Part shown: positions 1 to 64,000 of the stretch, one piece after another
How positions within the stretch are numbered: the first letter of the stretch is position 1
Layout of the letters: each line of letters opens with the position of its first letter
Source: Escherichia phage EC.W14-3
Direction: 5' to 3' (one strand)
Length of the DNA: 64,000 bases
Sequence record: PP496998.1
Made by a program: the position numbers and the translations under genes
Notes under the pieces: generated by a model
What the model was told of the DNA's origin: nothing
Database searches by the model: none
The model's input: the letters and a program-made list of their open reading frames with translations, nothing else

Positions 1-5
1 GTGGT

Positions 6-227
6 TTGAACCATCTCCACGCTGGGTGGGCAGACGCAGGGTTTAATAGCAGTAAGCTGACATTTGAATTCCATAACGTAACCAAGCATCATAGCTTACG
101 AGTTCGTGCTGGTATGCGTGTTGGTCAGATGGTTATGTTTGAGCACTCTCATGCAGGGGAGCACTCCTATGCAGTGAAGGGTCGTTATAATAACTCTGAA
201 GGTGTAGTTGCATCTAAAGGTGTGTAA
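6..227 (+). CDS. hypothetical protein (frame open to window start; may begin upstream)
   Basis: ORF track 73 aa; C-terminus loosely resembles the three downstream 65-69 aa paralogs. Confidence 0.3.
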   Translation: MNHLHAGWADAGFNSSKLTFEFHNVTKHHSLRVRAGMRVGQMVMFEHSHAGEHSYAVKGRYNNSEGVVASKGV

Positions 228-425
228 ATGAAAAAGTGGATTGTTCGTGTACATGATAACACGACTGGAGAGTTAGTAGCTGTAGATTTTGTTAAGACTC
301 GAGAGCACGCACGTAGGGTCAAAAATCAATACAAATCTACTTTTAGACTTAATAAGGTTACACTAGGAAAAGCTATCGTGAATAGTGAAGGTGCTTTTTG
401 TGTTAACAGTAAGGTTTATTATTAA
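228..425 (+). CDS. small hypothetical protein, tandem paralog family A (1 of 3)
   Basis: 65 aa; shares W-V-V..TR..AR..K...SKVYY pattern with next two ORFs; back-to-back with overlapping stop/start. Confidence 0.45.
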   Translation: MKKWIVRVHDNTTGELVAVDFVKTREHARRVKNQYKSTFRLNKVTLGKAIVNSEGAFCVNSKVYY

Positions 426-634
426 TGAGACCGATCACTATGAGACAATTTTGGTTAGCAAAGATTAAGTGGGCATCAGGTGGTATGACTATGACTGCAC
501 TACTCACTCGTCAACAGGCTCGAGATTTTAAAAAGTCTATGTTCAATGTAGACTTAACTAAGAGCATCAGTATTCATAAGGCCAAGGAGTATTCTTCTGG
601 TCGTGTTTATATCAGCGGAAAGGTACATTACTAA
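425..634 (+). CDS. small hypothetical protein, tandem paralog family A (2 of 3)
   Basis: 69 aa; ends GKVHY like neighbours; ATG overlaps upstream stop. Confidence 0.45.
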   Translation: MRPITMRQFWLAKIKWASGGMTMTALLTRQQARDFKKSMFNVDLTKSISIHKAKEYSSGRVYISGKVHY

Positions 635-843
635 TGAAAAAGATGTGGGCTATTCATGTTGTTTGGGATCTTGAGCAACACATGAGAAAAGATAACATCA
701 AATTGTTTGACACTCGCAAAGAGGCTCGTATTGCTAAGAAACAGTTGAAGACTCTGGGCACAATAGTAAAAAGCGCTGACATACATCGCTGGTATGAAGA
801 CCCTAACACTGGTTCTTTTATGTCTAAAGTAATTTACTACTGA
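634..843 (+). CDS. small hypothetical protein, tandem paralog family A (3 of 3)
   Basis: 69 aa; ends SKVIYY; ATG overlaps upstream stop. Confidence 0.45.
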   Translation: MKKMWAIHVVWDLEQHMRKDNIKLFDTRKEARIAKKQLKTLGTIVKSADIHRWYEDPNTGSFMSKVIYY

Positions 844-867
844 TTGGTAGTAGATATGATAACTCTC

Positions 868-876
868 AAATGTATA
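868..876 (+). promoter_or_regulatory. AAATGTATA, near-match to recurrent TAATGTATA promoter-like motif
   Basis: 1 mismatch to the 9-mer; 40 nt upstream of ATG 916 in gene orientation. Confidence 0.3.
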
Positions 877-915
877 TAGAGTACAATAAGAATTTGTATT
901 TTACAGGAGAGAGTT

Positions 916-1245
916 ATGTTAGATTTGAGTAAAGTGGCCCCGCCCACTGAAGAGATTACAAAATCCAAGGTGATGCAACAGTTTTATCATCGTGATATGC
1001 TTGGTCGCTTTATCAAGAATCGTGATGTTGTTGCTTGGTCTATTGGTAATCAGGGATATCTGTTGAAGGTTCTTCAGGTTACAGGCTCAACTGCTAAGCG
1101 AGTTAAGGTGTATGACCCTGAAATGGGGCGTTCTAAGTCAGTAGACCCACAGAACTGCATCGTAATTACCCAGCAGGTAATGGATAATATTGCACGTAAC
1201 GTTGCTAACTCAGTTGAACTTGATGGAGAAAACCCAAATGCATAA
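916..1245 (+). CDS. hypothetical protein
   Basis: 109 aa ORF; GGAG RBS (acaggagagagttATG). Confidence 0.5.
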   Translation: MLDLSKVAPPTEEITKSKVMQQFYHRDMLGRFIKNRDVVAWSIGNQGYLLKVLQVTGSTAKRVKVYDPEMGRSKSVDPQNCIVITQQVMDNIARNVANSVELDGENPNA

Positions 1246-1801
1246 GAATGTTTTTGATTTACCTGAGATTGGTCGTGACAGTTATAGTATGTTAGACCGG
1301 TCTGATCTTTCAATCTCTCGCCTTGAAACAATGCAAGGCATGATTAGTGCAAACAGCCTAGAACACATCCTGAGCTGCTTACAAGCTAACATGGAACTAT
1401 TGCATATCAAAGCTAAAAACTACCACTGGAACGTCTCTGGTGCAGGATTTCAGGGTGTCCATGGTATGTTTGATGAGCTGGAAGATTACGCACGACAGGT
1501 AGGAGATCGTATTGCTGAACGTATGCGTTACCACTGTGTTAAAGTGGATGCTACAGCAGCTAATTATCTTTCTCATGCTTGGTTCTCAGAGGGGAATGCT
1601 GATCTAGACATGGACGGTATGCTCTCTGATATGTGCATGACCTTGATGTGTATTATTGAGAAGATGGATGAGTTTGATGGTGATTTAGCCTCCCACCCTG
1701 TCGATCAGAGTATGCTTCAAGAAATTAATGAAGGTCTTGGCAAGTATTGCTACTTCGTCAAGAGCAACATGTCCCATTCAAGTGGTGACGTGTCTTACTA
1801 A
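1238..1801 (+). CDS. Dps-like ferritin-family protein
   Basis: KNYHWNVSGAGFQGVHGMFDELEDYARQVGDRIAERMR matches Dps ferroxidase-region signature (HWN..G..F...H..F); start set at ATG 1238 overlapping upstream stop. Confidence 0.7.
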   Translation: MHKNVFDLPEIGRDSYSMLDRSDLSISRLETMQGMISANSLEHILSCLQANMELLHIKAKNYHWNVSGAGFQGVHGMFDELEDYARQVGDRIAERMRYHCVKVDATAANYLSHAWFSEGNADLDMDGMLSDMCMTLMCIIEKMDEFDGDLASHPVDQSMLQEINEGLGKYCYFVKSNMSHSSGDVSY

Positions 1802-1861
1802 AACCTCCGCCCTGTCTCCTAACCCGAGGTGGGGCGAACTTATTTATAAGGATATAGATAT

Positions 1862-2041
1862 ATGTTATCAGCAATCGTATGGGGTATTTGGGCTATCTTT
1901 ATTGGTGGTGGTATTTATTGGGCTTCTGGTAAGCTTATTGAAGAAACTCCTGATAAGAAAGGTGAAATTCAAACAGCATCAACCATCATGGTTATTGTAG
2001 CTGTTGTTATCCCGTTCCTACTTCACCTCCTGACTGCATAA
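1862..2041 (+). CDS. small membrane protein (59 aa, two hydrophobic segments)
   Basis: ATG after AGGA RBS; MLSAIVWGIWAIFIGGG...IMVIVAVVIPFLL; below the track length cutoff; preferred over overlapping track ORF 1728-2000. Confidence 0.3.
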   Translation: MLSAIVWGIWAIFIGGGIYWASGKLIEETPDKKGEIQTASTIMVIVAVVIPFLLHLLTA

Positions 2042-2049
2042 GGATTTAC

Positions 2050-2325
2050 ATGTCTAAAGTAATTAAGTTTTATAGCGATCAGTGTGCTCCATGTAAAGCA
2101 ATGGCTCCTACCTTTGAGAAGGTTGTTAAGGAGTTTGATGTAGAAGTGGAAGAGATTAACATCCTTGAAGGTGATGGTCGTGAACAAGCTGTTAAGTATG
2201 GTGTACGAAGTATCCCTGCTTTCGTTGTGCCTGACCGTAACAGTGGTGCGCACTACAGCCTCTCCGGTATGCAGACTGAAGCAAACCTGAAAGCATTTTT
2301 GGACACAGCCCTGAGAAATAAGTAA
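2050..2325 (+). CDS. thioredoxin-like protein
   Basis: CAPC active-site CxxC in thioredoxin context (FYSDQCAPCKAMAP), downstream cis-Pro region VRSIPAFVV. Confidence 0.75.
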   Translation: MSKVIKFYSDQCAPCKAMAPTFEKVVKEFDVEVEEINILEGDGREQAVKYGVRSIPAFVVPDRNSGAHYSLSGMQTEANLKAFLDTALRNK

Positions 2326-2340
2326 TAAGGATATTCACGG

Positions 2341-2997
2341 ATGAATGAACAACTACAAGCAACATTAATCGAAGCTATGGGAAGTGATCGTAGCGTAGTA
2401 AACGCAGCTCGAGTTTCCTTTGGCGTAACCCGTGAAGGTGATTTAAATGAACGTGATGAACGTCTCATCAACTTTCTCGCAAGAGAGAAGCATGTTACCC
2501 CATTCCGACACCCGCAAGTCAGTTTCCGATGCAAAGCACCTATCGCAATTGCGAGACAGCTGGGCAAGCATCAGGTTGGATTCTCGTGGAACGAAATGTC
2601 CCGGCGGTATAAAGATGGAGCAGTTGAAGTCTTCATCCCTAAAGAGATTTTTGCGAGACCTTCGGACCTCCATGCAGGTTCAGGGATTCAACTCATCGAC
2701 GGAGAGCGAGCTGAAGCATTAATGCTGATTAATGATGCATATGAAGCTTCTCTAGCAGCATATGACAAGTTGATTGAATTTATTGCACCAGAGCAGGCTC
2801 GATTTGTTCTTCCTCAGGGGATGATCACTGAGTGGGTGTGGACTGGTTCTTTGTATGGCTGGTTTGAGTTGTGCCGTCAGCGACTCTCCTCTCACGCTCA
2901 ATATGAAGTTCGAGTGTTTGCTAAATCTCTAGATGAAGAGATGGCTAAACTCTACCCAATCTCGTGGGCAGCTCTGAAGAAAACTTTGGAGAGTTAA
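2341..2997 (+). CDS. thyX: ThyX-like FAD-dependent thymidylate synthase family protein (variant signature)
   Basis: APIAIARQLGKHQVGFSWNEMSRRY aligns to ThyX [23 protein letters not shown]; canonical RHR replaced by KHQ. Confidence 0.65.
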   Translation: MNEQLQATLIEAMGSDRSVVNAARVSFGVTREGDLNERDERLINFLAREKHVTPFRHPQVSFRCKAPIAIARQLGKHQVGFSWNEMSRRYKDGAVEVFIPKEIFARPSDLHAGSGIQLIDGERAEALMLINDAYEASLAAYDKLIEFIAPEQARFVLPQGMITEWVWTGSLYGWFELCRQRLSSHAQYEVRVFAKSLDEEMAKLYPISWAALKKTLES

Positions 2998-2998
2998 A

Positions 2999-3247
2999 AT
3001 GGCTAGTAAAAGTATTTGGATTCTGAGTCGTGTTGAAGAGACAGACAGAGGGGAGTACACAGAAGTGCTTTGCTCTTTCATTACATACCCCACAAAACAA
3101 CAGCTTGAAGATGCTGGAGTAGAAATAAATCTTTCTCAATCTCTTTTTGATAAAAAGGTTTCCAAGTCAACAGCCCCATTCTTTGGTTATTACTACACAC
3201 TTGATAGTTTGGAGCTACTGATGAATGATTCTTGTTTGGAGAATTAA
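2999..3247 (+). CDS. hypothetical protein
   Basis: 82 aa ORF immediately after thyX-like gene. Confidence 0.4.
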   Translation: MASKSIWILSRVEETDRGEYTEVLCSFITYPTKQQLEDAGVEINLSQSLFDKKVSKSTAPFFGYYYTLDSLELLMNDSCLEN

Positions 3248-3381
3248 TGTTGGAAGAAGATGACGATGTGTTCTGCACCAAGTGTGGGATGACAGTTGAT
3301 GATGCATATGACCCAAGTGTAGAAATTTGTCCATGTTGCAGAGTATGTGAATATTGCTGTTCCCACAACTCAGAGGATTAG
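3247..3381 (+). CDS. small Cys-rich protein (44 aa, zinc-ribbon-like)
   Basis: CTKCG...CPCCRVCEYCC; ATG overlaps upstream stop; not in ORF track (short). Confidence 0.25.
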   Translation: MLEEDDDVFCTKCGMTVDDAYDPSVEICPCCRVCEYCCSHNSED

Positions 3382-3393
3382 CAGGAATTCCTT

Positions 3394-3627
3394 ATGAAGA
3401 TAAAACATATTACAGATATTCAGGAGGCATTTAGAATGCTTCCTCGAAGAGAGAAAGATAAGATTAAGAAGCTTATTCAAGTCTATGGTCATACATCTGA
3501 AGGTGATGTAGATTATATGCCTGCCACTTTTAGAGAATGCGGAATTGCTCGTAATTTCACATTTGATCATAAAGTATTTCAGCAATTCGTTGACCACTGG
3601 AGAAAAGATGGAAAAGAAAGTCTGTAG
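3394..3627 (+). CDS. hypothetical protein
   Basis: 77 aa ORF. Confidence 0.35.
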   Translation: MKIKHITDIQEAFRMLPRREKDKIKKLIQVYGHTSEGDVDYMPATFRECGIARNFTFDHKVFQQFVDHWRKDGKESL

Positions 3628-3793
3628 CTTCTGTAATAAAGAGAAGACTGTCGCCAACTTTAAACCTAATCCTGTAACTGGTCTGACCCATGTCATGTGC
3701 CACTCTTGCAGGATATATCTTGAAACAAAACACACTATCAATAGATTGCATTATTATCACCCAACAACATTCAAATTTAAGGTTGTGAAATGA
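3608..3793 (+). CDS. small zinc-ribbon protein
   Basis: MEKKVCSFCNKEK...MCHSCRIY, two CxxC pairs; internal ATG of track ORF 3545-3793. Confidence 0.35.
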   Translation: MEKKVCSFCNKEKTVANFKPNPVTGLTHVMCHSCRIYLETKHTINRLHYYHPTTFKFKVVK

Positions 3794-4119
3794 TTGACAG
3801 TAATACATTTAGGACTTCAAATGGAAGTGAAATAAGTCCCGCTGAAGTAATCAATCGGCATAGAAGGCAATTGATCATCCATTCCTATTTGTATTACTGG
3901 TTGGATGACCCTATCTGGTCTGATGATAAATGGCAACAAGTTGCTAATGATCTAGTGGAGCTGCAAGCTCTGTATCCAGAGCCTACCGGAGTCTTTGACA
4001 GTGAGTTCAAAGATTGGGATGGTTCTACAGGGATGCACCTCCCACACAATGAGACTGTTGCTTGTATGGCGACAGCTGTTTACAGGATTCATAAAGATAT
4101 GAACCATGAAGTGCTCTAG
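3790..4119 (+). CDS. hypothetical protein
   Basis: 109 aa ORF, start overlaps upstream stop. Confidence 0.45.
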   Translation: MIDSNTFRTSNGSEISPAEVINRHRRQLIIHSYLYYWLDDPIWSDDKWQQVANDLVELQALYPEPTGVFDSEFKDWDGSTGMHLPHNETVACMATAVYRIHKDMNHEVL

Positions 4120-4291
4120 ATGTGAAGGAACAAACCTTCATTTAAGTAACAAGGTTATCAGAGAGCTTGCCAAAGGCTCTCCAACCAAAGGGAAGAACAA
4201 ACGATTTACTAACGTCAGGGTTTATACAGCAATCTGCAAAGACTGCTTAACTACTGAGTGTCATTACGAAGAAATTGGAGAGCGTAAATGA
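4106..4291 (+). CDS. small zinc-ribbon protein
   Basis: 61 aa; CSRCEG...CKDCLTTEC. Confidence 0.4.
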   Translation: MKCSRCEGTNLHLSNKVIRELAKGSPTKGKNKRFTNVRVYTAICKDCLTTECHYEEIGERK

Positions 4292-5025
4292 GTCGTCGTC
4301 AATCACGGAAAGAATCACGGAAAGACCTTCGTCGAGAAGCACTTGTTACTCGTAAGGGTAAGCGAGAGTATGAAGAGGTGGTTTTAGCAAAGCCTGTAGT
4401 CCCTCAGAACCAGTTTCAGTCTGAGCTACTCAATGCTATTAAGACTAAACAAGTTGTGTTCACAGACGCTCCTGCGGGCTGTGGTAAGACCTTTGTAATC
4501 ACTTCCACGGTTATTGATGCACTGAAGAGTGGTAAGATTCAGAAGATCATCCTGAGTCGACCTTCAGTTGGCATGGGTAACTCTCTTGGGTTACTTCCGG
4601 GAGGAATGCGTGAGAAGTTTGAACCATACCTGATGCCTATCATTGATGTTATTACTCAGCGATACGGTAAGGGATTCTATGAATGCCAAATCGGAAATGG
4701 TAACATTGAATTTGTACCTCTGGAATATCTCCGTGGTCGCTCTTTCAACGATGCCATTGTTATCGTAGATGAGTTCCAGAACACAACTAAGGATGAAGCC
4801 TTCTCCATCATGACTCGATTGGGAGAAACCTCTCAATTGTTCTGTATGGGTGATACAAACCAGCATGATATGCGTGGTCGCGAGAGTGGTCTAACTTGGG
4901 CTACTAACTTTATTGATGAACACGATCTGTATGAGTTTGCTGAGATTGTAGATGGTGAATCAGATGATATTGTTCGTTCTGGTTTCTGTAAGGCGATTGT
5001 TAAAGCAATGGAAAAGAAAGCTTAA
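4288..5025 (+). CDS. phoH: PhoH-like ATPase
   Basis: Walker A DAPAGCGKTF, Walker B IVIVDEFQN, PhoH-type spacing. Confidence 0.85.
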   Translation: MSRRQSRKESRKDLRREALVTRKGKREYEEVVLAKPVVPQNQFQSELLNAIKTKQVVFTDAPAGCGKTFVITSTVIDALKSGKIQKIILSRPSVGMGNSLGLLPGGMREKFEPYLMPIIDVITQRYGKGFYECQIGNGNIEFVPLEYLRGRSFNDAIVIVDEFQNTTKDEAFSIMTRLGETSQLFCMGDTNQHDMRGRESGLTWATNFIDEHDLYEFAEIVDGESDDIVRSGFCKAIVKAMEKKA

Positions 5026-5036
5026 ACAGTAACTTA

Positions 5037-5045
5037 TAATGTATA
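5037..5045 (+). promoter_or_regulatory. TAATGTATA promoter-like motif
   Basis: exact 9-mer 37 nt upstream of ATG 5082, gene orientation. Confidence 0.4.
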
Positions 5046-5081
5046 CTCCTTAGTGTACACTGATATATTAAGGAGTTTTAA

Positions 5082-5399
5082 ATGGCAGATCATGTAGGAA
5101 AGAGAGATTATGCACAAGAAAGACGTACCGCAATTGCCCGTGGTGAGACAGGCGTTGGGAGCAAGAGCGGAGATGCTCAGCGCCACCGTGCACGTCGCAT
5201 CGTTGAAAAGCGCGATGGAAAAGCTGCTGTCAGAGGTAAAGACGTTGGACACAAACGAGCTGTCAAGTCTGGAGGCTCTAATGCGTCAAGCAACTTACGT
5301 GTTGAATCAGTCAGCTCAAACCGTTCAAACGGCGGCAAAAGTGGTGATCGAGCTGGAAAAGCAAACGGAGCTAGGAAGGGGGCGTTGAGTGGTTCTTGA
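5082..5399 (+). CDS. basic Gly/Lys/Arg-rich protein
   Basis: strong RBS AAGGAG; codon position-1 G bias supports this frame over overlapping track ORF 5110-5388. Confidence 0.45.
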   Translation: MADHVGKRDYAQERRTAIARGETGVGSKSGDAQRHRARRIVEKRDGKAAVRGKDVGHKRAVKSGGSNASSNLRVESVSSNRSNGGKSGDRAGKANGARKGALSGS

Positions 5400-5880
5400 T
5401 GACACCTTATCTTACGATGCGGTCACAGGTAACCTATATTACACAAAATCTCCTAGCAAAGGAGTGATGTGGAACAAAAGCCACCCCGGAAAGATAGCTG
5501 GATGTATGATATCGAAAGGCTATATCGGTGTGTATTTCCAAGGAAGACGATGGAGAGCGCACCGACTTATAGCTACGCACTTTATACCAAACCCTAACAA
5601 TTATCCAGAAGTCAACCACATCAATGGGATAAAAGACGATAATCGACTGGAGAATCTTGAATGGGTATCCGCTTCTGAAAACATACAACATTCCTTTGAT
5701 ACAGGGTTGAATAAAGGGCACACTCGTGACAATAACGGAATGACCAAATTATCCTCTGGAGATGTTGTAAAGATTAAACAGATGTATGTGAAGGGTTCTA
5801 GGGATTTTGGCTCTAGAGGTCTTGGTAAGTTGTTTGGCGTGAGCCATACAGCTATACTCCATGCTTTAAAGGAGCTTTAA
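5389..5880 (+). CDS. HNH homing endonuclease
   Basis: HRLIATHFIPNPNNYPEVNHINGIKDDNRLENLEWVSASEN HNH motif; GTG start at 5389 or ATG at 5467. Confidence 0.75.
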   Translation: MVLDDTLSYDAVTGNLYYTKSPSKGVMWNKSHPGKIAGCMISKGYIGVYFQGRRWRAHRLIATHFIPNPNNYPEVNHINGIKDDNRLENLEWVSASENIQHSFDTGLNKGHTRDNNGMTKLSSGDVVKIKQMYVKGSRDFGSRGLGKLFGVSHTAILHALKEL

Positions 5881-5895
5881 GCTCATCGTAATATG

Positions 5896-5925
5896 AGGCT
5901 ACCCAAATGGGTGGCCTTTTCTTTC
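5896..5925 (+). terminator. rho-independent terminator
   Basis: hairpin aggctaccc/gggtggcct (9 bp incl. wobble) then TTTTCTTT. Confidence 0.6.
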
Positions 5926-5959
5926 ATATAAACCAAAATAAACTTCTTAGGTAATAAAT

Positions 5960-6214
5960 ATGTCTATTGTAAAAATCGTAAATATTTTTGATGTAACCAG
6001 AGATGGCAAGATTGTTAAGTGGACTTTCACTAACCACCACAACAAATCAAACAAGATCATCGAACGGATGATTGAGATTAACCCAAAAACAGCTCGCACT
6101 AACGTACTCCTTCGAGGAGCTGATGGAAAATTTATCTCTTATAAGAATAAGAACGTAGAAAAATCTTTCCGTGTTGCAGTAGAAAATCTCATCCCATTCC
6201 CTAAAGGAGTTTAA
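5960..6214 (+). CDS. hypothetical protein, tandem paralog family B (1 of 2)
   Basis: 84 aa; shares KTARTNV(L/M)LR...GKFISY...PFP(K/R)G with next ORF. Confidence 0.5.
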   Translation: MSIVKIVNIFDVTRDGKIVKWTFTNHHNKSNKIIERMIEINPKTARTNVLLRGADGKFISYKNKNVEKSFRVAVENLIPFPKGV

Positions 6215-6215
6215 T

Positions 6216-6500
6216 ATGAATAAGTTAGCTATGGTTCAGATTCGAGACACATACCCTAACCGCCCGGAGCAGAAACCGCGTACTTGGTCTTATCTGTTGG
6301 CTGAAAGTAAGACTATTGACAAATACGCTGTAGGGATTGATGCTATTCCAAATAGTGTCACATTACTCCCTCACAAAACAGCCAGAACTAATGTAATGTT
6401 ACGTGATAGCAAAGGTAAGTTTATCTCTTATCGTGATTCAAGAATCAATAATGAAATTAAATCTGCTGTGGAATTTTTGATGCCATTCCCAAGAGGTTGA
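6216..6500 (+). CDS. hypothetical protein, tandem paralog family B (2 of 2)
   Basis: 94 aa paralog of 5960-6214. Confidence 0.5.
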   Translation: MNKLAMVQIRDTYPNRPEQKPRTWSYLLAESKTIDKYAVGIDAIPNSVTLLPHKTARTNVMLRDSKGKFISYRDSRINNEIKSAVEFLMPFPRG

Positions 6501-6503
6501 GTT

Positions 6504-6662
6504 ATGAAAGAGTATATTTACGTTGGTCAGCGGTGGTTCGGTGATGAATGGGAAGGTGGATACAGCGTTGTGAAAGCTTTTAAGTCTGAAGAAGATGCCA
6601 AGGCATGGGTCTTAAAAGATGACGTTGGCGAGAGAACTTACATTGAAGTAGAGGTGGAGTAG
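6504..6662 (+). CDS. small acidic protein (52 aa)
   Basis: ATG 4 nt after upstream stop; MKEYIYVGQRWFGDEWEGG; short, not in track. Confidence 0.3.
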   Translation: MKEYIYVGQRWFGDEWEGGYSVVKAFKSEEDAKAWVLKDDVGERTYIEVEVE

Positions 6663-6663
6663 A

Positions 6664-7086
6664 ATGCCATTACCAGCTAGACACCAAAACCGTTTCTTAG
6701 TTCTTAAGTGGGATGATATCGAAATGAATCTCACTGAACATGAACTTGATTTGTTCCATGAACTACTGTCAGAGATTCGCTCTGGTATCCCTGAACGTCA
6801 GTATGTGGTTATCAGTGATAAGCACCCTCAAGAGTTTGAAGAAGCTTGGGGTATGAAGTTGGCTTACATTCAGAGAGCTATCCGAGAAAGAGAAGAAGTC
6901 GCTAACCAAAGGGTTGTGGCTCATTTAGTACGAGAGCAACCTCGTGAAGCTAGGGCTAACCATGCACCACCTCCACCTACTCCTCGGATAGTTGTTAACG
7001 GGGCGGTTAGGGCTTACAGTTATGAAGCTACCGCGTTAGATGTGATAGAAGATAACCAAGCATTTACAGATTTACTTTACCAATAA
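6664..7086 (+). CDS. hypothetical protein
   Basis: 140 aa ORF directly upstream of DNA polymerase. Confidence 0.5.
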   Translation: MPLPARHQNRFLVLKWDDIEMNLTEHELDLFHELLSEIRSGIPERQYVVISDKHPQEFEEAWGMKLAYIQRAIREREEVANQRVVAHLVREQPREARANHAPPPPTPRIVVNGAVRAYSYEATALDVIEDNQAFTDLLYQ

Positions 7087-7102
7087 TTTAAAGGAGTATA
7101 AA

Positions 7103-8947
7103 GTGAGCAACCCGGACGCTCTTCCATTTTTGACAGAGATGACTGTCGCTGATATAATCTCTAAGCAAGCAAAGCACGGAGTTAGTTTCAACCGAAGAAA
7201 TGCTCGGTGGTATGTTCACCTCCTTAAAGAGATTATTGTTAATATTGACAGAGAGTTGATTCCTCTCTTACCTAAGATGAGATTAGATGGCTCTACTTAT
7301 ATGAAGCCGTTTAAGAAGTCTGGAGCTTTACAGAAGTGGCCTCAAGCTTATTGTGATAGGGTTGGGCTGAAAAGAGAAGACATTGGTGGAGCATTCACCT
7401 GTGTCGAATATGTAGACTTTGATCCATCGAAAGATGCACGAGTTAAAGAAGCTCTTATGGATGAGGGCTTTCTTCCTCCAGAGTTTAACGTATCTAAGAA
7501 GCCTTGGAATACTTTCGAAATTAAGAAAGATATGAGAAAGTATGGAACATACCAAGCATGGTATACTGCTTGGATGCGAGGTAATGCTAAACAGAAGCAG
7601 ACAGCCGAGATGGTTGACGCTGATATTAGAAAGTTCTTAGAGAAGCATTTTCGGTTTAAAACTAAGAACTACATGAAGGCTTACGTATTTGGTTTGGGAT
7701 TAAACCCTAATCGCCGTAATCCTGTAACGTTTGATGAGATTAAGAAAGCACTAGCCACATCAAACAAGTGGCCTACAGCTCCTACAAACCTCGAGGAGAC
7801 TCTTGAAGAAGGGTTAGGGGGTGAGCTAGGGAGTGTCGGAAGTTTGCTTAAGAGACGCGTTGTGGCGGCTCACAGGCTAGGTCTTATCAGTGGACTCATA
7901 GCAAAGGAACGCGAAGATGGTAAACTTTCGGCAGAAGCTAACAGCTGCGCTACGCCGACTTTTCGATTCAAACATCGTATCGTGGTTAATATTCCCTCCC
8001 GTGGTCTGTTTGGTCACGAGTGTCGCAGTTTGTTTGAGTCTGACTATAACTCAGACAGTGATCACTCTCGTCCTTTCGTTATTACTAACGTTGTTCCTGA
8101 TGGTTGTTATATACGAAAAGGTACTAACGTAATTTACGAGAAAGGTAAGCCGGGGAAGAAAGACAAACCTGTAGGCGCTTACAAATATTACATACCCACT
8201 GGTAAAGAAGTATTCTTAGGGTATGATGGTTCTGGACTGGAACTTCGTATGCTCGCTCACTACCTCATTAAAGAGTGTAGGGATATGCTTGCTGAGGCAA
8301 TTGAAGAGAACAACCCAGCTAAGAAAGCTCTGGCAGAACGTGGTTTAGCTTCTGCTATTATGTATCGTGATATTCTCCTTGAAGGTGATATCCACTCCCA
8401 CAACCAGAAACTTGCTGGTCTTCCTACTCGTGACAACGCTAAGACATTTATCTATGCATTCAACTACGGTGCTGGCGATGCTAAGCTTGGTTCAATTGTA
8501 GGTGGTGGGGCTGACGAAGGTTCAGTGATGCGAGCACGTTTCTTAGCAGAGAACCCATGTATTGCAATCCTCATTGATCGTATGACAGAGAAAGCTGCTC
8601 AAGGATACTTGATTGGAGTTGATGGTCGTAAGATTACAATGAGACGGGATGCCACTGGTAAGGTTATGGTTCATAAAGCCCTTAACACACTCCTGCAATG
8701 TGCTGGTGCTGTTGTTATGAAATATGCTATGATGTTCCTTAACAAGTGGATTGAGAAAGATAAGGTTCGTTGTGCTAAGGTAATTGATATGCACGATGAA
8801 GGTCAATTCTCAGTAAACCGTAATGATGTACAGAAACTCAAAGAGCACACTGAGCTTTGTGTTAAGAAAGCTGGCGAGTATCTGAACATGGAATGTCCTC
8901 TGGCATCTGATTGTCAGATTGGACTTAACTGGATGCATACACACTAA
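7103..8947 (+). CDS. family A DNA polymerase (polymerase domain)
   Basis: Pol A motif A GYDGSGLELRMLAHY, motif B RDNAKTFIYAFNYGAG, motif C DMHDEGQF; RBS AAGGAG; no 3'-5' exonuclease motifs seen at N-terminus. Confidence 0.85.
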   Translation: MSNPDALPFLTEMTVADIISKQAKHGVSFNRRNARWYVHLLKEIIVNIDRELIPLLPKMRLDGSTYMKPFKKSGALQKWPQAYCDRVGLKREDIGGAFTCVEYVDFDPSKDARVKEALMDEGFLPPEFNVSKKPWNTFEIKKDMRKYGTYQAWYTAWMRGNAKQKQTAEMVDADIRKFLEKHFRFKTKNYMKAYVFGLGLNPNRRNPVTFDEIKKALATSNKWPTAPTNLEETLEEGLGGELGSVGSLLKRRVVAAHRLGLISGLIAKEREDGKLSAEANSCATPTFRFKHRIVVNIPSRGLFGHECRSLFESDYNSDSDHSRPFVITNVVPDGCYIRKGTNVIYEKGKPGKKDKPVGAYKYYIPTGKEVFLGYDGSGLELRMLAHYLIKECRDMLAEAIEENNPAKKALAERGLASAIMYRDILLEGDIHSHNQKLAGLPTRDNAKTFIYAFNYGAGDAKLGSIVGGGADEGSVMRARFLAENPCIAILIDRMTEKAAQGYLIGVDGRKITMRRDATGKVMVHKALNTLLQCAGAVVMKYAMMFLNKWIEKDKVRCAKVIDMHDEGQFSVNRNDVQKLKEHTELCVKKAGEYLNMECPLASDCQIGLNWMHTH

Positions 8948-8952
8948 GGTGA

Positions 8953-9321
8953 GTGATGAAAGAAACCAATATCATCTACAGAACATTGAGATGTTTAGCT
9001 AAAGAGAGGGGGATGGAGGATTTCCTCCTCCAATATTATGAAATAACTAAGACTGGAATTTATCCAAAATGGTTTAGTGAAGATCACGGATTATGCTTCA
9101 ACTTTCGCTGTTATAAGAGGTATTACTATTTCACAAAGCATTTAGATATTGACGACATGAAGAATATGTTTAATCAAGAAAAGTTTTTGGACCCAACATA
9201 CCCATTCGGATGTTATCAATATTTTAGAGATAGGGAAAACGGGGCACATCATAAGAATCCAAAACGACGGGCTTGGATTAAAGATACACTGAAAACTCTG
9301 TACAGTATTGAGGTTGAGTGA
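8953..9321 (+). CDS. hypothetical protein
   Basis: 122 aa ORF. Confidence 0.45.
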   Translation: MMKETNIIYRTLRCLAKERGMEDFLLQYYEITKTGIYPKWFSEDHGLCFNFRCYKRYYYFTKHLDIDDMKNMFNQEKFLDPTYPFGCYQYFRDRENGAHHKNPKRRAWIKDTLKTLYSIEVE

Positions 9322-9512
9322 TGAGTGTTCGTGGTTATTATGAATCTTGGGCCGTCTTCAGCGGTGGCTCCACTCTCGTAGCATTAAATGGTCAACTGTG
9401 TATCTTTGAGACAGAGAACTTAGCAATAACCAAAGCAGCAGAGCTAGTTCGAAAGTTTCCAAACAAGACATTCACAGTTAAAAGGATAGAAGTACCTGCA
9501 TTGGTAGAGTGA
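9318..9512 (+). CDS. hypothetical protein
   Basis: 64 aa ORF, start overlaps upstream stop. Confidence 0.4.
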   Translation: MMSVRGYYESWAVFSGGSTLVALNGQLCIFETENLAITKAAELVRKFPNKTFTVKRIEVPALVE

Positions 9513-9695
9513 ATAAATAAGACGAATGAACTATTCTTATTGATTGGTTCGTAACAAGGAGATTGAAGTGGAAGAGATGCCATCGGATTGGTGTTATCGT
9601 CAGAGCGCCATCTGTAATGAACAAGGTCGTCCTGATGAGGCTGAGTTCTATCTAGAGCTAGCCGAACTGTGGAAAGAACGAGAGGAGAAAGAGTG

Positions 9696-9863
9696 ATGGA
9701 AGGTATTTACCGTAAACCGCCTCCAAAATATAACATCCTTTATACTGATGCAACAGGTGAGTTTAGAAGTGTGTTAGTTTACACGGATGAAGAACGAAAC
9801 CAAATGGTTGCTGCTATTGAAGCCAATGGTGGTACAATCATGCGAATTTATAACATAACATAA
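9696..9863 (+). CDS. small hypothetical protein
   Basis: internal ATG of track ORF 9669-9863, preceded by AGGAG. Confidence 0.35.
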   Translation: MEGIYRKPPPKYNILYTDATGEFRSVLVYTDEERNQMVAAIEANGGTIMRIYNIT

Positions 9864-9872
9864 GGAATATCA

Positions 9873-10049
9873 ATGACTGCTTCTGAATTAAAAGAAACCC
9901 TATCCACTGAAGAAGGTAAAGCTTTCTTCTTATCTCAAGTACACTCTATGGGTAAAGATGCCCTTCGCCAAGCAGTCGTTGAGCTTACTGGTGTAGTGAT
10001 TGACTTGAGTATTGAAAATGAAACACTTGAAGCTAAAGTGAACGGTTAA
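9873..10049 (+). CDS. small hypothetical protein (58 aa)
   Basis: ATG after AAGGAA; followed by terminator; not in track. Confidence 0.35.
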   Translation: MTASELKETLSTEEGKAFFLSQVHSMGKDALRQAVVELTGVVIDLSIENETLEAKVNG

Positions 10050-10055
10050 ATAAGA

Positions 10056-10079
10056 AGCTGCCTTCGGGCGGCTTTTCTT
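10056..10079 (+). terminator. rho-independent terminator
   Basis: agctgcc-TTCG-ggcggct hairpin followed by TTTTCTT. Confidence 0.6.
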
Positions 10080-10095
10080 GTCTAAAGGATTTGAC

Positions 10096-10488
10096 ATGAA
10101 TATTGGTTTAGATTATGATGACACTTACACAGCAGATAGACGTCTGTGGAGAGATGTGATAGGATTGATGAAAGGGTATGGACATGATGTAAGATTCGTG
10201 ACTTTCCGTTTCTCAGAGCCTAATGGTTATGATAACGTGGATATCCTCTATGATGCAGAGACCCTGCAAATCCCTGTCATCTTTTGTAATGGTGTGCAGA
10301 AGGATGAGGTGTGTCGACAGTTAGGTTTCTTCGTCGATATCTGGATTGATGACTTCCCTGTTGGAATCCCCAAAAAGGACCACCTAGATGGTATGCTGAA
10401 GGGCGTAAGACTTAATGACCTTAGGGCAGCACCTCCTGTAGAAATAGCCGCTCCTGTGTACTCTGAAGAGCCTTTGGTGATTCGATGA
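10096..10488 (+). CDS. HAD-superfamily-like phosphatase
   Basis: N-terminal DxDxT motif (GLDYDDT) and C-terminal acidic DD motif (DIWIDDFP). Confidence 0.5.
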   Translation: MNIGLDYDDTYTADRRLWRDVIGLMKGYGHDVRFVTFRFSEPNGYDNVDILYDAETLQIPVIFCNGVQKDEVCRQLGFFVDIWIDDFPVGIPKKDHLDGMLKGVRLNDLRAAPPVEIAAPVYSEEPLVIR

Positions 10489-10652
10489 AGAAATATAGTG
10501 TATGGATTAACGAGGAAGAAGAAGGTTTTGATGAAGCTGGAGGGTGGGTGAATATCCTAAACACCGACGACATAGAAGAGGCCGAGAAGTGCGCCCTAAA
10601 CTATAACTCTGGATATTATGAAAGAAATTGGGAATATGGGGAAGAAGAATGA
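10485..10652 (+). CDS. small acidic protein (55 aa)
   Basis: ATGA overlap with upstream stop; not in track. Confidence 0.3.
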   Translation: MKKYSVWINEEEEGFDEAGGWVNILNTDDIEEAEKCALNYNSGYYERNWEYGEEE

Positions 10653-10870
10653 TTTGGGTTCACACTTATAGAATTGGAAAGAAAGGGCTTACTACTATTC
10701 ATACCTCTGAAGACAGTGCTAAAGCATCTCAGGCTGTACTGAAAGGGAAGATCACACCTTATGTAGTCGCTGAAGAAAAGAAGAGTCCTCCAGTTTTGGA
10801 ATACTTAGGAACAGGTAAAGCTTATACAGCACTGGATGTTATTAACAACAAACAAGGAGATGTGGCATAA
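10649..10870 (+). CDS. hypothetical protein
   Basis: internal ATG of track ORF 10628-10870, ATGA overlap with upstream stop. Confidence 0.4.
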   Translation: MIWVHTYRIGKKGLTTIHTSEDSAKASQAVLKGKITPYVVAEEKKSPPVLEYLGTGKAYTALDVINNKQGDVA

Positions 10871-10872
10871 AA

Positions 10873-11088
10873 ATGGAATACATTGATAAATACTCAAGTG
10901 AAGACTCAACCAACGCTGAAGTTTTGTTCGTACTAAAAACAGACTGCCTCGAACATGGTCAGCTCATTAACTTTATGGAGTTGGCAAAACTTAAAGAAGA
11001 GATTGATCAACTATACAGCGATGAGCAATCCAGATTACTTTCCCTGTCCCTGCTAGGTGACTTAACTTGTGATGGGTGTACTATCTAA
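10873..11088 (+). CDS. hypothetical protein
   Basis: 71 aa ORF. Confidence 0.4.
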   Translation: MEYIDKYSSEDSTNAEVLFVLKTDCLEHGQLINFMELAKLKEEIDQLYSDEQSRLLSLSLLGDLTCDGCTI

Positions 11089-11097
11089 GAGGTCTTT

Positions 11098-11601
11098 ATG
11101 GCTGAAGTTTATTTTGCAGGGGATGGTCACTTAGGCCATCGCAACATCTGTAGTTTTCGTAAGCAATTTAAAACCATCGAAGAACACGACAAAGTAATCC
11201 TAGCTGCATTTGATCATGTAACTAAGCGTGATAAAATCTTCTTTACCGGTGATTGGGTGTTTGAAAAGTATGCCCTTGATATCATCGCTGAAGTAAGAGG
11301 AGAGAAGCATCTAGTCTTAGGAAACCATGACAGGTTAGAACTTCTCCCTGATATGATGAAAGTCTTCCGTAGAATCTCTGGTGATTATAAATATAAAGAG
11401 TTTTGGGTAACTCATATTCCTATTCACACTGATGAGATGAGAGGAAAGTTTAACATTTATGCTCATACACACAACCATGTAATTGATGATTGGAGATATT
11501 TCTGTACATCAATGGAGCAAATTGACTATAAAGCTGTTTCTCTGCAAGAGATTAGGAAGGTCTTTGATGAAAGAAGAAAAGAACAAGATCTCATTATTTA
11601 A
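11098..11601 (+). CDS. calcineurin-like metallophosphoesterase
   Basis: GDGHLGH, TGDWV, GNHD and AHTHNH metal-binding motifs in canonical order. Confidence 0.75.
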   Translation: MAEVYFAGDGHLGHRNICSFRKQFKTIEEHDKVILAAFDHVTKRDKIFFTGDWVFEKYALDIIAEVRGEKHLVLGNHDRLELLPDMMKVFRRISGDYKYKEFWVTHIPIHTDEMRGKFNIYAHTHNHVIDDWRYFCTSMEQIDYKAVSLQEIRKVFDERRKEQDLII

Positions 11602-11729
11602 AGAACCTGTAGTACATAAAGATTCTATCAGAGATCAATATAATGAGATGTTAAAGAAACAAGCTGATTCTAATCTTCGTTATCAGAGGATAGTAGAACA
11701 ATCTAACTTTAAAGGTTTACTTGAATGGT

Positions 11730-12147
11730 AACTTATATCCTTTACTTTTTAGCTTTCTTAGGAATAGTCTTTTTATCTATTCTTATTGAATTTGGTTTAA
11801 GTAAGTTAGTTAATTATTTAGGTAATAAGTAATTAATATTCTTTTAAATAGAGAATCAAAGTCCCTAGGAGTCCCTACAACCTAAATCAAGGATTCCTTA
11901 ATTCTCTATTTTTATCTCGCAGGTGGCTCCTGCCCTTCGGTACTTGCAAGGGATTCTGTGAATTGCCCAATATACAAGCCTGCAATAACTTTATCAGCTA
12001 TACAATATATACATTACTAGTGTGATATATCTACTACCAAAGATACTTATATTATATAGTACTCTTATCGGTATAAGCGTAATGTATACTATACATAACC
12101 GCTCAAAGAGAGCAACAATCTTTCAAATTAAATAAGGAAATTAAAAT
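11730..12147 (+). promoter_or_regulatory. AT-rich intergenic region upstream of SSB-like gene
   Basis: 418 bp without ORFs; TATA-rich repeats; TAATGTATA at 12080-12088 (plus) and its reverse complement at 12008-12016. Confidence 0.4.
12080..12088 (+). promoter_or_regulatory. TAATGTATA promoter-like motif
   Basis: exact 9-mer 60 nt upstream of ATG 12148. Confidence 0.4.
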
Positions 12148-12894
12148 ATGTCTATGATTCCAACTATCGCAACCGCTTCCCGTAAATCCAACTACGATGT
12201 AATCCCTGATGGTGAGTACGAAGCACGTATCGTTCGTGTAGTAGGTTTGGGTGTTCACAATCGTGACCCTTGGATTGACCCGAAGACCAAAGCAGTGACT
12301 CCTAAGAATCCGGCTTTCCGTATGGATTTAGCTTTCGAGCTGATTGGTGTTGATGCTACTGGTAAAGATTCCGATGGTAAGGCATTAGAACCACGTCCAG
12401 CTTGCCAGTTCAAGAGCTATGATGTAAACCCACGAGCTAAGAACTCTGGTATTCTTGATCTTTGCAAGATGATTGACCCAAGTATTCAAGCACTGAAAGG
12501 TGATCTATCTTGGTTCAAGGATGTTCTGTTAGGTCAGCCTGTTAACATTCTGGTTAACTCTTATACTAACAAAGCTGGTGAAGTTAAAAACTCCATCAAG
12601 ACCATTTCTCCAATCCCAACCAAATATCGTGCAGCAGTTGGTGAAGCTCGTAGTCCTCTGGTATTCTTCGAACCATATGCTGAAACCGACGAGAACGTAG
12701 CATCCTACCAACTGATGTTCCCGTTCCAGCGCAACCTGCTTACTCAAGCTAATGACGCTAAGAACATGCCTCTGGCTGGTCGTGAAATTACTCGTGCTTC
12801 TGAAACAGAGCAGAAAGAAGCTACTCCTTCAATCCCTACGATTGATAAAGAGCCTGCTTCTACTTACGAAGACGACAACGATAGCCCATTCTAA
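12148..12894 (+). CDS. single-stranded DNA-binding protein (T7 gp2.5-like), tentative
   Basis: 248 aa, host-optimal codons, acidic C-terminal tail ending ...EDDNDSPF (terminal Phe as in gp2.5), strong terminator after. Confidence 0.45.
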   Translation: MSMIPTIATASRKSNYDVIPDGEYEARIVRVVGLGVHNRDPWIDPKTKAVTPKNPAFRMDLAFELIGVDATGKDSDGKALEPRPACQFKSYDVNPRAKNSGILDLCKMIDPSIQALKGDLSWFKDVLLGQPVNILVNSYTNKAGEVKNSIKTISPIPTKYRAAVGEARSPLVFFEPYAETDENVASYQLMFPFQRNLLTQANDAKNMPLAGREITRASETEQKEATPSIPTIDKEPASTYEDDNDSPF

Positions 12895-12915
12895 TAACTC
12901 TCCTTGTTATAGCTT

Positions 12916-12940
12916 AGCCACCTCCGGGTGGCTTTTTTCG
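12916..12940 (+). terminator. rho-independent terminator
   Basis: perfect hairpin agccacc-TCCG-ggtggct followed by TTTTTTCG. Confidence 0.75.
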
Positions 12941-12951
12941 TTGGAGACAAC

Positions 12952-13302
12952 ATGCAAAACACATTAAGTGATAACTTAGGGTTTATCGTTTTCTCAGCTC
13001 TTGTATTCTTTGGTGGTATGAAGTTTAACGAATATCAAACAGACAGCAGTAATCTGGACAAAGAGAAGCACCAGCAAGAGTTAGAGATTGAAAGAAGTAG
13101 AGCAGCTGATGAAGTTGCTCAGAGAGTTCTTACCGGTTTATCTAACTGGAAGAAGAACACAGAAACCGTTTATAAAGAGATGCATTATGAGAAAACTAAA
13201 CCAGTTTTTTATGATGTCTGCGCTAGTGATGACTATGTCCGCATGTTCAATGATCGACAGCAGCAGGCAATCAATGCCCTTACCAACAAACCTAAAAGCT
13301 GA
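12952..13302 (+). CDS. putative i-spanin-like protein (N-terminal TMD plus charged periplasmic domain)
   Basis: LGFIVFSALVFFGGM hydrophobic segment then charged helical region; overlapped by +1-frame lipoprotein ORF. Confidence 0.4.
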   Translation: MQNTLSDNLGFIVFSALVFFGGMKFNEYQTDSSNLDKEKHQQELEIERSRAADEVAQRVLTGLSNWKKNTETVYKEMHYEKTKPVFYDVCASDDYVRMFNDRQQQAINALTNKPKS

Positions 13303-13446
13303 ATGCAGGGTTGACTTACCTTTTTTAGAGAGTGCTCAAGGAAAAGCACTAGCCACTACGTTGGAGTGGTATCAGGACCAGTACACAGAATGTGCTGCCA
13401 ATCACAATGGATTGTTAGAAGCTCTGAAAGAGCGTGGAATAGAATA

Positions 13447-13447
<1 letters not shown>
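13187..13447 (+). CDS. putative o-spanin-like lipoprotein
   Basis: +1 frame overlapping previous gene; MRKLNQFFMMSALVMTMSAC signal with lipobox-like MSAC. Confidence 0.35.
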
Positions 13448-14933
<1,486 letters not shown>

Positions 14934-14943
<10 letters not shown>

Positions 14944-15833
14944 ATGAAGAGGTAAAAGCTTTAAAGAAAGCTCTTGCAATTAAAATCAAACATTTAAATT
15001 TCGTCAGAGATGAGTTGGAGGAGCTATCCAACTTATCAGGATATGAGTTACAGAATGAGCTTGTAGAGTTTCAAATCAATATTGATGGCGGTAAATACGT
15101 AGAAACAACTAGAGCGATTTTACCTAAAGTTACTGGTAACAAAACTTCTCCAGTAGACTACTCACATGACCACACGGAGCAATTAGAAATGGAATCTCAA
15201 GGCAATCCAGCACTGACCAATATGGTGGGAGATTCCCATTATAAGCCTTTAGTAGTAATTCTTAATGGGCCTCCGGGTTGTGGTAAAGATACGATAGCCA
15301 ATGCTTGGGTCAATGCCCATTCATACCATCACAATTATTCAACCAAATCCTTCAAGGAGCCAATGTACAAGGTAGCTGCTGCTGCACTAGGCATACCTCT
15401 AGAAAACTTTCTAGCACGCTATGAAGACCGTGAATGGAAAGAAAAACCTAGACCAGAATGGGGAGGGAAGTCTGTAAGAGATTTGATGATTTCTACAAGT
15501 GAAGACTTCTTAAAACCTATGTTTGGCAACAGCCATATGGGGGATCTTGCTGTAAAAAGCATCAAACAAGAAGGGTTAGGTCAGGATGATATTGTCATGT
15601 TTACTGACGGAGGTTTTGATGCAGAGGTACGAGAACTAGAAAAGAATTTCCATGTCCAAGTTGTACAAGTTCTTAGAGATGGTTGCTCTTTTGATGGAGA
15701 CTCTCGCTCATATATTGAAGGCGAACAGAGAAAAACATATCTACTGTTTAATGACTCAACTATTGAATCAGCAGTATCAGATCTAGATTGGATTATTGCT
15801 CAAGCTCAGGATGATATTTATGGAAGAAGTTAA
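14934..15833 (+). CDS. dNMP kinase-like P-loop kinase with N-terminal extension
   Basis: Walker A LNGPPGCGKDT; downstream blocks resemble T4 gene 1 dNMP kinase (SGKDT...SVRRLMQ). Confidence 0.55.
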
Positions 15834-16638
15834 GCTCCCTGAAGTTGCTATAGTGGACGCTGACGTTCTTCGGTATGAAGTGGGCGCTCTTACTCAGGAG
15901 CATCCCTTTCTTGACACAGGACGTGTTCCAGTTGATTACAATTTCATGATTGAACGACTTCAGTACAAGATCGATACAATCATAGCTCGCTCGGGTTGTA
16001 GTAAGGTTGTATTCTACTTCAGCGAAGGTGGTAACTTTCGTTTCGATGTTGCTAAGCAACAAGACTACAAGGCAAATAGACCTCCCGGAGAAAGACCTTT
16101 TCACTGGCAAAACGTTGGCGATTACATTAAAGCCAAGTACGAATATGTTGAGGTCTTTGGGAGAGAAGCTGATGATGCATTAGCTGAAAGGCAACGTAGG
16201 GATAAGAATACTATCATCTGTACTAGAGACAAGGATTTGTTGATAACTCCCGGATGGCATTATCGCTGGGCTTGTGGAGAAAGACAGAAAGAAGTACCTC
16301 CTCATTATGTATCTGACTTGGTATCATGGCAAAATTTCTTCTATCAAATGTTGATTGGGGATGGGACAGATAACATTCCCGGATGTGGTGAACGTAAAGA
16401 AGTTATGTGGGGCGGTAAGCTCCAGCTACGACGTCAAGGTGTCGGGAAGAAAGCAGCAGCTAGTCTGTTGGCTGGTGTTGCAGATAAGTGGACCATGTAT
16501 CATATAGTACGAATGGAATATTATAAGAAGTTCGATACTGAAGATGAAGAGAAGATGCTCGAGAATGCTCGGCTTCTCTTTGTTGGTCAGACTCCGGAAG
16601 ACCTGTTCGACTGGACATGGTTAGATAAATCTTGGTAA
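15820..16638 (+). CDS. 5'-3' exonuclease / flap endonuclease
   Basis: GREADDALA, CTRDKDLLI, GDGTDNIPGCG motifs of Pol I-type 5' nuclease. Confidence 0.8.
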   Translation: MEEVKLPEVAIVDADVLRYEVGALTQEHPFLDTGRVPVDYNFMIERLQYKIDTIIARSGCSKVVFYFSEGGNFRFDVAKQQDYKANRPPGERPFHWQNVGDYIKAKYEYVEVFGREADDALAERQRRDKNTIICTRDKDLLITPGWHYRWACGERQKEVPPHYVSDLVSWQNFFYQMLIGDGTDNIPGCGERKEVMWGGKLQLRRQGVGKKAAASLLAGVADKWTMYHIVRMEYYKKFDTEDEEKMLENARLLFVGQTPEDLFDWTWLDKSW

Positions 16639-16651
16639 TAAGGATATTATA

Positions 16652-16831
16652 ATGGGTAAATTTGATTATCGTTCATATGATGAAAACTCCTCCAACCGTG
16701 AATCTCGTAAAGACCAAAAGATTAAACATCAACTGTTTGATCAGAGAACTGGTCGTATTCCTCGTGAGGGTAAGGTGAGCCATCGTGTAAACAAACGAGT
16801 TTGGGAAGAAGCTGATTATGGCGAAGTCTGA
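16652..16831 (+). CDS. small basic protein (59 aa)
   Basis: ATG after AAGGA; not in track. Confidence 0.3.
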   Translation: MGKFDYRSYDENSSNRESRKDQKIKHQLFDQRTGRIPREGKVSHRVNKRVWEEADYGEV

Positions 16832-17219
16832 GAAGACTCGCTGTAGTGGAATGTGGACTGAAGCTCGTTACAACTCTTTCATCAAGTCAGGGATTCGTTC
16901 TCTGACTAGAAAGTGGAAGCCCATGTTCGATGCACTAGCAGACGCCAAGACAGAGCAGAAGATTAATCCAAAGACAGGAAGACTGGCAATGCACTTTAAA
17001 TGTGCCATGTGTGGTTCTGACCACCCTGTAAAGGATATGGCTATTGACCACATAGAGCCTATAGTTCCCTTAGATCATGAAGCAACTTGGGATGAAATCA
17101 TCTCTCGTGCTCTGTGTGAGAAAGAAGGTTTTCAGGTTCTATGTAAAGACCCTTGTCATAAGATTAAAACAAAAGAAGAGAATGATGCAAGAAAACAATT
17201 CAAAAAAGGAAATGAGTGA
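16818..17219 (+). CDS. HNH nuclease
   Basis: CAMCGSDHPVKDMAIDHIEPIVP...LCKDPCHKIKT HNH zinc-finger motif. Confidence 0.6.
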   Translation: MAKSEKTRCSGMWTEARYNSFIKSGIRSLTRKWKPMFDALADAKTEQKINPKTGRLAMHFKCAMCGSDHPVKDMAIDHIEPIVPLDHEATWDEIISRALCEKEGFQVLCKDPCHKIKTKEENDARKQFKKGNE

Positions 17220-17439
17220 TGATCAAAAATCTACGCAACAAGTGCTTCGCTTTCGCTATCGCAATTGGAGAGGCGAGGTTGCTGACCGGTCCGTTATTCC
17301 ACTCCGAACCTCCGTTGCTAGCTCCCGTTTTCATAACGGTGGCAAACCTTGTTGGATTATGACAGCGATAGATGTAGAGAAAGATGAGATTCGAGAGTTC
17401 AAACTCTCTGACATTATTCAGTATTACGATTTAATCTAG
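17212..17439 (+). CDS. hypothetical protein
   Basis: internal ATG of track ORF 17077-17439, overlaps upstream stop. Confidence 0.35.
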   Translation: MSDDQKSTQQVLRFRYRNWRGEVADRSVIPLRTSVASSRFHNGGKPCWIMTAIDVEKDEIREFKLSDIIQYYDLI

Positions 17440-17617
17440 GAACTGACATTATCACACAAGCAGATAAAAATAAACTCTTCGACTTAATCCACGACCTATT
17501 AGAAGCTCAGAGCTTTATTGACAATGCCGATACTTGGGAGATGGAAGCAGCTGGAAAAGCTTTTGATGAAAGTGAAGAGAAACTTACTAATTTTATAAAC
17601 ACAATCTAGGAGGGTAT

Positions 17618-17710
17618 ATGAATGAAGAAGTTGTTATCCTTGGAAGTAAATCAGATTGGTTCTATGGAGGCATCTCAGGATGCTTTGAAGATGAACATCC
17701 AGACTTCTGA
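17618..17710 (+). CDS. possible 30-aa peptide
   Basis: perfect AGGAGG RBS 7 nt before ATG; very short. Confidence 0.2.
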   Translation: MNEEVVILGSKSDWFYGGISGCFEDEHPDF

Positions 17711-17763
17711 AGAAAATTGGGATGTATGACGAATTTGATGGTTTTTAAAACTTAGAAACAAAT

Positions 17764-17797
17764 AAAGCCCCTTCCTTTCGGTTGGGGCTTTTCTTTT
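17764..17797. terminator. bidirectional terminator between convergent plus and minus modules
   Basis: agcccc...ggggct hairpin flanked by T-runs on both strands. Confidence 0.6.
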
Positions 17798-17798
17798 A

Positions 17799-20700
17799 TC
17801 ACTCCTTAGGTCGAACTCTTACACGGAGTCTCGATTGACGCTTACTGCGTTCAAGCTTCTCTGACAATGAGCCACGTTTAATCTTAGGCTTCCCTTCGTC
17901 ATTAAACTTCTCCAAGAACTGCAAGTACTCAGTACGATTTGTTGTCTTGTAAGAAGGAATCTTGATATCAGGGTTCTCTTCAATCACACGTCTCATCTTC
18001 GCTACATCATCCCTACCAAGCAACTTACTCTTAGCCTGTTCAGCTGTAGAACCAAAGATCTTCTCCAGTGCTCTGGATTTGTTACCACCTGCGGAAGAAG
18101 CACCAAGTTTAGCAATGGCAGAGTAATCATCAGCACTAAACCAAGCTACTGGATTATCACCATACTTCTTCTTGTTTTCAGCAGCAGTCTGCAATGCACG
18201 TACAAAGCGACGGTTGTTACCAGCCTTATCTGCACCATGAACCCTGTCTAAAACTTCAGCCACACTAGCTAATTCATCCAAGCTCTTCCCGCTTAAGAAA
18301 GCTTTCTCTACTTTATCAGCAAAGACCTCTTCCTGTTGTTTAATGCTTTCCAAGATATCAGAATTTGCTTGAGATTTTTCATCATCAGGTAGAGCAGAAC
18401 GAATCTTCTCCATCTCCAATTCTTCCTCTTGCAGTTTCTTAATATCAGAGTCAACCTTCTGAGCCTCCTCAATAGCCTTCCTAGTATCCGCATCCAAGTT
18501 ATCAAGCTTACCTTCAGTATCTCCAGTAACCTTAACAATCTCTTTCTCGATAGGAGTCATTGATTCGTACTTCTTAGCAAACTTCTCAACATCAGCTTCG
18601 ATACGAGAACGAGCATTCTGATGTTCAGTAGGAGTCATAGGTTTCTCAAGAAGTGCATAACGGTTGTCCATATAGGAACCAGCAAACGCTTCAGCATCCT
18701 CTCTAGATATGCCCTTATCTTCCATAGTACGCATCAGGCGGCGATGAATGTCATCACGTTGACGTTGTACTGCCATAAGATCATTCTCACGCTCTTGGGC
18801 CGCTTTAAGCTCTTCACTGCGCTTAACTCTCTTGTCCACATCAAACTTACGGTTCATCTCTTCCGCTTGCTCGTACATCTTGTTCCACTTGGCCTGACGA
18901 GCATCTTCCTCTGCATCAGTTAAACGACGCTGACGATCAAGGTAATCTGACTCGGCGTTGTGGATACGTTCAATGTAACTACGGAACTTCTCTGGAGGAA
19001 CTGGAGAGTTCTTGTCATGGTGAGCAGCCAACTGTTTCAATGTACGAGATTCCTGAGCCTCACGAACAGGTTTAGGTAAACCTTCCATCATCTTCTCAAT
19101 CTCACTCTTCTGAGCTGCAATAGCCTCTAAAGTTTTACGTTCATTCTCAACAGCAGCCTTAGCATCTGAACGAGCCTGAGCCTTTTTCCTGAGGGTAGCA
19201 AGACGTTCTTCACGAGCCTGTAAGTGCTTAGCAGCAGCTTCGTACTGAGAGTTCTTGTTAGCTTTGTTGAAGGCATTCACTTCTCTGTTGTAGGTGTTAA
19301 TAAACCCATCCCAAATATCCTTCATCTGACCAACTTCCAAAGCCTCTTCCCTACCAGCCTTCTCTGAAGATTTAAACTTCCCATCTACAAAGTCATTCAT
19401 CAGCTTACGCATAGCATCTTTCTGAGCAGGACGTAAAGGTTCTGAATCAATCAAAGCATCAATCTCAGACTGAAGCTCTTTCTTCTGATCAACCAGTTTA
19501 GGAGCATCTTTCTTATCGAAAGCTTTGTTCTCTTCTAGAGCTTGTTGGTACAGTCTATCAAACTCATCCTCACGCTGCTTCTGATACAACCTTTCAGCAC
19601 GACGTTTCAGACTATCCAAGTTAGTTACGTTCCCACCTAAACCTTTCTCTTCAGCACGTAATGCCTTAGTAGCAATGTCTTCTGGCAGACCACGTTCTTT
19701 AACCCATTCAGCAAAATTAGTTCGTACAGTGTTGTTCTTAGCAGTAGCAATACCTTGCTGAGAGGCCAGCTGGTTACGAGCCATTTCTTCATGACGTTCA
19801 GTGTTGATAGCATTATCTTCCTGACGAATACGACGCATCAGTTCCTTAGGATCGCCTTTATAAGCCAAGAAGTTTTCAGCAGTAGCTTTAGCTTTAGCAG
19901 CCTTAGAGTACAGAGAACGAGCAAAGCGTTCTGCACGATCTTTAGTAGCCTGACGAGCAGCACTAGACATAGCAGCTAAACGTTCTACACCACTTGCCGG
20001 TTTAACGTCCTGTACAGCTTCCTTAGGAGCTTTAGGAGCACGAGCAGGTAACGGCTCAGCTTTGACTGTTGGTTCCTCTACGGTTGGTTCTGGAGCCTGT
20101 GCGGCCTCTTCTTGAGCACGTTGCTGTTCCATTGCACGACGCTCCTCTAGAGGGTTACGAGCAGGGAGAGGTTCAGCCTGTGGAGCTTGTTCGACCGGAG
20201 CTTCTTGAGCTGCTGCTGCCTCTTCTTCAGCTCGACGCTGTTCAGCCTGACGGATAGCGCGTCTTTGCGCAACTAAATCACGAGCTGTGAGAGGGGTTTC
20301 TTGAGGAGTAGAAGAAGGAAGATTTTCTTCCGTCACAGTACTAGAAGAAGGCTCCCGAACCGGTTCGGTTTCCACGTCATTTTGCGTCTTAAATTTAATG
20401 TCATCAACAACTGGTTCTTCTTCCATCTTAGCACGAGCTTCATCAGCAGTAGATTTAGCACGAGCAACTTCCAAATCACCACGAGCCAGAGAGCGGATAG
20501 CTTCACTATTAGACTCTTGTTGCTTAACACGTTGAGAACGGGCACGCTGAGAAGAGAAGCGATTCAGAGCATATTTAGCAGCACCGAGAGTGTTCATCAC
20601 CAGACTAGGAGAAGAAGCCTCACGGAATCCATCATCAGTCAAGGAAGTCCAACCACGATCTTGGTTGCTCATGAATTTAGCTGTATTGTTCAGAGTATAA

Positions 20701-22220
20701 GCATCTTGAATAGGATTAAAACCTTCAGGCATACCTTTCAGTTTCTTCAACCCACCAATAGCTTTCTTCATCTCTGGAGAAACATTATCAGCCATCTTCT
20801 GTAGTTCAGCAGCTTTCTCTACAAAGTTATTAAAGTCTTCGCCATCACGAGCTTTGAATCGATTTGCTTCATTGTAGAAAGTCTTGTAAGCATCAATGAA
20901 ATCACGGTCGGCTTGTGTACGGTTCTTAATATCAATCGGACTACCAGTAAAATCACCAGAAGCTCGGAGAGAGGTTAATTCACGATCTAGATTATCTAGA
21001 ACATCTGTAAGAGCTTTCGTGTTGTCTTTGGTGTAGTCAGCCATTGCATCCTTCATAGCAACAGCCTGCTTCTGGTTGTGCTCGTTATCAGCGAATGCTT
21101 TACCACGAGTCTTAGCAGGAGAAGCTAAAGGGTTGAGGCCCGGAATGTTGGAATGTTCTTTCTGAATGGAAGCAGCTTTCTCAGCACGAGCTTGGTCAGT
21201 ATTAAGAATACGCTGAGCAGCAGGAGAGTCTACAGCAACAGCATCTGTAATACGGAATCCATTCTCATCCAGAAGGTTCAGAGCAGAAGCAGCGTTAGCA
21301 GTTTCAGCTTTAGAGTAAGCTTCTTTCAGTTCATCAATATTCTTAGCACTACGAATTAGTTCATCATCAGCAGCAATATCAGTCTTCGCATACTCTGGAG
21401 TGTTCTTGAAGACAGTAGAATCCGGACGGTTAATCAAACCATGAACCCCACCAACTGCACCACCGAATGCAGCACCCATAGCACCTTCTTCGATAGCACC
21501 TTCTAATACATTAGCAAAGGTTGTATCATCTCCATGCTTGTTCTGAGCTTCAGCAGCACCTACAAGAGCGCCACCTTTAGCACCAGCCACTGCGTTAGTA
21601 GCAACGTTCTGACCAATACGTCCAAGTGTGGACTCAGCTGTACCAACAGCGCCCGGAAGGATTCTCTGAGCCGCATAGTTAGCACCACCAACTAAGGCTG
21701 CATCTAGAATAGATTTATCTTCCCCCTCTTCAGGGGTTTGGTCTGCATATGCACGACCTGTCTCACGACCTGCGATGATAGCAGCAGCAGCCAATGGGTT
21801 AGCAACAGTCATACCAATATCACCAGCAACGCCAGCATACTGACCTACAGTTTTACCAATCCCATCCTCAATCTTATCCATACGTTCTTTCAGAAGATTC
21901 TGAGAGTTCTCTTGGATACGCTTACCATAACTAGTTTGTGCTCCAGCTAGATTCTCACCAATCTCAACTAAACCACCAATACCTTTAGCAGCACTAGCTG
22001 CAATATTTGCACCACCAGATTGAAGAGCATTTGACACACCTTGAGCAAACTCACCTATAGCACCACGTTCTTCTTGTTGTGGTTGTGCTACTGGCTGTTC
22101 CTCAGGAATAGAGCCACCTGCTGCCTTATATTGTTCTCTCATTTGAGCTTGTTGCTCCGGAGAGGCATTCAGATACGCAGGAGCTTTGGAAGCTTCTTCC
22201 CACGGTTTAATGTTAGCCAT
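17799..22220 (-). CDS. large internal virion / ejection protein (about 1473 aa)
   Basis: Gly/Ala-rich N-terminal region and long coiled-coil charged repeats; start set at MANIKPW with RBS AGGAGA, track start 22265 lies inside upstream motif. Confidence 0.55.
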   Translation of the reverse strand: MANIKPWEEASKAPAYLNASPEQQAQMREQYKAAGGSIPEEQPVAQPQQEERGAIGEFAQGVSNALQSGGANIAASAAKGIGGLVEIGENLAGAQTSYGKRIQENSQNLLKERMDKIEDGIGKTVGQYAGVAGDIGMTVANPLAAAAIIAGRETGRAYADQTPEEGEDKSILDAALVGGANYAAQRILPGAVGTAESTLGRIGQNVATNAVAGAKGGALVGAAEAQNKHGDDTTFANVLEGAIEEGAMGAAFGGAVGGVHGLINRPDSTVFKNTPEYAKTDIAADDELIRSAKNIDELKEAYSKAETANAASALNLLDENGFRITDAVAVDSPAAQRILNTDQARAEKAASIQKEHSNIPGLNPLASPAKTRGKAFADNEHNQKQAVAMKDAMADYTKDNTKALTDVLDNLDRELTSLRASGDFTGSPIDIKNRTQADRDFIDAYKTFYNEANRFKARDGEDFNNFVEKAAELQKMADNVSPEMKKAIGGLKKLKGMPEGFNPIQDAYTLNNTAKFMSNQDRGWTSLTDDGFREASSPSLVMNTLGAAKYALNRFSSQRARSQRVKQQESNSEAIRSLARGDLEVARAKSTADEARAKMEEEPVVDDIKFKTQNDVETEPVREPSSSTVTEENLPSSTPQETPLTARDLVAQRRAIRQAEQRRAEEEAAAAQEAPVEQAPQAEPLPARNPLEERRAMEQQRAQEEAAQAPEPTVEEPTVKAEPLPARAPKAPKEAVQDVKPASGVERLAAMSSAARQATKDRAERFARSLYSKAAKAKATAENFLAYKGDPKELMRRIRQEDNAINTERHEEMARNQLASQQGIATAKNNTVRTNFAEWVKERGLPEDIATKALRAEEKGLGGNVTNLDSLKRRAERLYQKQREDEFDRLYQQALEENKAFDKKDAPKLVDQKKELQSEIDALIDSEPLRPAQKDAMRKLMNDFVDGKFKSSEKAGREEALEVGQMKDIWDGFINTYNREVNAFNKANKNSQYEAAAKHLQAREERLATLRKKAQARSDAKAAVENERKTLEAIAAQKSEIEKMMEGLPKPVREAQESRTLKQLAAHHDKNSPVPPEKFRSYIERIHNAESDYLDRQRRLTDAEEDARQAKWNKMYEQAEEMNRKFDVDKRVKRSEELKAAQERENDLMAVQRQRDDIHRRLMRTMEDKGISREDAEAFAGSYMDNRYALLEKPMTPTEHQNARSRIEADVEKFAKKYESMTPIEKEIVKVTGDTEGKLDNLDADTRKAIEEAQKVDSDIKKLQEEELEMEKIRSALPDDEKSQANSDILESIKQQEEVFADKVEKAFLSGKSLDELASVAEVLDRVHGADKAGNNRRFVRALQTAAENKKKYGDNPVAWFSADDYSAIAKLGASSAGGNKSRALEKIFGSTAEQAKSKLLGRDDVAKMRRVIEENPDIKIPSYKTTNRTEYLQFLEKFNDEGKPKIKRGSLSEKLERSKRQSRLRVRVRPKE

Positions 22221-22258
22221 AACGTCTCCTTTTATAAATAAAAATGTCCTACCCCCTA

Positions 22259-22267
22259 TATACATTA
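22259..22267 (-). promoter_or_regulatory. TAATGTATA promoter-like motif (minus strand)
   Basis: reverse complement of tatacatta; 39 nt upstream of ATG 22220. Confidence 0.4.
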
Positions 22268-22287
22268 TAGAAGGCAGGACTTAGGTC

Positions 22288-23943
22288 TTATTGAGTAAAC
22301 CAGCTAGTGTCTTCGACAGCTGATAAAGCACCATTGAGCTTAGGATTGGTTGCTGCACCACCAACTGCTTCTTCTGCTTGTTCAGAGAAAACACCTAGAG
22401 GGTCATAGAAACCACCAGAAGGGATTGCACGGTTAACCAATGCAGTAGCTCTCTTCTTATCCATACCAGAACCGATGTAAGCTTCAATCGTAGCTCTCTT
22501 AGCATCAGCAACACCTTTCATTGCAGAGGTGTGACCAACGTTAGCTTGCTTACGAGCATAAGCAAGAGCAGAATCAGTAGGACGCCATCCAGATTTCAGT
22601 GCAAACTTGTTGCCAACACGAACGAAGATTGATGGGTCTTCTGCAAAGTGCCCCAAGTCTTCTTCGGTAAGAGAACGAGTAGCACCGATTTCAGCCCTTG
22701 CGGAGTTCATGATAGCCTGCATGTAAGCAGAACGAGCTGTCTGATAGTCTTTATCCTTAACAGCCTTATCAGCCAAATCCAAGTCTTTGTTAGACTGGTT
22801 AAACAGGCCACCTTTCTCTGCCCACTGCTTAGCAACCGTACCTTCAGCTGTATTCTGAGCAAGACGAACTTCTTTCGGGTTAAAGTTAAAACTCTGAGCA
22901 GCTTGTTCAGCACGTTCAGCCTTAACCTTATCACGATAACCAATCAACTCTTTCTGACGTTCAAAGTTCATGTTAGCTCTTTCTTCAGCGGCACGACGAG
23001 TTTCATCAGCACGCTCACGCATAGTTTGCTCTTGAATCTGTTGACGTCTATCCCATTCAGCATTTTGTCGTTCTTCACGAGCAGCATACAACGCTTCTTT
23101 CTGAGCAGGGTCTACAGCTCTCATCTTCAGTAGAGATGGGTCTCCGTTAGCAATAGCAGCTGCAATCGAGTCTTGAGAGAAGCCTTGTTCAATCAGAGCA
23201 TCACGGTTAGCTTCCAGTTGCTTCTTAGTCTCATCTTGATTAGCCATTCCCTGACCAATCTGGAAAGCTTCAATAGGAGACTTACCTGACATAATGGAAA
23301 GACCTACACCCATCAAACCTGTGTAGAAACTAGAGTTCTGATAGAATGGTTCTTTCTGTAGCTTGTTCCAAGCTTCCGAAGGGTCTTTAGCTTTCGCAAC
23401 TTGCAAGATATCATTGTTAACACGTTCCTGATCTTTAGCACGAGTAGCAGCAGCCATTCCATCACCAGTATCTTGTCCTTGAGCAAGAGTATTAATCACA
23501 CCTTGTGCCTGTTCCACCTGAGAAGGAGTAAACTCCATAGGACCAGCTTCTAACGGTTTAGTAGGAGGTGTTACCGGAAGAGGGTCACTAGGCATAAGCC
23601 CAGCATCCTGTAAACCTTGATCAGTGGATAGGTTAGGGTTAGACGCTACAGGGGCCGGTGCTCCAATATCAATACCTTGAAGACTTGTAGGAGTTCCTTG
23701 ATTCTGCTGTTCCATAAGACGTTGCTGGAATCCCGGATTAACCATAGCAGTCTGATCTTCTTCTGCCTGAGAGACAAGACCCGCAAGAGATGAAGGTACA
23801 GCAGGACGTTGATACATAGAAATATCTGCTGTCTGAGTTGGTCTAGCCATATAAGGAGAGGCCGAAGCCGCTCCCGGATTAACACCATAGAAAGTATTTC
23901 TCGGGTCACGACTTCTGACCTGAGCGTAAGTTGTCTGTTGCAT
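22288..23943 (-). CDS. internal virion protein (coiled-coil rich)
   Basis: 551 aa, RBS GGAGA, in structural operon. Confidence 0.5.
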   Translation of the reverse strand: MQQTTYAQVRSRDPRNTFYGVNPGAASASPYMARPTQTADISMYQRPAVPSSLAGLVSQAEEDQTAMVNPGFQQRLMEQQNQGTPTSLQGIDIGAPAPVASNPNLSTDQGLQDAGLMPSDPLPVTPPTKPLEAGPMEFTPSQVEQAQGVINTLAQGQDTGDGMAAATRAKDQERVNNDILQVAKAKDPSEAWNKLQKEPFYQNSSFYTGLMGVGLSIMSGKSPIEAFQIGQGMANQDETKKQLEANRDALIEQGFSQDSIAAAIANGDPSLLKMRAVDPAQKEALYAAREERQNAEWDRRQQIQEQTMRERADETRRAAEERANMNFERQKELIGYRDKVKAERAEQAAQSFNFNPKEVRLAQNTAEGTVAKQWAEKGGLFNQSNKDLDLADKAVKDKDYQTARSAYMQAIMNSARAEIGATRSLTEEDLGHFAEDPSIFVRVGNKFALKSGWRPTDSALAYARKQANVGHTSAMKGVADAKRATIEAYIGSGMDKKRATALVNRAIPSGGFYDPLGVFSEQAEEAVGGAATNPKLNGALSAVEDTSWFTQ

Positions 23944-23956
23944 ATTTATCTCCTAA

Positions 23957-24925
23957 TTAAGTACTAGCCAACCCACCGATTACACCCCCAGCTAATGCAC
24001 CCCAAGGCCCAAAGGAAGAGCCAGCTGCTGCACCACTCATAGCTCCACCAAGGAAACCACCTTTGCCACCAGATGTTTTAGTAGTTGTAGTTTGTCCGAG
24101 AGCACCGTTAAGTACACCTGCTGCACCGAGTTGGTTATTGATATCTTGCCATCCCCAATTAGCTGCGTTCTGAGCATTCTGGTAGGCATTATCATATTCA
24201 TTCTGTTGTTGCTGTTGTTGCTGCAACCCTGCATTCCATTGATTCATTATTTGCTGTTGAGACAAATTAGCACCCTGCTGACCTAGGTTAGAAAGGTTAG
24301 AACCAATATTAGAAAGACCAGAGAGAGCAGCTGCCTGATTCTGTCTATTACCAGAGAGGATGCTTTCAGCTTGGCTAATAGCCGAGTTATAGGCACTATT
24401 GGTAATATCTGTTGCTTGGCCTTGCATCTGATTCAGAGCATCACCTTGGGCAAAAGACTTAGCCATACGAGCACCTGAACCTTGTTGACCAGCAAACTGT
24501 TGAGCTAACTGAGGAAGAGCATTACGTGCCAAGTTCTGTTGAACCTGTTCATTATTAGCTGTAATGGCTGCTTGCACAGCGTCATCATCATACAGTTGAC
24601 CAGCGAGAGCACCAATCTGCTCTCCAGTAATCCCACCTTGTCCAGAGAGGCTCTGATAACCTTTATAGGCATTATCTAGATAACCCAAGCCTTGACCTGC
24701 TGCATCCATATACTGCTGTGAGAGAGTACCTAGAGCGCCAGATTGTGCTAGGTTGTTAAGTGCCTCTGTCTGATTGTTATTAAACCCTACATTGTCACGA
24801 TAAACATAATCCCCTGAACTAGTATTACCAATCTGTTGGTTAAGCTGGTCAATATACTGTTGAATGTATTCAGGGCGAATCATTTGGGAAGTAGTTTTAC
24901 TACCCCCGCCTCCGAAAAGTCCCAT
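23957..24925 (-). CDS. Q/N/G-rich virion protein (paralog 1)
   Basis: 322 aa; MGLFGGGGSKTT N-terminus, Gln/Asn-rich middle, Gly-rich hydrophobic C-terminus; RBS GGAGA. Confidence 0.5.
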   Translation of the reverse strand: MGLFGGGGSKTTSQMIRPEYIQQYIDQLNQQIGNTSSGDYVYRDNVGFNNNQTEALNNLAQSGALGTLSQQYMDAAGQGLGYLDNAYKGYQSLSGQGGITGEQIGALAGQLYDDDAVQAAITANNEQVQQNLARNALPQLAQQFAGQQGSGARMAKSFAQGDALNQMQGQATDITNSAYNSAISQAESILSGNRQNQAAALSGLSNIGSNLSNLGQQGANLSQQQIMNQWNAGLQQQQQQQNEYDNAYQNAQNAANWGWQDINNQLGAAGVLNGALGQTTTTKTSGGKGGFLGGAMSGAAAGSSFGPWGALAGGVIGGLAST

Positions 24926-24937
24926 ATCAAATCTCCT

Positions 24938-25990
24938 TTAGTTTGCTCCAAATGCCCCTAAGACACCACCTAAGATATTACTACCTGCTGTGGATAACCA
25001 GTTAGACTGACCTTTCTGTTGAGAAAGATTAGAACCACCAATCATAGGACCAGCCATTCCAGATTGCCCACCTGAGTTGTTATAGGAACTCCAAGCATTC
25101 TGAGTCTGTTGATTAGGAGAGAAAGCACCCATACGACCTGCAATACCTAATCCAGTGATACCAGCACCTAGGAGCTGTTGTCCAGTATTAACCCCCGGAG
25201 CAGCATTCTTAATCGTGTACCCAGCCATTGGGCTTACACTATTTAATACATTAAGTTGGTTGTTAAGCTGATTCCACCTATACTGTTGAGAGCCAATAGC
25301 GTTCTGCCAATTAATATCAGCTTGAGCTTGGGCTTGTTGCTGTTGTAGATTACCAGCCATGAGTTGATTCTGGATAGCTTGTTGAGTTGCCTGAACACCT
25401 TGAGCACCAAGATTGAGATTCTGTCCAGCCAATCCTGACTGAGCACCAAGTAAGCCCCTCTGGAAGTTTTGGTCTTGTTGAAGAGCACTGATTCCCATAT
25501 TCTTGCCACTGATAGTACGAGCTAAGTTTGTATTAGCACTGTTCAGAGCAGCACCTTGAGCAGCAGCTCTACGGAGAGAGCCTGAATCAGAACCATTTCC
25601 GAGGGATACATTGGAAGCTGCCTTACTAGTCGCTTGAGCAAGAGCTGAGTTATTCAATCCTTTACTAAAGTTATTAACACCATCAGCAGTTAGACCACCA
25701 CCATTGACAATATTCTGATACTGCTGTGCAAGAGAGTTTAATTGGTCCAACCCTTGCTGTGTACGAGGCGTGTACATATCAGCCAATTGCTTCTGAGTAG
25801 TAGAAGCTGCTAAGTTGTTCAGAGCACCCTGTTGGTTGCCATTAAACCCAGCCAGTTGTTGGGAGATGAATCCCGGATCGTTGTTCTGCATATTCTGAGC
25901 ATTAGCAACAATCTGCTTCAGCAGGGCATCAACCTGAGAGGAAGGGGCCACTGTGGTTTTGCTAGAAGCTGATTTTCCAAATAAAGACAT
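24938..25990 (-). CDS. Q/N/G-rich virion protein (paralog 2)
   Basis: 350 aa; MSLFGKSASSKTT N-terminus, shared GALNNLA motif and architecture with 23957-24925; RBS GGAGG. Confidence 0.5.
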   Translation of the reverse strand: MSLFGKSASSKTTVAPSSQVDALLKQIVANAQNMQNNDPGFISQQLAGFNGNQQGALNNLAASTTQKQLADMYTPRTQQGLDQLNSLAQQYQNIVNGGGLTADGVNNFSKGLNNSALAQATSKAASNVSLGNGSDSGSLRRAAAQGAALNSANTNLARTISGKNMGISALQQDQNFQRGLLGAQSGLAGQNLNLGAQGVQATQQAIQNQLMAGNLQQQQAQAQADINWQNAIGSQQYRWNQLNNQLNVLNSVSPMAGYTIKNAAPGVNTGQQLLGAGITGLGIAGRMGAFSPNQQTQNAWSSYNNSGGQSGMAGPMIGGSNLSQQKGQSNWLSTAGSNILGGVLGAFGAN

Positions 25991-26009
25991 AAGTCCTCCT
26001 TAAAGATTA

Positions 26010-26792
26010 TTACTTTACACCAATGCTAGCCAGACGTCTGAGCACTGCTTGTGTTTGTGGACTGTACTGAGAACCTGCTGCATGTGGTGCACTTGCCCTC
26101 TGAACTGTTTGAGAAGTGGGAGGTTTACCAGCAAGCATAGCAGCTACCCCTAATACTGCATTACCAAAGTTCTGTTGAGGTTTCTGATTTTCGCCTTCCT
26201 GCACTTCATCAGAGTAAAACTCTACTGGATTTCCACCTAAAGCACCTGTCTTAGAAGCAGCAATCTCTGCCTGAGTTGGAGCTTGTGCGGCCTTCTCTCT
26301 ATCTAACAAGTCAGGACTAAACTGATTGACTGGTTGAACAGCTTGCAAAGCTCCAACAGGGTTAGCAATCTGAGAAGCTGCATCACCATAGAAAGGAAGA
26401 AAGTGTTTATTGTTCATGGAGTCAAGAGCTTGTGGAGTAAACCCCTTTTTACCAGCGAACATTTGCTTAGCTCCACCGATACCTTCTGAATAACCAACCA
26501 TTGCTTTCTTAACATCACCATTAAAAGCTTTTAAGTTATCTCTTATGTAACGAGCGCCCATATCAATATTCTTTGCTGGGTCAAGTCTATCTTCTAGTTT
26601 GTAACCGTAATCTTTAGCCAACCCTTTACTGATCTGCATTAAACCTACAGGACCAGTTCCAGAGGCCACTGTAGGACGACCACTGGACTCTCTTTGGATG
26701 ACAGCATGAATCAAAGCAGCAGGAATCCCATACTTCTTTGAAGCTTGCTGTACCATTGGGTCTAGTTCTTCGATACCCATTCTGATTGCCAT
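26010..26792 (-). CDS. lytic transglycosylase (SLT domain), virion-associated
   Basis: AALIHAVIQRESSGRP...GPVGLMQISKGLAKDYGY SLT signature with catalytic Glu. Confidence 0.85.
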   Translation of the reverse strand: MAIRMGIEELDPMVQQASKKYGIPAALIHAVIQRESSGRPTVASGTGPVGLMQISKGLAKDYGYKLEDRLDPAKNIDMGARYIRDNLKAFNGDVKKAMVGYSEGIGGAKQMFAGKKGFTPQALDSMNNKHFLPFYGDAASQIANPVGALQAVQPVNQFSPDLLDREKAAQAPTQAEIAASKTGALGGNPVEFYSDEVQEGENQKPQQNFGNAVLGVAAMLAGKPPTSQTVQRASAPHAAGSQYSPQTQAVLRRLASIGVK

Positions 26793-26801
26793 AATATCTC
26801 C

Positions 26802-27836
26802 TTATTGTATACTCCTGAATATCTTTCTAGCATCTAATATTGGAATACTTAACCCGAGGGCACCACCCCCTCCTAAATCATATTGACTACTCCAAGAGTA
26901 AATCATCCTTCCGAAACCTGTACCGAAAGAAGAGCCATTCATCATGTGAGATCTTGTGTGTTGAAAATACCAACCACTAGCCTTGCCTCTTATTGCTCCT
27001 GCTCCGTAAGATAGTGGTATCATTGGATAGGCCAGAGATGTGTTACCGCCACTCATAGGCATAAATCCCTCAACACTAAAAGGGGTTCTATATGTAGAAA
27101 ATACACACTGAGACCCATTTGGAGAGAAGATATTTAAACCACCATTGTGGGTTGGTACTCCAGAACCATCACAGAAGACGGCAATTCTAACACCACCAAT
27201 GTATCCTGTTTGGTTTGTGTTACCATTATCATGAGACCTGTTCTGGTACACATAAACAACCCTATTGGATGGATTGTATAGCAGCCCTGCTCCACCGTTA
27301 CTCCAATTCGCGTAGACAGTTGCTCGGCTCATATCAAAACCACCAATATCTGGTATTTGAAGAGAACCATTTATGTCACCCTCCCAAGCCCAAATACATT
27401 GACCAACAACCCCAGAATCGGATATTGAGAAATAGTCAGCAGAGTTGGAGAATGTGATTCCATAATTCCTGTTAGCTCTAGGCCATATTTGATACACATT
27501 AAAAGCCATATCAAATACCCAACCGTTTACATTATAGTCCATAGTAACTCTGAAGGTTGAGTTATTAATAACAGATATATCCGTTATCCAATACACATCA
27601 GACGTTACGTTAGGAGGTATGTATCTCTCCCAAACAACAGACCCTGTTGGAACTACAACTATCTGACCACTACCATCCCAACCACTTATAGGCAAGTCAC
27701 AGGTATTTCCACTAAAAGAGAAATTCCCACTGACTCTATTTCTGAGTTGAGGGAATGTGCTACCACTATCGATGTAAATATCAGCAGGTGCCGCTGGACC
27801 CGGACCAACCGGGCGTGTCCATATTCCATATGCCAT
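26802..27836 (-). CDS. virion structural protein
   Basis: 344 aa, RBS GGGAG, in structural operon. Confidence 0.45.
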   Translation of the reverse strand: MAYGIWTRPVGPGPAAPADIYIDSGSTFPQLRNRVSGNFSFSGNTCDLPISGWDGSGQIVVVPTGSVVWERYIPPNVTSDVYWITDISVINNSTFRVTMDYNVNGWVFDMAFNVYQIWPRANRNYGITFSNSADYFSISDSGVVGQCIWAWEGDINGSLQIPDIGGFDMSRATVYANWSNGGAGLLYNPSNRVVYVYQNRSHDNGNTNQTGYIGGVRIAVFCDGSGVPTHNGGLNIFSPNGSQCVFSTYRTPFSVEGFMPMSGGNTSLAYPMIPLSYGAGAIRGKASGWYFQHTRSHMMNGSSFGTGFGRMIYSWSSQYDLGGGGALGLSIPILDARKIFRSIQ

Positions 27837-27837
27837 G

Positions 27838-28806
27838 TTACCAACTCCCTATTCTTATGCGAAGAGTTCCACTCCCATCATAAAAATCTATTCTATTACC
27901 ATTCATCCACAACTGAGAACCACCTGTACCACCCATAACAAAATCACCACCAACAGTAAGTCTCCAGTTAGAACCCCACATAGAACCAGCAGTGATTTTA
28001 TCCGCTGATAAGTTCTGAATCTGAGCATTGGAGATAGATACGTTATCAATCTGTGCCCATTGGATCCTAGCGTTGGCAATCTGAGCAGTTGTGATGTTGA
28101 CGTTCTTTATGTCAGCGAATTCCATCCTAGCTCGCCCACCCTCAAATACGAAGGGGGTATTCCCAGAGCTGCCATCACCAACAATAAATTTGTTAGCTGT
28201 TACTTGGAATTGACTGTTTGTTCCGTTGTTAGTTAACTTGACCCCAGCATATCTTCCGTTGACTGTAGAGTTAACACCCCACGTAGCTTCATACTCAGAG
28301 AGTTTCATATACTGAGAAAGGCTTCCGTTGATATTTTGCAGTTCTGTCTGAACAAGAGCAATCTCTTGACCTTGATCGTTAACAATACCTTCTACTGTCT
28401 GAATTTTAGTTGTGTTACCTTCGATGCTGGTCTTAAAACCAGATACAGTGCTTTCTAGCTTCACAGGGGGTTGAACAGAATTATCCCAAATGTCCTCAGT
28501 GGACAGGTTCCCCATCTGGGTTTGGATATCTGCAATAGCTGTTTCTATCTCTGTAGTAATTCTATTCTCAAGCTCATCAAATTGTAGATTCATTGCATTA
28601 AGAGCTTTAATACGAACATCAATCTCTTCGTGAATTTCATCTATAGCTTGGAACATTTGGTTAGTAGCTGTGCTAACTTTTTGTAATTCATCATACACGG
28701 CTACGTTATATGTTTCTGTGTCCTGTACATTATTGAGAAACCCAACGTTGTACGGGAGTGTGGTGTTGTTGCGACCAGTGTTCTTACGAAAACCACCTGC
28801 ACCCAT
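27838..28806 (-). CDS. virion structural protein
   Basis: start moved to MGAGGF (RBS GGAGG); track N-terminal extension would overlap a terminator hairpin. Confidence 0.45.
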   Translation of the reverse strand: MGAGGFRKNTGRNNTTLPYNVGFLNNVQDTETYNVAVYDELQKVSTATNQMFQAIDEIHEEIDVRIKALNAMNLQFDELENRITTEIETAIADIQTQMGNLSTEDIWDNSVQPPVKLESTVSGFKTSIEGNTTKIQTVEGIVNDQGQEIALVQTELQNINGSLSQYMKLSEYEATWGVNSTVNGRYAGVKLTNNGTNSQFQVTANKFIVGDGSSGNTPFVFEGGRARMEFADIKNVNITTAQIANARIQWAQIDNVSISNAQIQNLSADKITAGSMWGSNWRLTVGGDFVMGGTGGSQLWMNGNRIDFYDGSGTLRIRIGSW

Positions 28807-28818
28807 AAGTTCCTCCAA

Positions 28819-28845
28819 AACAATAAAAGGGGCACGAAGCCCCTT
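28819..28845 (-). terminator. intrinsic terminator/attenuator (minus strand)
   Basis: aaggggc-acgaa-gcccctt hairpin followed on minus strand by TTTTATTG. Confidence 0.5.
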
Positions 28846-28849
28846 GTTG

Positions 28850-31800
28850 TTATCTCCGCCCGCCAACAGCAAACTCTATCGTTAAACCATTGATAGCAGC
28901 ATTACTATTAACATCATTATCTATAACATTATAGAAAAGGTATGGATGGTTCAGTCTCACCGAGACATGCCTGTCAACACCGATCGTATATGTCTTAGAT
29001 GTGTGTGGGTGTCCATATTCATTTGAGAATTGACTACCACCAGCTTCAAATATGTAAGTACCTGAACCAGTTGTCTGAGGTCGGAACCTGTTAATATGCT
29101 TCTGATTCCACTCATTCGTCACATTATCAAAATCTATACCAGTCCTCTCCAACCTCATTTCCAGAGGCTTCTCTATAACAACATCATTTAGCCTGTCATA
29201 GAAGTAATCAAGAGCACCTACATCCACTTGATAGAATCCCTTCAAGAATGAACCTACTATCGTAACCCTCTGTCTAAAGTTTGTTGCATCCTTTCTCCAA
29301 ACGAGTTCTTTAATAGATGGGTCATCCCAAGTGATTTCTTGGAAGTCAGACCAGATTGGACCTCTTTCTAAAACAGGAGGATCAACCAGACCAATACACT
29401 GAGCATATGGGATAGTACGGAATGACCAAGTATCAAACTCGTAGTTCCATACAGCAGCTTTAGTACAAGCGAAGCTTTCTTTTGGCTCTCCCGGACCTAC
29501 GTACAGAACCCAAACTTCTTTCTTATCCTGATGCAAATGCACTCGAGTTGCTAGAGGGTTAACCAGACATACCTCGTTAATCAGCATATTCTTAACACGG
29601 TTAGATGCAATTGACTTCTTAGTTGCACCGTTGTGTAAGATTACATCGTTCTGAGTAACTACGAAGTGACTACCTTCTACTTCAACCACACACTCAGGAG
29701 CAAGGATACCAGAGTCGTTAAAGAGCTTCTTGAACATTAGAGGTTGGTACGTGTTATTAGTCGGAGAACCAATATACGTTTCAAACTCTGTATAAACGAA
29801 CAAGTAATCTTTAAGAGGTAGGATATCAATCAAGCTACCATTAGAATCTGCTAAGTCAATGTAACCAGCATACCCATTCTCTAGAGCCTGAGTCTGCCCT
29901 ACGATGTTAGAAGCTAAGTCCGAAGACACAACTCGATCATAGGCAAAGTCATCCCACAGTGTAGGAGCCTTGTTCTCATTGGCAAAGTTAGACCAACGAA
30001 GACGAAGCGGGTAGTTAGTGGTAACACCAGAAGCATTAGCCTCTCTCATATTCAGAGCAAAAAGACGGTTGTTAAAAGATCTTACTCTCTCACATTTCCA
30101 GTTAAACTTCTTGACTGAAGGGTTTCCATCACTATCCACCACTGTTTGCTCACCCCACCCCGGAAGGTCTACAAAGTATTCTGATTCGAATTCTTTTACC
30201 TGAGGAGTTTCATAGTGAGTTGTAGCAACTGCACAGTTAGAGATAACAGCGTGATACCAAGGGTAGTCATCAAAAGCATCGTAATCCTTCTGAGTCATCT
30301 GACTGACAGTACATGTTACGTTAATCTCTCCTTTACGAAGAGCAACCAGTTTGATAGATTTACCAGTGACTGAAGTTGTAGAAACATAACCAGTTTTATC
30401 AACAGACCACTGATAAGAGTACTCACCTTCTGGAGAAGCTGTGGCTGTAATGACAACCTCTTCACCAACATCAAGAGAAGCGCTGACAATATCTAAGGTT
30501 ACAGATGACAAAGGGGTTGCCAGTAAAGAAGCTCTTGCAAAACCTTCAATGTCATTCACGTTAGAGTAGTCATAGAAGTTATTACCTTCGTACATCCCTG
30601 ACGTATCAATACCGGATGTAGGCTCAGCAAAATAAACCGTCTCTTCACTTTCAGGAGGAGTTACTACTTCTTCCTCTTGAGTTTCTACTGACTCTGACAC
30701 AGGAGCAGCAAATGCCATAGAACTTGTTCTCATTGTTCTTCCAGCTAAATCTACACGTACAGTACAGACAGCAACCCTGTTGCCTTCTTCAGTGGTAGCT
30801 GTAATCTCAGTAAAGCCAGCAAGTAAAGCGTTGATCGTCCCTTGTGTGCTAGTCCCTGATACTGTTGCAATATTTGGATTAGAAGAGGTCCAAGTAATAT
30901 TTTGATTAGGGGCGTTAGCAGGAGAAAGGGTAGCAGTTAAGATATACTGAGAACCTCTACTCACAATAACATCTGACTGGCTTAAAGAGATACTATCAAT
31001 CTGAGGGATGGAAACAACCTCACAAGAAGCAGTCTTAGTTCCGTTATCAGCAGTGATTGTTACATTACCTTCTCCATTCGCTGTAATGACAGCAGTTAAA
31101 GAATTGGCGTTAGGGGTTACGGATACAATAGAAGCGTTATTGCTGGACCAAGTTACAGGAGTCTTGCCAGTAACAGCCGTGAGAGTAGTAGTCCCTCCTT
31201 TACGAATTGTAACAGTGTCTTGACTCAAGAAGATGCCTGAATCACCGTCGATGATATTAACAGCAATCTGAGCCACTACGGATTCGTTGGCAGTAGAGAT
31301 AGTTACTACAAGATTACCTTCTTTCTCAAAAGATGTTAGAGTAGCAAGTTTAGAGTCACTAGGGTCTACCGTAATACTTCCATAGGATGAGTTACTAACC
31401 TCCCAAATAAGATCAGTATTGTTAGCATCAGCAGGGAGAAGAGAAACCTCTAGATTCTTGGTCTGATTGAAGTTCATTGAGATAGTTGATTCTTTAGGAA
31501 CGATCTGAGAAACAACTGGATAAATCTTAATTGAGGCAGAAGCCTTCTTAGTGACTGTAGCAACCTTACGGCTAATATCAGTCAAGCTTTCATCTGTCAG
31601 TTTATATAACTTCTTATCCGTACCTACAACAAGAAAGCTATTACCTGCGCTATAATAATCGAAAGGCATAGAAACGAAAGACAGAGGGGTTAAATCCTTA
31701 TCTTCATCTACATAAGAAAGAGGGGCATTGCCCCCCGTCTTAAATACTCTCTGCTCAACAAATCGAGCATTTATAGCATTAGTGAAAGCATTAGGAGCTA

Positions 31801-31867
31801 AGTCTGTCGGAGCCTGATCAGCGATAATGCCTACAGCACCTAGTGACTTTATTGGATACAGCGCCAT
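28850..31867 (-). CDS. large tail protein with three bacterial Ig-like (BIG2) repeats; possibly tail tube B / nozzle-like
   Basis: 1005 aa; N-terminus MALYPIKSLGAVGII..QAP loosely resembles T7 gp12 start; three about 70-aa BIG2-like repeats. Confidence 0.5.
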   Translation of the reverse strand: MALYPIKSLGAVGIIADQAPTDLAPNAFTNAINARFVEQRVFKTGGNAPLSYVDEDKDLTPLSFVSMPFDYYSAGNSFLVVGTDKKLYKLTDESLTDISRKVATVTKKASASIKIYPVVSQIVPKESTISMNFNQTKNLEVSLLPADANNTDLIWEVSNSSYGSITVDPSDSKLATLTSFEKEGNLVVTISTANESVVAQIAVNIIDGDSGIFLSQDTVTIRKGGTTTLTAVTGKTPVTWSSNNASIVSVTPNANSLTAVITANGEGNVTITADNGTKTASCEVVSIPQIDSISLSQSDVIVSRGSQYILTATLSPANAPNQNITWTSSNPNIATVSGTSTQGTINALLAGFTEITATTEEGNRVAVCTVRVDLAGRTMRTSSMAFAAPVSESVETQEEEVVTPPESEETVYFAEPTSGIDTSGMYEGNNFYDYSNVNDIEGFARASLLATPLSSVTLDIVSASLDVGEEVVITATASPEGEYSYQWSVDKTGYVSTTSVTGKSIKLVALRKGEINVTCTVSQMTQKDYDAFDDYPWYHAVISNCAVATTHYETPQVKEFESEYFVDLPGWGEQTVVDSDGNPSVKKFNWKCERVRSFNNRLFALNMREANASGVTTNYPLRLRWSNFANENKAPTLWDDFAYDRVVSSDLASNIVGQTQALENGYAGYIDLADSNGSLIDILPLKDYLFVYTEFETYIGSPTNNTYQPLMFKKLFNDSGILAPECVVEVEGSHFVVTQNDVILHNGATKKSIASNRVKNMLINEVCLVNPLATRVHLHQDKKEVWVLYVGPGEPKESFACTKAAVWNYEFDTWSFRTIPYAQCIGLVDPPVLERGPIWSDFQEITWDDPSIKELVWRKDATNFRQRVTIVGSFLKGFYQVDVGALDYFYDRLNDVVIEKPLEMRLERTGIDFDNVTNEWNQKHINRFRPQTTGSGTYIFEAGGSQFSNEYGHPHTSKTYTIGVDRHVSVRLNHPYLFYNVIDNDVNSNAAINGLTIEFAVGGRR

Positions 31868-31876
31868 AATTCCTCC

Positions 31877-32680
31877 TTAGCTAATACGTCTCCAAATGTG
31901 AGCTGCTCTGAATGGTGGCAAAGTGTTAATAGGTTGACGAGAGATATCATCACGACCAAGACTTACACTACCAGAGATTGTATGAGTGTGAGTATCATTA
32001 TCAGTTCTCTGACTGTATCCACCACCCGGACTATACCAGTTTGGCGAGCTGTTATGACCACTAGCATCTCCACGACCAAATACCATGTTGTGACTGTGAG
32101 TATTACTGGATAGAGAGAAGCTGGAGCCATTAACTGTCATCAAAGGTACGTTCTCAGTTCGAATAGTATTGAAGACACGACCACCAGTACCACCTGCTTG
32201 GAACTCAACTCTCTGAGCATTAGGGACAGAACCATCAGGGTTTACTACACCAGTACCCATGATAACACCAGTCACTTTAGCCCAAGAGCCAAACCCTAAG
32301 GAGATGGAATCACCGGGGTTAATATCTTCTTCAGTGATGTAGTAAGAACCAATTCGATAGAGCTTATTCTCCATCCAGTTCTTCATGAACGCTTCCATCT
32401 GGCCTTTAGTAACAACATCCTTGTCACCAGTTCCCGGAGTAACGTTCTTGATCATAAGACCACCAACATCCATTGAATCACCAGTAAACTTGAGCTTCTC
32501 TGACATAATCTTAAAGGTGTCAGAATCTATATCAACTGGTTCTGTAACATTGGGGAATGTGTTCTGTAACGTTTGTTTAATGAGGCGGATTTGAGCCGCC
32601 CCTTCGTAGATGTAATCCCTGTCTCTAGGATAGAGCGGGTTTAAGTCGGTAATAACTACCGCATTAGTTTCGATAGCCAA
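31877..32680 (-). CDS. tail protein (possibly tail tube A-like)
   Basis: 267 aa; TTG start after GGAGGTG RBS; position before the large tail protein. Confidence 0.4.
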   Translation of the reverse strand: MAIETNAVVITDLNPLYPRDRDYIYEGAAQIRLIKQTLQNTFPNVTEPVDIDSDTFKIMSEKLKFTGDSMDVGGLMIKNVTPGTGDKDVVTKGQMEAFMKNWMENKLYRIGSYYITEEDINPGDSISLGFGSWAKVTGVIMGTGVVNPDGSVPNAQRVEFQAGGTGGRVFNTIRTENVPLMTVNGSSFSLSSNTHSHNMVFGRGDASGHNSSPNWYSPGGGYSQRTDNDTHTHTISGSVSLGRDDISRQPINTLPPFRAAHIWRRIS

Positions 32681-32692
32681 AAGGCACCTCCA

Positions 32693-33184
32693 TTAATATT
32701 TACCTTCGGTGTAAAGATTAGCTTCTGCAACTCTTCTATTATGAAGACCCTGACTTCTCTGCTTCTCTCCCTTGACCGTTATTTTATCCCAACGAAGAAA
32801 TTCGGAATAAACATCCCCCTTAACATCTCCATTGATTACCTTCCTTAACTTAGATGTGCTCAAAGCCCCACTGCCAACATTGAAGTTGAAAGAAGTGAGT
32901 GCATCAAACTCATGAACTAGTAAAGGAACCTTTATGTTCTTCTGAGTAGCACGAACAGAGTCTTGTGTGTCTCTATCTAGCAGAGCTAGACAATCCTCTA
33001 TAGAATACGTTAATCCTTGTCTAACCGGATAACCATTCATATCGCGCGTAGCCCCTACACATATAGTCCAGATACCTGCGGAATCTTTATAAGCCTTGGT
33101 TCTCATACCCTCATGCTTCATGATGAATTCCATTCCAGCTGGGCTTAAGTTTAATTGTACAGGTGGCAATGCGGCGTTATCCAT
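32693..33184 (-). CDS. GH24 (T4-type) lysozyme / endolysin
   Basis: E..D..T catalytic triad context HEGMRTKAYKDSAGIWTICVG; RBS GGAGG. Confidence 0.8.
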   Translation of the reverse strand: MDNAALPPVQLNLSPAGMEFIMKHEGMRTKAYKDSAGIWTICVGATRDMNGYPVRQGLTYSIEDCLALLDRDTQDSVRATQKNIKVPLLVHEFDALTSFNFNVGSGALSTSKLRKVINGDVKGDVYSEFLRWDKITVKGEKQRSQGLHNRRVAEANLYTEGKY

Positions 33185-33213
33185 TTCTAACCTCCTTTTG
33201 TAGTCCCTTTAAA

Positions 33214-33432
33214 TTAAGGTAGTATCTTTCTCAGAGCGTTAGATTCAGCATCAGGGCAAATAACAACTAAGTTATTTTGAATTGTTCTCTGCTTGCATTG
33301 AGAGCTAAGCTTCTCTACTGGAGCAGGGACAGTTACTAATGGATGAACTGCGCCTACAGGAACTGCGGTGGATACCACAACACCTGCGCCTAAACATATT
33401 AAACCATATGCAGCTTGTTTCATCATTTTCAT
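33214..33432 (-). CDS. small secreted or membrane protein upstream of endolysin
   Basis: 72 aa, hydrophobic N-terminal segment AAYGLICLGAGVVVSTAVPVGA; RBS GGAGA. Confidence 0.4.
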   Translation of the reverse strand: MKMMKQAAYGLICLGAGVVVSTAVPVGAVHPLVTVPAPVEKLSSQCKQRTIQNNLVVICPDAESNALRKILP

Positions 33433-33485
33433 TTGAGTGTCTCCTATATATTAACCTCTTGGGATATAGTAGTTTCATTACTTAT

Positions 33486-33512
33486 TCACCAGTTTTACTC
33501 CTAAAAGCCCCC
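33486..33512 (-). terminator. hairpin after tail fiber gene
   Basis: agcccc-cgaa-ggggct hairpin; short U-run on minus strand. Confidence 0.4.
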
Positions 33513-33525
33513 GAAGGGGCTTATC

Positions 33526-35694
33526 TCACTTCTCTGCTAACTTCGCTTCTAGAACTTCAATACGCTTCAGCAGATCTTGAACAACCTGCATGGTATCTAA
33601 AAGCATTGGAGTTGCATCCAACTCTTTCTGTTCCTGCTCTACCCCATCGTTGTCATGGAATTTACGAGTTTTAACATAAAGAGGTTCAACTTTCTCTGCC
33701 TGCTGTGCAATGATACCACGACGAGTTCTTCCTTGATTATCATTGTTGTACACAAACGATTTGAAATCCAAACCTTTTATCGCACGAATTGCTTCATCAG
33801 GAGAGATATCTTGGATGTTATGTTTCAACTTTTCATCAGATACAGGATTCATAGCAAGAGTATAAGTTCCGGTTGAACTTGGCTGCCAAGTGTAGTAGTA
33901 AATCTCGTTCCTGTTTGGTCGGAGAGTTAAACGACAACCATATTTGTTGTCTTCATCTCCCGAAACATGCCAACAGGAATCAGCAAAAGATCCAGCATCA
34001 TTGTGAATCATCCCTACATGGGTAGTAGTTTTGTATCCACCTTGGGATGCTTGGGAAGCACTCAGTATAGAGTTAAAAGAGTAGTTAGCACCAACCCCTT
34101 GGTTGTCTATAGAAAACGTCCCTCTGCGACTTCCTGTTTCACTCCAAGACATCAATGTTCTAGACCGAGCAACATATCTATCAGAGTTCAGGGTTCCAGA
34201 ATCGTCAAAAGCTAATTGCTTGGTAACTCCTTTGGTTTTATTATAAACATTGATAATCCCATAATAAGCTCCGTCGATATAAGCATCAGTTTGGAGCGTA
34301 GTAGAGGCTTCTACTTCTGAACCTATTTTATATTCAGAAACAACTGAACCGCTAGTTACCCTAGTTCCACCAGCAGGACGGTTTGCATCACTGTTAATAA
34401 CTGACCAAGAGGTGTTAGCAGCAGTAAAACCTCCATGAGCACGAATAGTCCAAACACCTACAAAGTTACGGGTCAGAATCTCCTCAGTGGAGCGACCATA
34501 AATAGGACTGGAACGCGATGCGTCAAAGTTTGTGGATATGTATTTACCTCCAGCCCCCACTGGAGCCACATCGTCTGTAGAGGTGATTGATTGAATTGCC
34601 CCGTTAGTCGCCACCTGCCCCGGAGCGGAGGCTAGTGTTACCATTGTGTGAGGGGACGCATATGTGATATTCGGTGCAGCAGAATCAAACACTTGGCCAT
34701 TTGCAGCAGAATTACCACCATCACCACGGCCATATAAAGCTCTCAGTGACCCCTCTTGGATACCATTTCGGTCAGGAACACGGAAAGTTGTTGTACCATT
34801 TCCGGTAGAATACCTACCCCTCTGATAGATATTAGACAACCAAAGAGAGTCTTCAATTGGGGATAGCAGTTGTGCATAAGCCCATAAATCTGGGTAGTCA
34901 GCACGATTCAAAAGCTGCCCATCCGACACAACCTCAAAAGCTGGGATGAAAGCTCGACTGTCACGTAAATGGAAATCACCAATACCAAAGTTAGAGATAC
35001 CGCTCATCGTAGGACCACCAGAGCCACCACCACTGTTTCGAAGCTGTCTCAAAGTAACCGCATCATAATCACCAACTGCATCAGGGACAGTTACTGGTTG
35101 AGTGAAAGTAACTTTCTGTGTGAGCTGTTTGATATCAGAGTTAATCCCTGTACGAGTAACACCTACCGTACGACCTTTAGAGTCTTTAACATAAGAACCA
35201 ATTGCAGCAAAAGGCAAATCCTCAATCTCAGGACGGTAACGTTTAGAATAAACTGGATACTTAGTTTCTACCCCAGAGTCATTCTGGTCAACAACCTGAA
35301 GACGACCAGCAGAATGAATCTCTACACCTTGAACTGAAGAGGCATAACTACCAATCTTGATTGAGTTATCAGTAGTAACTTTCATCATATCAACTGATTC
35401 TACACCATTAGCTCCAGTAGAACGGAATGGGGTATCATTAACAACCCAAGGGTCTTCTCGGAACAGCGCACCAGACATAATAGGTTGAATCGAATCCAGC
35501 ACAAAATCTTTAGATGCACCCTCTGTTTTAGTTTGATAGGTAGCAGCTGCGTCGGTTTTCTGTAAATATTTTCCGGTGAGGTTAATAGCTCCAGTCTGTC
35601 CATCTACAGTAGAAACCCCAACAACAGCCGCGTCTCTGGTTACAACCACATGAGGCATCATTATACCAGATTTGGGCATTAATTCTCTAGACAT
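33526..35694 (-). CDS. tail fiber/spike with C-terminal intramolecular chaperone (peptidase S74-like) domain
   Basis: C-terminus SDEKLKHNIQDI...RRGIIAQQAEKVEPLYV...LLKRIEVLEAKL matches auto-cleaving chaperone domain pattern. Confidence 0.8.
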   Translation of the reverse strand: MSRELMPKSGIMMPHVVVTRDAAVVGVSTVDGQTGAINLTGKYLQKTDAAATYQTKTEGASKDFVLDSIQPIMSGALFREDPWVVNDTPFRSTGANGVESVDMMKVTTDNSIKIGSYASSVQGVEIHSAGRLQVVDQNDSGVETKYPVYSKRYRPEIEDLPFAAIGSYVKDSKGRTVGVTRTGINSDIKQLTQKVTFTQPVTVPDAVGDYDAVTLRQLRNSGGGSGGPTMSGISNFGIGDFHLRDSRAFIPAFEVVSDGQLLNRADYPDLWAYAQLLSPIEDSLWLSNIYQRGRYSTGNGTTTFRVPDRNGIQEGSLRALYGRGDGGNSAANGQVFDSAAPNITYASPHTMVTLASAPGQVATNGAIQSITSTDDVAPVGAGGKYISTNFDASRSSPIYGRSTEEILTRNFVGVWTIRAHGGFTAANTSWSVINSDANRPAGGTRVTSGSVVSEYKIGSEVEASTTLQTDAYIDGAYYGIINVYNKTKGVTKQLAFDDSGTLNSDRYVARSRTLMSWSETGSRRGTFSIDNQGVGANYSFNSILSASQASQGGYKTTTHVGMIHNDAGSFADSCWHVSGDEDNKYGCRLTLRPNRNEIYYYTWQPSSTGTYTLAMNPVSDEKLKHNIQDISPDEAIRAIKGLDFKSFVYNNDNQGRTRRGIIAQQAEKVEPLYVKTRKFHDNDGVEQEQKELDATPMLLDTMQVVQDLLKRIEVLEAKLAEK

Positions 35695-35734
35695 TTAAAT
35701 CTCCTTAAAGCCCCCCGAAGGGAGCATTGTTAAA

Positions 35735-38293
35735 TTACTCAGAAGGCATTTCAACACGAACTGAAATAAAAGCATCACTCGGGATATCAATAGGATCACC
35801 GTCAGAAAAACCTTCTATCTCATTTCTAGAAAAAACCGGAGAGGTTGGATGGGTTCTGTGATAGGTTTTAACTAAAATAGAACCATCTTCTTTAATCTCA
35901 TAGTCCAGCCAAACCCTAGGTTGTTTGTTGCGGTCAGTAGGGATTTCAAAGCCGCCGTCAATGCCTCCCCATTTTGCATCTGCGTTTAAGCCAAGGCAAC
36001 CGGTAATCAAGTACTCACCAACACCTTGCCGAATGACATTAACCCCCTCAGATTCCTCGTTCGTCTCATATCGACCGTCGGAGTAAATATGAACTACCGG
36101 AGATGCCGCTTTGATAAATCCGTTTACATCAACAGTGGTGTTTTTGTTTGTAAGACAATGGACATATTTTATTGTTCCGTCTGCAATCTTTATTGCGTAA
36201 GATATGCGACCGTATTGTGAGGCTTCGCCACCAGACCCTGCATATGACACACCGTGGGCAATCCAGAAGTTAGTATCCTCTGGCTGCATATACCAGTAGC
36301 AGTTAAACAAGTCTAAAGTAAACAGGCCGTTCCCGGAGGCATGTTGGACACGATCCCCAGTACCACCTACGCCTGAATTTGCTGGGGTGTTACTTAGCGC
36401 TCCAATATTGAACCTTGCACCAGCAGCATCTCCAGCCCCTGTCCCACCATTAGCAATAGGTACATTATCCAGAGTAGAAACACTTCCCAACCCTAGATTA
36501 GAACGAGCACTAGCAGCATTTTTAGCTCCAGTGCCTCCTCTTTCAACACCTAGAGCCAAATCGCCAACTCTTCCAGGCGAGGTACTGTAACATCCCCACC
36601 CATTATTATCCACAAAGAGGTAGGTTTCTTTGTTAGGAGATAGTAATCTACTCTCCCCAGAGGCTTGATCAACTCTATCTATAGATAAATTGGAACGAGC
36701 AGCATCAACAGTAGTTGCCCCTGTACCACCATTAGCTATAGGAATTGTGTTGAGTGTAGCTATGGAGCTTAGACCTAGATTAGAACGAGCACTAGCAGCG
36801 TCTTTAGCTCCAGTGCCTCCTTGTGTGACAGACAGTGCTGTAGTGAGTCCCGTGAGGGATGTTATATCAGAGTTTGTACCAGAAGCGGCAGCACCTAAAA
36901 TTGATCTGGAGATGTTCACATTACCAGTAATCTCATCAGGAGCTTGGTTATTTACAGTAACAACATAAGGTTTCTGAGCCTGTACAGACCCATTGTACTG
37001 AGAGTCTTTATCAGAATCTGGTGCTCTTATTGCCTCCCCTCCAGTCCAATCAGGAAGTCGAATGTTGATAAAATTAGTAGAATCTGCATCGGTAATACCA
37101 TCTGCCAATTTACCCCAAGAGAAGTATTGTTTAGCCCCTGCTTGCCATTCAGTTTCAGAAACAACAGGAAGTTGTCCACTGACAAGGGATGGGCCTAAAT
37201 CTGAAGCAGACTCTTTAGACACTAGACGACCATCGGCTGGAAGAACGCCCGGATAGGAGATATTCTTTGTTGGGTCATAAGGGAACATTACCATCTCACC
37301 AAGATATAGAGAAGGGTTTCCTGTTGGAATGGTAATGTCAATATTACCACTGGAGTCTGGAGAACGGGAATTAACAGTAAGAATTCTACCTTCAGTTTTA
37401 ACAGGAGTTAATGTTTTGTTAGCAGCAACAGTATAAAATTCATACTTAGTAGCTTCCCAAACTAAGACCTTCTCACCAACTTGGCGATACTGAGCGTCAG
37501 CATCAGCTTCTGCTTTAGATTGATATGTCTTGGTGGTTTTATCAAACTTGTCATTAATCTCTTGACGACTGTACTGAGCAACGTTCAGAACATTTCCTAA
37601 ACCTACCGTCTCTTTGTTAAGCGTTAGAGCAACCTCTCCATCAAGAGCTGGACCGCCGTTAATAGAGACAGAACGGACAGATGGGATTAAGTTAGCAATG
37701 TTATCTAGAGTAGTTTTGTGGACGGTGTTGTCATCTTTGTCAACATAGAAACCTAAATCACCTAGCTCTGGAACACCTGTAGGTGCTGTATCCAAATCCT
37801 TAACAGAACCATCTTTTCCGGGATCACCTTCTGGAATACCTAAAGAGATTACACCAGTGTTAGGATTAAAAGAGCCAGTAGCTGGAGTTCCCGGAGGGAG
37901 AGTTGTTACATCAACAGACATTCCTAACAGAACATCAAGCTGATTCTGGACTTCAATAAGTTTTTGGTTAATGAGAGCAACGGCATTATTAGCATCCGAT
38001 ACTGCTGCGTTGGTTTGGGCAATCAGAGTCATCAAACGAGCATCTTGATCCTTAAAATCCTGCTTAAGATCTTCAATATCCTGCTTCATCAGAACACCCT
38101 GTTGATATAGACGCTCTACTTCAGCGATTAAATCATCAATTGTACCAAACTTAGATTCTGCTAGCAGTGCCCAATATTTGGAGTCAGCTGCATATTCTGC
38201 TGCTTGCTTGTAAGCTCCGATAGAGCCTTCAGTAGCACCAAACTGCCCAACGTTATTCACTGCATCAGGTGCTTGGTTATTATAAACGATCAT
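35735..38293 (-). CDS. tail fiber protein
   Basis: 852 aa; internal repeats GGTGAK(D/N)AASARSNLGL; RBS AAGGAGA. Confidence 0.65.
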   Translation of the reverse strand: MIVYNNQAPDAVNNVGQFGATEGSIGAYKQAAEYAADSKYWALLAESKFGTIDDLIAEVERLYQQGVLMKQDIEDLKQDFKDQDARLMTLIAQTNAAVSDANNAVALINQKLIEVQNQLDVLLGMSVDVTTLPPGTPATGSFNPNTGVISLGIPEGDPGKDGSVKDLDTAPTGVPELGDLGFYVDKDDNTVHKTTLDNIANLIPSVRSVSINGGPALDGEVALTLNKETVGLGNVLNVAQYSRQEINDKFDKTTKTYQSKAEADADAQYRQVGEKVLVWEATKYEFYTVAANKTLTPVKTEGRILTVNSRSPDSSGNIDITIPTGNPSLYLGEMVMFPYDPTKNISYPGVLPADGRLVSKESASDLGPSLVSGQLPVVSETEWQAGAKQYFSWGKLADGITDADSTNFINIRLPDWTGGEAIRAPDSDKDSQYNGSVQAQKPYVVTVNNQAPDEITGNVNISRSILGAAASGTNSDITSLTGLTTALSVTQGGTGAKDAASARSNLGLSSIATLNTIPIANGGTGATTVDAARSNLSIDRVDQASGESRLLSPNKETYLFVDNNGWGCYSTSPGRVGDLALGVERGGTGAKNAASARSNLGLGSVSTLDNVPIANGGTGAGDAAGARFNIGALSNTPANSGVGGTGDRVQHASGNGLFTLDLFNCYWYMQPEDTNFWIAHGVSYAGSGGEASQYGRISYAIKIADGTIKYVHCLTNKNTTVDVNGFIKAASPVVHIYSDGRYETNEESEGVNVIRQGVGEYLITGCLGLNADAKWGGIDGGFEIPTDRNKQPRVWLDYEIKEDGSILVKTYHRTHPTSPVFSRNEIEGFSDGDPIDIPSDAFISVRVEMPSE
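36430..36860 (-). repeat. intragenic tandem repeats within tail fiber gene
   Basis: three copies of about 20-aa unit (GGTGAxxAAxARSNLGL / IANGGTGA); visible as repeated APVPPLAIG in antisense track ORFs 36387 and 36690. Confidence 0.6.
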
Positions 38294-38302
38294 ATTATCT
38301 CC

Positions 38303-39055
38303 TTATACACGAGAAGTACGAATACCATAAATATCAGGCAAGCTGCTCTGAAGCCGAGTCATGTTATTCGGAATTGCGATAGGTGAACCTGAGTACTCTT
38401 GTTTCTTATTCTGCTCTACCATTTCATCAAGGATAGCTTTTCCTAATGCTGACCATTTCTGAACACCGTTATCATCTTGAACAAAGAGACAAGCATGACG
38501 TAGGGTGAAGTACAGAAGAAGTTCTGGTGCGATAGTAAGAATAGCACTGGTATCTGTATCTTCGTGGAATTCCGGTGGGTCTGCATAATAGCTAAGAATC
38601 ACTGAGTTTTCTGCTGGAATTAAAGGGCTTCCATCATCAGGATAAACAGGAGTATCTGCTTCAATACTAGGGTAGAAAATGAAACGACTCCCGAAACGAG
38701 CAAAGTTAACAGGTTGGTTATTCCAGTGAGATGGATTAATTGTTCCATGCTGTCTACGATAGCTAATCTCCTCAGGAGAGGTTACTTGGAAGATTGTACC
38801 ATCTTTGGCTCTCATCATCCATTGAGCTTCTAAGTAATCAGGAGGAATATAAGCTACTCCATCTTTGATATCTAAATACACTTCTTTTTCCAGAGGAGGA
38901 ATACGTAAGTTACGATAAATCTCTTTCTCTGCAAAGTTAATAAAGTTTGGAATTTGATTAACAAATTCATCGTCGTCCCTATCTGCCCAGAGGGCCACGG
39001 CCTTCTTTAGCCACCCATAGGTATTGATGGGGTATTGAACATCTGGCATTGCCAT
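38303..39055 (-). CDS. virion structural protein (adaptor/tail, unassigned)
   Basis: 250 aa; RBS GGAGG; between capsid and tail fiber genes. Confidence 0.45.
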   Translation of the reverse strand: MAMPDVQYPINTYGWLKKAVALWADRDDDEFVNQIPNFINFAEKEIYRNLRIPPLEKEVYLDIKDGVAYIPPDYLEAQWMMRAKDGTIFQVTSPEEISYRRQHGTINPSHWNNQPVNFARFGSRFIFYPSIEADTPVYPDDGSPLIPAENSVILSYYADPPEFHEDTDTSAILTIAPELLLYFTLRHACLFVQDDNGVQKWSALGKAILDEMVEQNKKQEYSGSPIAIPNNMTRLQSSLPDIYGIRTSRV

Positions 39056-39088
39056 AGGTTGTCCTCCTTGTTATATGTAGACAAAGAA

Positions 39089-39097
39089 TATACATTA
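39089..39097 (-). promoter_or_regulatory. TAATGTATA promoter-like motif (minus strand)
   Basis: exact 9-mer 34 nt upstream of ATG 39055. Confidence 0.4.
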
Positions 39098-39121
39098 CAC
39101 ACTAGCTTGTATAGGTCTTAA

Positions 39122-39150
39122 AACGAAAAAACCCCGCCCGAAGGCAGGGT
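39122..39150 (-). terminator. rho-independent terminator after capsid/Ig ORFs
   Basis: minus strand ccctgcc-TTCG-ggcgggg hairpin followed by TTTTTTCGTTTT. Confidence 0.7.
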
Positions 39151-39156
39151 CTGATT

Positions 39157-39669
39157 TTAAGCAGGTGTTACACCAGTAAAAGTGCATGTTGCATTGATGG
39201 ACGGGTCAGCTGTCAAACTTGCTTGAACAGTAACTTCGCCACTTGCAGCAGCATCTAAGGTTAACGCACCAGCGGCGCTTACTGTACCGGCTTCTGTAGG
39301 AGTTACAACAAACGTGTAATCCGCAGCAGCAGAGTTAGTTACAGTAAACATGGTAGTGAAATTAGTGGAAGAACCACCAGTTTTACCCGTAATTGGACCC
39401 TTAGCTACAATAGTAGGAGCAGGAGCAACAATTTCAGAAATGGTTGCTGTACCAGAAACACCTTCTAAAGTTGCAGTAATGGATACATCAGTGGATTGAG
39501 ACGCACTCGGAGCAGTATACAAACCAGACTGAGTGATAGAACCACCTCCTGTCACTGACCAAGTAAAGCCAGTTGTTTCGGTAGAACCATCACTTTTCTC
39601 CGCGCTTGCAGTGAACTGCCGAGTAGCCCCTGTCTCTAGACTTGCTAAAGACGCAGGGCTAACAGTCAC
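39157..39669 (-). CDS. Ig-like (BIG2) domain ORF, likely C-terminal extension of capsid protein via -1 frameshift
   Basis: -1 frame relative to capsid gene, open across capsid stop, no own RBS, GTG-only start; BIG2-like sequence. Confidence 0.55.
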   Translation of the reverse strand: MTVSPASLASLETGATRQFTASAEKSDGSTETTGFTWSVTGGGSITQSGLYTAPSASQSTDVSITATLEGVSGTATISEIVAPAPTIVAKGPITGKTGGSSTNFTTMFTVTNSAAADYTFVVTPTEAGTVSAAGALTLDAAASGEVTVQASLTADPSINATCTFTGVTPA

Positions 39670-39680
39670 ACTGTCTACTG

Positions 39681-40739
39681 TTACGCCGCCACCTTTCCCG
39701 CAGCAGTGAACAGAACGCCGGAAGCATACGGGTTGCGGTGACGCAGACCAACTTCCATTTCAATCATCCACTTCTCGTAAGAACCGTCTTTAGCCAGTTC
39801 AGTACGTTTCGGAGCACGCAGAACCATCTGAGTCCAGTCAGCGCTACGGAAGAAGTAAACTGCATCGGTAGGCATCCAACGGTTAACGATGATTTTGTAG
39901 CTCTGGCCCAGCGGGTCAGTGATGCTGTTAACTTCGTAGATGAACTGCTTGGTGTTCTCAAAGATACGCTTACGTGAACCCTGAGTATTTTCTTGCAGAC
40001 CAGCAAAGATCTTAGCATGAGCCGGGTTAATCATGATGATATCTGCTTCAGAACCAGCGGTATACAGTTGCAGAGTCATATCAAAGATATCAGCTTCGTC
40101 GAAACCAATGTTAGTGGTCGGGTTAGAAGCATTCTGTGCAACTTTAACAGTTACTGCACCAGTGTCCGGGTCAGCAGGACCATTCTTGGTCTTGTCAACA
40201 ACGCCACCAGCCAGACCACCGTGAGCACACAGGAACTGGAATGCACCAGTCTTACGAGCTGCATGGGTGTCATTCAGACCAACAACAGCAGGATCAGTTG
40301 CAGAGTTAGTCAGATACTGGTCAGCCAGAACGTCGGTACGAGCCTGACCGGACAGAAGGATTTTCTCGAGGTCACGCTTGATCTCTTTACCTTTCTTCTC
40401 CAGCTGATACATCAGTTCACGACCACGACCGTAGTTAGCGGTGGTGTTAGCAGTATCAGAAACACGAACAACCTTACGCAGAATCTGAGTAACGTTAGAT
40501 TTGATAACAGTCGGTTTCATTTCACCGTCTTCAGCACGAGAGCCTTCGACGTGTGCGTTATTACCGTCAACGCTTGCCAGTGCATCGGTCTGCCAGCTAA
40601 AGATAGTCTGGTTGATAGACTCTTTACCGGTCATAGATACGAACGGGGTATCCTGAGGGGACAGAACAGAAATCCAGTTAGCAAAAGAAAGTTTTTTACC
40701 ATTCTGGTCATACGATACAAATAAAGTTGGATTAGCCAT
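39681..40739 (-). CDS. major capsid protein
   Basis: 352 aa, host-optimal codons, follows scaffold gene, own terminator downstream. Confidence 0.7.
   Translation of the reverse strand: MANPTLFVSYDQNGKKLSFANWISVLSPQDTPFVSMTGKESINQTIFSWQTDALASVDGNNAHVEGSRAEDGEMKPTVIKSNVTQILRKVVRVSDTANTTANYGRGRELMYQLEKKGKEIKRDLEKILLSGQARTDVLADQYLTNSATDPAVVGLNDTHAARKTGAFQFLCAHGGLAGGVVDKTKNGPADPDTGAVTVKVAQNASNPTTNIGFDEADIFDMTLQLYTAGSEADIIMINPAHAKIFAGLQENTQGSRKRIFENTKQFIYEVNSITDPLGQSYKIIVNRWMPTDAVYFFRSADWTQMVLRAPKRTELAKDGSYEKWMIEMEVGLRHRNPYASGVLFTAAGKVAA
39693..39699 (-). other. candidate -1 ribosomal frameshift slippery heptamer G_GGA_AAG
   Basis: minus-strand GGGAAAG in capsid zero frame (gcG GGA AAG) 12 codons before stop; same heptamer as lambda G-T frameshift site. 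Confidence 0.55.
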
Positions 40740-40780
40740 GTTATGTTAGCTCCTATACTATTAATAATTTAATTTGTCGA

Positions 40781-41857
40781 TTAATCTACGAGGAATTTGA
40801 ATGCGTCTTCGTGACTAACGCGACCCTCTGCGAATGCCTTGGCAACCTTAGCGTTGTCGGGCTTATTGGAAGTGCGAGACTTTGCAGCATCAGACTTCAC
40901 AACCTTGCGTGGAGCACCGGGACGTTTAATCTTAGCCATCACCTGTTGCTTACCTTTATCAAATTGGTATGCTTTGTGGAGAGCTAGGAAAATAGACGGA
41001 CGGTTTTCCTTCAATACTTCTTCTTCAGTAGCACCTAAGTCAATTGCGTATTGCATTAAGTTTTGATATAAGTTTTCATCCCAATTTGGAATCTCACGTT
41101 TCAGAATATTAACACATTCAATACTCTTGGCTTGGAAAGCTTCCTGCTCTTTAGCTGCTGCTTCCTGCTTAATACGGACCTGAGCCTGTTCAAGCTGTTG
41201 ACGGCGAGCTGTGTACTTCTCTAGGAAACGTTTGTTTTCAACATATGCTTGAGGATCTTCTACTGCAAGCTTGTCCCAATCAAAACCGTTATAATCTTCA
41301 ATTACTCGGTCTGCTTCTAAAGACGCTAGTTCTAATACATCCTTCAAACCTACTACACGTTCCTCGAATGCTTCCATATGACGCTGAAGAGTTGATTCTC
41401 GTTCTGTCATATCAGCACCAGTAAGATAGCCATTAGAAAGTTCTTCAATAGTCATCTCACGTCCATCAGGAAGGGTGATAACGGTTTCGTAGTCTACATC
41501 AAAGACTTCACCTTCACCGTCAGCAGAATCATCTTCATACTCTGCATCGCTTGAATCTTCTTCCTCTTGTTCTTCTGCTTCAGAGGATTCGTCTTCATCT
41601 TCTTCGACTTCGCCTTCCTCTTCACGATCTTCCCAACCATCTTCATCTTCGAACTTAAGCTCATCGCTTTCACCGAGAAGGTCGGTATCAAAGTCGAAAT
41701 CGTCACCGTCTTTTTCCGGGAACTCATCGTCAATGTCCACTTCTGGTTCTTGTTCAGATTCTAATCGACCGAGTTCTTCTTTGAAAGAACCTTTCAGGTC
41801 ATCCAGTTGGAGGAAAGATTTAAAATCGTTCGGGTCAATATAATTATCTTGTGGCAT
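40781..41857 (-). CDS. scaffolding protein
   Basis: 358 aa, highly acidic Glu/Asp tracts, between portal and capsid; RBS AGGAG. Confidence 0.55.
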   Translation of the reverse strand: MPQDNYIDPNDFKSFLQLDDLKGSFKEELGRLESEQEPEVDIDDEFPEKDGDDFDFDTDLLGESDELKFEDEDGWEDREEEGEVEEDEDESSEAEEQEEEDSSDAEYEDDSADGEGEVFDVDYETVITLPDGREMTIEELSNGYLTGADMTERESTLQRHMEAFEERVVGLKDVLELASLEADRVIEDYNGFDWDKLAVEDPQAYVENKRFLEKYTARRQQLEQAQVRIKQEAAAKEQEAFQAKSIECVNILKREIPNWDENLYQNLMQYAIDLGATEEEVLKENRPSIFLALHKAYQFDKGKQQVMAKIKRPGAPRKVVKSDAAKSRTSNKPDNAKVAKAFAEGRVSHEDAFKFLVD

Positions 41858-42093
41858 TATGAAACATCTCCTGCACTATTGATAGCAGCTTTTATGACCT
41901 CTTTTAAGCTACCAACCATTTTATACTTTTGATAACAATCTTCGCGTTTCTTATTCTCATGAGGTTCTGTTTGAACTATCTCTGTCATGAGTCTTTCTTT
42001 CAATGCCTCTAATGCTGCGTCAAGACTGCCGTTAAGGTTGAGAGCCGCCAAAGCGGCGGCGTGCTCTTTATTAAATTGATGTCTAATGTTCAT
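41857..42093 (-). CDS. hypothetical protein
   Basis: 78 aa between portal and scaffold genes. Confidence 0.4.
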   Translation of the reverse strand: MNIRHQFNKEHAAALAALNLNGSLDAALEALKERLMTEIVQTEPHENKKREDCYQKYKMVGSLKEVIKAAINSAGDVS

Positions 42094-42102
42094 TCGACGT
42101 CC

Positions 42103-44346
42103 TTAGTTTTTACTTCCAAGACGTTTGCCTGGAATCCGTGAATCTTTGAGAGAAGCTTGTTGCTCTTTCTTAGTTACATTAGCTTCTTTCTTTTGGAGTT
42201 CCAAAGTTTTATCCTGAACACGAGCTTGCTGAACAATCTTCTCTTGGTCTACCTGATGCTCCATAACCATCTGCAATTCTTTCAGTACAGACTCATACTG
42301 ACGGACCTGCTGTTGCATAAGAGCTAACTTGTGCTTAGCTTGTTCCAGAGTAGCATTGTTATCCTCTTTACGGTTTTCCAGAGTCATAGCATCTGCTGCA
42401 TTTTCTTGCTTGAACTGCAACTCTTCCTGACGCAGACTTAATTCATCCGCAGCTTTCTGCTGTTCGAATGTAGTACGTTCACGTTGGTCGAATGCATCAG
42501 CAATCATCTTCTGAGAAGAAGCCTGTACGTTCTCAACCTGTGCTTTAGTCATCTCGAGTTGGAGGATTTCCATTGGAGACGGCTCAGGAGGCTGATACTG
42601 TTCCAGAGGCAGTAAGTATTTATGAGTGTCCTTAATACCCATCAACTCAAAGATCTGTGCAGTCATGTAACGGTCTTGCTCCAAACCGAAGAGAGGTGCT
42701 AACTGTGCATCTGCTGCAATCAGCTGTTTCAAGCTAATCAGTTTCTGTGCACGTTCTGCTTTCTCATTAGGAGAGATAGCTACAACAACTTGAAGATTGT
42801 GACGAGCTGGCAATTGTTTCGGATTTACCTGAACCATACCACGAGGGGTTTGTACCTCAATAGGAACTTCACCATTTTCTCTGATAAGGCTGTAAATACC
42901 ACGCATCAATTCAACCATACCATTGTGAGCAATGTTACGACATACCATACGGAGACGGTTCTGTGCAGCATTCATCATCAAGCCTACAGTTGCATAAGCG
43001 TTATCATTCTTAAACACATCAGGGTTGATACCCATGCCTAGTTTGGTTACACCTGTACGTGTCTCTTTAAGCTCCTCAGACATGCCTAGGAGGCCGTCAA
43101 TACCTTGAGGTAGGTTATGGTATGGGAACAGGTCAATAGCGTCCTGACGTTCCATTTCAACCACTCCACCGGGACGGTTATCAAGCAGAGAGCGACGGTC
43201 GTATGCACCAACAAGAGCTTTGTATCGACCATAGTTAGCATTGTTGACGTTATCAATATAACCACGAACTAACGCGGTACGTAAATCTTGAATATCTTTC
43301 GTAATGTCATAGACCGATTGACCATAGAAGGAACCCGGAATCGGATATGGGCAGAAGGTTACAAACGGAATGTGAGTTACTTCTTCAGTGTGAAGGATAT
43401 GCTCACCAGCTTGGATAACCTGATAGAGTTTAGACTCTTTATTCTTATCTAGAACACCAGTACGAATGTAGTGCTCGTAAACCCAAACCATAGAAGCGAT
43501 ATCTTCGGTATCTGTACCAATATCAGCATCAATATCTTGACGCCAGTCAGTACGAGACCAAGCAACTGTAGATTGAGTAGTATCCATCGTGTCTGTCCAG
43601 TCGTTGAATGCTTCAATCTCATCTTTAGGGAAGCCCATAGCAACCAGATCTTCTTTAGAACGACGTACACGATGACAGAAGTATTGTGCATCTGCAAAAG
43701 AGGTAGCATGTTCATCAACAAAGATTTGCTCTGAAGGAACATATTCAACTTTCACACGTTTAACAGTTTGTTCGTAAGTAACTTTAACATCGACTGTACC
43801 GTCTTCATTTTCTTCAGTGAAGACTTCCAGATTCTTGAGTCCACCAGCTTCTAATCCCTGAACATATGCAGCCAATGCTTCCGGTGGTACACCTTCAGCT
43901 TCTTCAGTTTGAGTAGAAGTTTGTTCATCCCAATAATACTTGATAAAAGAGTTACGAGTAACTAGACATTCTTGTGCAGCAGAAGAGATAATATTGTATC
44001 CCGGATTATCACGCAGAAGAATTTGGTTAACTAATTTAGTTGCTACATCAGCAGCATCAGAATCCTGTTGGTTGTCAGCTACGAAAGTAACTGCTTCATC
44101 ACCAGAACAGAATACGTTAATAATATCTTGCAATGTACCGTTAACAGATTCCCAAACAGTACGATCTACCCAACTAGAGCTGCCAGCAGTTACTGGTGCA
44201 GGTAAGTTACCATAGAAATATTCCCAAGCTTCACGAGCATAGCCCTTAACAGCCATGTCCACGTAACCTTGAGCGTAATTAAAACGACGTTGAAGGTCAA
44301 CACGTAACTCGTCCAACACCTCTTCACTATATTTTTGCTTAGCCAT
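42103..44346 (-). CDS. portal protein
   Basis: 747 aa directly downstream of terminase large subunit; RBS GGGAGA. Confidence 0.7.
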   Translation of the reverse strand: MAKQKYSEEVLDELRVDLQRRFNYAQGYVDMAVKGYAREAWEYFYGNLPAPVTAGSSSWVDRTVWESVNGTLQDIINVFCSGDEAVTFVADNQQDSDAADVATKLVNQILLRDNPGYNIISSAAQECLVTRNSFIKYYWDEQTSTQTEEAEGVPPEALAAYVQGLEAGGLKNLEVFTEENEDGTVDVKVTYEQTVKRVKVEYVPSEQIFVDEHATSFADAQYFCHRVRRSKEDLVAMGFPKDEIEAFNDWTDTMDTTQSTVAWSRTDWRQDIDADIGTDTEDIASMVWVYEHYIRTGVLDKNKESKLYQVIQAGEHILHTEEVTHIPFVTFCPYPIPGSFYGQSVYDITKDIQDLRTALVRGYIDNVNNANYGRYKALVGAYDRRSLLDNRPGGVVEMERQDAIDLFPYHNLPQGIDGLLGMSEELKETRTGVTKLGMGINPDVFKNDNAYATVGLMMNAAQNRLRMVCRNIAHNGMVELMRGIYSLIRENGEVPIEVQTPRGMVQVNPKQLPARHNLQVVVAISPNEKAERAQKLISLKQLIAADAQLAPLFGLEQDRYMTAQIFELMGIKDTHKYLLPLEQYQPPEPSPMEILQLEMTKAQVENVQASSQKMIADAFDQRERTTFEQQKAADELSLRQEELQFKQENAADAMTLENRKEDNNATLEQAKHKLALMQQQVRQYESVLKELQMVMEHQVDQEKIVQQARVQDKTLELQKKEANVTKKEQQASLKDSRIPGKRLGSKN

Positions 44347-44407
44347 CTATTCTCTCCCTCGGTTGATAGCTTAAATAAAAGAAGGGAGGACAAACCTCCC
44401 CCTTACT

Positions 44408-45949
44408 TTAGTAACTCTGATTCCATCTGCTTACGTTTGCCTCATACAGAGAAGCACTTCCGTAGCTAACGTCATGCTTAGAGCGACCACGATGTGTAAC
44501 AGAGCACGCTGAATAGCGCATTGCATCCATTAAGTCATCATGTTCTTTAATAATCTTACCAACCTTACGGTGATATCTAGCTTTCTCTTCGAATAGCTTA
44601 GCATTAGCGGCTGTGTTAAAGATTTTAAAGCGTCCACTCATCATTCTTTCTCGGATATCTGTGATTCCCGGTTCTACAAAGAAGTTCTTTTTACCATCCA
44701 TTCCAATTTTGTTGTAGAAGGTCTCACTCTGTACGTTAACTCCTGCATTCTTATAGAATTGAGCAACAGATGAGCCACTACCTTTCTCAATATTGTCCGC
44801 ATCGTGCGGTAGGATGACAGGAATCCACTGACCACGACCATTAATAGCTGGAGCATGATACACTGGAGTAAAGCCACCTTCTTTATATGAGTCGTAAACA
44901 TAGATAGTATCCGTGTTTGCATCGTAAGCTGTCCAAACAGCAGCAGTTGGGTGATCAATACCAATATCAATTGCACAGACACGTTTCCACGTATCAGGAA
45001 TTTCGAATGGTTCACATTTAATTGTGTCATCCGATACATCATAAATCAAACCACTTCCTAACAATGGCATACCTTTCGAACGCATCTCTAACTGCCACGC
45101 TGGAATACCTTCAGTCATATCTTTTATATCTTGGTCAGTGATATGTCCACCTAGGTCTGCATGAGCATCCCACCAAGAAGCGTTCTGGAAATATAGAGAA
45201 CCTGTGTTCTCATCCCCTTCGCCTTTCATAAATTTATCTACCAGTTCAGTTAAACCGTTCTCTGGTGTAGCTGTAATTGTAACTAGACCTTTAGTTGTGA
45301 GTGTACGTGTGACGCACTGTGCGAATATAGCCATAGACTCGTATGGATCTTCTTCGTCTAACCAAATGTAGTCAACTGTTGCACCCATCAATGTGTGTTC
45401 ACCCTGTTGGGTTGAACGGAATTCTAATGTACTTAAACCGTCAAACTCCCCTCTCTCATTTTGATGTTTGATTTGTACGATTTGAAGTTTGTTACCATCT
45501 CGTTCTATCGTGTCAATGACGATAGCATCACGAGGAATGACACCTGTCCCCAATAAGTTTGTATCCTTTCCGATAGGTGTACCAAACAATTCCTTTTGCA
45601 ATACTTTCCTTGTGGAATCCCCTGTAATACCAACTGCCCATGCTAAGATAGGTCTTTTAAATTTATATCCTGTCCACCAAGTTGGGTAGCGACCTGTGAC
45701 ATGACAAGCAAACTCGTATGCCTCGCTATAAGATTTACCAACACGGTTCGCTGCACACAAGAATCTAAAGCGATGCTTCAATCCTGCTGCATAAAATTTC
45801 TTTTGGAAGTCATACGCCTTGAAAGACAAAATCTTATTATACTTCCTCCATTGGTCACGCTCTTTCAACATATTCAATAGTGCTTTCTTTTCCTCTACAC
45901 TAAGATTGTTACCAGTTAGAGCTTCATAAATTTGTTTATCTAATGACAT
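44408..45949 (-). CDS. terminase large subunit
   Basis: Walker A-like CAANRVGKSYSEA near N-terminus, 513 aa, position before portal; RBS GGAGG. Confidence 0.8.
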   Translation of the reverse strand: MSLDKQIYEALTGNNLSVEEKKALLNMLKERDQWRKYNKILSFKAYDFQKKFYAAGLKHRFRFLCAANRVGKSYSEAYEFACHVTGRYPTWWTGYKFKRPILAWAVGITGDSTRKVLQKELFGTPIGKDTNLLGTGVIPRDAIVIDTIERDGNKLQIVQIKHQNERGEFDGLSTLEFRSTQQGEHTLMGATVDYIWLDEEDPYESMAIFAQCVTRTLTTKGLVTITATPENGLTELVDKFMKGEGDENTGSLYFQNASWWDAHADLGGHITDQDIKDMTEGIPAWQLEMRSKGMPLLGSGLIYDVSDDTIKCEPFEIPDTWKRVCAIDIGIDHPTAAVWTAYDANTDTIYVYDSYKEGGFTPVYHAPAINGRGQWIPVILPHDADNIEKGSGSSVAQFYKNAGVNVQSETFYNKIGMDGKKNFFVEPGITDIRERMMSGRFKIFNTAANAKLFEEKARYHRKVGKIIKEHDDLMDAMRYSACSVTHRGRSKHDVSYGSASLYEANVSRWNQSY

Positions 45950-46018
45950 ACTTCCTCCAGTTTAAAAATAGAAAAGGGAAAGTCCCTTCGTCAAAGAACC
46001 TCCCCTTCTTTCCTTTAC

Positions 46019-46492
46019 TTAACTCTCGTCCGCTTCCTCCCCCTTTTCAGCGTCCTCAGAGTTGTCTTCTTCTGGAGGCATAACGTCGATACCAAGTGCT
46101 CCAGTCAAGAAGTCCTTGATTTGTGCATTCAATGATTCTTCGTTGATTACATTCTCTTCCTCAATCTTAACTTCAACAGAGGCCGCCTTAGGATATACCA
46201 GATCTGCAACTTTTGATGCAGCCTTGAATCTAAGATCAGGTGGAATATTAGGATCTTCGTAAATTTGAATTAACACTTCATCAGGAGACAAATGACTTGC
46301 AGCAACACGGTCCAACATTAATTGTGTCAGTTTACCTCTACTACCTCTGGGTCGTCCGAATTTATTTCCCTTTTGAAACTTCCCATTGCTTGGGTTCATA
46401 CCACGGCCTTCAAGTTCTTCCGTTACTCCGGGTAATCTTCCTGTAATCTCAGCTACCTGTGCAGGCGTGAGTTCTCCGTTTTCTCCAAACAT
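46019..46492 (-). CDS. terminase small subunit (putative)
   Basis: 157 aa with GRPRGSRGK DNA-binding-like motif and acidic C-terminus, immediately upstream of terL. Confidence 0.5.
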   Translation of the reverse strand: MFGENGELTPAQVAEITGRLPGVTEELEGRGMNPSNGKFQKGNKFGRPRGSRGKLTQLMLDRVAASHLSPDEVLIQIYEDPNIPPDLRFKAASKVADLVYPKAASVEVKIEEENVINEESLNAQIKDFLTGALGIDVMPPEEDNSEDAEKGEEADES

Positions 46493-46548
46493 TTTATACT
46501 CCTTCTACATTATCAACAACACAAAAAGCCTCCCAACGGAGGCAAATA

Positions 46549-47181
46549 TTACTTACAATCACCAACGGACAGGTTAAACATCTTACCTAGAGCAATCGTC
46601 TCACCTTCCCACGGAAGTTCTGCACCCTTCTCTTCCTCTAAAAGAATAGAGCCGTCGACCAAAAATTTTTCGTAGTCTCGCAGTGCGTCGTCTACTAGCT
46701 CACTCTTGTGAATCCATGTAATTGTTTCTGTACCATCCTCTTCGATTCTAACATCACGATGCCATTCATCTTTGGAGGTAATATAATCATGGAGCATTTC
46801 GTATTCAGCTTCTTCAATCATCTCAATCATTGCACGAGCATAGTCAGGGAGGTGATCATGTTTAGTAGATTCGTATTCAACTACTTCCAGAGTAGAAGGC
46901 TTAGCCCGTGCAACTTCTTCAAGTACTTTTGAGCGATCTTTGTAGTAGTTCTCATATTTATCACCAATAGTACCGACTTGAAGTCCACGGTATTGTTCTA
47001 CTAAACTCATCATATCTTTCTTCTCCGTAATAGTTGGTTTAAGAATACTTCCACTATATAAATCTTGTACAGCCAATCCTGAAACATTTCCCATAGTTTC
47101 TAAATGCTGTAAGCTACAACCAGATCGACATAGCTGTGAATTGTAATCGTTAAGGTCCATCGCTTGGATTAAATTATTCAT
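46549..47181 (-). CDS. hypothetical protein
   Basis: start moved to MNNLIQ (RBS GGGAG). Confidence 0.45.
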   Translation of the reverse strand: MNNLIQAMDLNDYNSQLCRSGCSLQHLETMGNVSGLAVQDLYSGSILKPTITEKKDMMSLVEQYRGLQVGTIGDKYENYYKDRSKVLEEVARAKPSTLEVVEYESTKHDHLPDYARAMIEMIEEAEYEMLHDYITSKDEWHRDVRIEEDGTETITWIHKSELVDDALRDYEKFLVDGSILLEEEKGAELPWEGETIALGKMFNLSVGDCK

Positions 47182-47428
47182 TTGTATCTCCCTTGCTGTA
47201 ATCTTTGTATGTTTCTTTTCTGTAAGTGCGGAATGCTCTGAAGAAGAGCCAACCAAAACTACTTACATCAATTGTAATATCGAAATCTGTTTCATCATCT
47301 AAATCAACAAGACGGCCTAAGCAAGTAGCTTCCATCCCTTCTTCAGAGTCACTGTTGACCACGAAAGCGTATGTCTCCGTTCTGAACCGAGGCACCATCT
47401 CTGATAAAAAGTCTAGTACTAAATTCAT
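47174..47428 (-). CDS. small acidic protein
   Basis: 84 aa, RBS AGGAG. Confidence 0.45.
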   Translation of the reverse strand: MNLVLDFLSEMVPRFRTETYAFVVNSDSEEGMEATCLGRLVDLDDETDFDITIDVSSFGWLFFRAFRTYRKETYKDYSKGDTNE

Positions 47429-47439
47429 AATTCTTCTCC

Positions 47440-48590
47440 TCTGAATAAGAGTATAAAGGGCACATCATAAGACCTACCCGTAAAGGCCACCTCACATTAA
47501 CACCCGTGAGAATACCTGTATTCATTTTCGTAGTCTTCTTCAGAGAAGCTACCGTATTCATCTTCTGTCATACATCCCTCTGATAAAGTTAAGACATAAA
47601 GGGGACGTCATCTTTGATGACTACTTCACATTAAGGCACCCCCATAAAGGCCATGTCACGTTAAGGCCTATCCATCCATGTGCTGTGTTTAAGCTTACCA
47701 CATTTACTACATCTCCAAGTGGACTTATAAAGGGTGTGAACTCTTTCATCCCCGTAAGCTTTGCGTATCCGATAGTACTCATGATCACATTTGAATTGCT
47801 TAATGATTAACTTAATTTTCCACATAAGTTCTCTTTCAACCTTATATATAAGAGTTTAAAATACAGATTTATAAAAAATAAAGATGTATATATCTGTTTA
47901 AAATTCTGATTTGACCGAGTGGGGCTAGCCGCTCGCCGCGCGTTTCCTAAAAGGGGGGAGTCCTCATTTAAAAAAGGGTTATTGGCAATGCCTTTACACC
48001 TCCTTCCACGTTCCAACCTTTCCCCGTGCCTACTCCCCGTTATTCTTTCCCCGTGTATACCATCCTATTCATTAGCTACCCGTTTATTTAGTACCCCTTT
48101 AGAGAGTGAGAGAAAGGCTATACTCTGATAAGGCACAATCATAACAGGTCTAATAATACCGTATTGTTACCGTTCAGCTCCCCATAGTTTGAATGTAAAT
48201 AGTTTCAATAGTAATGATTATGAGTGCAATAATGATGTATGTATTAATTAAGTGGATGATTGTAATTCTTTTAATAATTGCTTTTATTCTTTTCTTTTTC
48301 AGCGTGCCTTTGTGAGCGTAGCGAACGTCTTTGATGTTTGAGTTATACAATTATTTAAGTGGTATATTATTACCGCACTATCTTGCTATGTTTCCCCGTG
48401 GTCTACCCTGCGGTTGTATGCTCCCCGTGTCCTGGTCTGTTGGTCTGCTACCCGTAGCACCAGCGTAACACCCGTAGGATTAGTGTTATAAAGTAACAAT
48501 AGCTAGTAAGCTGATTCTCTGAGTATGGAAGGTTTAGTAAATTAAATTCCTTTAGTTTTCAGTGAGTTATAAGAAAGTTAGAAAATAAAT
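47440..48590. repeat. repeat-rich AT-rich intergenic region between divergent modules
   Basis: at least 10 copies of GC-rich core CCCGT (CCCCGTG at 48022, 48049, 48394, 48423; ACCCGTAG at 48449, 48470); imperfect 20-nt direct repeat TAAAGGCCAC.TCAC.TTAA at 47483 and 47646. Confidence 0.5.
47661..47825 (-). CDS. possible small zinc-finger protein (54 aa)
   Basis: MWKIKLIIKQFKCDHE...WRCSKCGK; lies in repeat-rich intergenic region; not in track. Confidence 0.2.
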   Translation of the reverse strand: MWKIKLIIKQFKCDHEYYRIRKAYGDERVHTLYKSTWRCSKCGKLKHSTWMDRP

Positions 48591-48592
48591 GG

Positions 48593-48621
48593 TTGACAGG
48601 TTTTTCCTTTATTATATAGTT
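48593..48621 (+). promoter_or_regulatory. sigma-70-type promoter
   Basis: TTGACA, 16-nt spacer, TATAGT; about 45 nt upstream of ATG 48665. Confidence 0.55.
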
Positions 48622-48664
48622 GCGATTGTAATTTGTAGTTTTCATCAACCATAAGGAATATCAA

Positions 48665-49537
48665 ATGTCTAAAGTAGCAATTAACCACTTGAACAAAGCA
48701 AACGAAAGCCTTTCCTCTTTAGGCTTAACCGTTGGTAGTCCTGATGCGTGGATGGAAAACGAAAGCGCACGTAAAGGATTCAAAAACTCTGTAATGCTGG
48801 CTTGCTTGATCATTAATTCTACTGCGAACGCCTTACAGTGTGAAGATGAAAGCACGTTCAAAGAGAATGGCTTTACCGATATACAGGACGCTATCAACTG
48901 TTACATTCAGGCAAATTTGGATAGCTGGAATCAGAAAGATTGGCCTGAGTCATGCCGTGATGTGAAAGCTGAATTATCCCGCTTGTCTGTCATGGTTGAA
49001 GCATGGAACAAGAAAAACAAGAAACAACCAATCAAGCCTACTGTTGCAAGTAAGATTATGAAGTCTGTTAATCTGGCAAGTTATGCACTGGTTGCAGCTA
49101 TCGGTGTTAGTGCACTGGTCACGTCTCTTTCTGATAAGGCTATCGCTAGTCCTGCTCCTGCAACTGATGCGGCTAGTGTCTTCTCTAGTTCCATCAATAA
49201 GGGTTGGATGATTTGCAACGGTGCGGATAGTGACGGCAATAATATCGTGCTAAAGATGAAATTTAGCAACGTAACAAATGATGGAGTTCTCTTTCAATCT
49301 AAAACGTTAGATAATCAGCCTAACAGTGATCTAGTTCTCAAGCGTACTGATAACGATGCGGATATGGTGACATTTGGCACTGTACAACGTTATGAAGACG
49401 TTAAAGCTGTAACCAACCTAGTGAGCTATGGCCCGATCAATGAGTCGATGATCGCCACCACGGTTTACAATAACGCTGATAATGCTGTTTATACTGTTCA
49501 CGTTAATTTAGCCAACTGCATTAAGGCTAGTAAGTAA
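48665..49537 (+). CDS. hypothetical protein with central hydrophobic segment
   Basis: 290 aa; RBS AAGGAA. Confidence 0.55.
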   Translation: MSKVAINHLNKANESLSSLGLTVGSPDAWMENESARKGFKNSVMLACLIINSTANALQCEDESTFKENGFTDIQDAINCYIQANLDSWNQKDWPESCRDVKAELSRLSVMVEAWNKKNKKQPIKPTVASKIMKSVNLASYALVAAIGVSALVTSLSDKAIASPAPATDAASVFSSSINKGWMICNGADSDGNNIVLKMKFSNVTNDGVLFQSKTLDNQPNSDLVLKRTDNDADMVTFGTVQRYEDVKAVTNLVSYGPINESMIATTVYNNADNAVYTVHVNLANCIKASK

Positions 49538-49561
49538 ATAACCTATTTTGGGAGTGTAAAA

Positions 49562-49825
49562 ATGGCTATCAAAGAAATTAAGTTATCTAATGGCTTTTCT
49601 TGTTTTGTTGGTGGAAGCTCTATCCTGTTTAATACACTTGATGGTCAGATAACGTTACCTGTTATCACTTTTTGCAGGATGGAATATCAGCCTCTTAAAG
49701 ATTGGCTAGCCTTTGCTGATTTTGAAATTACCCGTGAAGACTTCAAATCAATCTATATTGACGGTGATTTATCACTGGCTAACCTGCTCAATCATGGACT
49801 AATTAAGGGTGATATTAATGGGTAA
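49562..49825 (+). CDS. hypothetical protein
   Basis: 87 aa; RBS GGGAG. Confidence 0.45.
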   Translation: MAIKEIKLSNGFSCFVGGSSILFNTLDGQITLPVITFCRMEYQPLKDWLAFADFEITREDFKSIYIDGDLSLANLLNHGLIKGDING

Positions 49826-50072
49826 TGAAACAATCGCACTGATTGACACGCACAATTACGGTGGCGTTACGCTCTCCTTTGATGAGTCAATCGACTACAC
49901 TTATTTGTCCTTTCTAACTAAGGGTGAAATAAAAACTATTAGCTTTCCTGCGGTCTATTTAGTACAGGATTATCTCACTATTGGGAAGTATTTAGCCCAA
50001 CGCGGGATTCTTCTGTCGCTGGAAGAAGTGGAACAGGTTAGCGTAGCATTTTTTGGCGAGGATAGCAACTAG
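49818..50072 (+). CDS. hypothetical protein
   Basis: ATG overlapping upstream stop (track start 49809 is GTG). Confidence 0.4.
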   Translation: MGNETIALIDTHNYGGVTLSFDESIDYTYLSFLTKGEIKTISFPAVYLVQDYLTIGKYLAQRGILLSLEEVEQVSVAFFGEDSN

Positions 50073-50176
50073 TGATTCATGATTATTTTTGGCGTTGCTT
50101 GTTCGTTGTTACAGTGGCGTTATTCGTCGCTGATATGCTTTATTCTTATATTCTCTAACTATAGGTGATTATTATC

Positions 50177-50542
50177 ATGGGTATTATCAAATTTGTAGTA
50201 AAAGTATTCGTGGGCTTCTTCCTTGTCGTTCTCCTGCTGGGTGTGCTCCTATCGGCTATGGGTAGCGTTAAGGCTGCAACATTCTCCCCTGCTACGGTGG
50301 AAGGTTTACAGTGCACCTATTTGATAGAAAATTATGATACCGGTAAAAAGTCACCTAAAGTTATTATTTTGCATGTAAATGATTTCGATCATGTGCAATC
50401 AGATAGTAAAACTATTCTACTGGTAAATGAAACTACTGGTAAACAAATCACGGTCGATCACTTGATGCGCTCATCGTTAACGCTCTTTGATGAGTCCATG
50501 AATGAAATGGCATCCGGTAATGGTCAATGTGTAAATCCATAG
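50177..50542 (+). CDS. membrane protein (N-terminal TM/signal anchor)
   Basis: MGIIKFVVKVFVGFFLVVLLLGVLL; RBS AGGTGA 8 nt before ATG. Confidence 0.5.
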   Translation: MGIIKFVVKVFVGFFLVVLLLGVLLSAMGSVKAATFSPATVEGLQCTYLIENYDTGKKSPKVIILHVNDFDHVQSDSKTILLVNETTGKQITVDHLMRSSLTLFDESMNEMASGNGQCVNP

Positions 50543-50619
50543 GCTTAATCTTTCTCCTGTATTGTGCCGTAGTCATGCCTATGGTCATAATTTATCTGAT
50601 GCTTTAAATCCTTCCTGTA

Positions 50620-50646
50620 AGCCTCCTAGTGAGGCTTTTCTCTTTT
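50620..50646 (+). terminator. rho-independent terminator
   Basis: agcctc-ctagt-gaggct hairpin followed by TTTTCTCTTTT. Confidence 0.65.
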
Positions 50647-50846
50647 ATGAGGTGATTGTATGCCTTACTCCCTTTTAGCTCGTTGTGGTGCGTTACAGGC
50701 CGCTTATTATTGCTTTACAAGCCGTTTTCTATGATGTATCACGCGCCCCCGCTCTTTTACCTCCTGATTTCTTCCGGTGTCCTACCGACAATAAAATAAA
50801 TTCCTTTATAAAACAGTGAGATGAAAAATAATTTGAAAAAAGGGTA

Positions 50847-50874
50847 TTGACATGATTTTCCTTTATAGTAATAT
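50847..50874 (+). promoter_or_regulatory. strong sigma-70 promoter P1 with A-rich UP-like element
   Basis: aaaaaagggtaTTGACA, 16-nt spacer, TAATAT. Confidence 0.65.
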
Positions 50875-51003
50875 GAATCCCGTAGTAAGCAGTAAGTAAC
50901 AACAAGTAGTAAAAACTCCTCGATAGGTGATTAGCATCACGGTAAAAGGCTTCAACGGGGAGCGGTAGGAATACCGACAGTAAGACGCACAATGAAGGTG
51001 CTA

Positions 51004-51016
51004 CGCTCTTTAAAAA
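51004..51016 (+). promoter_or_regulatory. BoxA-like antitermination motif (copy a)
   Basis: CGCTCTTTAAAAA vs rrn BoxA TGCTCTTTAACAA and lambda nutL CGCTCTTAAAAA. Confidence 0.5.
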
Positions 51017-51052
51017 TCAGGCTAGAAAGTGAAAATATTCTTAAAAAGAGTA

Positions 51053-51081
51053 TTGACACCGAAAACAGCCTGATTCATAAT
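51053..51081 (+). promoter_or_regulatory. strong sigma-70 promoter P2
   Basis: aaaaagagtaTTGACA, 17-nt spacer, CATAAT. Confidence 0.7.
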
Positions 51082-51113
51082 AAGCACTCAGTCAGCGATG
51101 ACTTAAAAAATCC

Positions 51114-51126
51114 CGCTCTTTAAAAA
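51114..51126 (+). promoter_or_regulatory. BoxA-like antitermination motif (copy b)
   Basis: CGCTCTTTAAAAA about 35 nt downstream of P2 -10. Confidence 0.5.
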
Positions 51127-51200
51127 CTTATCATCTTGCCTTTTCGCATAGATTCACGCGAGATAAGGGAAAAGAATAAAAGAAGATGATAAAAAAGAGA

Positions 51201-51229
51201 TTGACAAGCTAACACGATGTGTTAAGCTG
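51201..51229 (+). promoter_or_regulatory. sigma-70 promoter P3 (weaker -10)
   Basis: aaaaaagagaTTGACA, 16-17-nt spacer, TAAGCT. Confidence 0.45.
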
Positions 51230-51241
51230 TAAATGCTACAC

Positions 51242-51254
51242 CGCTCTTTAACAA
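51242..51254 (+). promoter_or_regulatory. BoxA-like antitermination motif (copy c, best match)
   Basis: CGCTCTTTAACAA = rrn BoxA with first T replaced by C; followed by hairpin TTAAGC-atcacc-GCTTAA. Confidence 0.55.
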
Positions 51255-51355
51255 TATGAATCATAAGTTAAGCATCACCGCTTAATCTTCAATCAAATAA
51301 AGCTGATTGATATATCCTCCCAATAGCGGGAACGACGAAAAAGATTAAAAAGTGG

Positions 51356-51384
51356 TTGACAGCGAAAACAACATGATTCATAAT
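51356..51384 (+). promoter_or_regulatory. strong sigma-70 promoter P4
   Basis: aaaaagtggTTGACA, 17-nt spacer, CATAAT. Confidence 0.7.
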
Positions 51385-51474
51385 GAGCACTCACTAAGCA
51401 AATCACCGCTTCAGTGAAAAGCGTAACAACGGCTAACAGTTGCATAGTGTGAGAAAGCACACTGATAGATTTAC

Positions 51475-51487
51475 CGCTCTTTAATAA
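51475..51487 (+). promoter_or_regulatory. BoxA-like antitermination motif (copy d)
   Basis: CGCTCTTTAATAA about 90 nt downstream of P4. Confidence 0.5.
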
Positions 51488-51489
51488 TT

Positions 51490-52305
51490 TAAACATTCTC
51501 CTATATCGGTTGAATATGTTAGATGATAATAACCATCGGATAACATACCAGATAAAACGGTGTAAGATTCTCTAAACTATCAGAGAAAACAATCTTATAA
51601 TCCCTTGCTGGAAACGTCACCACTGATAAACGGATTCATTGAGTGTACGCAAAGATTTAAGCTAATCGCCCACGGTTAAGGGTAGCGGCGGTCATCGCTA
51701 ACAAGGCGCTACAGTGAAAGAAGTTAATCAGGGTAGGCAAGCCCGAAGAATTAACGCTCAATTGAGAGCGGCGGGGAGTGGTTAAAAAGTGGCAAATTGC
51801 TATTTAACAATAAGGTTTAGTGTGAACGTTTACGATGTGAATGATTTGAGGCCACTATTGATGGCGTACATAGTCAGTTTATGTAGTAAACTTGCCGAAA
51901 GATATAAAACGTCAGAACATTAGACGGTCAATGACTCTTTCACAATAGCATCCCGTTGTGGGCGATGGCTAGTGATTGAGAGTTGATACAAAAGGATAGG
52001 CGAGAGCGAAAGCAAAGTAGACGATATTGCCGACGGTTACAATAAACGTAACTAATTAGAGTCGGACGCACTGCCTTATTGTGATGATTGATCATCGCTA
52101 TCAGGTCGGCTTCGTTTATAGCGACTAATTAAAGATACCAGATGAAACATCACGGATAAGGGGGCGGCAAGGTTAACTCCTGATAAGACCGCCCCGCTTA
52201 CCTATAACTACTTAACAACGAGTGGTTATAGTTAAGTTAATAGTGACTTAAACAAGCTCATAGAGAGCGGGGCAATAGCGCCCTTACAAGTGAAAGGTGA
52301 ATATC
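51490..52305 (+). other. ORF-free transcribed leader / candidate structured non-coding RNA
   Basis: about 0.8 kb with stops in all frames (longest ORF about 20 codons), repeated CACGGnTAAGGG and GAGCGGCGGGGAG blocks, hairpin agggggcgg...ccgcccc. Confidence 0.4.
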
Positions 52306-53205
52306 ATGGCTAAAATCTTTACTCTGGTTAACGAATCCGGTTTTAATGCTCTGGCTAACAACATTCGCAGTAATAACGCGGCGATCAAACAAGATGTTTC
52401 TAACTTCCTGTTAGGGCACTTACAGCACTTCCGCAGTAATGGTAAGAAGCTGGACGTATTGCAGTCGGCGGTTGACTTTCTGTTAACTGAACGTTTCCGT
52501 GATATGGATGTTATTGCCACTGCAATTACTTTCTTAACTCCTATCAAGTTTAACACCGATGCGGCAAATGGTCGTAAAAAGTGGATTAATCTGGAAGGTG
52601 AGGCGAAAGCTAAAGAAGACGCGAAAGAAGCGCAAATTAAAACCAAAATGGAACAAAACCGCGCTCGCTGGTCAAATGCTTTCGAGAATTTTGCTTTAGG
52701 CCGTGAAATTGAAGTTGATAATCCTAACTTTTACAAGGGTTGCAATGACAACGTGGCGGCACACCTGCAAATCCCGGCGAAAAACAAGGAAGATTTTAAT
52801 CAGGATATTTACGCTTTAGTTGAACGCTTGAATGCAATCCGTATTGAAGCCAAATTATTGGCTGATGAGCGCAATGGTGCTACCAGCGATAACACTATCG
52901 CCTTAAGTGAAGAAGTGGGCAAAGTTAAGAAGTCATTCGACTCGCTCATCAAGAAAGTCACGGCCTCAACGGTAGCGATCTCTGATAACTACCTGATGAA
53001 CGCATCAAGCAAGGAATTAGAATCACTCGATTCATACGCTGATGAAATGGAAAAGACTGTTGCAGCTATGCAGGAGAAGTTAGAAAGTCTGCGCGGTCGT
53101 ATCTCTTCAACGGTTGCTACCCGTACCGAACAAGCTGCGAAAGCAGAAGAGGAAGAAGTATTGCGTAAAGCGGCTGAAATTATGGCGGCACGTCAAGCGG
53201 CATAA
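52306..53205 (+). CDS. hypothetical protein (first gene after promoter/BoxA array)
   Basis: 299 aa from ATG 52306 with GGTG RBS; host-like codon usage; helical, Ala/Lys/Glu-rich C-terminus. Confidence 0.55.
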   Translation: MAKIFTLVNESGFNALANNIRSNNAAIKQDVSNFLLGHLQHFRSNGKKLDVLQSAVDFLLTERFRDMDVIATAITFLTPIKFNTDAANGRKKWINLEGEAKAKEDAKEAQIKTKMEQNRARWSNAFENFALGREIEVDNPNFYKGCNDNVAAHLQIPAKNKEDFNQDIYALVERLNAIRIEAKLLADERNGATSDNTIALSEEVGKVKKSFDSLIKKVTASTVAISDNYLMNASSKELESLDSYADEMEKTVAAMQEKLESLRGRISSTVATRTEQAAKAEEEEVLRKAAEIMAARQAA

Positions 53206-53229
53206 GTAAGACAATTTAAATAAACATAA

Positions 53230-53262
53230 GGTGCTATCTTAACGGGTAGCGCCTTTTCTTTT
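53230..53262 (+). terminator. rho-independent terminator
   Basis: ggtgctatc-ttaacg-ggtagcgcc hairpin followed by TTTTCTTTTAT. Confidence 0.6.
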
Positions 53263-53307
53263 ATCAGTGCATTGATTCAGTGCATTAATCAAAGAATTTA
53301 ATCAAAG

Positions 53308-53535
53308 GTGATGATCATGTTAATTACGCATACCACGATTTATAGGAATCTTGTCAACGGTCAACATTACCGCCTATCTAAAAAATATGGCGTTGAATGT
53401 AAATGTATTATTACCGGTGAATGGTATCCGTCACCAATGAAGATTGAAACATTGGAACGTGAAGCGATCAGCTATATTATCACGCAAGAAACAACGTTAG
53501 GCCGTATCTTAAGAAAGTTGGGATTGAGAAAATGA
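53308..53535 (+). CDS. hypothetical protein
   Basis: 75 aa ORF. Confidence 0.4.
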   Translation: MMIMLITHTTIYRNLVNGQHYRLSKKYGVECKCIITGEWYPSPMKIETLEREAISYIITQETTLGRILRKLGLRK

Positions 53536-53756
53536 TATTCAGTAATAATTTTGGCAAGTGTCCTATTTGTGAGAAACATCGCAGCACGGGAAACCATCGC
53601 AAATGTAGTAAGATATTACAGCGCCAACGTGATAACAACCATTGGGATACTGTACACGCTAATCAGCGTAAAGAAGAAGTTAAAGAAATGGCTGTTAAAG
53701 CATCCTTTGCCCAATCCACCCGTATTGAACACATCCAAAGGTATCAAGCATTATGA
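53532..53756 (+). CDS. small zinc-binding protein
   Basis: CPICEKHRSTGNHRKC motif; start overlaps upstream stop. Confidence 0.4.
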   Translation: MIFSNNFGKCPICEKHRSTGNHRKCSKILQRQRDNNHWDTVHANQRKEEVKEMAVKASFAQSTRIEHIQRYQAL

Positions 53757-53962
53757 TCACTAATATTTCAGAGTTTAAGAAAGCGCCTTCTCGTCTGTTA
53801 GGTCGTCGTGTTGTGTATCTTTATAGCAATAAAGGTAAAGCTACAACTGGACGAATTACAACAGTAAGTAGTGTTACTAAAGGTTTGCTCAAGTTATGTG
53901 TAGCTATGGACGATGGTACAATCCTGCTACGCAGTTGGAAGTCATTTAGTTTACTCGATTAA
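53753..53962 (+). CDS. hypothetical protein
   Basis: 69 aa ORF, overlapping start. Confidence 0.4.
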   Translation: MITNISEFKKAPSRLLGRRVVYLYSNKGKATTGRITTVSSVTKGLLKLCVAMDDGTILLRSWKSFSLLD

Positions 53963-54031
53963 GTTATTTGTTCAAGCCTGTCACCTTGATGGGCTTGCCC
54001 GATATAATTTATCACTAAAAGGAATAAGGTT

Positions 54032-54475
54032 GTGGCTAAATCTAAAATCAGCATGAAGGGCGGGCGTTGTTTTTCTATATCTGAACTGGAGAAAGAGAAT
54101 CCAAAGGCAACCAATCACGTCAGCAAGCGTAGTTTAAAACGTCGTGCTGCAAAGGCTGAAGCTGAATCCCATATCCCTTCTAGTGTGGCAAAACGTGTAG
54201 GCCATCGTGTCCATCGTGCTGATGCGTTATTGTTAGCCGATCATAAACGTTCTTTGTTAAAGAGCGGGGGAGCAAAAACAGAAGAGGAGAAGAAGTTAGA
54301 AATCTTCTGTAATGGTCGCACCCGTGGTAAACAGAAGTTTAAGGGTAGCACGAAAGACCCGCAGGCTTTTCCTAAGACAAGCCAGTGCGCACCTGATGTT
54401 TTCTACGCAGACAGTAAACACAAGTGGGGCGTTGAAAAATACATTGATCCCATCAAAGAGGCGAGGGTAAAATGA
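54032..54475 (+). CDS. basic protein (possible nucleic-acid binding)
   Basis: 147 aa, Lys/Arg-rich; GTG start after AAGG RBS. Confidence 0.45.
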   Translation: MAKSKISMKGGRCFSISELEKENPKATNHVSKRSLKRRAAKAEAESHIPSSVAKRVGHRVHRADALLLADHKRSLLKSGGAKTEEEKKLEIFCNGRTRGKQKFKGSTKDPQAFPKTSQCAPDVFYADSKHKWGVEKYIDPIKEARVK

Positions 54476-54645
54476 TTTATTCAGAGATTCTAAATAAAGT
54501 CAGAGAGATGCGGCAAGGTGATGCAGTAGTTGATGTTCTGGTCCATCTGGTAGCATCCTTGCAAGAAGAAAACGAATTGGTTAAACAAGAAAACAAGGCA
54601 TTAAGGAAGGCAATAAGTAACCTCTCCAATAGCCTCTCTTTTTAG
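54472..54645 (+). CDS. small coiled-coil protein (57 aa)
   Basis: ATGA overlap with upstream stop; not in track. Confidence 0.3.
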   Translation: MIYSEILNKVREMRQGDAVVDVLVHLVASLQEENELVKQENKALRKAISNLSNSLSF

Positions 54646-54670
54646 TACTATGACGCTCTTTCTGTCGCGT
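54644..54670 (+). promoter_or_regulatory. conserved intergenic motif TTTTAGTACTATGACGCTCTTTCTGT (copy 1)
   Basis: near-identical copy at 61258-61283; contains BoxA-like CGCTCTTTC. Confidence 0.35.
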
Positions 54671-54701
54671 CGTGCCCTCTCCCCATTTGAAGCTTCCGCA
54701 T

Positions 54702-54725
54702 AGCCGCCTTTGAGCGGCTTTTTGC
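54702..54725 (+). terminator. rho-independent terminator
   Basis: agccgc-ctttga-gcggct hairpin followed by TTTTTG. Confidence 0.55.
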
Positions 54726-54786
54726 GTTGCTGTAAGTGCATTTGCGAGTGTATTTATAGCAACGGTCATGTGTTGCTTTCAGGTTT

Positions 54787-54812
54787 GCCCCGGCTACGGC
54801 TGGGGCTTTTTT
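54787..54812 (+). terminator. rho-independent terminator
   Basis: gccccggc-TACG-gctggggc hairpin followed by TTTTTTAT. Confidence 0.75.
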
Positions 54813-54861
54813 ATGCCCGTAAAACAGGAGGTATCAAGTTCTGATAACAACGGCACAGCTA

Positions 54862-55251
54862 ATGTTGACATTGACTATTTATTATGAGGCAGGGAATCAG
54901 CCAACCGCATGTAAGGCTTTAGTTGCGGATACCGTGATAAATAGAATGGCCCAACGAAAACTGACCGCTGAACAGGTGATAAGACAAAAGAACCAGTTTG
55001 AGTGGATTCCGGTACTATTAAAACAGGAGAAACCTTATAAACGTTATGTAAAGCTGATTCGTGATAAAAATCCGATGACTAAGCAAGCCATTGGAGAAAG
55101 CGAGCGGCTGGCTAAACGTGCCCTTAAGAAGAATTATGTTCCGCTGTACAGTGGGACTTACTTTCAGAGTAAGAGCGAAGGGGTGCCAAAATGGTATGCC
55201 AATCCTATGTATTGTGGTGATTTAGTATTTGATAATAGCTCTAGGGAATAA
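54862..55251 (+). CDS. SleB-like cell wall hydrolase (Hydrolase_2 family), tentative
   Basis: IYYEAGNQP..CKALVADTVINR resembles SleB catalytic block YAEARGE...AVA.VV.NR. Confidence 0.45.
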   Translation: MLTLTIYYEAGNQPTACKALVADTVINRMAQRKLTAEQVIRQKNQFEWIPVLLKQEKPYKRYVKLIRDKNPMTKQAIGESERLAKRALKKNYVPLYSGTYFQSKSEGVPKWYANPMYCGDLVFDNSSRE

Positions 55252-55450
55252 TCACTAGTGCCAGATTTGACAAACTAAATTCCTTTATAAACCAACCACT
55301 TAGTAAATTTATTGAAAAAGATGGTAGTATTCTGGGACTATGGGTAATGCTCTGTATATAGACCCTTTGAAAATTTCTTAGAAAATAAGTTTACTAAATA
55401 TAACTTACTTAAATAATATTACTTTTAATCTCTGATAAAGGGTAAATAAT

Positions 55451-55747
55451 ATGACTTTAGAAGTATATAAATTCCTTTTTGTAAGCTGTTTAACTATCAG
55501 CGTTCTAGGATTTATTGTTCTAAGAAACAAAGCAGCAAGCTGGGAAAGAATGTATAAATCCCTAGTCCGAGTGGATGAGATGTATAATGAGAAGGTTAAA
55601 GTAACACTCAACGATCTTATTATGCAAGTTGAGGACAGAAACAAGCGTCTTCAGAACCTCAATCACGAAGTGTTACGCCTTGCTCGTGCTAATGAAGACT
55701 TGCGAATAGCTATTGCTAAGCAGCAGGAGATTAACAGTGATAATTGA
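55451..55747 (+). CDS. membrane-anchored coiled-coil protein
   Basis: N-terminal TM FLFVSCLTISVLGFIVL then heptad-like charged region. Confidence 0.45.
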   Translation: MTLEVYKFLFVSCLTISVLGFIVLRNKAASWERMYKSLVRVDEMYNEKVKVTLNDLIMQVEDRNKRLQNLNHEVLRLARANEDLRIAIAKQQEINSDN

Positions 55748-55748
55748 T

Positions 55749-55973
55749 ATGAACAACGCCCCAAAGGTTTTAACTCTTGGGGATTTAGAATCAGGTGATG
55801 TATTCCAGTTCCCTCTGGATGGGGAGAATTACTATATGTTATCTAGTCAGAAGTTTGGGACAACAGACAAGAGAAGTTATATCAATCTTTCCTGTGGCGT
55901 TATTGCAACGGATGAAGGTAATACAGTCATCAAGAAGGTCAGCAATGCTCGGCTTACCAATAAGGTGGATTAA
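55749..55973 (+). CDS. small protein, paralog family C
   Basis: LTLGDLESGDVF...YYM...NLSCG motif set; internal ATG of track ORF 55713-55973. Confidence 0.45.
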   Translation: MNNAPKVLTLGDLESGDVFQFPLDGENYYMLSSQKFGTTDKRSYINLSCGVIATDEGNTVIKKVSNARLTNKVD

Positions 55974-55975
55974 CA

Positions 55976-56212
55976 GTGAAAGTTAATATTAAATCCGATC
56001 GTACAATGCTTCGCTTAAACAACATGAAGCCGGGCGTTCTATTTGAGCGTAAAGAATCCCTTTACATTAGAACCGACACATTGTACGCAGACAATTATGT
56101 CAACTGTGTTGATGTGGTAACTGGAAAGCTCATTCCTTTTAAACGGGATGAAGTCTGCCAAGTACGCAGCGATCTCCACATAACTAACATAGAGGCTAAA
56201 GATGAAGATTGA
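55976..56212 (+). CDS. small protein, paralog family C
   Basis: GTG start; MKPGVLF...LYIRTD...NCVDVVTG. Confidence 0.4.
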   Translation: MKVNIKSDRTMLRLNNMKPGVLFERKESLYIRTDTLYADNYVNCVDVVTGKLIPFKRDEVCQVRSDLHITNIEAKDED

Positions 56213-56459
56213 TTTGAAGGTAAATGAACCATCTTTGTGTGTTGGTGATCTCAAACTTGGAGATGTATTCCAAATCAGGGAAACACGAGCAGATTTCTAC
56301 ATGGTTGTTCAGCTATTTACCTCACAGATTGAAGAGACCAAGCCTTCTGATGGGGGTTGTGTCGTCCTTAGTCTGACAAATAAGCAAGTCCTTAAGCTTA
56401 GCTCGAAAAGCAAGGTTGTTCTTCTTCATGATGTTGTTATTACTAACAAGGGCAAGTAG
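56202..56459 (+). CDS. small protein, paralog family C
   Basis: VGDLKLGDVFQ...FYMV...GGCVVLSLTN. Confidence 0.45.
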   Translation: MKIDLKVNEPSLCVGDLKLGDVFQIRETRADFYMVVQLFTSQIEETKPSDGGCVVLSLTNKQVLKLSSKSKVVLLHDVVITNKGK

Positions 56460-56678
56460 ATGGAAATTAAAGTAGTTGATTATCCTAAATATGCAAATGC
56501 AGAAGATGTTAAAGGTGGTGATGTTTTCTCTTACGACAGACGTTTCTGGCTGATGTTAGAAGATAAAACTCCCGATGGTTTATGTAAGGCCGCCAATCTG
56601 AACAGCGGTTCTGTTGAAGTCTTCGGTCTATCAACCACTGTTATGCCACGCCCTGATCTGTGTTTATCCCAAAAGTAA
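56460..56678 (+). CDS. small protein, paralog family C
   Basis: VKGGDVFS...FWLML...CKAANLNSG. Confidence 0.45.
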   Translation: MEIKVVDYPKYANAEDVKGGDVFSYDRRFWLMLEDKTPDGLCKAANLNSGSVEVFGLSTTVMPRPDLCLSQK

Positions 56679-56684
56679 CATCGA

Positions 56685-56800
56685 CTTATAGCCCTTGTGT
56701 TTATCAGAGGGCTATGTGAGGGTGTTCCTCATTAACTTATTAATTCAGGCATATGCCACACCGCTAGGGAGAGCTTGCTCGAACATCCGGTGTTAGACTA
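56685..56800 (+). repeat. conserved non-coding element, copy 1 (hairpin plus GCTAGGGAGAG block)
   Basis: TATAGCCCT...AGGGCTATGTGAG hairpin, GCTAGGGAGAG, AACATCCG shared with 61827-61950. Confidence 0.5.
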
Positions 56801-57036
56801 AAACCTGTTCAATTTCGGTAGACTTTCCACTACGTAGGGGTACGTATTGGTTTGGGATTCAGGAGATCTCCTAGGGGTAGGAGGTCTTCACCAGTTGGGA
56901 TAAGAGATAGCTCTAGAACCTGAACTCTTAGGCAGAGAGGGTCGGCAATGAGTACGAGGTCAGAATTAGCCTCCTGACTAGGGCTATCCCTTATATCAAC
57001 TGGCAATAATGCCTCCACTAATAAAGAGAGAACGTT

Positions 57037-57177
57037 ATGAAGAAGTCAACCAAGAGTATGAACCGTCCTGAGCGTATGGATGCAGTAGCAAATGGTGCAC
57101 TGAAGATCGAGTCTGCCATGCTGCGTCTGATGGGTAACATCCGTAAGCGTCAAGGTGGTTGGGTTTACAATAACTGA
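57037..57177 (+). CDS. small basic protein (46 aa), probably highly expressed
   Basis: host-optimal codons; MKKSTKSMNRPER...; not in track (short). Confidence 0.35.
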   Translation: MKKSTKSMNRPERMDAVANGALKIESAMLRLMGNIRKRQGGWVYNN

Positions 57178-57299
57178 TTTAATAAAAGGCTGCCTAGAAA
57201 TAGGTGGCCTTTGTTGTTTTAATTAAGGGTCAACTCTTACTTAAACTAACAACGGGTGTATGGTATTGACAGGCATCGGCACGGAACTTGTTACCAACA

Positions 57300-57370
57300 A
57301 GGTTGGCGAATCAAGACCTCTGTGAAGCTCCGAAGAAATCAAGGCAGGTTCGACTCCTGCTCCCCGACCA
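57300..57370 (+). pseudogene. tRNA-like 3' fragment (T-arm plus acceptor-like end)
   Basis: GCAGG-TTCGACT-CCTGC T-arm then TCCCCGA-CCA; no matching 5' acceptor strand found. Confidence 0.25.
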
Positions 57371-57390
57371 AATCAGCAAGAGGTGCTTAT

Positions 57391-57744
57391 ATGAGAAGCA
57401 TGGTTAAAGATTGGGTAACTAAATCAGGTCTTCGTGCTGTGATTATGCACATGAACGACTCCCACTTTTGTGGATATGTAGAGCTACCAGACAGCTTAAA
57501 ACATAAAAACTTCACCGGATATAACGGGAATGAAGAAGTTTGTTATGTAAGTGTTCATGGTGGTGTCACATGGCAAGATACCCTTGAAGAGATGGATGGT
57601 TTAGATACAATCGGATTTGATTGTGCCCATGCAGGTGATAAGACACGGTTCAACCCTAACGGGGTTCCAAGAACAGAAACGTTCTGCATCAACGAATGCG
57701 AACAAATGGCTGAACAACTAAGAGATCTCGAATCAAATGTCTAA
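57391..57744 (+). CDS. hypothetical protein
   Basis: internal ATG after GAGG RBS; track N-terminal extension would span the tRNA-like element. Confidence 0.45.
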   Translation: MRSMVKDWVTKSGLRAVIMHMNDSHFCGYVELPDSLKHKNFTGYNGNEEVCYVSVHGGVTWQDTLEEMDGLDTIGFDCAHAGDKTRFNPNGVPRTETFCINECEQMAEQLRDLESNV

Positions 57745-57913
57745 GCAAACAATCAAACATACGCAAGCTGGTTACTCTTATATCAACTCTCCTTGTTGTG
57801 GTGCTCGTGTGAATCTGGTTAAGGAAGAGGTTCGTATCGTTCAGCGTGGCGCTACTGTTGTTCGTTCATGCTGTGTCTGTGGTAATGACATTTTTATCAA
57901 AGGTAAAGTATGA
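57737..57913 (+). CDS. small Cys-rich protein (58 aa)
   Basis: SPCCGARV...SCCVCGND; overlapping starts both sides; not in track. Confidence 0.35.
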   Translation: MSKQTIKHTQAGYSYINSPCCGARVNLVKEEVRIVQRGATVVRSCCVCGNDIFIKGKV

Positions 57914-58161
57914 AAAACTTCCAAGCTGCACCAATAACTAAAGTGATCGAAGTTGACGGTGTAATGATGACTGTTCCTCTGAACACTCGTTACATTGCAA
58001 TTGACAAGATGGGCTATGTATGGGCTTGGAAGATCAAGCCTAGTTATAACGCACTGTTTGATGAGTTTGTTTGTACTGGTACTTACAGTCCTACATTCTT
58101 GGGTTTATTTGGAGAGTTTGATGGTAAGCATAAAATCATCACTCTCCCTGCTTGTGCTTGA
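57910..58161 (+). CDS. hypothetical protein
   Basis: 83 aa ORF, ATGA overlap with upstream stop. Confidence 0.45.
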   Translation: MKNFQAAPITKVIEVDGVMMTVPLNTRYIAIDKMGYVWAWKIKPSYNALFDEFVCTGTYSPTFLGLFGEFDGKHKIITLPACA

Positions 58162-58168
58162 GGTTATT

Positions 58169-58333
58169 ATGTTCAAGTGGTTTAAACGTTTCTTCCATCT
58201 CCATGATTGGGAGACAATAAAAGAAATTCGTTTACACATATATAATGAGATTGGTCAAATAGAAGACACAGGTACTCGTTATATACTTCGATGTAAAACA
58301 TGTGGTCATATCACCAAGCGAGATATGATCTAA
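58169..58333 (+). CDS. small zinc-ribbon protein (54 aa)
   Basis: RCKTCGH; RBS GAGG; C-terminal part of track ORF 57995-58333. Confidence 0.4.
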   Translation: MFKWFKRFFHLHDWETIKEIRLHIYNEIGQIEDTGTRYILRCKTCGHITKRDMI

Positions 58334-58341
58334 ATAATTCT

Positions 58342-58417
58342 GCGCTCTTAGCTCAATGGATAGAGCAGTAGCCTTCTAAGCTATTGGTTACAGGTTCGAG
58401 TCCTGTAGGGCGCACCA
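58342..58417 (+). tRNA. tRNA-Arg (anticodon UCU)
   Basis: 76 nt cloverleaf: 7-bp acceptor GCGCTCT/AGGGCGC, D-arm GCTC-AATGGATA-GAGC, anticodon loop CTTCTAA, T-arm ACAGG-TTCGAGT-CCTGT, encoded CCA. Confidence 0.9.
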
Positions 58418-58423
58418 CATTTA

Positions 58424-58538
58424 GGGCTAGTATGGGTGCGGCACCAGAGTTAGTGTATCCCTGTTGAGGCAAGTGCTTTTATAACAGTGGGAATTACTTT
58501 CTTAGTGAGCTTCTGGTTCGATTCCAGATAGTCCACCA
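58424..58538 (+). other. tRNA-like element with consensus T-arm, non-canonical overall
   Basis: TCTGG-TTCGATT-CCAGA T-arm plus TAGTCCACCA end; 5' acceptor partner imperfect; about 105 nt. Confidence 0.25.
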
Positions 58539-58557
58539 AATCTAATAGGAGGTAATT

Positions 58558-58857
58558 ATGAGTTGGGGTGGTGTAATATCCTTAATCTGTATCTTCCTTG
58601 TCTGTATAGCCCTTACAGGCTGCGTACAGAGTCGTCCTGATGGATGGTGTGCAGTAGCAGTGGAAGGTGTTTGTGTTTCTCGCTGGCATAAAGGTAAGAA
58701 GGTTCCTTCTGGTGAAATTGATATGCGCTGGAACGGAGCAACCTGCTCTAATGCTAACCCTTCTATCAACGAAGAGAAATCTACACCGGATAATGTTGTG
58801 ATTGATACAGCGTTGTGGTGTGGTGGCTCTGTAACAACAACCGGTAAGGAGTGGTAA
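58558..58857 (+). CDS. lipoprotein (possible superinfection-exclusion / receptor-masking protein)
   Basis: AGGAGG RBS; signal peptide with canonical lipobox LTGC (MSWGGVISLICIFLVCIALTGC); Cys-rich mature region. Confidence 0.55.
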   Translation: MSWGGVISLICIFLVCIALTGCVQSRPDGWCAVAVEGVCVSRWHKGKKVPSGEIDMRWNGATCSNANPSINEEKSTPDNVVIDTALWCGGSVTTTGKEW

Positions 58858-58858
58858 T

Positions 58859-59107
58859 ATGACAGCTCATTATTGGAATACAAAGAAGCTTCTTGAGGAG
58901 ATGGCTGGGGGTAGTAGAGTACAGCTAATCTCTATGCTTCGAATGGATGCTCGCTCTTTACGCTTTCAAGTGAAGATTGGTAACTTCAGCGATGGTCTTT
59001 ATTATACCTTGAAGGAAAGAATTAAGAAAACTCACTTCATCATGTACGGAATCAAACCGAGAACGTACGTTAACTACATGTATTGGGATACATGCTACGA
59101 TAGTTGA
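58859..59107 (+). CDS. hypothetical protein
   Basis: 82 aa ORF. Confidence 0.45.
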   Translation: MTAHYWNTKKLLEEMAGGSRVQLISMLRMDARSLRFQVKIGNFSDGLYYTLKERIKKTHFIMYGIKPRTYVNYMYWDTCYDS

Positions 59108-59114
59108 GGCTATT

Positions 59115-59336
59115 ATGAAATTAGATTCTAAACAATCACTTAAAACTGTTGAACTATCCACCCTTCCAAATGGAAGTATTTTTGGTCATGATAAACACTT
59201 CTGGATTAAAACAGACTACTTGAACGATGGGTATATCACCTGTGTCAATCTTTGGAATGGCTCAGTGGATGGCTACCGCCCTAGTGCAAAAGTAGTCCCT
59301 CAGCCTGATGCAAAAGCTATAGGTTTGGTCTACTAA
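59115..59336 (+). CDS. small protein, paralog family C
   Basis: LPNGSIFG...FWIKTD...CVNLWNG. Confidence 0.45.
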   Translation: MKLDSKQSLKTVELSTLPNGSIFGHDKHFWIKTDYLNDGYITCVNLWNGSVDGYRPSAKVVPQPDAKAIGLVY

Positions 59337-59345
59337 GGAGTTCAT

Positions 59346-59519
59346 ATGAGCTGTTATGGTGGAGGTGAAGTTTATGATGACGATGATATGGAATCTAATG
59401 GGGAATGCCCTGATTGCGGGTGTGAGACGTTTGATGGTGTATCAGTATATCCTGCCTGTAGTTACTCACCAGTGATCTGTAAAACATGTGGTGATCAGCC
59501 ATGTGACCAATCTTGTTAA
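59346..59519 (+). CDS. small Cys-rich protein (57 aa)
   Basis: AGGAG RBS; CPDCGC...CKTCGDQPCDQSC; not in track. Confidence 0.35.
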   Translation: MSCYGGGEVYDDDDMESNGECPDCGCETFDGVSVYPACSYSPVICKTCGDQPCDQSC

Positions 59520-59528
59520 GAGGTTAAT

Positions 59529-59786
59529 ATGGACGGAGAAATGGTTTCATATATAGCCATGACCTACTTGGTAGGTTGGTGGGTTGCAGTGTTGGTGGTG
59601 AAGTGGTGCTTCAAGAGAGGGAAGTTTAAAACTTTCCTACATACTCCTTGGGGGAACCCTGACGAAACTGCAATGTGGGTTGTGATCTTCTTCTGGCCTG
59701 TTATCTTATTATTCTTTATCATCTTCCCAATCCTACTACTATTTGACACTGTATTATGTAGGCTTACTAATTTTATAGTAAAGTAA
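59529..59786 (+). CDS. small membrane protein (2 TM)
   Basis: two hydrophobic segments (VGWWVAVLVV; VVIFFWPVILLFFIIFPILLLF). Confidence 0.5.
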   Translation: MDGEMVSYIAMTYLVGWWVAVLVVKWCFKRGKFKTFLHTPWGNPDETAMWVVIFFWPVILLFFIIFPILLLFDTVLCRLTNFIVK

Positions 59787-59790
59787 TATC

Positions 59791-60060
59791 GTGAAGGACT
59801 CTTACGAGAGTCCTTTGAGATAGGACTTCAGATCTCCTATCAAACTAACATTCATGTAACTAGCCCATAAGGGCGTTACCCTTTAATAACCCAGCCCACT
59901 AAGGGGGCGGGAGTTTAGTGCTGGATGAGCATAACGCTTATTCCTACAAAGGCAACCGATTGTTAGATCTTACATGCAATATTAATTAATAGGATAAGGG
60001 AGGATTCGTCCCCTCCCCCTATTTTATTGAATCTTTATCTAAGCAAGTCTTATATAAACA
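59791..60060 (+). other. hairpin-rich intergenic region
   Basis: perfect 8-bp hairpin aggactct-TACG-agagtcct, adjacent gatagga...tcctatc hairpin, further GC-rich stems; no ORF. Confidence 0.35.
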
Positions 60061-60076
60061 TTTAATCGGAGGGTAT

Positions 60077-60298
60077 ATGACAAAATGTGAAACACTTATC
60101 AAACATAGTCCGTATCCTTTCAGAAGGGTAACTCTTAGTCAGATAGAGGAAGAAGCCAAAAAGCACTACACTAATTGGGAGGATATGAACTTCCTTCAGT
60201 GGAATAGCGCTCATGGAGATCTGTCTTCAGACATGATAAGGCATTCGCATTATCTGATAATTGATGGTGTGTTAGTTAAAAGTCGACATGGGTGGTAA
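60077..60298 (+). CDS. hypothetical protein
   Basis: 73 aa; RBS GGAGGG. Confidence 0.4.
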   Translation: MTKCETLIKHSPYPFRRVTLSQIEEEAKKHYTNWEDMNFLQWNSAHGDLSSDMIRHSHYLIIDGVLVKSRHGW

Positions 60299-60611
60299 AA
60301 TGAAAGCTCGAAGAACTATATGGACTCCGATGCAGATTGAAAACCTTCGGAGACTAATCAAAGAGTACTCTGTCCAAGAGGTTGCTCAGATTATGAATGT
60401 AACGGAGAATGCAGTTAATACAGCTTGCACTAAGTTCGGTATATCAAGAGCTGTAATCCGAGTTAAGTGGTCTAAAGAAGAAGATCAGTTCCTTATCCGT
60501 AATGCTGGGTTCATGTCTATTCAGAGAATGGCTGACATGCTCGGTAGAAGTTATGCTGCTGTACAGAACAGGGCATGTATGCACCTTAACATTAGCCTCA
60601 AACTTAAATAG
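60288..60611 (+). CDS. tandem helix-turn-helix protein (putative transcriptional regulator)
   Basis: two HTH-like repeats YSVQEVAQIMNVTENAVNTA and MSIQRMADMLGRSYAAVQNRA. Confidence 0.5.
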   Translation: MGGKMKARRTIWTPMQIENLRRLIKEYSVQEVAQIMNVTENAVNTACTKFGISRAVIRVKWSKEEDQFLIRNAGFMSIQRMADMLGRSYAAVQNRACMHLNISLKLK

Positions 60612-60619
60612 GAATCAAT

Positions 60620-60865
60620 ATGAAGATCATCCCAAAGAAAAAGGATAATACGGTACGATTGGAAACGATCATTCCCGGAAACCCCTTTGTGGTACAGCAC
60701 GGAAGTGTCTCTCCTCAATATTATATGAGGGTTGAAAATGCTTCTGGTAATATCCGTATAGCCAGTGGCTGGGTTCCTGTGGTAAACCTTTCCACAGGTG
60801 TACTATCTGTTAAAGGTCTTGATGATCAGGTAGAAATGATTCGTATGTCAGTGGTTCAGGAGTAA
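60620..60865 (+). CDS. small protein, paralog family C
   Basis: IIPGNPFV...YYMRV...VVNLSTG. Confidence 0.45.
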   Translation: MKIIPKKKDNTVRLETIIPGNPFVVQHGSVSPQYYMRVENASGNIRIASGWVPVVNLSTGVLSVKGLDDQVEMIRMSVVQE

Positions 60866-60867
60866 TT

Positions 60868-61116
60868 ATGGGCACTATTCATATTAAAGTTAAGAGCAAA
60901 GAGGAAACAGTCCTCCGTGTTAAAGATCTAAATATGTCAGATGTGTTCACTCTCCAAGAGTGCCATCTTCAAAAGATTTATATGCTTACAGCTAAGAGCA
61001 GGGGCTGTCAACCTGCTGGAGCTGTTAACTTAGGCACTGGAGAACTGCGTGTCATCTCTGGTGATATGGTTGTTGGTGAGAAGTTTAGTAAGGCTGAAAT
61101 TATCTTAACTCCATAG
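60868..61116 (+). CDS. small protein, paralog family C
   Basis: LNMSDVFT...IYML...GAVNLGTG. Confidence 0.45.
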   Translation: MGTIHIKVKSKEETVLRVKDLNMSDVFTLQECHLQKIYMLTAKSRGCQPAGAVNLGTGELRVISGDMVVGEKFSKAEIILTP

Positions 61117-61124
61117 GAAAACAA

Positions 61125-61241
61125 ATGAGACGTAAAGCATATTCTTATGACGATATGATTAACCAGAAAGGCTTTGGTCAACGGCAGCCTGACGGTTCAA
61201 TTATCTGGTTCGTAAACGGACAGAAAAAGGTAGCTAAATAA
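61125..61241 (+). CDS. possible 38-aa peptide
   Basis: short ORF between paralog genes; weak evidence. Confidence 0.2.
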   Translation: MRRKAYSYDDMINQKGFGQRQPDGSIIWFVNGQKKVAK

Positions 61242-61257
61242 GCCCTCTTCTCTCCCC

Positions 61258-61283
61258 CTTTTAGTACTATGACGCCTCTCTGT
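61258..61283 (+). promoter_or_regulatory. conserved intergenic motif TTTTAGTACTATGACGCCTCTCTGT (copy 2)
   Basis: copy of 54644-54670 element; followed by hairpin GCGTAGGGAATTCCCTCTACGC. Confidence 0.35.
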
Positions 61284-61347
61284 GGGCGGCCCAATTTGCG
61301 TAGGGAATTCCCTCTACGCAGCCATGACTTTTTAAGGAATTTCCCCT

Positions 61348-61581
61348 ATGTCTAAAGTAAGCGCAATCGATGCAATCCGTCAACCGTTCCAGTTCCAATC
61401 CAAATCAACCCAAACCTTCAGTGAGCCTAAGCAAATTCGCTTGGGTGGCACAGAGAAGACTGTGTTTGATCTGGCTAAAAACAAGAGCGTTACCGTAGTT
61501 GATGGTGGCACTCTGGTTAACGTTTCCCATCGTATCCGCACTGGCAAAACTGCCAAAGATCGTGCTAAGAAAGGTGAGTGA
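61348..61581 (+). CDS. small basic protein, probably highly expressed
   Basis: 77 aa; host-optimal codons; RBS AAGGAA. Confidence 0.5.
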   Translation: MSKVSAIDAIRQPFQFQSKSTQTFSEPKQIRLGGTEKTVFDLAKNKSVTVVDGGTLVNVSHRIRTGKTAKDRAKKGE

Positions 61582-61823
61582 TGAAAATAGGGAAACCAGC
61601 TAAGGATGTTCTAGCGAAGATTGGTGATATCTCTATTGGGGAAGTTTTCTCAGCTGAGCACTTTTCAAGTTACTACATGAGAATCCCTGACACTAAAGTT
61701 GAGGGTTGCATCATCCCTGCCAACGCAGTTAACCTGAACACAGGACACCTGTCTGCATTCAAACCTGATTCACAGGTTACTGAAATCAAAGATGCCTACC
61801 TCGCCTTTGGTGGGGATAAGTAG
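61578..61823 (+). CDS. small protein, paralog family C
   Basis: ISIGEVFS...YYMRI...NAVNLNTG. Confidence 0.45.
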   Translation: MMKIGKPAKDVLAKIGDISIGEVFSAEHFSSYYMRIPDTKVEGCIIPANAVNLNTGHLSAFKPDSQVTEIKDAYLAFGGDK

Positions 61824-61826
61824 AGT

Positions 61827-61950
61827 AACATCTATAGCCTTCTTCTGAGGGCTATGTGAGTTATTCTGACTCAACTAACCTAATCTTAATATATTTCCCG
61901 TATGGGGCCGATGCTAGGGAGAGGAGTGTTCCTCAAACATCCGTCGGATA
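61827..61950 (+). repeat. conserved non-coding element, copy 2
   Basis: ATAGCC...GAGGGCTATGTGAG hairpin, GCTAGGGAGAG and AACATCCG blocks shared with 56685-56800. Confidence 0.5.
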
Positions 61951-62054
61951 GATATTTTAAGAGCAGGTTATCCACAGATATTGGGTAATATCTTTTTGGA
62001 TTTAAAGCTTGGCTCTTTTCGGAGAGTCCTTTTTTAAATTCAATGAGAGGAAAT

Positions 62055-62207
62055 ATGTCTAAATTAGATTTAAAACTGCTAGCAGCAGCGGTAGTGATTT
62101 GTGCACTAGCACTGGTAACGCAGAGAACATCTGGATTTATTCAGTGTTTCTTTTCTGGGCAATCCACTTATCAGTGGGTTATTGACGAGTGTAAACAACA
62201 GGAGTAA
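62055..62207 (+). CDS. small hydrophobic peptide (50 aa)
   Basis: RBS GAGAGG; LKLLAAAVVICALALV hydrophobic stretch; not in track. Confidence 0.35.
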   Translation: MSKLDLKLLAAAVVICALALVTQRTSGFIQCFFSGQSTYQWVIDECKQQE

Positions 62208-62209
62208 GT

Positions 62210-62572
62210 ATGAATACACGTCCCATTAAGGGCAACGTTAATATTGAAACTCTGAACAAGGTTGCATCAAATCTCGGTGGAATGTCCAACGATGAGCTTG
62301 AGCAAGAACTTGCTTGGATTGCAAATGGTATCAAAGTTGCTAAAGGTAAGATTGCTCGTGAGCAAAGCAACATGAAAGCTCACAAGTATATCATCCGTCG
62401 TGCAAACATGTTACCAGAGCGGGTTGTACATCTTGCCCGTAAAAACTACTCAGAAGCAAAGAAAGCTCTGGAAGAAGCTACTTTCCAGAAGCACCAATTT
62501 ATGAACAACTATCGAAACTTCCGAGATATTTTTTATATCCGTAAGTCGATTGAGTTGATTAAAAACCAATAG
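62210..62572 (+). CDS. hypothetical protein
   Basis: 120 aa; RBS GGAG. Confidence 0.5.
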   Translation: MNTRPIKGNVNIETLNKVASNLGGMSNDELEQELAWIANGIKVAKGKIAREQSNMKAHKYIIRRANMLPERVVHLARKNYSEAKKALEEATFQKHQFMNNYRNFRDIFYIRKSIELIKNQ

Positions 62573-62583
62573 AGGTTGGTATA

Positions 62584-63783
62584 ATGTTTCCAGTAACATT
62601 AGAAGATACTGAAGGTAATGTTTTAACGGTCAACCCTCCTTGTTATGGGTTCCTTCAGCTTCGCAACTATAACGGTGGCGTTGATGAAGACGGTGACGAA
62701 GATGATGACTACTTCGACCCTAACATGTATGAGGCAACTCATGGATGGAATATGCACGTTCGAGTATGGCATGAAGAAGCCAACGTTCGTAGCGCTGACG
62801 GAGAAGAGTTCTTGTTAAGCCGAGAGATGGGTATGTGTAAAATCAAGCATATCTGGAACTCTGGAACTCATATGAAGATGTTAGGTTTTAGACGTTGGCG
62901 TGATGAAAAGCATGTAGCTGAAGCTTTAAGTTGGTGTTCGTATGAAGATGAAGACACGCCTCCTAAGAATAACATTGAACGTTGGAACGACAAAAACCCT
63001 GAACATCGAACCACACCTCGTGCTGTACTGGAAGCTATGGAAGCATTTGTGGACAAAGACCGTCCCTCCTGTTTACGCTGGCACGATAAAGGTTTTATGG
63101 GGGTAGCAACTGAGAACATCCCTGCTGATCGTTGTCTGTTCTATTTGATGTTAGACCGAACCTTCTATTGTGAAGATGAAGAGAGTCAAGTTGAAACCTT
63201 CCTCCATAAATGGTTGGTTGAAGGCTGGACAATCCTTCAGGCTTATGTTTACTCACGAATGGTTAGCACTTACACTAACCTCTTGGGCGAAAAGAAAGCA
63301 ACTCTGGTTGGTAACGATTGGGATGCTTGTATCTTCCCAGCGTCGCTGTTTACAGTCGGCATGGCTGATAAATACGCTGAAGCATTTCAAGTTCCTTGGC
63401 GTCAACAGTCATACAGAGATGGATGCGGTCACTTCCGTGATGAAGACTTTAAGTGGATTCATTATGAGAATAACGAAACAGCAGAATTGCGAGTTAATAA
63501 CTCGATGTTCTTGCCGGTGATGCATCCTGATTTAGTAAAAGATGAGTCAGAAATACTCAAAGGTGACAACCTTCTGGTTACCTTTGCTCGTCGAGTATCT
63601 AAAGATGAAAGAACAGCTGACAGATTAGTCTACGCTTATCGCGCTGAGACTAAAGATATGTTCAATATTTATAATATTGTTCAGCGATTCAGTAGCGGAA
63701 CTCTGGACCAAAGTTCGGAGTATTCAGTGATTCCGTCCTCTGAGTGGGATGGTATTATGAGCGGATTATTTTTAGGAAAATAA
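62584..63783 (+). CDS. hypothetical protein (399 aa, acidic N-terminal region)
   Basis: long ORF with RBS GAGG; no recognisable motif. Confidence 0.55.
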   Translation: MFPVTLEDTEGNVLTVNPPCYGFLQLRNYNGGVDEDGDEDDDYFDPNMYEATHGWNMHVRVWHEEANVRSADGEEFLLSREMGMCKIKHIWNSGTHMKMLGFRRWRDEKHVAEALSWCSYEDEDTPPKNNIERWNDKNPEHRTTPRAVLEAMEAFVDKDRPSCLRWHDKGFMGVATENIPADRCLFYLMLDRTFYCEDEESQVETFLHKWLVEGWTILQAYVYSRMVSTYTNLLGEKKATLVGNDWDACIFPASLFTVGMADKYAEAFQVPWRQQSYRDGCGHFRDEDFKWIHYENNETAELRVNNSMFLPVMHPDLVKDESEILKGDNLLVTFARRVSKDERTADRLVYAYRAETKDMFNIYNIVQRFSSGTLDQSSEYSVIPSSEWDGIMSGLFLGK

Positions 63784-63793
63784 AAGGTTAGTT

Positions 63794-64000
63794 ATGTCAA
63801 TCTCCACAACGATCGTACCTCTTAATCTTCAACAGGATTTAGGGGAACAAAAGTTCTTAGGTCGTGGGTGCTTCGGTATCCACAACTACATGCAAGGCCA
63901 GTGTGTAAATGACATTAATGGTGAAGTTATCTCGGAAGAAGGGCGTTATCGTCGCTTCAACCGTGATATCAACTTGCAACTGGAGATGTTGAATTACTGG
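63794..64000 (+). CDS. hypothetical protein (3' truncated by window end)
   Basis: ATG after AAGG RBS; frame open to end of window. Confidence 0.45.
   Translation, partial: MSISTTIVPLNLQQDLGEQKFLGRGCFGIHNYMQGQCVNDINGEVISEEGRYRRFNRDINLQLEMLNYW

What the first reader, a model, noticed from the sequence alone, without database searches (positions are those of the whole stretch)
228..6500. Two further tandem paralog sets near the left end
Three back-to-back 65-69 aa ORFs (228-843) share a pattern ending in (S/G)KV(Y/H/I)Y, and two adjacent ORFs (5960-6500) share KTARTNV(L/M)LR...GKFISY...PFP(K/R)G. With family C this makes three independently amplified small-protein families in one window, suggesting frequent local duplication.
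Basis: seen in the sequence. Interest (0 to 1): 0.4.

Follow-up and report, generated by a model that had tools for sequence, protein, structure and literature searches.

The report
Old tandem paralogs in a kuravirus
Two runs of adjacent small genes in this phiEco32-like E. coli phage are real but ancient duplicates of unknown function that are already catalogued as phage protein families, so the finding is correct but ordinary.

Summary
The window is a Kuravirus (Gordonclarkvirinae). Its first 8 kb are 100% identical to Escherichia phage EC.W2-6.

- ORFs 228-425, 425-634 and 634-843 (family A, = phiEco32 gp71/70/69) all match phrog_4939 (E~1e-27). Profiles of their orthologue groups align full-length (hhalign P 3e-9 to 1e-16; controls >=2e-3).
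- ORFs 5960-6214 and 6216-6500 (family B, = gp57/56) match phrog_6814 and each other (E 4e-16).

**The inference of frequent local duplication does not hold.**
- Copies share only 22-32% identity and have no DNA-level similarity.
- Each copy has positional orthologues in up to three genera.
- The duplications are therefore old, and the copies are kept under purifying selection (dN/dS 0.08-0.5).

**What the proteins look like.**
- All five are very basic (pI ~10) and 7.5-11 kDa.
- They are coupled by stop/start overlaps.
- They evolve much faster than their neighbours.
- No Pfam family, solved relative or informative fold match was found, and no homologue in 185,579 bacterial genomes.
- Family B stays between a gp58-like gene and the DNA polymerase even in distant uncultured phages.

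**Function.** Unknown. My best guess, at low confidence, is that they are small nucleic-acid-binding accessory proteins acting as homo- or hetero-oligomers. The main rival is host-takeover or anti-defence binders.

The parts
228..425 (+). Family A copy 1 (65 aa, pI 10.1); orthologue of phiEco32 gp71. It starts directly after the dCTP deaminase stop codon (TAAATG).
   Evidence: (phrog_4939, E 1.2e-27)
425..634 (+). Family A copy 2 (69 aa, pI 10.6); orthologue of phiEco32 gp70. It is the only copy present in all 98 Gordonclarkvirinae records. Its start overlaps the A1 stop codon (TAATG).
   Evidence: (E 1.5e-26)
634..843 (+). Family A copy 3 (69 aa, pI 9.8); orthologue of phiEco32 gp69. Its start overlaps the A2 stop codon (TAATG). 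The AF2 model is beta-beta-alpha-beta-beta with pLDDT 87.
   Evidence: (E 1.7e-28)
868..876 (+). AAATGTATA, a match to the phiEco32 gp36-sigma promoter element tAATGTAtA. It lies in the gap before the gp68 homologue (the position of the experimentally mapped gene-68 promoter in phiEco32) and marks the end of the transcription unit that contains family A.
   Evidence: PMC8948821; sequence
5037..5045 (+). TAATGTATA, a perfect gp36-sigma promoter element upstream of the gp58 homologue (the position of the mapped gene-58 promoter in phiEco32). It is the likely promoter of the operon gp58h - HNH - B1 - B2 - gp55h - gp54h - DNA polymerase.
5895..5918 (+). G+C-rich hairpin followed by a T-run (terminator-like or attenuator-like), just upstream of B1. 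A terminator is annotated at the same place in phage SU7.
5960..6214 (+). Family B copy 1 (84 aa, pI 10.3); orthologue of phiEco32 gp57. GenBank labels it 'autotransporter adhesin', and nothing found here supports that label. The AF2 model has pLDDT 90.7.
   Evidence: (phrog_6814, E 3.7e-36)
6216..6500 (+). Family B copy 2 (94 aa, pI 10.0); orthologue of phiEco32 gp56. It starts 1 nt after the B1 stop codon. The last codons of B1 (AAA GGA G) form its Shine-Dalgarno sequence.
   Evidence: (E 2.4e-36)

Best explanation
**Shown.**
- These are two unrelated, old families of small (7.5-11 kDa), strongly basic proteins specific to phiEco32-like phages.
- Each family arose by tandem duplication before the Gordonclarkvirinae genera split.
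- Each copy has since been kept as a separate, positionally conserved gene under purifying selection.
- Each gene is translationally coupled to its neighbours.
- Family A closes the transcription unit that carries primase/helicase, exonuclease, nucleotidyltransferase and dCTP deaminase.
- Family B sits in the gp36-sigma-dependent operon that ends in the DNA polymerase.

**Inferred.**
- The proteins bind a polyanion, most likely nucleic acid. Family A would do so through the invariant Thr-Arg-x-x-Ala-Arg-x-x-Lys helix. Family B would do so through the invariant T-A-R-T...R...G-K-F-x-S patch.
- The diverged neighbours act together as homo- or hetero-oligomers, as paralogous subunits made in fixed ratio often do.
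- They serve as accessory factors of phage DNA replication or nucleotide metabolism rather than as core enzymes.

I put the paralogy and the age of the duplications at about 0.95. The proposed function is much weaker; the confidence figure given is for the whole statement.
For: **Paralogy and coding status.**
- Paralogy.
- Real genes under purifying selection: dN/dS 0.08-0.51 in 19 orthologue comparisons.

**Age of the duplications.**
- Position-specific clades span genera.
- There is no DNA-level similarity between copies.
- Census in the 98 records.

**Charge and conserved residues.**
- pI is 9.8-10.6 and net charge is +6 to +10 for all five proteins.
- Invariant W5, R28, R32 and K35 in 113 family A sequences.
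- Invariant T47, G56, F58, S60 and F80, and near-invariant T44, A45, R46 and K57, in 78 family B sequences.

**Coupling.** TAATG stop/start overlaps are conserved across genera. The conserved Lys-Val / Lys-Gly codons serve as the Shine-Dalgarno sequence of the next gene.

**Operon context.**
- Promoter motifs lie at 868-876 and 5037-5045. These are the positions of the mapped phiEco32 promoters of genes 68 and 58 (PMC8948821).
- Family B keeps its place between a gp58-like gene and the DNA polymerase in uncultured 82-100 kb phages that have a single copy.

**Distribution.**
- No homologue in 185,579 bacterial or archaeal genomes.
- Only 37 clusters at 50% identity among 1.84 billion proteins, and all genuine hits are stand-alone small proteins.
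Against: - No nucleic-acid-binding domain was recognised. There are no Pfam or NCBIfam hits and no sequence relative in the PDB.
- Both families evolve far faster than the replication genes around them. Against SU7, A2, A3 and B2 are 39-48% identical, while dcd, PhoH and the DNA polymerase are 89-99% identical.
- Both families are mosaic and vary in copy number. That pattern is more typical of host-interaction genes than of replication factors.
- Hetero-oligomerisation was not tested.
- Gene order may be conserved simply by descent.
- Neither family was among the 34 SU10 proteins detected by mass spectrometry. Small proteins are easily missed, so this is uninformative.
Confidence: 0.4

Rival explanations
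1. They are host-takeover or counter-defence proteins. In this reading each is a small binder that inactivates a host protein, such as a nuclease, a defence sensor or a nucleoid protein. The paralogues would be diversified versions aimed at different host variants.
For: - The proteins are small ORFans restricted to virulent phages.
- Family A lies at the end of what the SU10 paper calls the early cluster.
- Both families are the fastest-evolving genes in a conserved block and are swapped as alleles between phages.
- Copy number varies: A1 is in about 64 of the 98 records, the dispersed copy is in 41, and one relative has a single A copy.
- Gordonclarkvirinae are unusually resistant to restriction-modification systems, and no inhibitor is known (PMC11990801).
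Against: - dN/dS is below 1 everywhere, and A2 and family B are universal in the subfamily. That fits a fixed job rather than an arms race.
- All copies are strongly basic, unlike the acidic DNA-mimic inhibitors such as Ocr, Ugi and p56.
- Family B is linked to the DNA polymerase even in distant phages.
Confidence: 0.3
2. This is the first reader's view: the window is a hot spot of ongoing, frequent local gene duplication, and these sets are recent amplifications.
For: Several small-protein families are amplified in one genome. Copy number differs between relatives.
Against: - Copies are 22-32% identical with no nucleotide similarity.
- Every copy has orthologues at the same position in other genera.
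- No genome examined has an extra, closely similar copy.
- The differences between relatives are losses, a homing-endonuclease replacement, and allele exchange.
Confidence: 0.05
3. They are basic internal virion proteins packaged with the DNA.
For: They have small size and high positive charge.
Against: - They are encoded in the early/middle strand block among replication genes, not in the late module.
- They are absent from the 34 proteins found by mass spectrometry of SU10 preparations, which did detect other small middle-gene products.
Confidence: 0.03

Closest known systems
PHROG families phrog_4939 (family A) and phrog_6814 (family B); phiEco32 gp71/gp70/gp69 and gp57/gp56
   Same: Matches are full-length and highly significant. 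Gene order is the same as in phiEco32, SU10, 172-1, EP335, SU7 and ECBP2.
   Different: Nothing differs; these are members. Both PHROGs are labelled 'unknown function'. None of the papers I could read mention the paralogy.
DUF2188 (Pfam PF09954), a small beta-beta-alpha-beta-beta protein family of bacteria and temperate phages
   Same: Size and predicted topology are similar. So is a motif pattern: W-x-V strand, then F-x-T-(K/R)-x-E-A helix start, then h-I-H strand, then G. The resemblance was recalled from memory and then tested.
   Different: - No family A member hits PF09954.
- hhalign against a real 6-sequence DUF2188 alignment gives only P 0.002-0.27 over 5-26 columns.
- hhalign against a consensus-like DUF2188 sequence gives P 0.01.
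- The function of DUF2188 is itself unknown, so homology would not explain the mechanism.
Paralogous small basic DNA-binding subunits such as HU alpha/beta and IHF alpha/beta (analogy only)
   Same: They are small basic proteins. In the analogy, diverged paralogues are made together and work as heterodimers on nucleic acid.
Clusters of small accessory genes next to the DNA polymerase gene in T7-like phages (genes 5.3-5.9) (established knowledge, analogy only)
   Same: These are small, fast-evolving, non-essential-looking ORFs embedded in the replication operon of a virulent podovirus. In T7 several of them act on host proteins (H-NS, RecBCD).
   Different: There is no detectable homology. The T7 genes are not paralogues of one another.

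Membership tests
phrog_4939 | Significant, end-to-end match to the family HMM | tested here: met
   The three ORFs score E 1.2e-27, 1.5e-26 and 1.7e-28 and cover profile positions 1-67 of 67.
phrog_6814 | Significant, end-to-end match to the family HMM | tested here: met
   E 3.7e-36 and 2.4e-36, covering about 1-86 of 86 profile positions.
   Copies are 22-32% identical at the protein level. Only 12-33 nt motif remnants are shared at the DNA level.
   The neighbour-joining tree groups copies by position (A1, A2, A3, dispersed copy; B1, B2), and each group spans genera.
Autotransporter adhesin (GenBank label of 5960-6214) | Autotransporter beta-barrel or YadA-type anchor, passenger repeats, large size and a signal peptide | tested here: not met
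   The protein is 84 aa. Neither it nor any of 78 relatives has a Pfam hit of that kind. Weak repeat hits to an SH3_3-repeat protein and a kinesin-repeat protein are artefacts of summed partial matches.
DUF2188 (PF09954) | Match to the Pfam HMM at or near the gathering score, or a significant profile-profile match | tested here: not met
   None of 113 members hit PF09954 at E<=10. hhalign gives P 0.002-0.27 and probability <=12%. My test sequences were confirmed as DUF2188. Power is limited by the small template alignment.
Uracil-DNA glycosylase inhibitors / DNA mimics (Ugi, p56) | Strongly acidic surface mimicking DNA | tested here: not met
Small nucleic-acid-binding proteins (functional class, not a sequence family) | Direct binding to DNA or RNA | not testable with these tools
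   Only indirect support exists: net charge, conserved Arg/Lys residues and the replication-operon context.
Hetero-oligomer of adjacent paralogues | Physical contact between A2-A3 or B1-B2 | not tested
Conserved stop/start overlaps are only suggestive.

The most novel reading that the evidence does not exclude
Family B has a confidently predicted fold (pLDDT 90.7) with no match in the PDB or BFVD outside its own family. It may be a previously unrecognised small subunit or DNA-binding accessory factor of the exonuclease-less family-A DNA polymerase of phiEco32-like phages. The fast-evolving family A triplet may be a set of diversified inhibitors that contributes to the unexplained restriction-modification resistance of Gordonclarkvirinae.
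Probability: 0.12. Interest if true: 0.55.

Novelty: already known. Interest (0 to 1): 0.17.

Why it matters
The finding matters only modestly. It shows that paralog runs in phage genomes can be ancient, stably inherited gene sets rather than signs of active duplication.

It also flags five conserved but rapidly diverging basic proteins inside the replication module of a phage group that is used for therapy and is notably resistant to restriction. Their function is unknown. Because Gordonclarkvirinae isolates (Bas86-93) have been obtained on E. coli K-12 with restored O16 O-antigen expression, they are cheap and well-defined targets for deletion and binding experiments.

Tried and rejected
1. 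**A and B as one superfamily.** hhalign gives P 0.27, so this is rejected.
2. **DUF2188 membership of family A** (recalled motif resemblance). Not supported.
3. **The 'autotransporter adhesin' label.** Unsupported.
4. **A weak SpoIID hit of the family B profile in the PDB.** E 0.016, treated as chance.
5. **Two long proteins among the family B profile hits.** They are SH3_3 and kinesin repeat proteins in which partial matches add up.
6. **UDG-inhibitor idea**, prompted by the dCTP deaminase neighbour and the dU-DNA speculation in PMC11990801. Rejected because the proteins are basic.
7. **The extra 68-aa ORF next to family A in SU10 and 172-1, and the 63-aa ORF in ECBP2.** They are unrelated insertions; the SU10 ORF matches phrog_2347.
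8. **Searches that could not run.**
   - The search for related loci with the family A alignment failed for lack of a conserved stretch.
   - The afdb50 library was not available.
   - The two primary phiEco32 papers (PMC2587145, PMC3275717) are not held. The temporal class of these individual genes therefore rests on secondary descriptions, and these disagree: the SU10 paper calls CDS 69-125 early, while the YF01 paper places the replication genes in the middle class.
9. **One literature search was wasted** on too loose a query.
Full report
**Source and setting**

Window 1-8000 is 100% identical to Escherichia phage EC.W2-6 (PP445229) and EC.W8-1. It is 92-97% identical to SU10, SGF2 and other members of the genus Kuravirus, subfamily Gordonclarkvirinae, the phiEco32-like C3 podoviruses.

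The region is the plus-strand replication and nucleotide-metabolism block. In order it carries:
- the end of the dCTP deaminase gene
- three small ORFs
- the gp68 homologue
- a Dps-like protein
- thioredoxin
- ThyX
- small ORFs
- PhoH
- the gp58 homologue
- an HNH endonuclease
- two small ORFs
- two more small ORFs
- the DNA polymerase.

Yes. The five ORFs are at the stated coordinates and carry the quoted motifs.

Family B (5960-6214, 6216-6500) is unambiguous.
- BLASTP gives E 4e-16.
- The Smith-Waterman score is z=21.6 against shuffles.

Family A (228-425, 425-634, 634-843) is weak in pairwise comparison.
- BLASTP E-values are 4e-4, 0.09 and 1e-3.
- Shuffle z-scores are 6.7, 2.0 and 4.8.

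Family-level evidence settles it.
- All three ORFs hit phrog_4939 end to end (E about 1e-27), and both B ORFs hit phrog_6814 (E about 1e-36).
- I collected 110 family A relatives and split them by best hit into three orthologue groups.
- Profile-profile alignment of those groups gave full-length matches with P 2.9e-9, 7.9e-10 and 9.6e-17.
- Reversed and column-shuffled controls stayed at P >= 1.7e-3.

A and B are unrelated to each other.

All five are real genes. dN/dS against orthologues is 0.08-0.51.

**How old are the duplications?**

The same copies sit at the same positions in several phages.
- phiEco32 has gp71/70/69 and gp57/56.
- SU10, 172-1 and KBNP1711 have the same sets.
- EP335 (Nieuwekanaalvirus) has three A copies and one B copy.
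- SU7 and ECBP2 (Suseptimavirus) have two A copies and two B copies.

A neighbour-joining tree groups the sequences by position, not by genome. Between copies there is no DNA similarity except a few motif codons.

tblastn finds these families only in 98 phage records, all Gordonclarkvirinae. The census among them is:
- A2 in 98
- A3 in 94
- A1 in about 64
- a more divergent fourth copy, lying between thioredoxin and ThyX and absent from this window, in 41
- at least one B copy in all 98 records, with 188 matching places in total, so most records hold two copies.

One uncultured relative has an HNH endonuclease where A1 would be and lacks A3.

The present-day dynamics are therefore loss, replacement and allele exchange of ancient paralogues. 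They are not frequent new duplication.

**Anatomy**

- **Coupling.** The dcd gene, A1, A2 and A3 are joined by TAAATG/TAATG stop-start overlaps that are conserved across genera. The conserved Lys-Val codons (AAGGT) near each C-terminus lie 9 nt before the next start codon and act as its Shine-Dalgarno sequence. B1 ends ...CCT AAA GGA GTT TAA T ATG, which likewise provides the ribosome-binding site of B2.
- **Promoters.** A match to the phiEco32 gp36-sigma promoter element (tAATGTAtA) lies right after A3 (868-876). A perfect match lies before the gp58 homologue (5037-5045). These are the positions of the experimentally mapped phiEco32 promoters of genes 68 and 58 (PMC8948821).
- **Transcription units.** Family A closes the upstream unit that carries primase/helicase, exonuclease, nucleotidyltransferase and dCTP deaminase. 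Family B lies in the middle operon that ends with the DNA polymerase, downstream of a hairpin-plus-T-run at 5895-5918. SU7's annotators also marked that position as a terminator.
- **Charge.** All five proteins are strongly basic, with pI 9.8-10.6 and net charge +6 to +10.
- **Conserved residues in family A.** W5, R28, R32 and K35 are invariant, and T27, A31 and the C-terminal Tyr are nearly invariant.
- **Conserved residues in family B.** T47, G56, F58, S60 and F80 are invariant. T-A-R, K57 and L-x-P-F-P are nearly invariant.

**Searches for relatives and folds**

- There are no Pfam or NCBIfam hits for the window proteins or for any of 113 (A) and 78 (B) relatives.
- There are no sequence relatives in the PDB.
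- The AF2 models are confident. Family A has pLDDT 87 and is beta-beta-alpha-beta-beta. Family B has pLDDT 90.7.
- In BFVD, family B matches only its own family.
- An exhaustive HMMER search of 1.84 billion representatives found just 37 clusters for family B. All are stand-alone proteins of 55-107 aa, except two repeat-protein artefacts.
- None of 185,579 bacterial or archaeal genomes encodes family B.
- Family B extends to uncultured 82-100 kb phages. There it is single-copy and still sits between a gp58-like gene and the DNA polymerase.
- Family A is confined to Gordonclarkvirinae-sized contigs, plus one weak member next to the polymerase gene of a 90 kb uncultured phage.

**Rate of evolution**

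Compared with SU7, the neighbours are well conserved:
- dcd 92%
- gp68h 92%
- Dps-like protein 82%
- thioredoxin 80%
- ThyX 80%
- PhoH 99%
- gp58h 91%
- DNA polymerase 89%

The two families are far more diverged: A2 48%, A3 46% and B2 39%.

The divergence is also mosaic. A3 is 99% identical in KBNP1711, where A1 and A2 are 52-54% identical. In 172-1 the pattern is reversed.

**Interpretation**

The solid conclusion is ancient, retained tandem paralogy in two phage-specific families of unknown function.

For mechanism I favour small polyanion-binding (nucleic-acid-binding) accessory proteins that work as oligomers of co-translated paralogues. The grounds are charge, conserved Arg/Lys positions, coupling, and the persistent linkage of family B to the polymerase operon. 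This is inference only, and I put it at roughly 0.4 including the solid part.

The fast, mosaic evolution and variable copy number fit the rival nearly as well. In that reading the proteins are protein-binding host-takeover or anti-defence factors. Gordonclarkvirinae are unusually resistant to restriction-modification systems, and no inhibitor is known (PMC11990801).

Internal virion proteins are unlikely. Chance similarity and recent amplification are excluded.

**Novelty**

The sequence is already deposited, and the families are already clustered in PHROGs v4. Homologues have been in GenBank since phiEco32. None of the papers I could read discuss them. The finding is correct but ordinary.

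Noticed in passing
They start at 55713, 55976, 56202, 56460, 59115, 60620, 60868 and 61578. They share a ...GDVF...Y... pattern, and those scanned cross-hit phrog_6570, 7431, 12612, 16423 and 7832. This is a bigger amplification than families A or B.
   Followed up: partly
relatives: L005 9581-9796, L007 9565-9774, L012 6026-6235: A fourth, more divergent family A paralogue lies between thioredoxin and ThyX in 41 of the 98 Gordonclarkvirinae records. It is absent from this window, where thioredoxin (2050-2325) directly abuts ThyX (2341-2997).
   Followed up: yes
window 5389-5880: An HNH homing endonuclease sits between the gp58 homologue and B1. SU10 and phiEco32 have other ORFs or nothing there. 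HNH insertions occur at different sites of this block in relatives: SU7 has one before ThyX, and L012 has one in place of A1.
   Followed up: partly
window 1238-1801 and 5960-6214: Two GenBank product names look wrong. The 'integrase' at 1238-1801 matches the Dps/ferritin-like DNA-binding protein family (phrog_3636; the equivalent gene in L008 carries a Pfam Ferritin hit). The 'autotransporter adhesin' at 5960-6214 is family B copy 1.
   Followed up: yes
window 6664-7086 and 1862-2041: The 140-aa acidic ORF directly upstream of the DNA polymerase (gp54 homologue) is 44% identical to its SU7 counterpart. The 59-aa membrane-like ORF (gp66 homologue) is 51% identical. Both diverge as fast as families A and B, whereas the 52-aa ORF at 6504-6662 is missing from SU7, EP335 and KBNP1711.
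   Followed up: no
window 23957-25990 (- strand): Two adjacent large ORFs in the late module (23957-24925 and 24938-25990) are 31% identical over 275 aa (E 2e-9). This is another old tandem duplication, probably of a structural gene.
   Followed up: no
window 36387-36968 (+ strand): Two plus-strand ORFs inside the minus-strand late region share 66% identity over 41 aa. This probably reflects a repeat within a late gene on the other strand.
   Followed up: no
window as a whole: PP445229 is only 67,000 bp long, and the match starts at its position 7245. A 64-kb window therefore cannot fit in that record. The window probably comes from the 76,408-bp sister record PQ030848 (EC.W8-1) or from a differently permuted copy.
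   Followed up: no

Follow-up and report, generated by a model that had tools for sequence, protein, structure and literature searches.

E. coli Dps binds DNA through a Lys-rich tail, and many Dps proteins devoid of a basic tail, such as Dlp-1 and Dlp-2 of B. anthracis, do not bind DNA. The characterized members of the family prefer H2O2 as oxidant, and the induction of dps in E. coli depends on host transcription. Dps genes are also carried by bacteriophages and are already documented in several phage groups. Published examples include Lactobacillus myophages, as well as the gut 'Gratiaviridae' and 36 other gut phage genomes, for which protection against oxidative damage was proposed, and this proposal is thus already in print. 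Among the phiEco32-like phages, the SU10 paper lists a Dps-domain protein among the few middle genes common to all five C3 phages, and the RefSeq text of phiEco32 gp67 (phi32_67, YP_001671812.1) reads 'DNA binding protein; member of the Dps family'. In the searched literature, we found no experimental study, biochemical or genetic, of any phage Dps.

Here, we analysed a stretch of 64,000 nucleotides from Escherichia phage EC.W14-3 (PP496998.1), hereafter called the window. The window belongs to a Kuravirus, i.e. a phiEco32-like prolate podophage, and its first 6 kb are 100% identical to the Escherichia phages EC.W2-6 and EC.W8-1. An earlier note made from the sequence had proposed that this phage encodes a Dps-like ferritin with a ferroxidase signature, and the profiles, the ligands, the predicted fold and the selection acting on the gene all agree with this proposal. 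The closest described system is phiEco32 gp67, together with its Kuravirus and Suseptimavirus orthologues (e.g. SU10 CDS67). The protein of the window is 98.4% identical to phiEco32 gp67, its gene has the same neighbours (gp68, gp66, thioredoxin and ThyX), the promoter and hairpin sequences are identical and, the label aside, we noted no difference of substance. phiEco32 has carried the Dps annotation from its first record (2008) onwards, and the identification is therefore correct but ordinary.

Identification of the gene product as a Dps-family mini-ferritin

The coordinates of the gene and of the surrounding features are given in Table 1. The ORF listing and a check of the sequence place the start codon ATG at 1238 and the stop codon at 1799-1801, for a product of 21.2 kDa. 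A Shine-Dalgarno sequence, GGAG, lies 9 nt 5' of this ATG, and the Dps start overlaps the stop codon of the upstream gp68-like gene in ATGCATAA. A TTG at 1190 was considered as an alternative start and dropped in favour of ATG 1238, because of the Shine-Dalgarno spacing, the N-termini of the homologues and the annotations of all the records.

Table 1. Features of the Dps locus (positions in the window)
Feature	Position	Strand	Remarks
Candidate phage-sigma (gp36) middle promoter, AAATGTATA	868..876	+	40 nt 5' of the gp68-like ATG
gp68-like gene	916..1245	+	109 aa, PHROG 10984; stop overlaps the Dps start
Dps-family mini-ferritin gene, phiEco32 gp67 orthologue	1238..1801	+	187 aa; profile, ligand, fold and selection evidence
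Lineage-specific acidic N-terminal extension, codons 1-45	1238..1372	+	MH(N/K)NxFDLP conserved, linker variable, S..RLE.M helix
Ferroxidase-centre region	1424..1519	+	H63, W64, H75, D79 (helix A/B side); D90, E94 (partner-subunit side)
G+C-rich hairpin of 11 bp, then interrupted T-run	1808..1836	+	-15.5 kcal/mol, z -2.4; directly 3' of the Dps stop
gp66-like protein gene	1862..2041	+	59 aa, PHROG 9296; apparently hydrophobic, membrane-like
Phage thioredoxin gene	2050..2325	+	PF00085
Flavin-dependent thymidylate synthase (ThyX) gene	2341..2997	+	PF02511

Several lines of evidence show that the 187-aa product is a Dps-family mini-ferritin with intact ligands and a predicted Dps fold. In a profile search against the Dps/ferritin family, PF00210 (Ferritin) was the sole Pfam match, with 31.2 bits for a gathering cut-off of 24.5, and PHROG 3636 (phrog_3636) matched residues 35-180 with E = 1.5e-54. 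A sequence search of the PDB returned ∼30 Dps chains with E < 1e-4, and the top matches (E ∼1e-9) were all Dps proteins, namely M. smegmatis Dps2, B. anthracis Dlp-2, B. subtilis MrgA and B. brevis Dps. The ferroxidase-region motif HWNVSGAGFQGVHGMFDELEDYARQVGDRIAERMR corresponds to residues 63-97, and by sequence this match is far above chance expectation. The conservation of the ferroxidase ligands, on which the proposal of the earlier note depended, was borne out. All five ligands and the adjacent Trp are present, their codons were confirmed against the nucleotide sequence, and H63/W64/H75/D79/D90/E94 align to H51/W52/H63/D67/D78/E82 of E. coli Dps. The ligands and W64 are invariant in 15 close homologues, down to 48% identity. 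We also searched 1.84 billion representatives exhaustively and aligned 169 of the sequences obtained; H63, H75 and D90 are found in 169/169 sequences, and E94 and W64 in 166/169.

The AF2 model, with a mean pLDDT of 81 and values of ∼90-95 across most of the core, predicts helices at residues 41-65, 72-98, 125-150 and 154-177, plus the short BC-loop helix (107-112) that is typical of Dps. When this model was compared with the PDB using Foldseek, the top 50 matches were all Dps or Dps-like, with a TM to target of up to 0.90 and an rmsd of 1.1 Å to 1jig over 137 residues. A 24-mer ferritin or bacterioferritin was rejected, as the fifth (E) helix of these proteins is absent from the AF2 model and the ligand pattern is of the Dps inter-subunit type; moreover, neither ferritin nor Bfr appeared among the best PDB matches by sequence or by Foldseek.

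The phage protein shares the four-helix bundle and the BC-loop helix with the Gram-positive and actinobacterial-type Dps dodecamers, i.e. M. smegmatis Dps2 (2z90/4m35), B. anthracis Dlp-2 (1jig), MrgA (2chp) and S. aureus Dps (2d5k). These proteins also have the same five ligands and the Trp, for an identity of 22-27% and an rmsd of 1.1-2.4 Å over ∼140 residues. However, the phage protein adds to this scaffold an acidic extension of 45 aa at the N-terminus and a C-tail of 10 aa, and by alignment it carries PVDQ in place of the acidic pore motif. The host protein, E. coli Dps, belongs to the same family and has the same ligand positions, whereas its phmmer match to the phage protein is marginal (E ∼0.1-0.2) and its Lys-rich N-terminal DNA-binding tail has no counterpart in the phage protein. 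In addition, the NCBIfam equivalog of E. coli Dps (NF006975) gave 34.9 bits, far below its cut-off of 114, which indicates a divergent member of the Dps family rather than a copy of the host gene. From the marginal phmmer match, the equivalog score and the missing Lys-rich tail, we conclude that the phage did not recently capture its Dps from the host.

Substitution patterns show that the gene evolves under what is evidently purifying selection, the dN/dS of the whole gene against phiEco32, MLP3 and ECBP2 being 0.04-0.06. For the N-terminal extension, the ratio (omega) against the same phages is 0.02-0.2. In the AF2 model, residues 1-23 of this extension are disordered, and a helix is placed at 19-37 with low confidence. 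The composition of the gp67-like Dps includes five Cys and 8% Met, besides the 10-aa C-tail. By alignment alone, the acidic iron-entry pore residues D121/D126/D130 of Listeria Dps correspond to D149/P154/S158, beside which lies a conserved PVDQ motif that includes D156. As P154/S158 and PVDQ replace the acidic pore residues, iron entry may differ from the pore type of Listeria Dps.

Organization of the locus

In phiEco32, gp36-dependent promoters have been located by experiment upstream of six genes, among them gene 68, and the gp36 promoter consensus is tAATGTAtA (PMC8948821). The AAATGTATA element of the window and its upstream block are identical in phiEco32. They are also invariant in MLP3 and ECBP2, even though synonymous sites in Dps have reached saturation when these phages are compared. 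Promoter matches with one mismatch occur at chance level across the window, and the assignment of AAATGTATA therefore rests on its position and on the published mapping. A scan for sigma-70 promoters around the Dps gene gave no more than chance level. Five perfect matches to TAATGTATA are scattered over the two strands of the window, at 5037-5045, 12008-12016 (-), 12080-12088, 22259-22267 (-) and 39089-39097 (-).

Because the stop codon of the gp68-like gene overlaps the Dps start, the two genes are probably translationally coupled. The invariant residues of the gp68-like protein include H25-R26-D27, W41, G44, P78, N80 and N95-V96. This protein had no match in Pfam, NCBIfam or the PDB, the latter including a search with the gp68-family profile. 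Its secondary structure suggests a small beta-barrel, in an AF2 model that is poor (pLDDT 50). On the other side of the Dps gene, the hairpin is identical in phiEco32, and MLP3 and ECBP2 keep the stem with a changed loop; it is a putative terminator-like or attenuator element. The phage-sigma middle promoter, the gp68-like gene, the Dps gene and the hairpin thus make up a conserved unit within a replication and nucleotide-metabolism block.

Some other features of the window were noted. Three tandem paralogues of 65-69 aa, all belonging to PHROG 4939 and each ending in ...KV(I/H/Y)Y, are located at 228-425, 425-634 and 634-843 of the window, between a dCTP deaminase and the gene-68 promoter. 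An HNH homing-endonuclease-like ORF of 163 aa with a GTG start (window 5389-5880) is present in some relatives and absent from many, and several close relatives cover 87-93% of the first 6 kb; together, the patchy ORF and the incomplete coverage are consistent with mobile insertions in the block. Finally, the 109-aa product of 3790-4119 matches phrog_6466 ('DNA ligase') and goes under the name NAD-dependent DNA ligase in several records, a doubtful label given that a complete ligase is far longer than 109 aa.

Gene context in related phages

In Privateer, the Aeromonas phage LAh_8 and GAP52, a gp68-like gene lies directly 5' of Dps and overlaps or abuts its start; in phage 7-11, it is found beside thioredoxin, 1.3 kb upstream of Dps. 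The pairing of the gp68-like gene with Dps is kept across Kuravirus, Suseptimavirus, Privateervirus, Crifsvirus and Lahexavirus. A gp68-like neighbour was found in 8 of 87 Dps loci, all of them from prolate-podophage lineages. We therefore rejected the gp68-like protein as a general partner of Dps and consider the pair a lineage-specific module.

In the phages compared, Dps is always located in a replication and nucleotide-metabolism block, with thioredoxin and usually ThyX nearby. Thioredoxin neighbours the gp68-like/Dps pair in Privateer, 7-11 and GAP52, and ThyX is directly upstream of Dps in 7-11. Directly 3' of Dps, GAP52 carries a full-length NrdD (3457-5589 of locus L009). At the same position in Privateer, 7-11 and LAh_8 lies a gene for a stand-alone ATP-cone protein of ∼90-99 aa (L003 5398-5694, L004 5411-5710 and L005 4429-4701; PF03477 with E = 2e-20, 2.5e-7 and 1.4e-11 in Privateer, 7-11 and LAh_8). 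The ATP-cone protein of Privateer is annotated 'ribonucleotide reductase'. Such separate ATP-cone genes may be what is left of NrdD, or regulators that have split off from it. In LAh_8, moreover, NrdD and NrdG are encoded <3 kb from Dps. Thus, Dps of prolate podophages elsewhere is followed by NrdD or ATP-cone genes, both of which Kuravirus lacks. A search of the window for ribonucleotide reductase (RNR) genes (NrdD, NrdG) or an ATP-cone gene found none, and for this reason a link between RNR and the Kuravirus Dps is drawn by analogy with the relatives.

Distribution of phage Dps genes

Dps is present in essentially all the phiEco32-like records: ∼97 of them have the gene at ≥80% identity, compared with 98 records that match the region at all. 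At 25-45% identity, Dps was detected in Salmonella 7-11-like, Proteus, Cronobacter and Aeromonas prolate podophages, in one cyanophage and in Streptomyces phages. The other phage Dps proteins (Grimontviridae 7-11, Privateer and GAP52; Aeromonas Lahexavirus; Lactobacillus myophages; gut 'Gratiaviridae'; cyanophage S-SRM01) belong to the same PHROG and Pfam family, are usually encoded in DNA-metabolism regions and have been given a role in oxidative stress in the literature. They differ from the protein of the window in being compact (144-156 aa), with short basic N-tails and 25-45% identity. The earlier note had called a phage copy of Dps uncommon. Such genes are indeed relatively rare, but a Dps match was found in 136 of 50,697 phage records and a Dps relative in at least 378 IMG/VR contigs, and the family has its own PHROG, has long been annotated and is discussed in papers.

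Dps fusions were also observed on viral contigs (L049 661-2889; P0099 and P0149), with proteins of 743 aa carrying DUF5824, of 777 aa carrying two Dps domains and of 334 aa carrying phrog_16075. Alongside these, BFVD holds Dps-fold entries named 'Prohead protease' (A0A6J7XDU5, A0A6J7WPK9 and A0A6J7WIS1).

Proposed role of the phage Dps

The best explanation of the whole, to which we assign a probability of roughly 0.6, is a Dps cage that is made in the middle phase and detoxifies Fe2+ and H2O2 during replication. The four-helix-bundle subunit would, by homology, assemble into a hollow cage of 12 subunits. Its ferroxidase centres would lie at the dimer interfaces, with H63, H75 and D79 contributed by one subunit and D90 and E94 by its partner. 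From the phage-sigma promoter 5' of gene 68, Dps would be transcribed during the middle (replication) phase, as the second cistron of a gp68-Dps unit. The soluble cage would then oxidize Fe2+, preferentially with H2O2, and store the ferric product. Fenton chemistry would in this way be suppressed during phage DNA replication and dNTP synthesis, which would limit damage to the replicating DNA and to redox-sensitive enzymes that make dNTPs. The neighbouring enzymes that bear on this are thioredoxin and the flavoenzyme ThyX in this phage and, in its relatives, an anaerobic RNR that is sensitive to oxygen. In air, the reduced flavin of ThyX releases H2O2; for an oxidase or H2O2 side-activity of ThyX, our search found no usable literature. 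The phage would need a Dps copy of its own, because in phiEco32 gp79 inhibits host sigma-70 transcription (PMC8948821) and would hence block any induction of host dps. Protection against oxidative damage is plausible and fits the gene context, and the same role has already been proposed in papers for other phage Dps genes. However, the presence of the Privateer Dps in CsCl-purified virions runs against a purely soluble role, which does not predict it, and the soluble-cage model gives no account of the conserved gp68 partner or of the N-terminal extension.

Several other readings of the gene were weighed against the detoxifying cage. In the record identical to the window, it is called 'integrase' (PP445229.1, 8482-9045, or 2501-3064 of locus L002; WYA78358.1), a label also present in MLP3 (L007), IME267, ES17 and many other Kuravirus records. 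The support for an integrase consists of this product label, whereas the protein, of 187 aa, has Ferritin as its sole Pfam match, adopts a Dps fold according to Foldseek and matches no recombinase catalytic domain in Pfam, PHROG or NCBIfam. Furthermore, papers describe the phiEco32-like phages as lytic, with explosive lysis. A tyrosine or serine recombinase is refuted by Pfam, the PDB sequence matches and Foldseek, and the chance that the label is right is negligible. A reading closer to the family is that of the earlier note, which had suggested a protein that coats DNA or alters the host nucleoid, i.e. a DNA-binding, nucleoid-compacting protein acting on phage or host DNA like Dps in stationary-phase E. 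coli. Some members of the family bind DNA, the gene lies within the replication module, and the compact Dps of the relatives Privateer, 7-11, GAP52 and LAh_8 (Grimontviridae/Lahexavirus), free of the acidic extension, have short Lys/Arg-containing N-tails. However, the protein of the window is acidic, with a pI of 4.78, and its residues 1-45 comprise one Lys, three Arg, four Asp and three Glu, for a net charge of -3. Its C-tail SNMSHSSGDVSY has neither Lys nor Arg, and the flexible Lys/Arg-rich N- or C-terminal tail of E. coli-type Dps is absent. In addition, Dlp-1/2 of B. anthracis, which are among the closest structural matches, do not bind DNA, and the 'DNA binding protein' annotation derives from the family name, not from an assay. 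Given the low pI, the acidic residues of the N-terminal extension and a C-tail free of basic ones, DNA coating in the manner of E. coli Dps seems unlikely, and this part of the earlier note is disfavoured.

A further reading places the cage inside the prolate capsid or attached to it, so that it would travel with the particle and protect encapsidated or incoming DNA, or carry iron. In SU10, MS identified 6 peptides of gp67 (CDS67), covering 35.8% of the protein, and 2 peptides of the gp68 orthologue. However, the particles had been prepared with PEG only, and DNA polymerase, thioredoxin, PhoH and the sigma factor were present in the same sample; the detection shows expression only, and in view of the PEG-only preparation we discarded it as proof of virion association. 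The result for Privateer is harder to dismiss, as the Dps homologue was found by MS beside ten structural proteins in particles from CsCl step and equilibrium gradients, although a dense iron-loaded 12-mer could co-band with the phage. The Kuravirus-specific N- and C-terminal extensions, which have no assigned role, and the BFVD Dps-fold proteins of uncultured phages annotated as 'Prohead protease' might also point to the capsid. However, no protease domain was found in P0099, P0060, P0145, P0147, P0149 and P0164, the long Dps proteins that the exhaustive search had yielded, or in the 743-aa ORF of L049, which contain Ferritin/PHROG 3636 and domains of unknown function only, and the gene of the window is a middle gene of the replication block, outside the late structural cluster. 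Taken together, a virion-associated Dps is very unlikely. The cage could instead act as an iron reservoir that hands host iron to enzymes of dNTP synthesis (NrdG/NrdD in the relatives and the host di-iron NrdB in Kuravirus), with the gp68-like protein as adaptor. In favour of an iron donor are the intact ferroxidase ligands, a gp68-like partner that is conserved and probably coupled in translation, and the close linkage of Dps with NrdD, ATP-cone and NrdG genes in GAP52, Privateer, 7-11 and LAh_8, NrdG being a [4Fe-4S] activase. Against an iron donor, RNR genes are missing from the phage of the window, the AF2 model obtained for the gp68-like protein is unusable and specific donation of iron to RNR is not known for any Dps. 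An iron donor also overlaps in mechanism with the protectant, the chemistry being shared and the beneficiary different, and we place it on the unlikely side. Finally, rather than Dps acting alone as a stress protein, the gp68-like protein and Dps might form a dedicated two-protein device, retained by prolate podophages beside thioredoxin and anaerobic RNR, either for handling iron and peroxide for radical-based dNTP synthesis or as cargo that the lineage-specific tails of Dps direct to the capsid and that is carried in the virion. The capsid-targeting alternative is hinted at by the CsCl/MS result for Privateer, and we give the device as a whole a small chance of being correct.

Implications

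The identification of Dps as such adds little, and what is added here is modest: the unit formed by the promoter, gp68, Dps and the hairpin, the linkage to thioredoxin and anaerobic RNR, the argument against DNA binding and the 'integrase' mislabel. The last of these has a practical side, as a wrong and widespread 'integrase' label could flag strictly lytic phages that are therapeutic candidates as temperate when phages are screened for therapy. The coupling to the gp68-like gene, together with the link to thioredoxin and anaerobic RNR in the relatives, gives a concrete and testable hypothesis. A Dps that is conserved, expressed and strongly selected in a tractable E. coli phage makes a good model for the management of iron and peroxide by phages during replication.

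What the first reader, a model, noticed from the sequence alone, without database searches (positions are those of the whole stretch)
2050..2997. ThyX-like enzyme with a degenerate active-site signature, next to a phage thioredoxin
The ThyX-like protein aligns well to the ThyX core (PIAIARQ...SWNEMSRRY), but the canonical RHR motif, whose arginines contact the dUMP phosphate, is KHQ here. Either this is a tolerated variant or the substrate or chemistry differs (for example a different nucleotide). Together with the phage thioredoxin, a dNMP kinase-like enzyme with an unusual N-terminal extension, and Dps, this raises the possibility of non-canonical nucleotide metabolism or DNA modification.
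Basis: partly seen in the sequence, partly recalled or inferred. Interest (0 to 1): 0.5.

Follow-up and report, generated by a model that had tools for sequence, protein, structure and literature searches.

The report
Phage ThyX with variant arginine motif
This is an ordinary, already annotated phage thymidylate synthase (ThyX) whose odd-looking "KHQ" motif is the normal signature of a large ThyX subfamily that also sits among housekeeping genes on bacterial chromosomes, so the motif is not evidence of exotic DNA chemistry.

Summary
Window 2341-2997 (+) encodes a 218-aa ThyX with K76-H77-Q78 where Thermotoga maritima ThyX has R78-H79-R80. There is no RHR anywhere in the protein. A CxxC thioredoxin lies directly upstream (2050-2325).

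The window is an Escherichia coli Kuravirus, 100% identical to phage EC.W2-6, where the gene is already annotated as ThyX.

KHQ is not degeneration:
- All 120 nearest homologues carry KHQ (one KSQ).
- Of 150 diverse cluster representatives, the motif could be read in 130, and 128 of those lack the third Arg.
- The change comes as a package: R78K, R80Q, a one-residue insertion, G89R and loss of R165.
- The residues I took as dUMP-binding or catalytic are invariant.

KHQ-type ThyX also lies in conserved chromosomal neighbourhoods of Spirochaetia, Nitrospinota, Chloroflexota and Poribacteria. The phage gene is under purifying selection (dN/dS 0.06-0.18), models confidently as a ThyX fold, and passes NCBI's thyX equivalog model.

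Most likely it makes dTMP, fed by the phage dCTP deaminase and followed by the phage dNMP kinase, for a 42% GC genome.

The motif gives no support for a DNA-modification role. That role is not excluded, because this phage group is reported to resist restriction without explanation.

The parts
2341..2997 (+). thyX: flavin-dependent thymidylate synthase, 218 aa, K-H-x / R89 subfamily
   Evidence: Pfam PF02511 E 1.8e-43. TIGR02170 128 bits against a cut-off of 87.9. AlphaFold model pLDDT 96.2. Foldseek top hits are T. maritima ThyX with TM about 0.8. AAGGA ribosome-binding site upstream of the ATG.
2566..2574 (+). Codons K76-H77-Q78, at the position of the canonical ThyX motif R78-H79-R80
   Evidence: Alignment to T. 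maritima ThyX. Translation AAGCATCAG = KHQ.
2599..2610 (+). Codons S87-R88-R89-Y90 (T. maritima S88-G89-R90-Y91). The extra Arg at position 89 co-varies with loss of Arg80.
   Evidence: Position 89 is Arg in 235 of 248 sequences lacking Arg80, against 1 of 120 in the RHR (Thermotoga-type) clade.
2854..2856 (+). Codon Y172, at the position of T. maritima R165. By my alignment-based numbering this equals Mtb R190 and Hp R165, a flavin-phosphate ligand in canonical ThyX. It is lost in this subfamily.
   Evidence: Column tabulation: R in 119 of 119 in the Thermotoga clade; Y, A or L in the K-H-x subfamily. Role of the residue from PMC6514825.
2050..2325 (+). Phage thioredoxin (91 aa, CAPC active site), 15 nt upstream of thyX
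   Evidence: Pfam Thioredoxin E 2.1e-13. phrog_22. Sequence read. The SU10 orthologue was detected by proteomics (PMC4281155).
1..227 (+). 3' end of the dCTP deaminase gene (dcd); the gene starts upstream of the window
   Evidence: Pfam DCD. The full-length protein from the identical record passes TIGR02274 dCTP_deam, 107.7 bits against a cut-off of 92.8.
1238..1801 (+). Dps/ferritin-like DNA-binding protein
   Evidence: Pfam Ferritin E 2.5e-7 over only part of the protein. phrog_3636 'DNA binding protein' E 1.5e-54. Weak Dps NCBIfam hits, below cut-off.
1808..1836 (+). Terminator-like hairpin between the Dps-like gene and the trx-thyX pair
   Evidence: Consensus scan only; the count does not exceed shuffled expectation.
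14940..15833 (+). dNMP kinase (297 aa; P-loop at about residue 110), the proposed next step after ThyX
   Evidence: phrog_139 'deoxynucleoside monophosphate kinase' E 4.6e-55 covering residues 25-291. Annotated as dNMP kinase in PP445229.1. Pfam and PDB searches find only weak P-loop-region matches.

Best explanation
The gene encodes a functional flavin-dependent thymidylate synthase (ThyX) that methylates dUMP to dTMP using methylene-tetrahydrofolate, a flavin and NAD(P)H. It belongs to a large, so far structurally uncharacterised ThyX subfamily. In this subfamily three arginines of the canonical enzyme are replaced: R78 by Lys, R80 by Gln/Lys/Thr and others, and R165 by Tyr/Ala/Leu. A new arginine appears at position 89 (SGRY becomes SRRY), next to a one-residue insertion. 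I infer that the flavin-phosphate and dUMP-phosphate pocket is remodelled rather than lost, with Arg89 supplying the missing positive charge. In the phage, ThyX is one step of a dTTP supply line for a 42% GC genome replicating in a roughly 51% GC host: phage dCTP deaminase makes dUTP, host dUTPase makes dUMP, ThyX makes dTMP, phage dNMP kinase makes dTDP, and host Ndk makes dTTP. Shown here: family membership, fold, intact catalytic residues, the subfamily-wide motif, purifying selection, and chromosomal copies in bacteria. Inferred: the compensating role of Arg89, the enzymatic product, and the pathway order.
For: Family and fold:
- Pfam Thy1 match over the full length (E 1.8e-43).
- TIGR02170 thyX equivalog above its cut-off.
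- AlphaFold pLDDT 96.2; Foldseek TM about 0.8 to T. maritima ThyX.

Active site:
- H53, Q75, E86, S88, R90, Y91, E144, R147, R174, Q180 and E182 (T. maritima numbering) are conserved in the query.
- They are invariant or nearly so in 119 close and 98 distant relatives.

The motif is a clade trait:
- KHQ in 119 of 120 nearest homologues.
- Of 150 cluster representatives at 50% identity, the motif could be read in 130; 128 lack Arg80 and only 1 is a literal RHR.
- Named phages from unrelated groups carry KHQ, KHK, KYT, KYV or KHV.
- Arg89 is present in 235 of 248 sequences lacking Arg80, against 1 of 120 RHR sequences.
- In PBCV-1 ThyX the side chain at position 89 can occupy the dUMP-phosphate pocket (PMC3498832).

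Cellular copies:
- KHQ ThyX lies in synteny conserved across independent genomes of Spirochaetia, Nitrospinota, Chloroflexota and Poribacteria.
- Spirochaetia: next to pyrD and pyrF/pyrE. Nitrospinota: between AcrB/HlyD and IspH/MlaA. Chloroflexota: after 2-oxoacid dehydrogenase E1/E2.

Selection: dN/dS 0.06-0.18 across Gordonclarkvirinae and Grimontviridae.

Context:
- dcd, thyX and a dNMP kinase are in the same genome.
- The window is 42% GC.
- PBCV-1 gives a measured precedent: a dC-nucleotide deaminase plus ThyX shift dCTP:dTTP for a low-GC virus (PMC10142491).
Against: - No member of the K-H-x subfamily that I could find has been assayed or crystallised.
- All solved ThyX structures whose motif I could read are RHR: T. 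maritima, T. thermophilus, M. tuberculosis and C. glutamicum, and H. pylori per the review. I could not read the motifs of PBCV-1 ThyX or PolB.
- The literature calls Arg78 and Arg80 conserved ligands, so activity with Lys and Gln is an inference.
- I could not check that the bacteria with chromosomal KHQ ThyX lack thyA.
- The 80/89 covariation is between clades, so it may reflect few independent events.
- Gordonclarkvirinae are experimentally resistant to restriction-modification systems without a known reason, which leaves room for unusual nucleotide chemistry.
Confidence: 0.8

Rival explanations
1. Neofunctionalised ThyX: the enzyme still loads a methylene onto C5 of dUMP but releases a different product, for example 5-hydroxymethyl-dUMP by hydration of the exocyclic methylene intermediate. 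The dNMP kinase and the phage polymerase then put that product into DNA, which would explain the restriction resistance of this phage group.
For: [quoted passage not shown]
- The window carries 10 EcoRI, 28 EcoRV, 7 EcoKI and 110 EcoP1I sites, so lack of sites does not explain resistance to those systems.
- The ThyX reaction passes through an exocyclic methylene (PMC8989533).
- Two of the three motif residues differ from every biochemically studied ThyX I could read.
- The genome has an early amidoligase / glutamine amidotransferase / ATP-grasp cluster. Such domains were noted near thymidine-hypermodification genes in metagenomic contigs.
Against: - The same motif package occurs in bacterial chromosomal thyX genes and in many unrelated phages, so it is not a signature of a special product.
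- No residue distinguishes the Kuravirus protein from those relatives at the conserved positions I tabulated.
- Virion DNA of the close relative SR02 was cut into clear EcoRV patterns in vitro (PMC11997193; relatedness, hit H22).
- phiEco32 termini were mapped by restriction profiling (PMC9965538).
- The window shows strong palindrome avoidance: CCWGG 2 against about 79 expected, GATC observed/expected 0.44, CTGCAG 0 against 17.6. From my own knowledge, not checked here, this is typical of phages whose DNA is exposed unmodified.
- No 5-hmU DNA kinase or aGPT-Pplase match was found among the proteins I scanned.
- Known dUMP hydroxymethylases are ThyA-type, not ThyX-type.
Confidence: 0.08
2. Different nucleotide substrate: a PolB-like enzyme that methylates UMP or another pyrimidine nucleotide rather than dUMP.
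For: - PolB shows that the ThyX fold can shift substrate (PMC5954106).
- PolB (4p5a) is detectably related to the query (E 1.4e-16).
- The first motif arginine contacts dUMP in canonical enzymes.
Against: - The query is much closer to bona fide ThyX: E 3e-31 to T. thermophilus and 8e-25 to T. maritima.
- The residues I took as dUMP and uracil ligands are conserved.
- The genomic context is deoxynucleotide metabolism and DNA replication, not a nucleoside-antibiotic cluster.
- Chromosomal KHQ copies sit in housekeeping neighbourhoods, in Spirochaetia beside pyrimidine-biosynthesis genes.
Confidence: 0.04
3. Degenerate, catalytically dead ThyX remnant, or a pseudoenzyme kept for another role.
For: Two of the three residues of the historical signature motif are substituted.
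Against: - dN/dS is 0.06-0.18.
- The ORF is full length, with a confident fold.
- All other conserved active-site residues are intact.
- KHQ itself is conserved in 119 of 120 relatives down to 54% identity.
- The gene is retained in roughly a hundred related phage genomes: 106 records at 60% protein identity or more.
Confidence: 0.03

Closest known systems
Thermotoga maritima ThyX (TM0449; PDB 1KQ4, 1O26 and others) and Thermus thermophilus Thy1 (6J61), canonical flavin-dependent thymidylate synthases
   Same: - Same Pfam and TIGRFAM family.
- About 31-34% identity, TM about 0.8.
- Same length class.
- Identical residues at H53, Q75, H79, E86, S88, R90, Y91, E144, R147, R174, Q180 and E182.
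   Different: - R78->K, R80->Q, R165->Y, S83->F with a one-residue insertion, Y84->W, G89->R.
- The arginines that the literature assigns to the flavin phosphates and the dUMP phosphate are rearranged.
- I found no structure or assay for this subfamily.
PBCV-1 (chlorovirus) A674R ThyX together with its dCMP/dCTP deaminase A596R
   Same: A virus of about 40% GC in a higher-GC host encodes a dC-nucleotide deaminase, ThyX, a thioredoxin and a nucleotide kinase. Infection shifts dCTP:dTTP from about 4.5 to about 0.6 (PMC10142491). The same pathway logic is proposed here.
   Different: - Only distant sequence relationship (E 1.7e-7).
- PBCV-1 has Gln at position 89.
- The host is eukaryotic, and the PBCV-1 enzymes are biochemically verified whereas the Kuravirus ones are not.
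PolB, the ThyX paralogue of polyoxin biosynthesis (PDB 4P5A)
   Same: ThyX fold. It shows that the family can change substrate specificity.
   Different: Weaker similarity than to true ThyX. PolB sits in a nucleoside-antibiotic pathway, whereas this gene sits among phage replication and dNTP genes.
ThyA-type dUMP hydroxymethylases of phages with 5-hmdU-derived hypermodified thymidine (SPO1, ViI, M6, and others)
   Same: Phage-encoded C5 one-carbon transfer to dUMP, accompanied by a dC-nucleotide deaminase and a dNMP kinase (PMC8989533).
   Different: Those enzymes are ThyA-fold, not ThyX-fold. They occur with 5-hmU DNA kinase and aGPT-Pplase genes and with dTTP/dTMP-degrading enzymes, none of which were found here.

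Membership tests
ThyX / flavin-dependent thymidylate synthase (Pfam PF02511, NCBIfam TIGR02170) | Full-length match to the family profiles above curated thresholds | tested here: met
   PF02511: 149 bits against a cut-off of 24.8, profile positions 1-190 of 191. TIGR02170 equivalog: 128.2 bits against a cut-off of 87.9.
ThyX / flavin-dependent thymidylate synthase | [quoted passage not shown] | tested here: met
   AlphaFold2 model pLDDT 96.2, pTM 0.90. The best Foldseek PDB hits are ThyX chains, E about 1e-17, TM 0.75-0.83.
ThyX / flavin-dependent thymidylate synthase | Literal 'ThyX motif' R-H-R-x-x-S | tested here: not met
   The query has K-H-Q-V-G-F-S, and no RHR anywhere. The literal motif also fails in 119 of 120 close homologues, in 128 of 130 scorable 50%-identity representatives, and in chromosomal bacterial copies. 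It is therefore a feature of the RHR clades, not of the family as the curated profiles delimit it.
ThyX / flavin-dependent thymidylate synthase | dUMP-binding and catalytic residues (T. maritima Q75, E86, S88, R90, Y91, R147, R174, plus H53 and E144) | tested here: met
   All are identical in the query (Q73, E85, S87, R89, Y90, R154, R181, H51, E151) and invariant or nearly so in the subfamily. Assignment of roles rests partly on the literature read and partly on my own knowledge.
ThyX / flavin-dependent thymidylate synthase | Flavin-phosphate ligands (R78, H79, R80 of one subunit; S/T55 and R165 of the neighbouring subunit) | tested here: inconclusive
   H79 and T55 are kept. R78 is Lys, and R80 and R165 are lost (Gln, Tyr). 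Arg89 is gained. Whether FAD is still bound in the same way cannot be decided from sequence. The T55 and R165 equivalences to Mtb S71 and R190 are my own alignment-based numbering.
ThyX / flavin-dependent thymidylate synthase | Homotetramer with active sites built from three subunits; bound FAD | not testable with these tools
   Only a monomer model without ligands, and without accessible coordinates, was available.
ThyX / flavin-dependent thymidylate synthase | dUMP -> dTMP activity or thyA complementation | not testable with these tools
   Needs an experiment. I found no published assay of a K-H-x-type ThyX.
PolB-type UMP C5-methylase (nucleoside-antibiotic ThyX paralogue) | Closest similarity to PolB, and location in a nucleoside-antibiotic biosynthetic cluster | tested here: not met
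   PolB (4p5a) scores E 1.4e-16, against 3e-31 and 8e-25 for true ThyX. The neighbours are phage replication and dNTP genes.
Phage thymidine-hypermodification pathway (5-hmdU route) | ThyA-type dUMP hydroxymethylase plus 5-hmU DNA kinase plus aGPT-Pplase (amino acid:DNA transferase) | tested here: not met
   The one-carbon enzyme here is ThyX-fold. The P-loop kinase matches the ordinary dNMP-kinase phrog_139. No aGPT-Pplase or 5-HMUDK Pfam hit was found among ten large or unannotated proteins of the relative SU10. Not every small ORF was scanned.
Thioredoxin | Thioredoxin fold profile and CxxC active site | tested here: met
   Pfam PF00085 at 50.6 bits against a cut-off of 23.5, with the CAPC motif. 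It falls below the NCBIfam TrxA equivalog cut-offs, so it is a divergent phage thioredoxin.

The most novel reading that the evidence does not exclude
The K-H-x/Arg89 ThyX subfamily, which has lost two or three of the arginines that hold the flavin and dUMP phosphates in every studied ThyX, might handle its flavin or its reaction intermediate differently. In Gordonclarkvirinae specifically, the enzyme might release a C5-modified dUMP other than dTMP that ends up in virion DNA. That would explain the reported, still unexplained resistance of these phages to restriction-modification systems, and it would be the first ThyX-derived DNA-modification enzyme.
Probability: 0.07. Interest if true: 0.75.

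Novelty: already known. Interest (0 to 1): 0.22.

Why it matters
For this finding, very little changes. The gene is an annotated thymidylate synthase, and the 'degenerate' motif is a normal subfamily trait.

Two modest points are worth keeping:

1. Reviews describe the RHR arginines as conserved in the ThyX family. A very large subfamily, found in many phages and in several bacterial phyla, replaces them in a coordinated way, and I found no structural or biochemical representative of it. ThyX is an antibacterial drug target, so a structure of this subfamily would show how rigid the flavin and dUMP phosphate pocket really is.

2. An intact ThyX under purifying selection, placed close downstream of the dCTP deaminase, argues against the published speculation that these phages replace thymine with uracil. 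It suggests the deaminase simply feeds dTMP synthesis. The reported restriction resistance of Gordonclarkvirinae therefore remains unexplained.

Tried and rejected
**Literature**
- Searches for mutational or structural data on Arg78/Arg80 mostly led nowhere.
- Key papers were not held: Ulmer 2008, Stull 2016, Koehn 2012, Liu & Yang 2004 and Savalia 2008.
- The residue roles therefore rest on one review and one primary paper.
- From memory only: Liu & Yang 2004 described 'distinctive ThyX motifs' in a cyanobacterial ThyX. I saw only the title.

**Searches that failed or fell short**
- The first genome scan with the 67-sequence alignment failed because it had no conserved stretch. I repeated it with 14 sequences.
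- The patterns that scan used contained KHQ itself. It shows where KHQ-type genes occur, not how common they are compared with RHR.
- I tried to read the motifs of PBCV-1 ThyX and PolB from PDB alignments by changing the query. Only T. maritima, M. tuberculosis and C. glutamicum alignments were shown.

**Ideas rejected**
- trx-thyX as a functional module: thioredoxin lies near thyX only in Gordonclarkvirinae and Grimontviridae, not in Chaseviridae, the Aeromonas phage or the N4-like phages.
- The dNMP kinase as a 5-hmU DNA kinase: it matches the common phage dNMP-kinase family over residues 25-291. PDB and Pfam searches found only weak P-loop-region matches.
- Absence of restriction sites as the reason for restriction resistance: EcoRI, EcoRV, EcoKI and EcoP1I sites are present at near-expected numbers.

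**Not done**
Full report
**What is there**

The window is a Kuravirus (Gordonclarkvirinae) of Escherichia coli. Its first 9 kb are 100% identical to phages EC.W2-6 (PP445229.1) and EC.W8-1, and 92-97% identical to SU10 and dozens of other phiEco32-like phages.

The finding spans two genes on the + strand:
- 2050-2325: a 91-aa thioredoxin with a CAPC active site.
- 2341-2997: a 218-aa protein that matches Pfam Thy1/ThyX over its whole length (E 1.8e-43).

The second protein also passes NCBI's thyX equivalog model, 128 bits against a cut-off of 87.9. The identical GenBank record already calls it 'thymidylate synthase ThyX'. Both genes have AAGGA ribosome-binding sites.

**The observation**

I aligned the protein to T. 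maritima ThyX (native numbering is chain numbering minus 12). R78-H79-R80 corresponds to K76-H77-Q78, encoded by AAG CAT CAG at 2566-2574. There is one extra residue before the conserved S-x-R-Y, and no RHR anywhere in the protein.

The literature I could read gives these arginines a double role:
- A review assigns the RHR residues to hydrogen bonds with the AMP phosphate, ribityl chain and FMN phosphate of FAD. The first Arg also touches the isoalloxazine and dUMP (PMC6514825).

**It is a subfamily signature, not decay**

- All 120 nearest cluster representatives (54-92% identity) have KHQ; one has KSQ.
- I examined the best 150 of 6,914 hits in a library clustered at 50% identity. The motif could be read in 130 of them, and 128 lack Arg80. 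KHQ occurs 67 times, followed by KHK, RHT, KHT, RST and others. Literal RHR occurs once.
- Named phages from unrelated groups show the same pattern:

| Phage group | Motif |
|---|---|
| Chaseviridae Ecp_YSF | KHQ |
| Aeromonas 4L372D | KHQ |
| N4-like Vibrio VBP32 and Klebsiella pKP-BM327-1.1 | KHK |
| Streptomyces LilMartin | KYT |
| Bacillus Novomoskovsk | KYV |
| Synechococcus S-CBS4 | KHV |
| Thermus P23-45, mycobacteriophages I3 and Scout | RHR |

The substitution comes as a package. I compared 119 Thermotoga-type sequences (all RHR) with 217 members of the K-H-x subfamily:

| T. maritima position | Thermotoga-type clade | K-H-x subfamily |
|---|---|---|
| 78 | R | K (some R) |
| 80 | R | Q, K, T and others |
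| 83 | S | F or L, plus a one-residue insertion |
| 84 | Y or F | W |
| 89 | G or Q (R in 1 of 120) | R in 235 of 248 |
| 162-166 | V-N-A-R-S | G-S-L-(Y/A/L)-(G/A) |

By my alignment-based numbering, R165 equals Mtb R190, which the review names as another flavin-phosphate ligand. It is lost in the subfamily.

In contrast, H53, Q75, H79, E86, S88, R90, Y91, E144, R147, R174, Q180 and E182 are identical in the query. Except for H79 (Ser or Tyr in about a tenth of the distant representatives), they are invariant or nearly so throughout.

In PBCV-1 ThyX the side chain at position 89 can occupy the dUMP-phosphate pocket. I therefore infer that Arg89 replaces the charge lost at position 80. This is an inference. 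The covariation is between clades, and I had no coordinates to test it.

**Bacteria keep this type on their chromosomes**

A scan of one genome per species found 50 loci with KHQ-type ThyX. The search patterns contained KHQ, so this shows occurrence, not frequency. Independent genomes of the same lineage share gene order around thyX, and the neighbours are housekeeping genes:
- **Spirochaetia:** lipoamide dehydrogenase, citrate synthase and two reductases, then thyX, then dihydroorotate dehydrogenase and OMP decarboxylase/phosphoribosyltransferase.
- **Nitrospinota:** AcrB and HlyD, then thyX, then IspH and MlaA.
- **Chloroflexota:** 2-oxoacid dehydrogenase E1alpha, E1beta and E2, then thyX, then an MFS transporter.
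- **Poribacteria:** an enolase-superfamily gene, then thyX, then an aminotransferase.

These are not prophage contexts. The simplest reading is that KHQ-type ThyX is a working cellular thymidylate synthase there. I could not check that thyA is absent.

**The phage gene itself looks healthy**

- dN/dS is 0.06-0.18 wherever synonymous sites are not saturated, for example Kuravirus against Suseptimavirus and against Grimontviridae.
- The AlphaFold model has mean pLDDT 96.2.
- Its best matches among solved structures are T. maritima ThyX chains, with TM about 0.8.
- About a hundred phage records (106) carry a copy at 60% protein identity or more.

**How it most likely works in the phage**

The genome also encodes a dCTP deaminase that passes the dCTP_deam equivalog model. 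Its 3' end is window 1-227. It also encodes a dNMP kinase at 14940-15833 (phrog_139, E 4.6e-55).

The window is 42% GC, and E. coli is about 51% (my own knowledge). The economical reading is a supply line:
1. Phage Dcd converts dCTP to dUTP.
2. Host Dut converts dUTP to dUMP.
3. ThyX converts dUMP to dTMP.
4. Phage dNMP kinase converts dTMP to dTDP.
5. Host Ndk converts dTDP to dTTP.

PBCV-1 is a measured precedent. That 40% GC virus in a 66% GC host encodes a dCMP/dCTP deaminase, ThyX, a thioredoxin and a nucleotide kinase, and infection shifts dCTP:dTTP from about 4.5 to about 0.6 (PMC10142491).

The thioredoxin is not a conserved partner of thyX. It lies near thyX only in Gordonclarkvirinae and Grimontviridae. 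It more plausibly serves replication or ribonucleotide reduction.

The kinase's 'N-terminal extension' is part of the ordinary phage family profile, which covers residues 25-291.

**The DNA-modification idea**

In its favour:
[quoted passage not shown] It speculates about dU replacing T, on the basis of the dCTP deaminase and a nucleotidyltransferase (PMC11990801). None of the passages I retrieved from that paper mentions ThyX.
- The window has 10 EcoRI, 28 EcoRV, 7 EcoKI and 110 EcoP1I sites, close to expectation. Lack of sites is therefore not the explanation.

Against it:
- The motif package is shared with bacterial chromosomal genes.
- A selected, intact ThyX makes replacement of T by U unlikely.
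- Virion DNA of the close relative SR02 gives clear EcoRV fragment patterns in vitro (PMC11997193, hit H22).
- phiEco32 termini were mapped by restriction profiling.
- The window shows strong palindrome avoidance: CCWGG 2 against about 79 expected, GATC observed/expected 0.44, CTGCAG 0 against 17.6, GAGCTC 0 against 13.5. Palindromes are depleted as a class, p about 1e-6. From my own knowledge, not checked here, this is what one expects for DNA that meets restriction enzymes unmodified.
- No 5-hmU DNA kinase or aGPT-Pplase was found among the proteins I scanned.
- Known phage dUMP hydroxymethylases are ThyA-type.

I put this reading at about 7-8%.

**Comparison and novelty**

The protein is a member of the ThyX family as delimited by the curated profiles and by fold. 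It fails only the literal RHR motif, and so do 119 of its 120 nearest homologues and 128 of the 130 scorable diverse representatives. That motif is better seen as a trait of the well-studied RHR clades.

All solved ThyX structures whose motif I could read are RHR: T. maritima, T. thermophilus, M. tuberculosis and C. glutamicum, plus H. pylori per the review. I could not read the motifs of PBCV-1 ThyX or PolB.

The object itself is already known and annotated. What is mildly new is the explicit description of the coordinated arginine rearrangement and its presence in chromosomal bacterial genes.

**Limits**

- There is no biochemical evidence for any K-H-x ThyX.
- The residue roles come from two papers and partly from my own knowledge.
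- The Arg89 compensation and the pathway order are inferences.
- The absence of thyA in the bacteria with KHQ thyX was not tested.

Noticed in passing
whole window (1-64000): There is strong avoidance of short palindromes and methylation sites: CCWGG 2 against about 79 expected, GATC 131 against 296, CTGCAG 0 against 17.6, GAGCTC 0 against 13.5, CCCGGG and CACGTG 0 against about 5. EcoRI, EcoRV, EcoKI and EcoP1I sites are near expectation. This suggests a history of selection by particular type II systems acting on unmodified DNA.
   Followed up: partly
window 1238-1801 (Dps-like) and literature on relatives: Gordonclarkvirinae are reported to be highly resistant to restriction-modification systems with no known mechanism (PMC11990801). 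Yet virion DNA of a close relative is cut by EcoRV in vitro (PMC11997193). The Dps-like DNA-binding protein and the thioredoxin were both detected in the SU10 proteome, which was dominated by structural proteins (PMC4281155). A protein-based protection of the incoming DNA is worth testing.
   Followed up: partly
L066 (SU10 NC_027395.1 53600-62200); window 62584-64000 holds only gp090 and the start of gp089: An early gene cluster encodes an ATP-grasp (RimK-like) enzyme, a class-II glutamine amidotransferase, Amidoligase_2, a 'phiEco32-like COOH.NH2 ligase' and a gamma-glutamyl cyclotransferase, flanked by large proteins with no Pfam match. Its function is unknown. Amidoligase and amidotransferase domains were also noted next to thymidine-hypermodification genes in metagenomic contigs (PMC8989533).
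   Followed up: partly
proteins P0122 and P0187 (homologues, not in the window): Some K-H-x ThyX genes carry an intein inserted exactly in the motif loop (…KHQSGF|C…intein…VVHN|SWNERSMRY). This is the site of the one-residue insertion that distinguishes the subfamily.
   Followed up: no
L002 5567-6928 (just upstream of the window, next to dcd): A 453-aa nucleotidyltransferase lies between the polymerase exonuclease subunit and dcd. It has a weak poly(A) polymerase / CCA-adding head-domain match (Pfam E 7e-4; phrog_12715). The BASEL authors cite it as a possible modification enzyme. Its role is unknown.
   Followed up: no
window 5389-5880: An HNH_3 homing endonuclease ORF lies between phoH and the DNA polymerase. 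It is absent at this position in SU10, and it accounts for part of the coverage gaps among related genomes.
   Followed up: no
window 3790-4119: A 109-aa protein consists only of the N-terminal Ia (NAD+-binding) domain of NAD-dependent DNA ligase (Pfam Nlig-Ia E 6e-35). Relatives annotate it as 'DNA ligase', but it is far too short to be one.
   Followed up: no

Follow-up and report, generated by a model that had tools for sequence, protein, structure and literature searches.

Essentially all experiments on spanins have been carried out on phage lambda, to which Kongari et al. (2018; PMC6139136) added their own tests on T4. Lambda Rz is an inner-membrane type II protein and Rz1 an outer-membrane lipoprotein, both with periplasmic Cys; the Rz1 gene is fully embedded in Rz, its product is proline-rich and unstructured, and the pair ends a single S-R-Rz/Rz1 cassette. 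The two-component spanin of T4, PseT.3/PseT.2, has a separated layout, lies away from the holin (t) and endolysin (e) genes, and complements lambda Rz/Rz1; PseT.2 has ~83 aa, two of them periplasmic Cys, and a helix is predicted at its C-terminus (PMC6139136). According to the same study, periplasmic Cys are found in nearly all two-component spanins. It lists phiEco32 as having an overlapped two-component spanin, whose i-spanin belongs to the family 'JH2', which includes Felix O1, and whose o-spanin belongs to a four-member family with NJ01, ECBP2 and KBNP1711. The T4 spanins fall in another family.

In RefSeq, phiEco32 gene 39 is named 'Rz-like spanin', and in some records gene 38 is named 'o-spanin'. 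Papers on Kuravirus genomes describe a holin-endolysin pair embedded among morphogenesis (late) genes; in one paper of 2025, the coordinates of the holin and endolysin and those of the o-spanin are about 19 kb apart. The spanin pair and its separation from the holin and endolysin are already known, having been catalogued in 2018 and described in the Kuravirus genome papers, and such a separation is classic for T4. No experimental report on the phiEco32-type spanin family was found in the literature that we searched.

The window (the whole stretch of 64,000 nucleotides that was analysed) carries, at 12952–13447, a gene pair that we take, with a probability of about 90%, to be a two-component spanin of overlapped layout from a phiEco32-like phage. 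The features of the locus, with gene numbers as in phiEco32, are as follows.

12952–13302, plus strand: putative i-spanin gene (gene 39), 116 aa; ATG start, phrog_1152, membrane helix
13174–13179, plus strand: AAAGAG, Shine-Dalgarno-like, 7 nt 5' of the o-spanin ATG and within the i-spanin coding sequence
13187–13302, plus strand: 116-nt overlap in two frames, encoding the i-spanin C-terminus and the o-spanin signal peptide and mature start
13187–13447, plus strand: putative o-spanin gene, 86 aa (full-length form of gene 38); ATG start, lipobox, phrog_2425
13447–13887, plus strand: macro-domain gene (PF01661, E 3.3e-11; phrog_335), not a lysis gene

Over 2.6 kb around the pair, the window has the same sequence as Escherichia phages EC.W2-6 and EC.W8-1 (100% identity), and its identity to phiEco32, SU10 and many other Kuravirus (Gordonclarkvirinae) podophages is 97–98%. 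By sequence, the source DNA is that of a Kuravirus (phiEco32-like) E. coli podophage. The two genes are the same as those for phiEco32 gp39 and gp38, with 95% identity for the i-spanin and 94% for the o-spanin, and the spanins of Kuravirus and Suseptimavirus share the overlap, the neighbours and the distance from the holin and endolysin. The difference from phiEco32 amounts to a few substitutions in the overlap, e.g., MTMSAC in the window for MSMSAC in phiEco32.

The 5' neighbour of the pair is the gene 40 equivalent (12148–12894, 248 aa, function unannotated); on the 3' side follow, in order, gene 37 (the macro-domain gene), gene 36 (the phage sigma factor gp36) and gene 35. The first-pass annotation had placed the pair in a "replication module". 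This holds in part: the pair does lie on the plus strand of the window, in an arm of DNA metabolism and transcription genes, for which 'middle gene' arm is the better wording. The ATG of the macro-domain gene shares one base with the TAA stop of the o-spanin gene, and because of this the macro-domain gene probably forms a single transcription and translation unit with the spanin pair. In phiEa21-4 a macro-domain gene likewise follows the spanin pair (extracted piece L013, 3260–4042; 26% identity, E 4e-6). The sequences suggest that i-spanin, o-spanin and macro-domain genes may be an old three-gene module, present in the podophage studied here and in the myophage phiEa21-4.

The 248-aa product of the 5' neighbour (12148–12894, plus strand; phrog_6599) has an acidic C-terminus, ...YEDDNDSPF, similar to the C-terminal tip of single-stranded-DNA-binding proteins, which in E. 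coli SSB reads DDDIPF. Against NCBIfam, the product gave a weak match, below the cut-off, to a phage replication-initiation family (E 2e-5), and a PDB sequence search with it gave no match.

The 12952–13302 ORF had been described as having an N-terminal transmembrane domain and a charged domain of periplasmic type. The coordinates proved exact, and hydropathy supports the description. The hydrophobic stretch LGFIVFSALVFFGGM occupies residues 9–23, with a Kyte-Doolittle value of 2.23 over 15 residues; the membrane helix would extend over about residues 5–23 (nt 12964–13020), where the 19-residue value of 1.55 is borderline, the segment being short. The rest of the protein is charged (8 D, 9 E, 10 K and 5 R over all 116 aa). 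All eight aligned i-spanin homologues have the N-terminal hydrophobic segment, and in all eight the single Cys of the protein, C90 in the predicted periplasmic domain, is invariant. The gene is preceded by GGAG at 12943–12946, 5 nt 5' of the ATG. In a search against PHROG, the product matched phrog_1152, 'Rz-like spanin', with an E-value of 5.6e-37. A single-sequence AlphaFold2 model of low confidence (mean pLDDT 56.6) showed the membrane helix followed by helices at 34–76 and 86–111 with a short linker. A PDB sequence search with the i-spanin returned nothing meaningful.

The second ORF, 13187–13447, had been noted for a lipoprotein-like signal with a lipobox-like MSAC, and it does satisfy the PROSITE lipoprotein pattern and rules, with an R2/K3 n-region, M-S-A-C and Cys20. 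At its N-terminus (MRKLNQFFMMSALVMTMSAC/S), residues 1–19 are predicted to be the signal peptide and Cys20 the site of lipidation; the lipobox is encoded by nt 13235–13246, with the Cys20 codon at 13244–13246. Since the residue at +2 is Ser, and not the Asp of Lol avoidance, the protein is expected in the outer membrane. The mature form is predicted to have 67 aa, with two further Cys (C42 and C69) and only three prolines, and to be partly helical. C42 and C69, together with C90 of the i-spanin, are the predicted periplasmic Cys for homotypic disulfide links. The signal peptide is the only hydrophobic maximum of the protein. A unimolecular spanin (T1 gp11 type) was considered and rejected, as there is no C-terminal hydrophobic segment.

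Against PHROG, the o-spanin matched phrog_2425 (E 1e-25), which is labelled 'unknown function', and weakly phrog_456, Rz-like spanin. Neither spanin gave a significant family in Pfam or NCBIfam, the sole hit being a weak one to the signal region of the BsmA lipoprotein. When the 64-kb window was scanned in six frames by rule, three lipoprotein-like ORF starts were obtained, compared to 1.0 ± 0.9 in shuffled sequences. Of the three, the 13187 ORF alone runs across the 3' end of a gene whose product has an N-terminal membrane helix; the other two starts had nothing but the pattern in their favour, and the 64 kb yielded no further spanin candidate.

The two genes overlap by 116 nt, and their start positions (1 and 2 modulo 3) put the second in the +1 frame, in agreement with the overlapped i-spanin/o-spanin layout proposed at first pass. 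To compare the frames, pN/pS was calculated for the window versus phiEco32, EK010, ECBP2, Bas86 and 101114UKE3. Over the 47 codons past the overlap, the ratio was 0.05–0.25 in the own frame of the o-spanin; of the control frames over the same codons, one gave 0.4–0.9 and the other contained almost no synonymous changes. By this measure, purifying selection past the overlap acts only in the frame of the o-spanin. The DNA identity between the window and ECBP2 was 83.6% in the overlap, and 78.0% and 70.3% in the two single-frame parts. In each single-frame part the differences fall chiefly at codon position 3, which is a coding-type pattern. Within the overlap they are mostly at position 3 of the i-spanin codons; the o-spanin signal peptide therefore takes up the variation. 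Both overlapping frames are, judged by these substitutions, real genes.

Homologues of both proteins are widespread. In tblastn searches of a phage collection, the o-spanin was found at full length, including the signal peptide, in 198 records and the i-spanin in 436; the relatives include Felix O1-like phages, phiEa21-4-like Erwinia phages, 9NA-like Salmonella phages and Proteus phages, and several are annotated as i-/o-spanin. The overlapped layout also occurs in six other lineages. Among seven o-spanins (Kuravirus, Suseptimavirus, Sashavirus and three Ounavirinae; identity 25–94%), the lipobox Cys and C69 are invariant. In the Felix O1-like phages (Ounavirinae; Mushroom gp124/123, SUSP1 and phiEa21-4 gp12/13), both proteins are homologous to those of the window, at 25–32% identity. 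Their pair is likewise overlapped and far from the endolysin, lying amid early and nucleotide-metabolism genes. The Ounavirinae differ in being myophages with an otherwise unrelated genome, in which the upstream neighbour of the pair is not homologous.

At the overlap itself, three relatives (EK010, KM01 and Bas86) carry an HNH-AP2 homing-endonuclease gene, exactly in the overlap position, which has turned the overlapped pair into a separated one. The inserts, in the extracted pieces, are as follows.

EK010 (piece L004), 688–1725: endonuclease insert
KM01 (piece L005), 685–1725: endonuclease insert
Bas86 (piece L007), 421–1458: endonuclease insert

In all three, the overlap segment is present in two copies that flank the insert: at the 5' copy the i-spanin ends with a new short tail, and at the 3' copy the mature o-spanin begins. 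Both spanin genes are intact despite the separation. The o-spanin has a different signal peptide, which still ends in the lipobox Cys; the sequence for this peptide, like the o-spanin ribosome-binding site, lies across the 3' end of the endonuclease gene, and in EK010 and KM01 a perfect AAGGAG precedes a GTG start. The pair thus tolerates being split, and it is the lipoprotein signal that has been kept. KM01 combines a Kuravirus-type i-spanin with an EK010-type tail, which, by sequence comparison, suggests that the endonuclease cassette may have moved along with its flanks.

In the Bas86 record the i-spanin is annotated as a two-piece join. A group I intron was rejected as the explanation: an Rfam search of EK010, KM01 and Bas86 (E ≤ 1) found none, and the upstream ORF is complete, ending in a stop codon of its own. 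The insert is therefore read as a free-standing homing-endonuclease gene. The same type of event is described in the T5 family, where Shivani and phiR201 have a GIY-YIG endonuclease (Kongari et al. 2018, PMC6139136); the split in EK010, KM01 and Bas86 is a second example of a known phenomenon and not a new one. It may be noted that in SU10 (piece L003, 1405–1818) and CHD5UKE1 the i-spanin gene is separated from the gene-40 homologue by an endonuclease gene of another type, HNH/NUMOD4. The spanin locus is thus a repeated target of mobile endonuclease genes.

In most public records the o-spanin starts further downstream. Gene 38 of phiEco32, SU10 gp034, ShigP1_00076 ('o-spanin'), ECBP2_0033 and the published o-spanin of vAPECPW12 are all called from Met30, corresponding to 13274–13447 of the window (174 nt, 57 aa), a call that leaves out the signal peptide and the lipobox. 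It could be argued from these records that only the 57-aa form is made, or that the ORF 13187–13447 is a chance frame, and that there is hence no lipoprotein; lipobox-like starts do arise about once per 64 kb by chance. Remote homologues, however, align from residue 1, with M1, L4, L13 and C20 invariant; the Shine-Dalgarno-like AAAGAG at 13174–13179 precedes the 13187 start and is invariant in our alignment (A1); and the replaced 5' end in EK010 and KM01 again encodes a lipoprotein signal. The purifying selection in the o-spanin frame also speaks against a chance ORF. Gene callers, moreover, commonly miss or miscall overlapped o-spanin genes (Kongari et al. 2018, PMC6139136). We regard a chance or Met30-only ORF as extremely improbable. 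The start at 13187, as chosen at first pass, is better than Met30, since the homologues, the ribosome-binding site and the lipobox agree on it, and the Met30 start in most public Kuravirus records is, on these sequence comparisons, a systematic mis-annotation.

A pair of a membrane protein and a lipoprotein need not act in lysis. It could have a role such as superinfection exclusion or receptor masking, for which T5 Llp and the Cor proteins, lipoproteins made before the late genes, would be models. The position of the pair, in the middle-gene arm beside regulatory and metabolic genes and not beside the endolysin, fits such a role, as does the label of phrog_2425, the best family of the o-spanin. 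Against it stands the strong match of the i-spanin to the Rz-like spanin family. In Salmonella phage Solent and Proteus phage PM-CJR, furthermore, a homologous overlapped pair makes up the last genes of a holin-endolysin-i-spanin-o-spanin cassette, and this position ties the spanin family to lysis, even though the pair in the window is itself outside any such cassette. The tight overlapped two-gene layout and the conserved periplasmic Cys are a spanin signature, the T4 spanins are likewise distant from their endolysin and yet complement lambda Rz/Rz1, and the 64 kb offers no alternative spanin candidate. A non-lytic role is thus very unlikely.

The endolysin lies at the following position, together with a candidate holin.

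32693–33184, minus strand: GH24 (T4-lysozyme-type) endolysin, 163 aa (PF00959, E 3.7e-32)
33214–33432, minus strand: candidate holin, 72 aa, one membrane helix (phrog_11161 'holin', E 2.8e-50)

Both lie in the late structural operon, ~20 kb from the spanin pair, where the first-pass annotation had put a GH24 endolysin preceded by a small signal-bearing protein; the Pfam match bears out the former, and the membrane or signal segment of the 72-aa protein the latter. The endolysin has no N-terminal hydrophobic or SAR segment (maximum Kyte-Doolittle 0.82 over 19 residues) and should therefore need a holin. The holin label of 33214–33432 comes solely from its position and the PHROG name. Its hydrophobic N-terminal segment might just as well serve as a cleavable signal peptide (...VPVGA/VH), and the C-terminal part has two Cys; the product could be a secreted protein rather than a holin. 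On the minus strand at 33433–33525, after the tail-fibre gene and directly 5' of the holin-endolysin pair, the sequence GCCCC-TTCG-GGGGC forms a hairpin that, with the T's after it, is terminator-like. The gp36 promoter motif occurs at 33445–33453 with one mismatch (TAATATATA), abutting the ribosome-binding site of the candidate holin.

The GH24 gene is situated between tail-fibre and tail-protein genes of the late structural operon, as might be expected if its product were a virion-borne, wall-piercing entry enzyme. The endolysin of lysis would then be elsewhere, and the apparent split would result from a wrong endolysin call. The product, however, is a small stand-alone single-domain lysozyme of 163 aa; its gene comes directly after one for a small membrane protein, as holin and endolysin genes are usually paired; published Kuravirus analyses call the two holin and endolysin; and a scan of five neighbouring genes revealed no match to a peptidoglycan hydrolase. 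We consider a virion-borne enzyme very improbable. The proposal that lysis functions are split between two loci is supported: the pair is an overlapped spanin, judged by homology, membrane signals, layout and conservation, and the endolysin and candidate holin occupy another locus. The alternative raised with it, that one of the calls is wrong, is unneeded.

From the analogy with lambda Rz/Rz1 and T4 PseT.3/PseT.2, we infer the localisation of the proteins, the formation of a complex, membrane disruption and the timing of expression. The i-spanin would be anchored in the inner membrane by its N-terminal helix, with a helical periplasmic domain. Translation of the o-spanin would begin at a separate start codon; after export, the protein would receive its lipid on Cys20 and be carried to the outer membrane. 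Through their C-terminal parts the two proteins would bind each other, giving a complex that spans the periplasm, and the intact cell-wall mesh would keep this complex inactive. Late in infection, the candidate holin (33214–33432) would release the GH24 endolysin (32693–33184), and degradation of the wall would free the spanin complexes to fuse or disrupt the outer membrane, completing lysis. A spanin that is harmless until the wall is gone has no need for co-regulation with the endolysin; with peptidoglycan as the gate, the spanin genes can belong to a different transcription unit.

Compared with the lambda pair, to which it would be alike in its two membrane anchors and its presumed wall-gated activity, the pair of the window differs in that the genes merely overlap, the o-spanin is longer and the pair lies 20 kb from the endolysin. 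With its few prolines and partly helical prediction, the o-spanin is unlike lambda Rz1 and like T4 PseT.2.

The expression of the pair was considered with reference to the following two elements.

12080–12088, plus strand: TAATGTATA, identical to the middle/late promoter motif published for gp36, the phage sigma factor of phiEco32
12916–12940, plus strand: terminator-like hairpin AGCCACC-TCCG-GGTGGCT with a T6 run; MFE −19.5 kcal/mol (12895–12955), z −2.7

The hairpin ends ~12 nt before the i-spanin ATG, a gap that leaves no room for a promoter, and no good sigma-70 or gp36 motif was found just 5' of the i-spanin gene, the 12-nt gap included. The gp36 motif is the one given in the paper on SU10 and in a NAR paper of 2025. 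TAATGTATA, which fronts the gene 12148–12894, is the nearest plus-strand copy upstream of the spanins. A scan of the window gave 22 matches versus 21 expected, no richer than chance, and promoter assignments therefore rest on the literature; the position of this copy is only suggestive for the spanins. The published class boundaries place the pair in the middle-gene block, so that its temporal class would be middle. Transcription that reads through the hairpin is the most likely source of spanin mRNA. Further downstream, at 13859–13888 (plus strand) and just 5' of the sigma-factor gene (13907–14554), there is a near-consensus sigma-70 promoter (TGGACA, 18-nt spacer, TATAAT), in agreement with the SU10 homologue, for which a promoter of its own, likewise with an 18-nt spacer, has been described.

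The stem of the hairpin is invariant in ECBP2, Bas86 and EK010. Hairpins with different stem sequences occupy the same position in phiEa21-4 (piece L013, 2722–2741), Mushroom and SUSP1; those in pieces L011 and L012 lie at 2918–2935 and 2717–2738. A GC-rich tetraloop hairpin with a T-run is thereby seen 12–25 nt 5' of the i-spanin ATG in Kuravirus/Suseptimavirus, phiEa21-4, Mushroom and SUSP1. Such a hairpin might be a conserved means of adjusting spanin dosage or timing through read-through, or of stabilising the 5' end after RNA processing, but we put this forward as a tentative and rather doubtful idea. If true, the hairpin would uncouple the supply of spanin from the late holin-endolysin operon.

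Beyond annotation quality, these results are of little importance; the correction of the o-spanin start is the one practical point. Most deposited Kuravirus genomes are affected by the Met30 start, including RefSeq phiEco32 and one paper of 2025. Cloning of the Met30 ORF for lysis or engineering would be expected to yield a non-exported, non-functional fragment.
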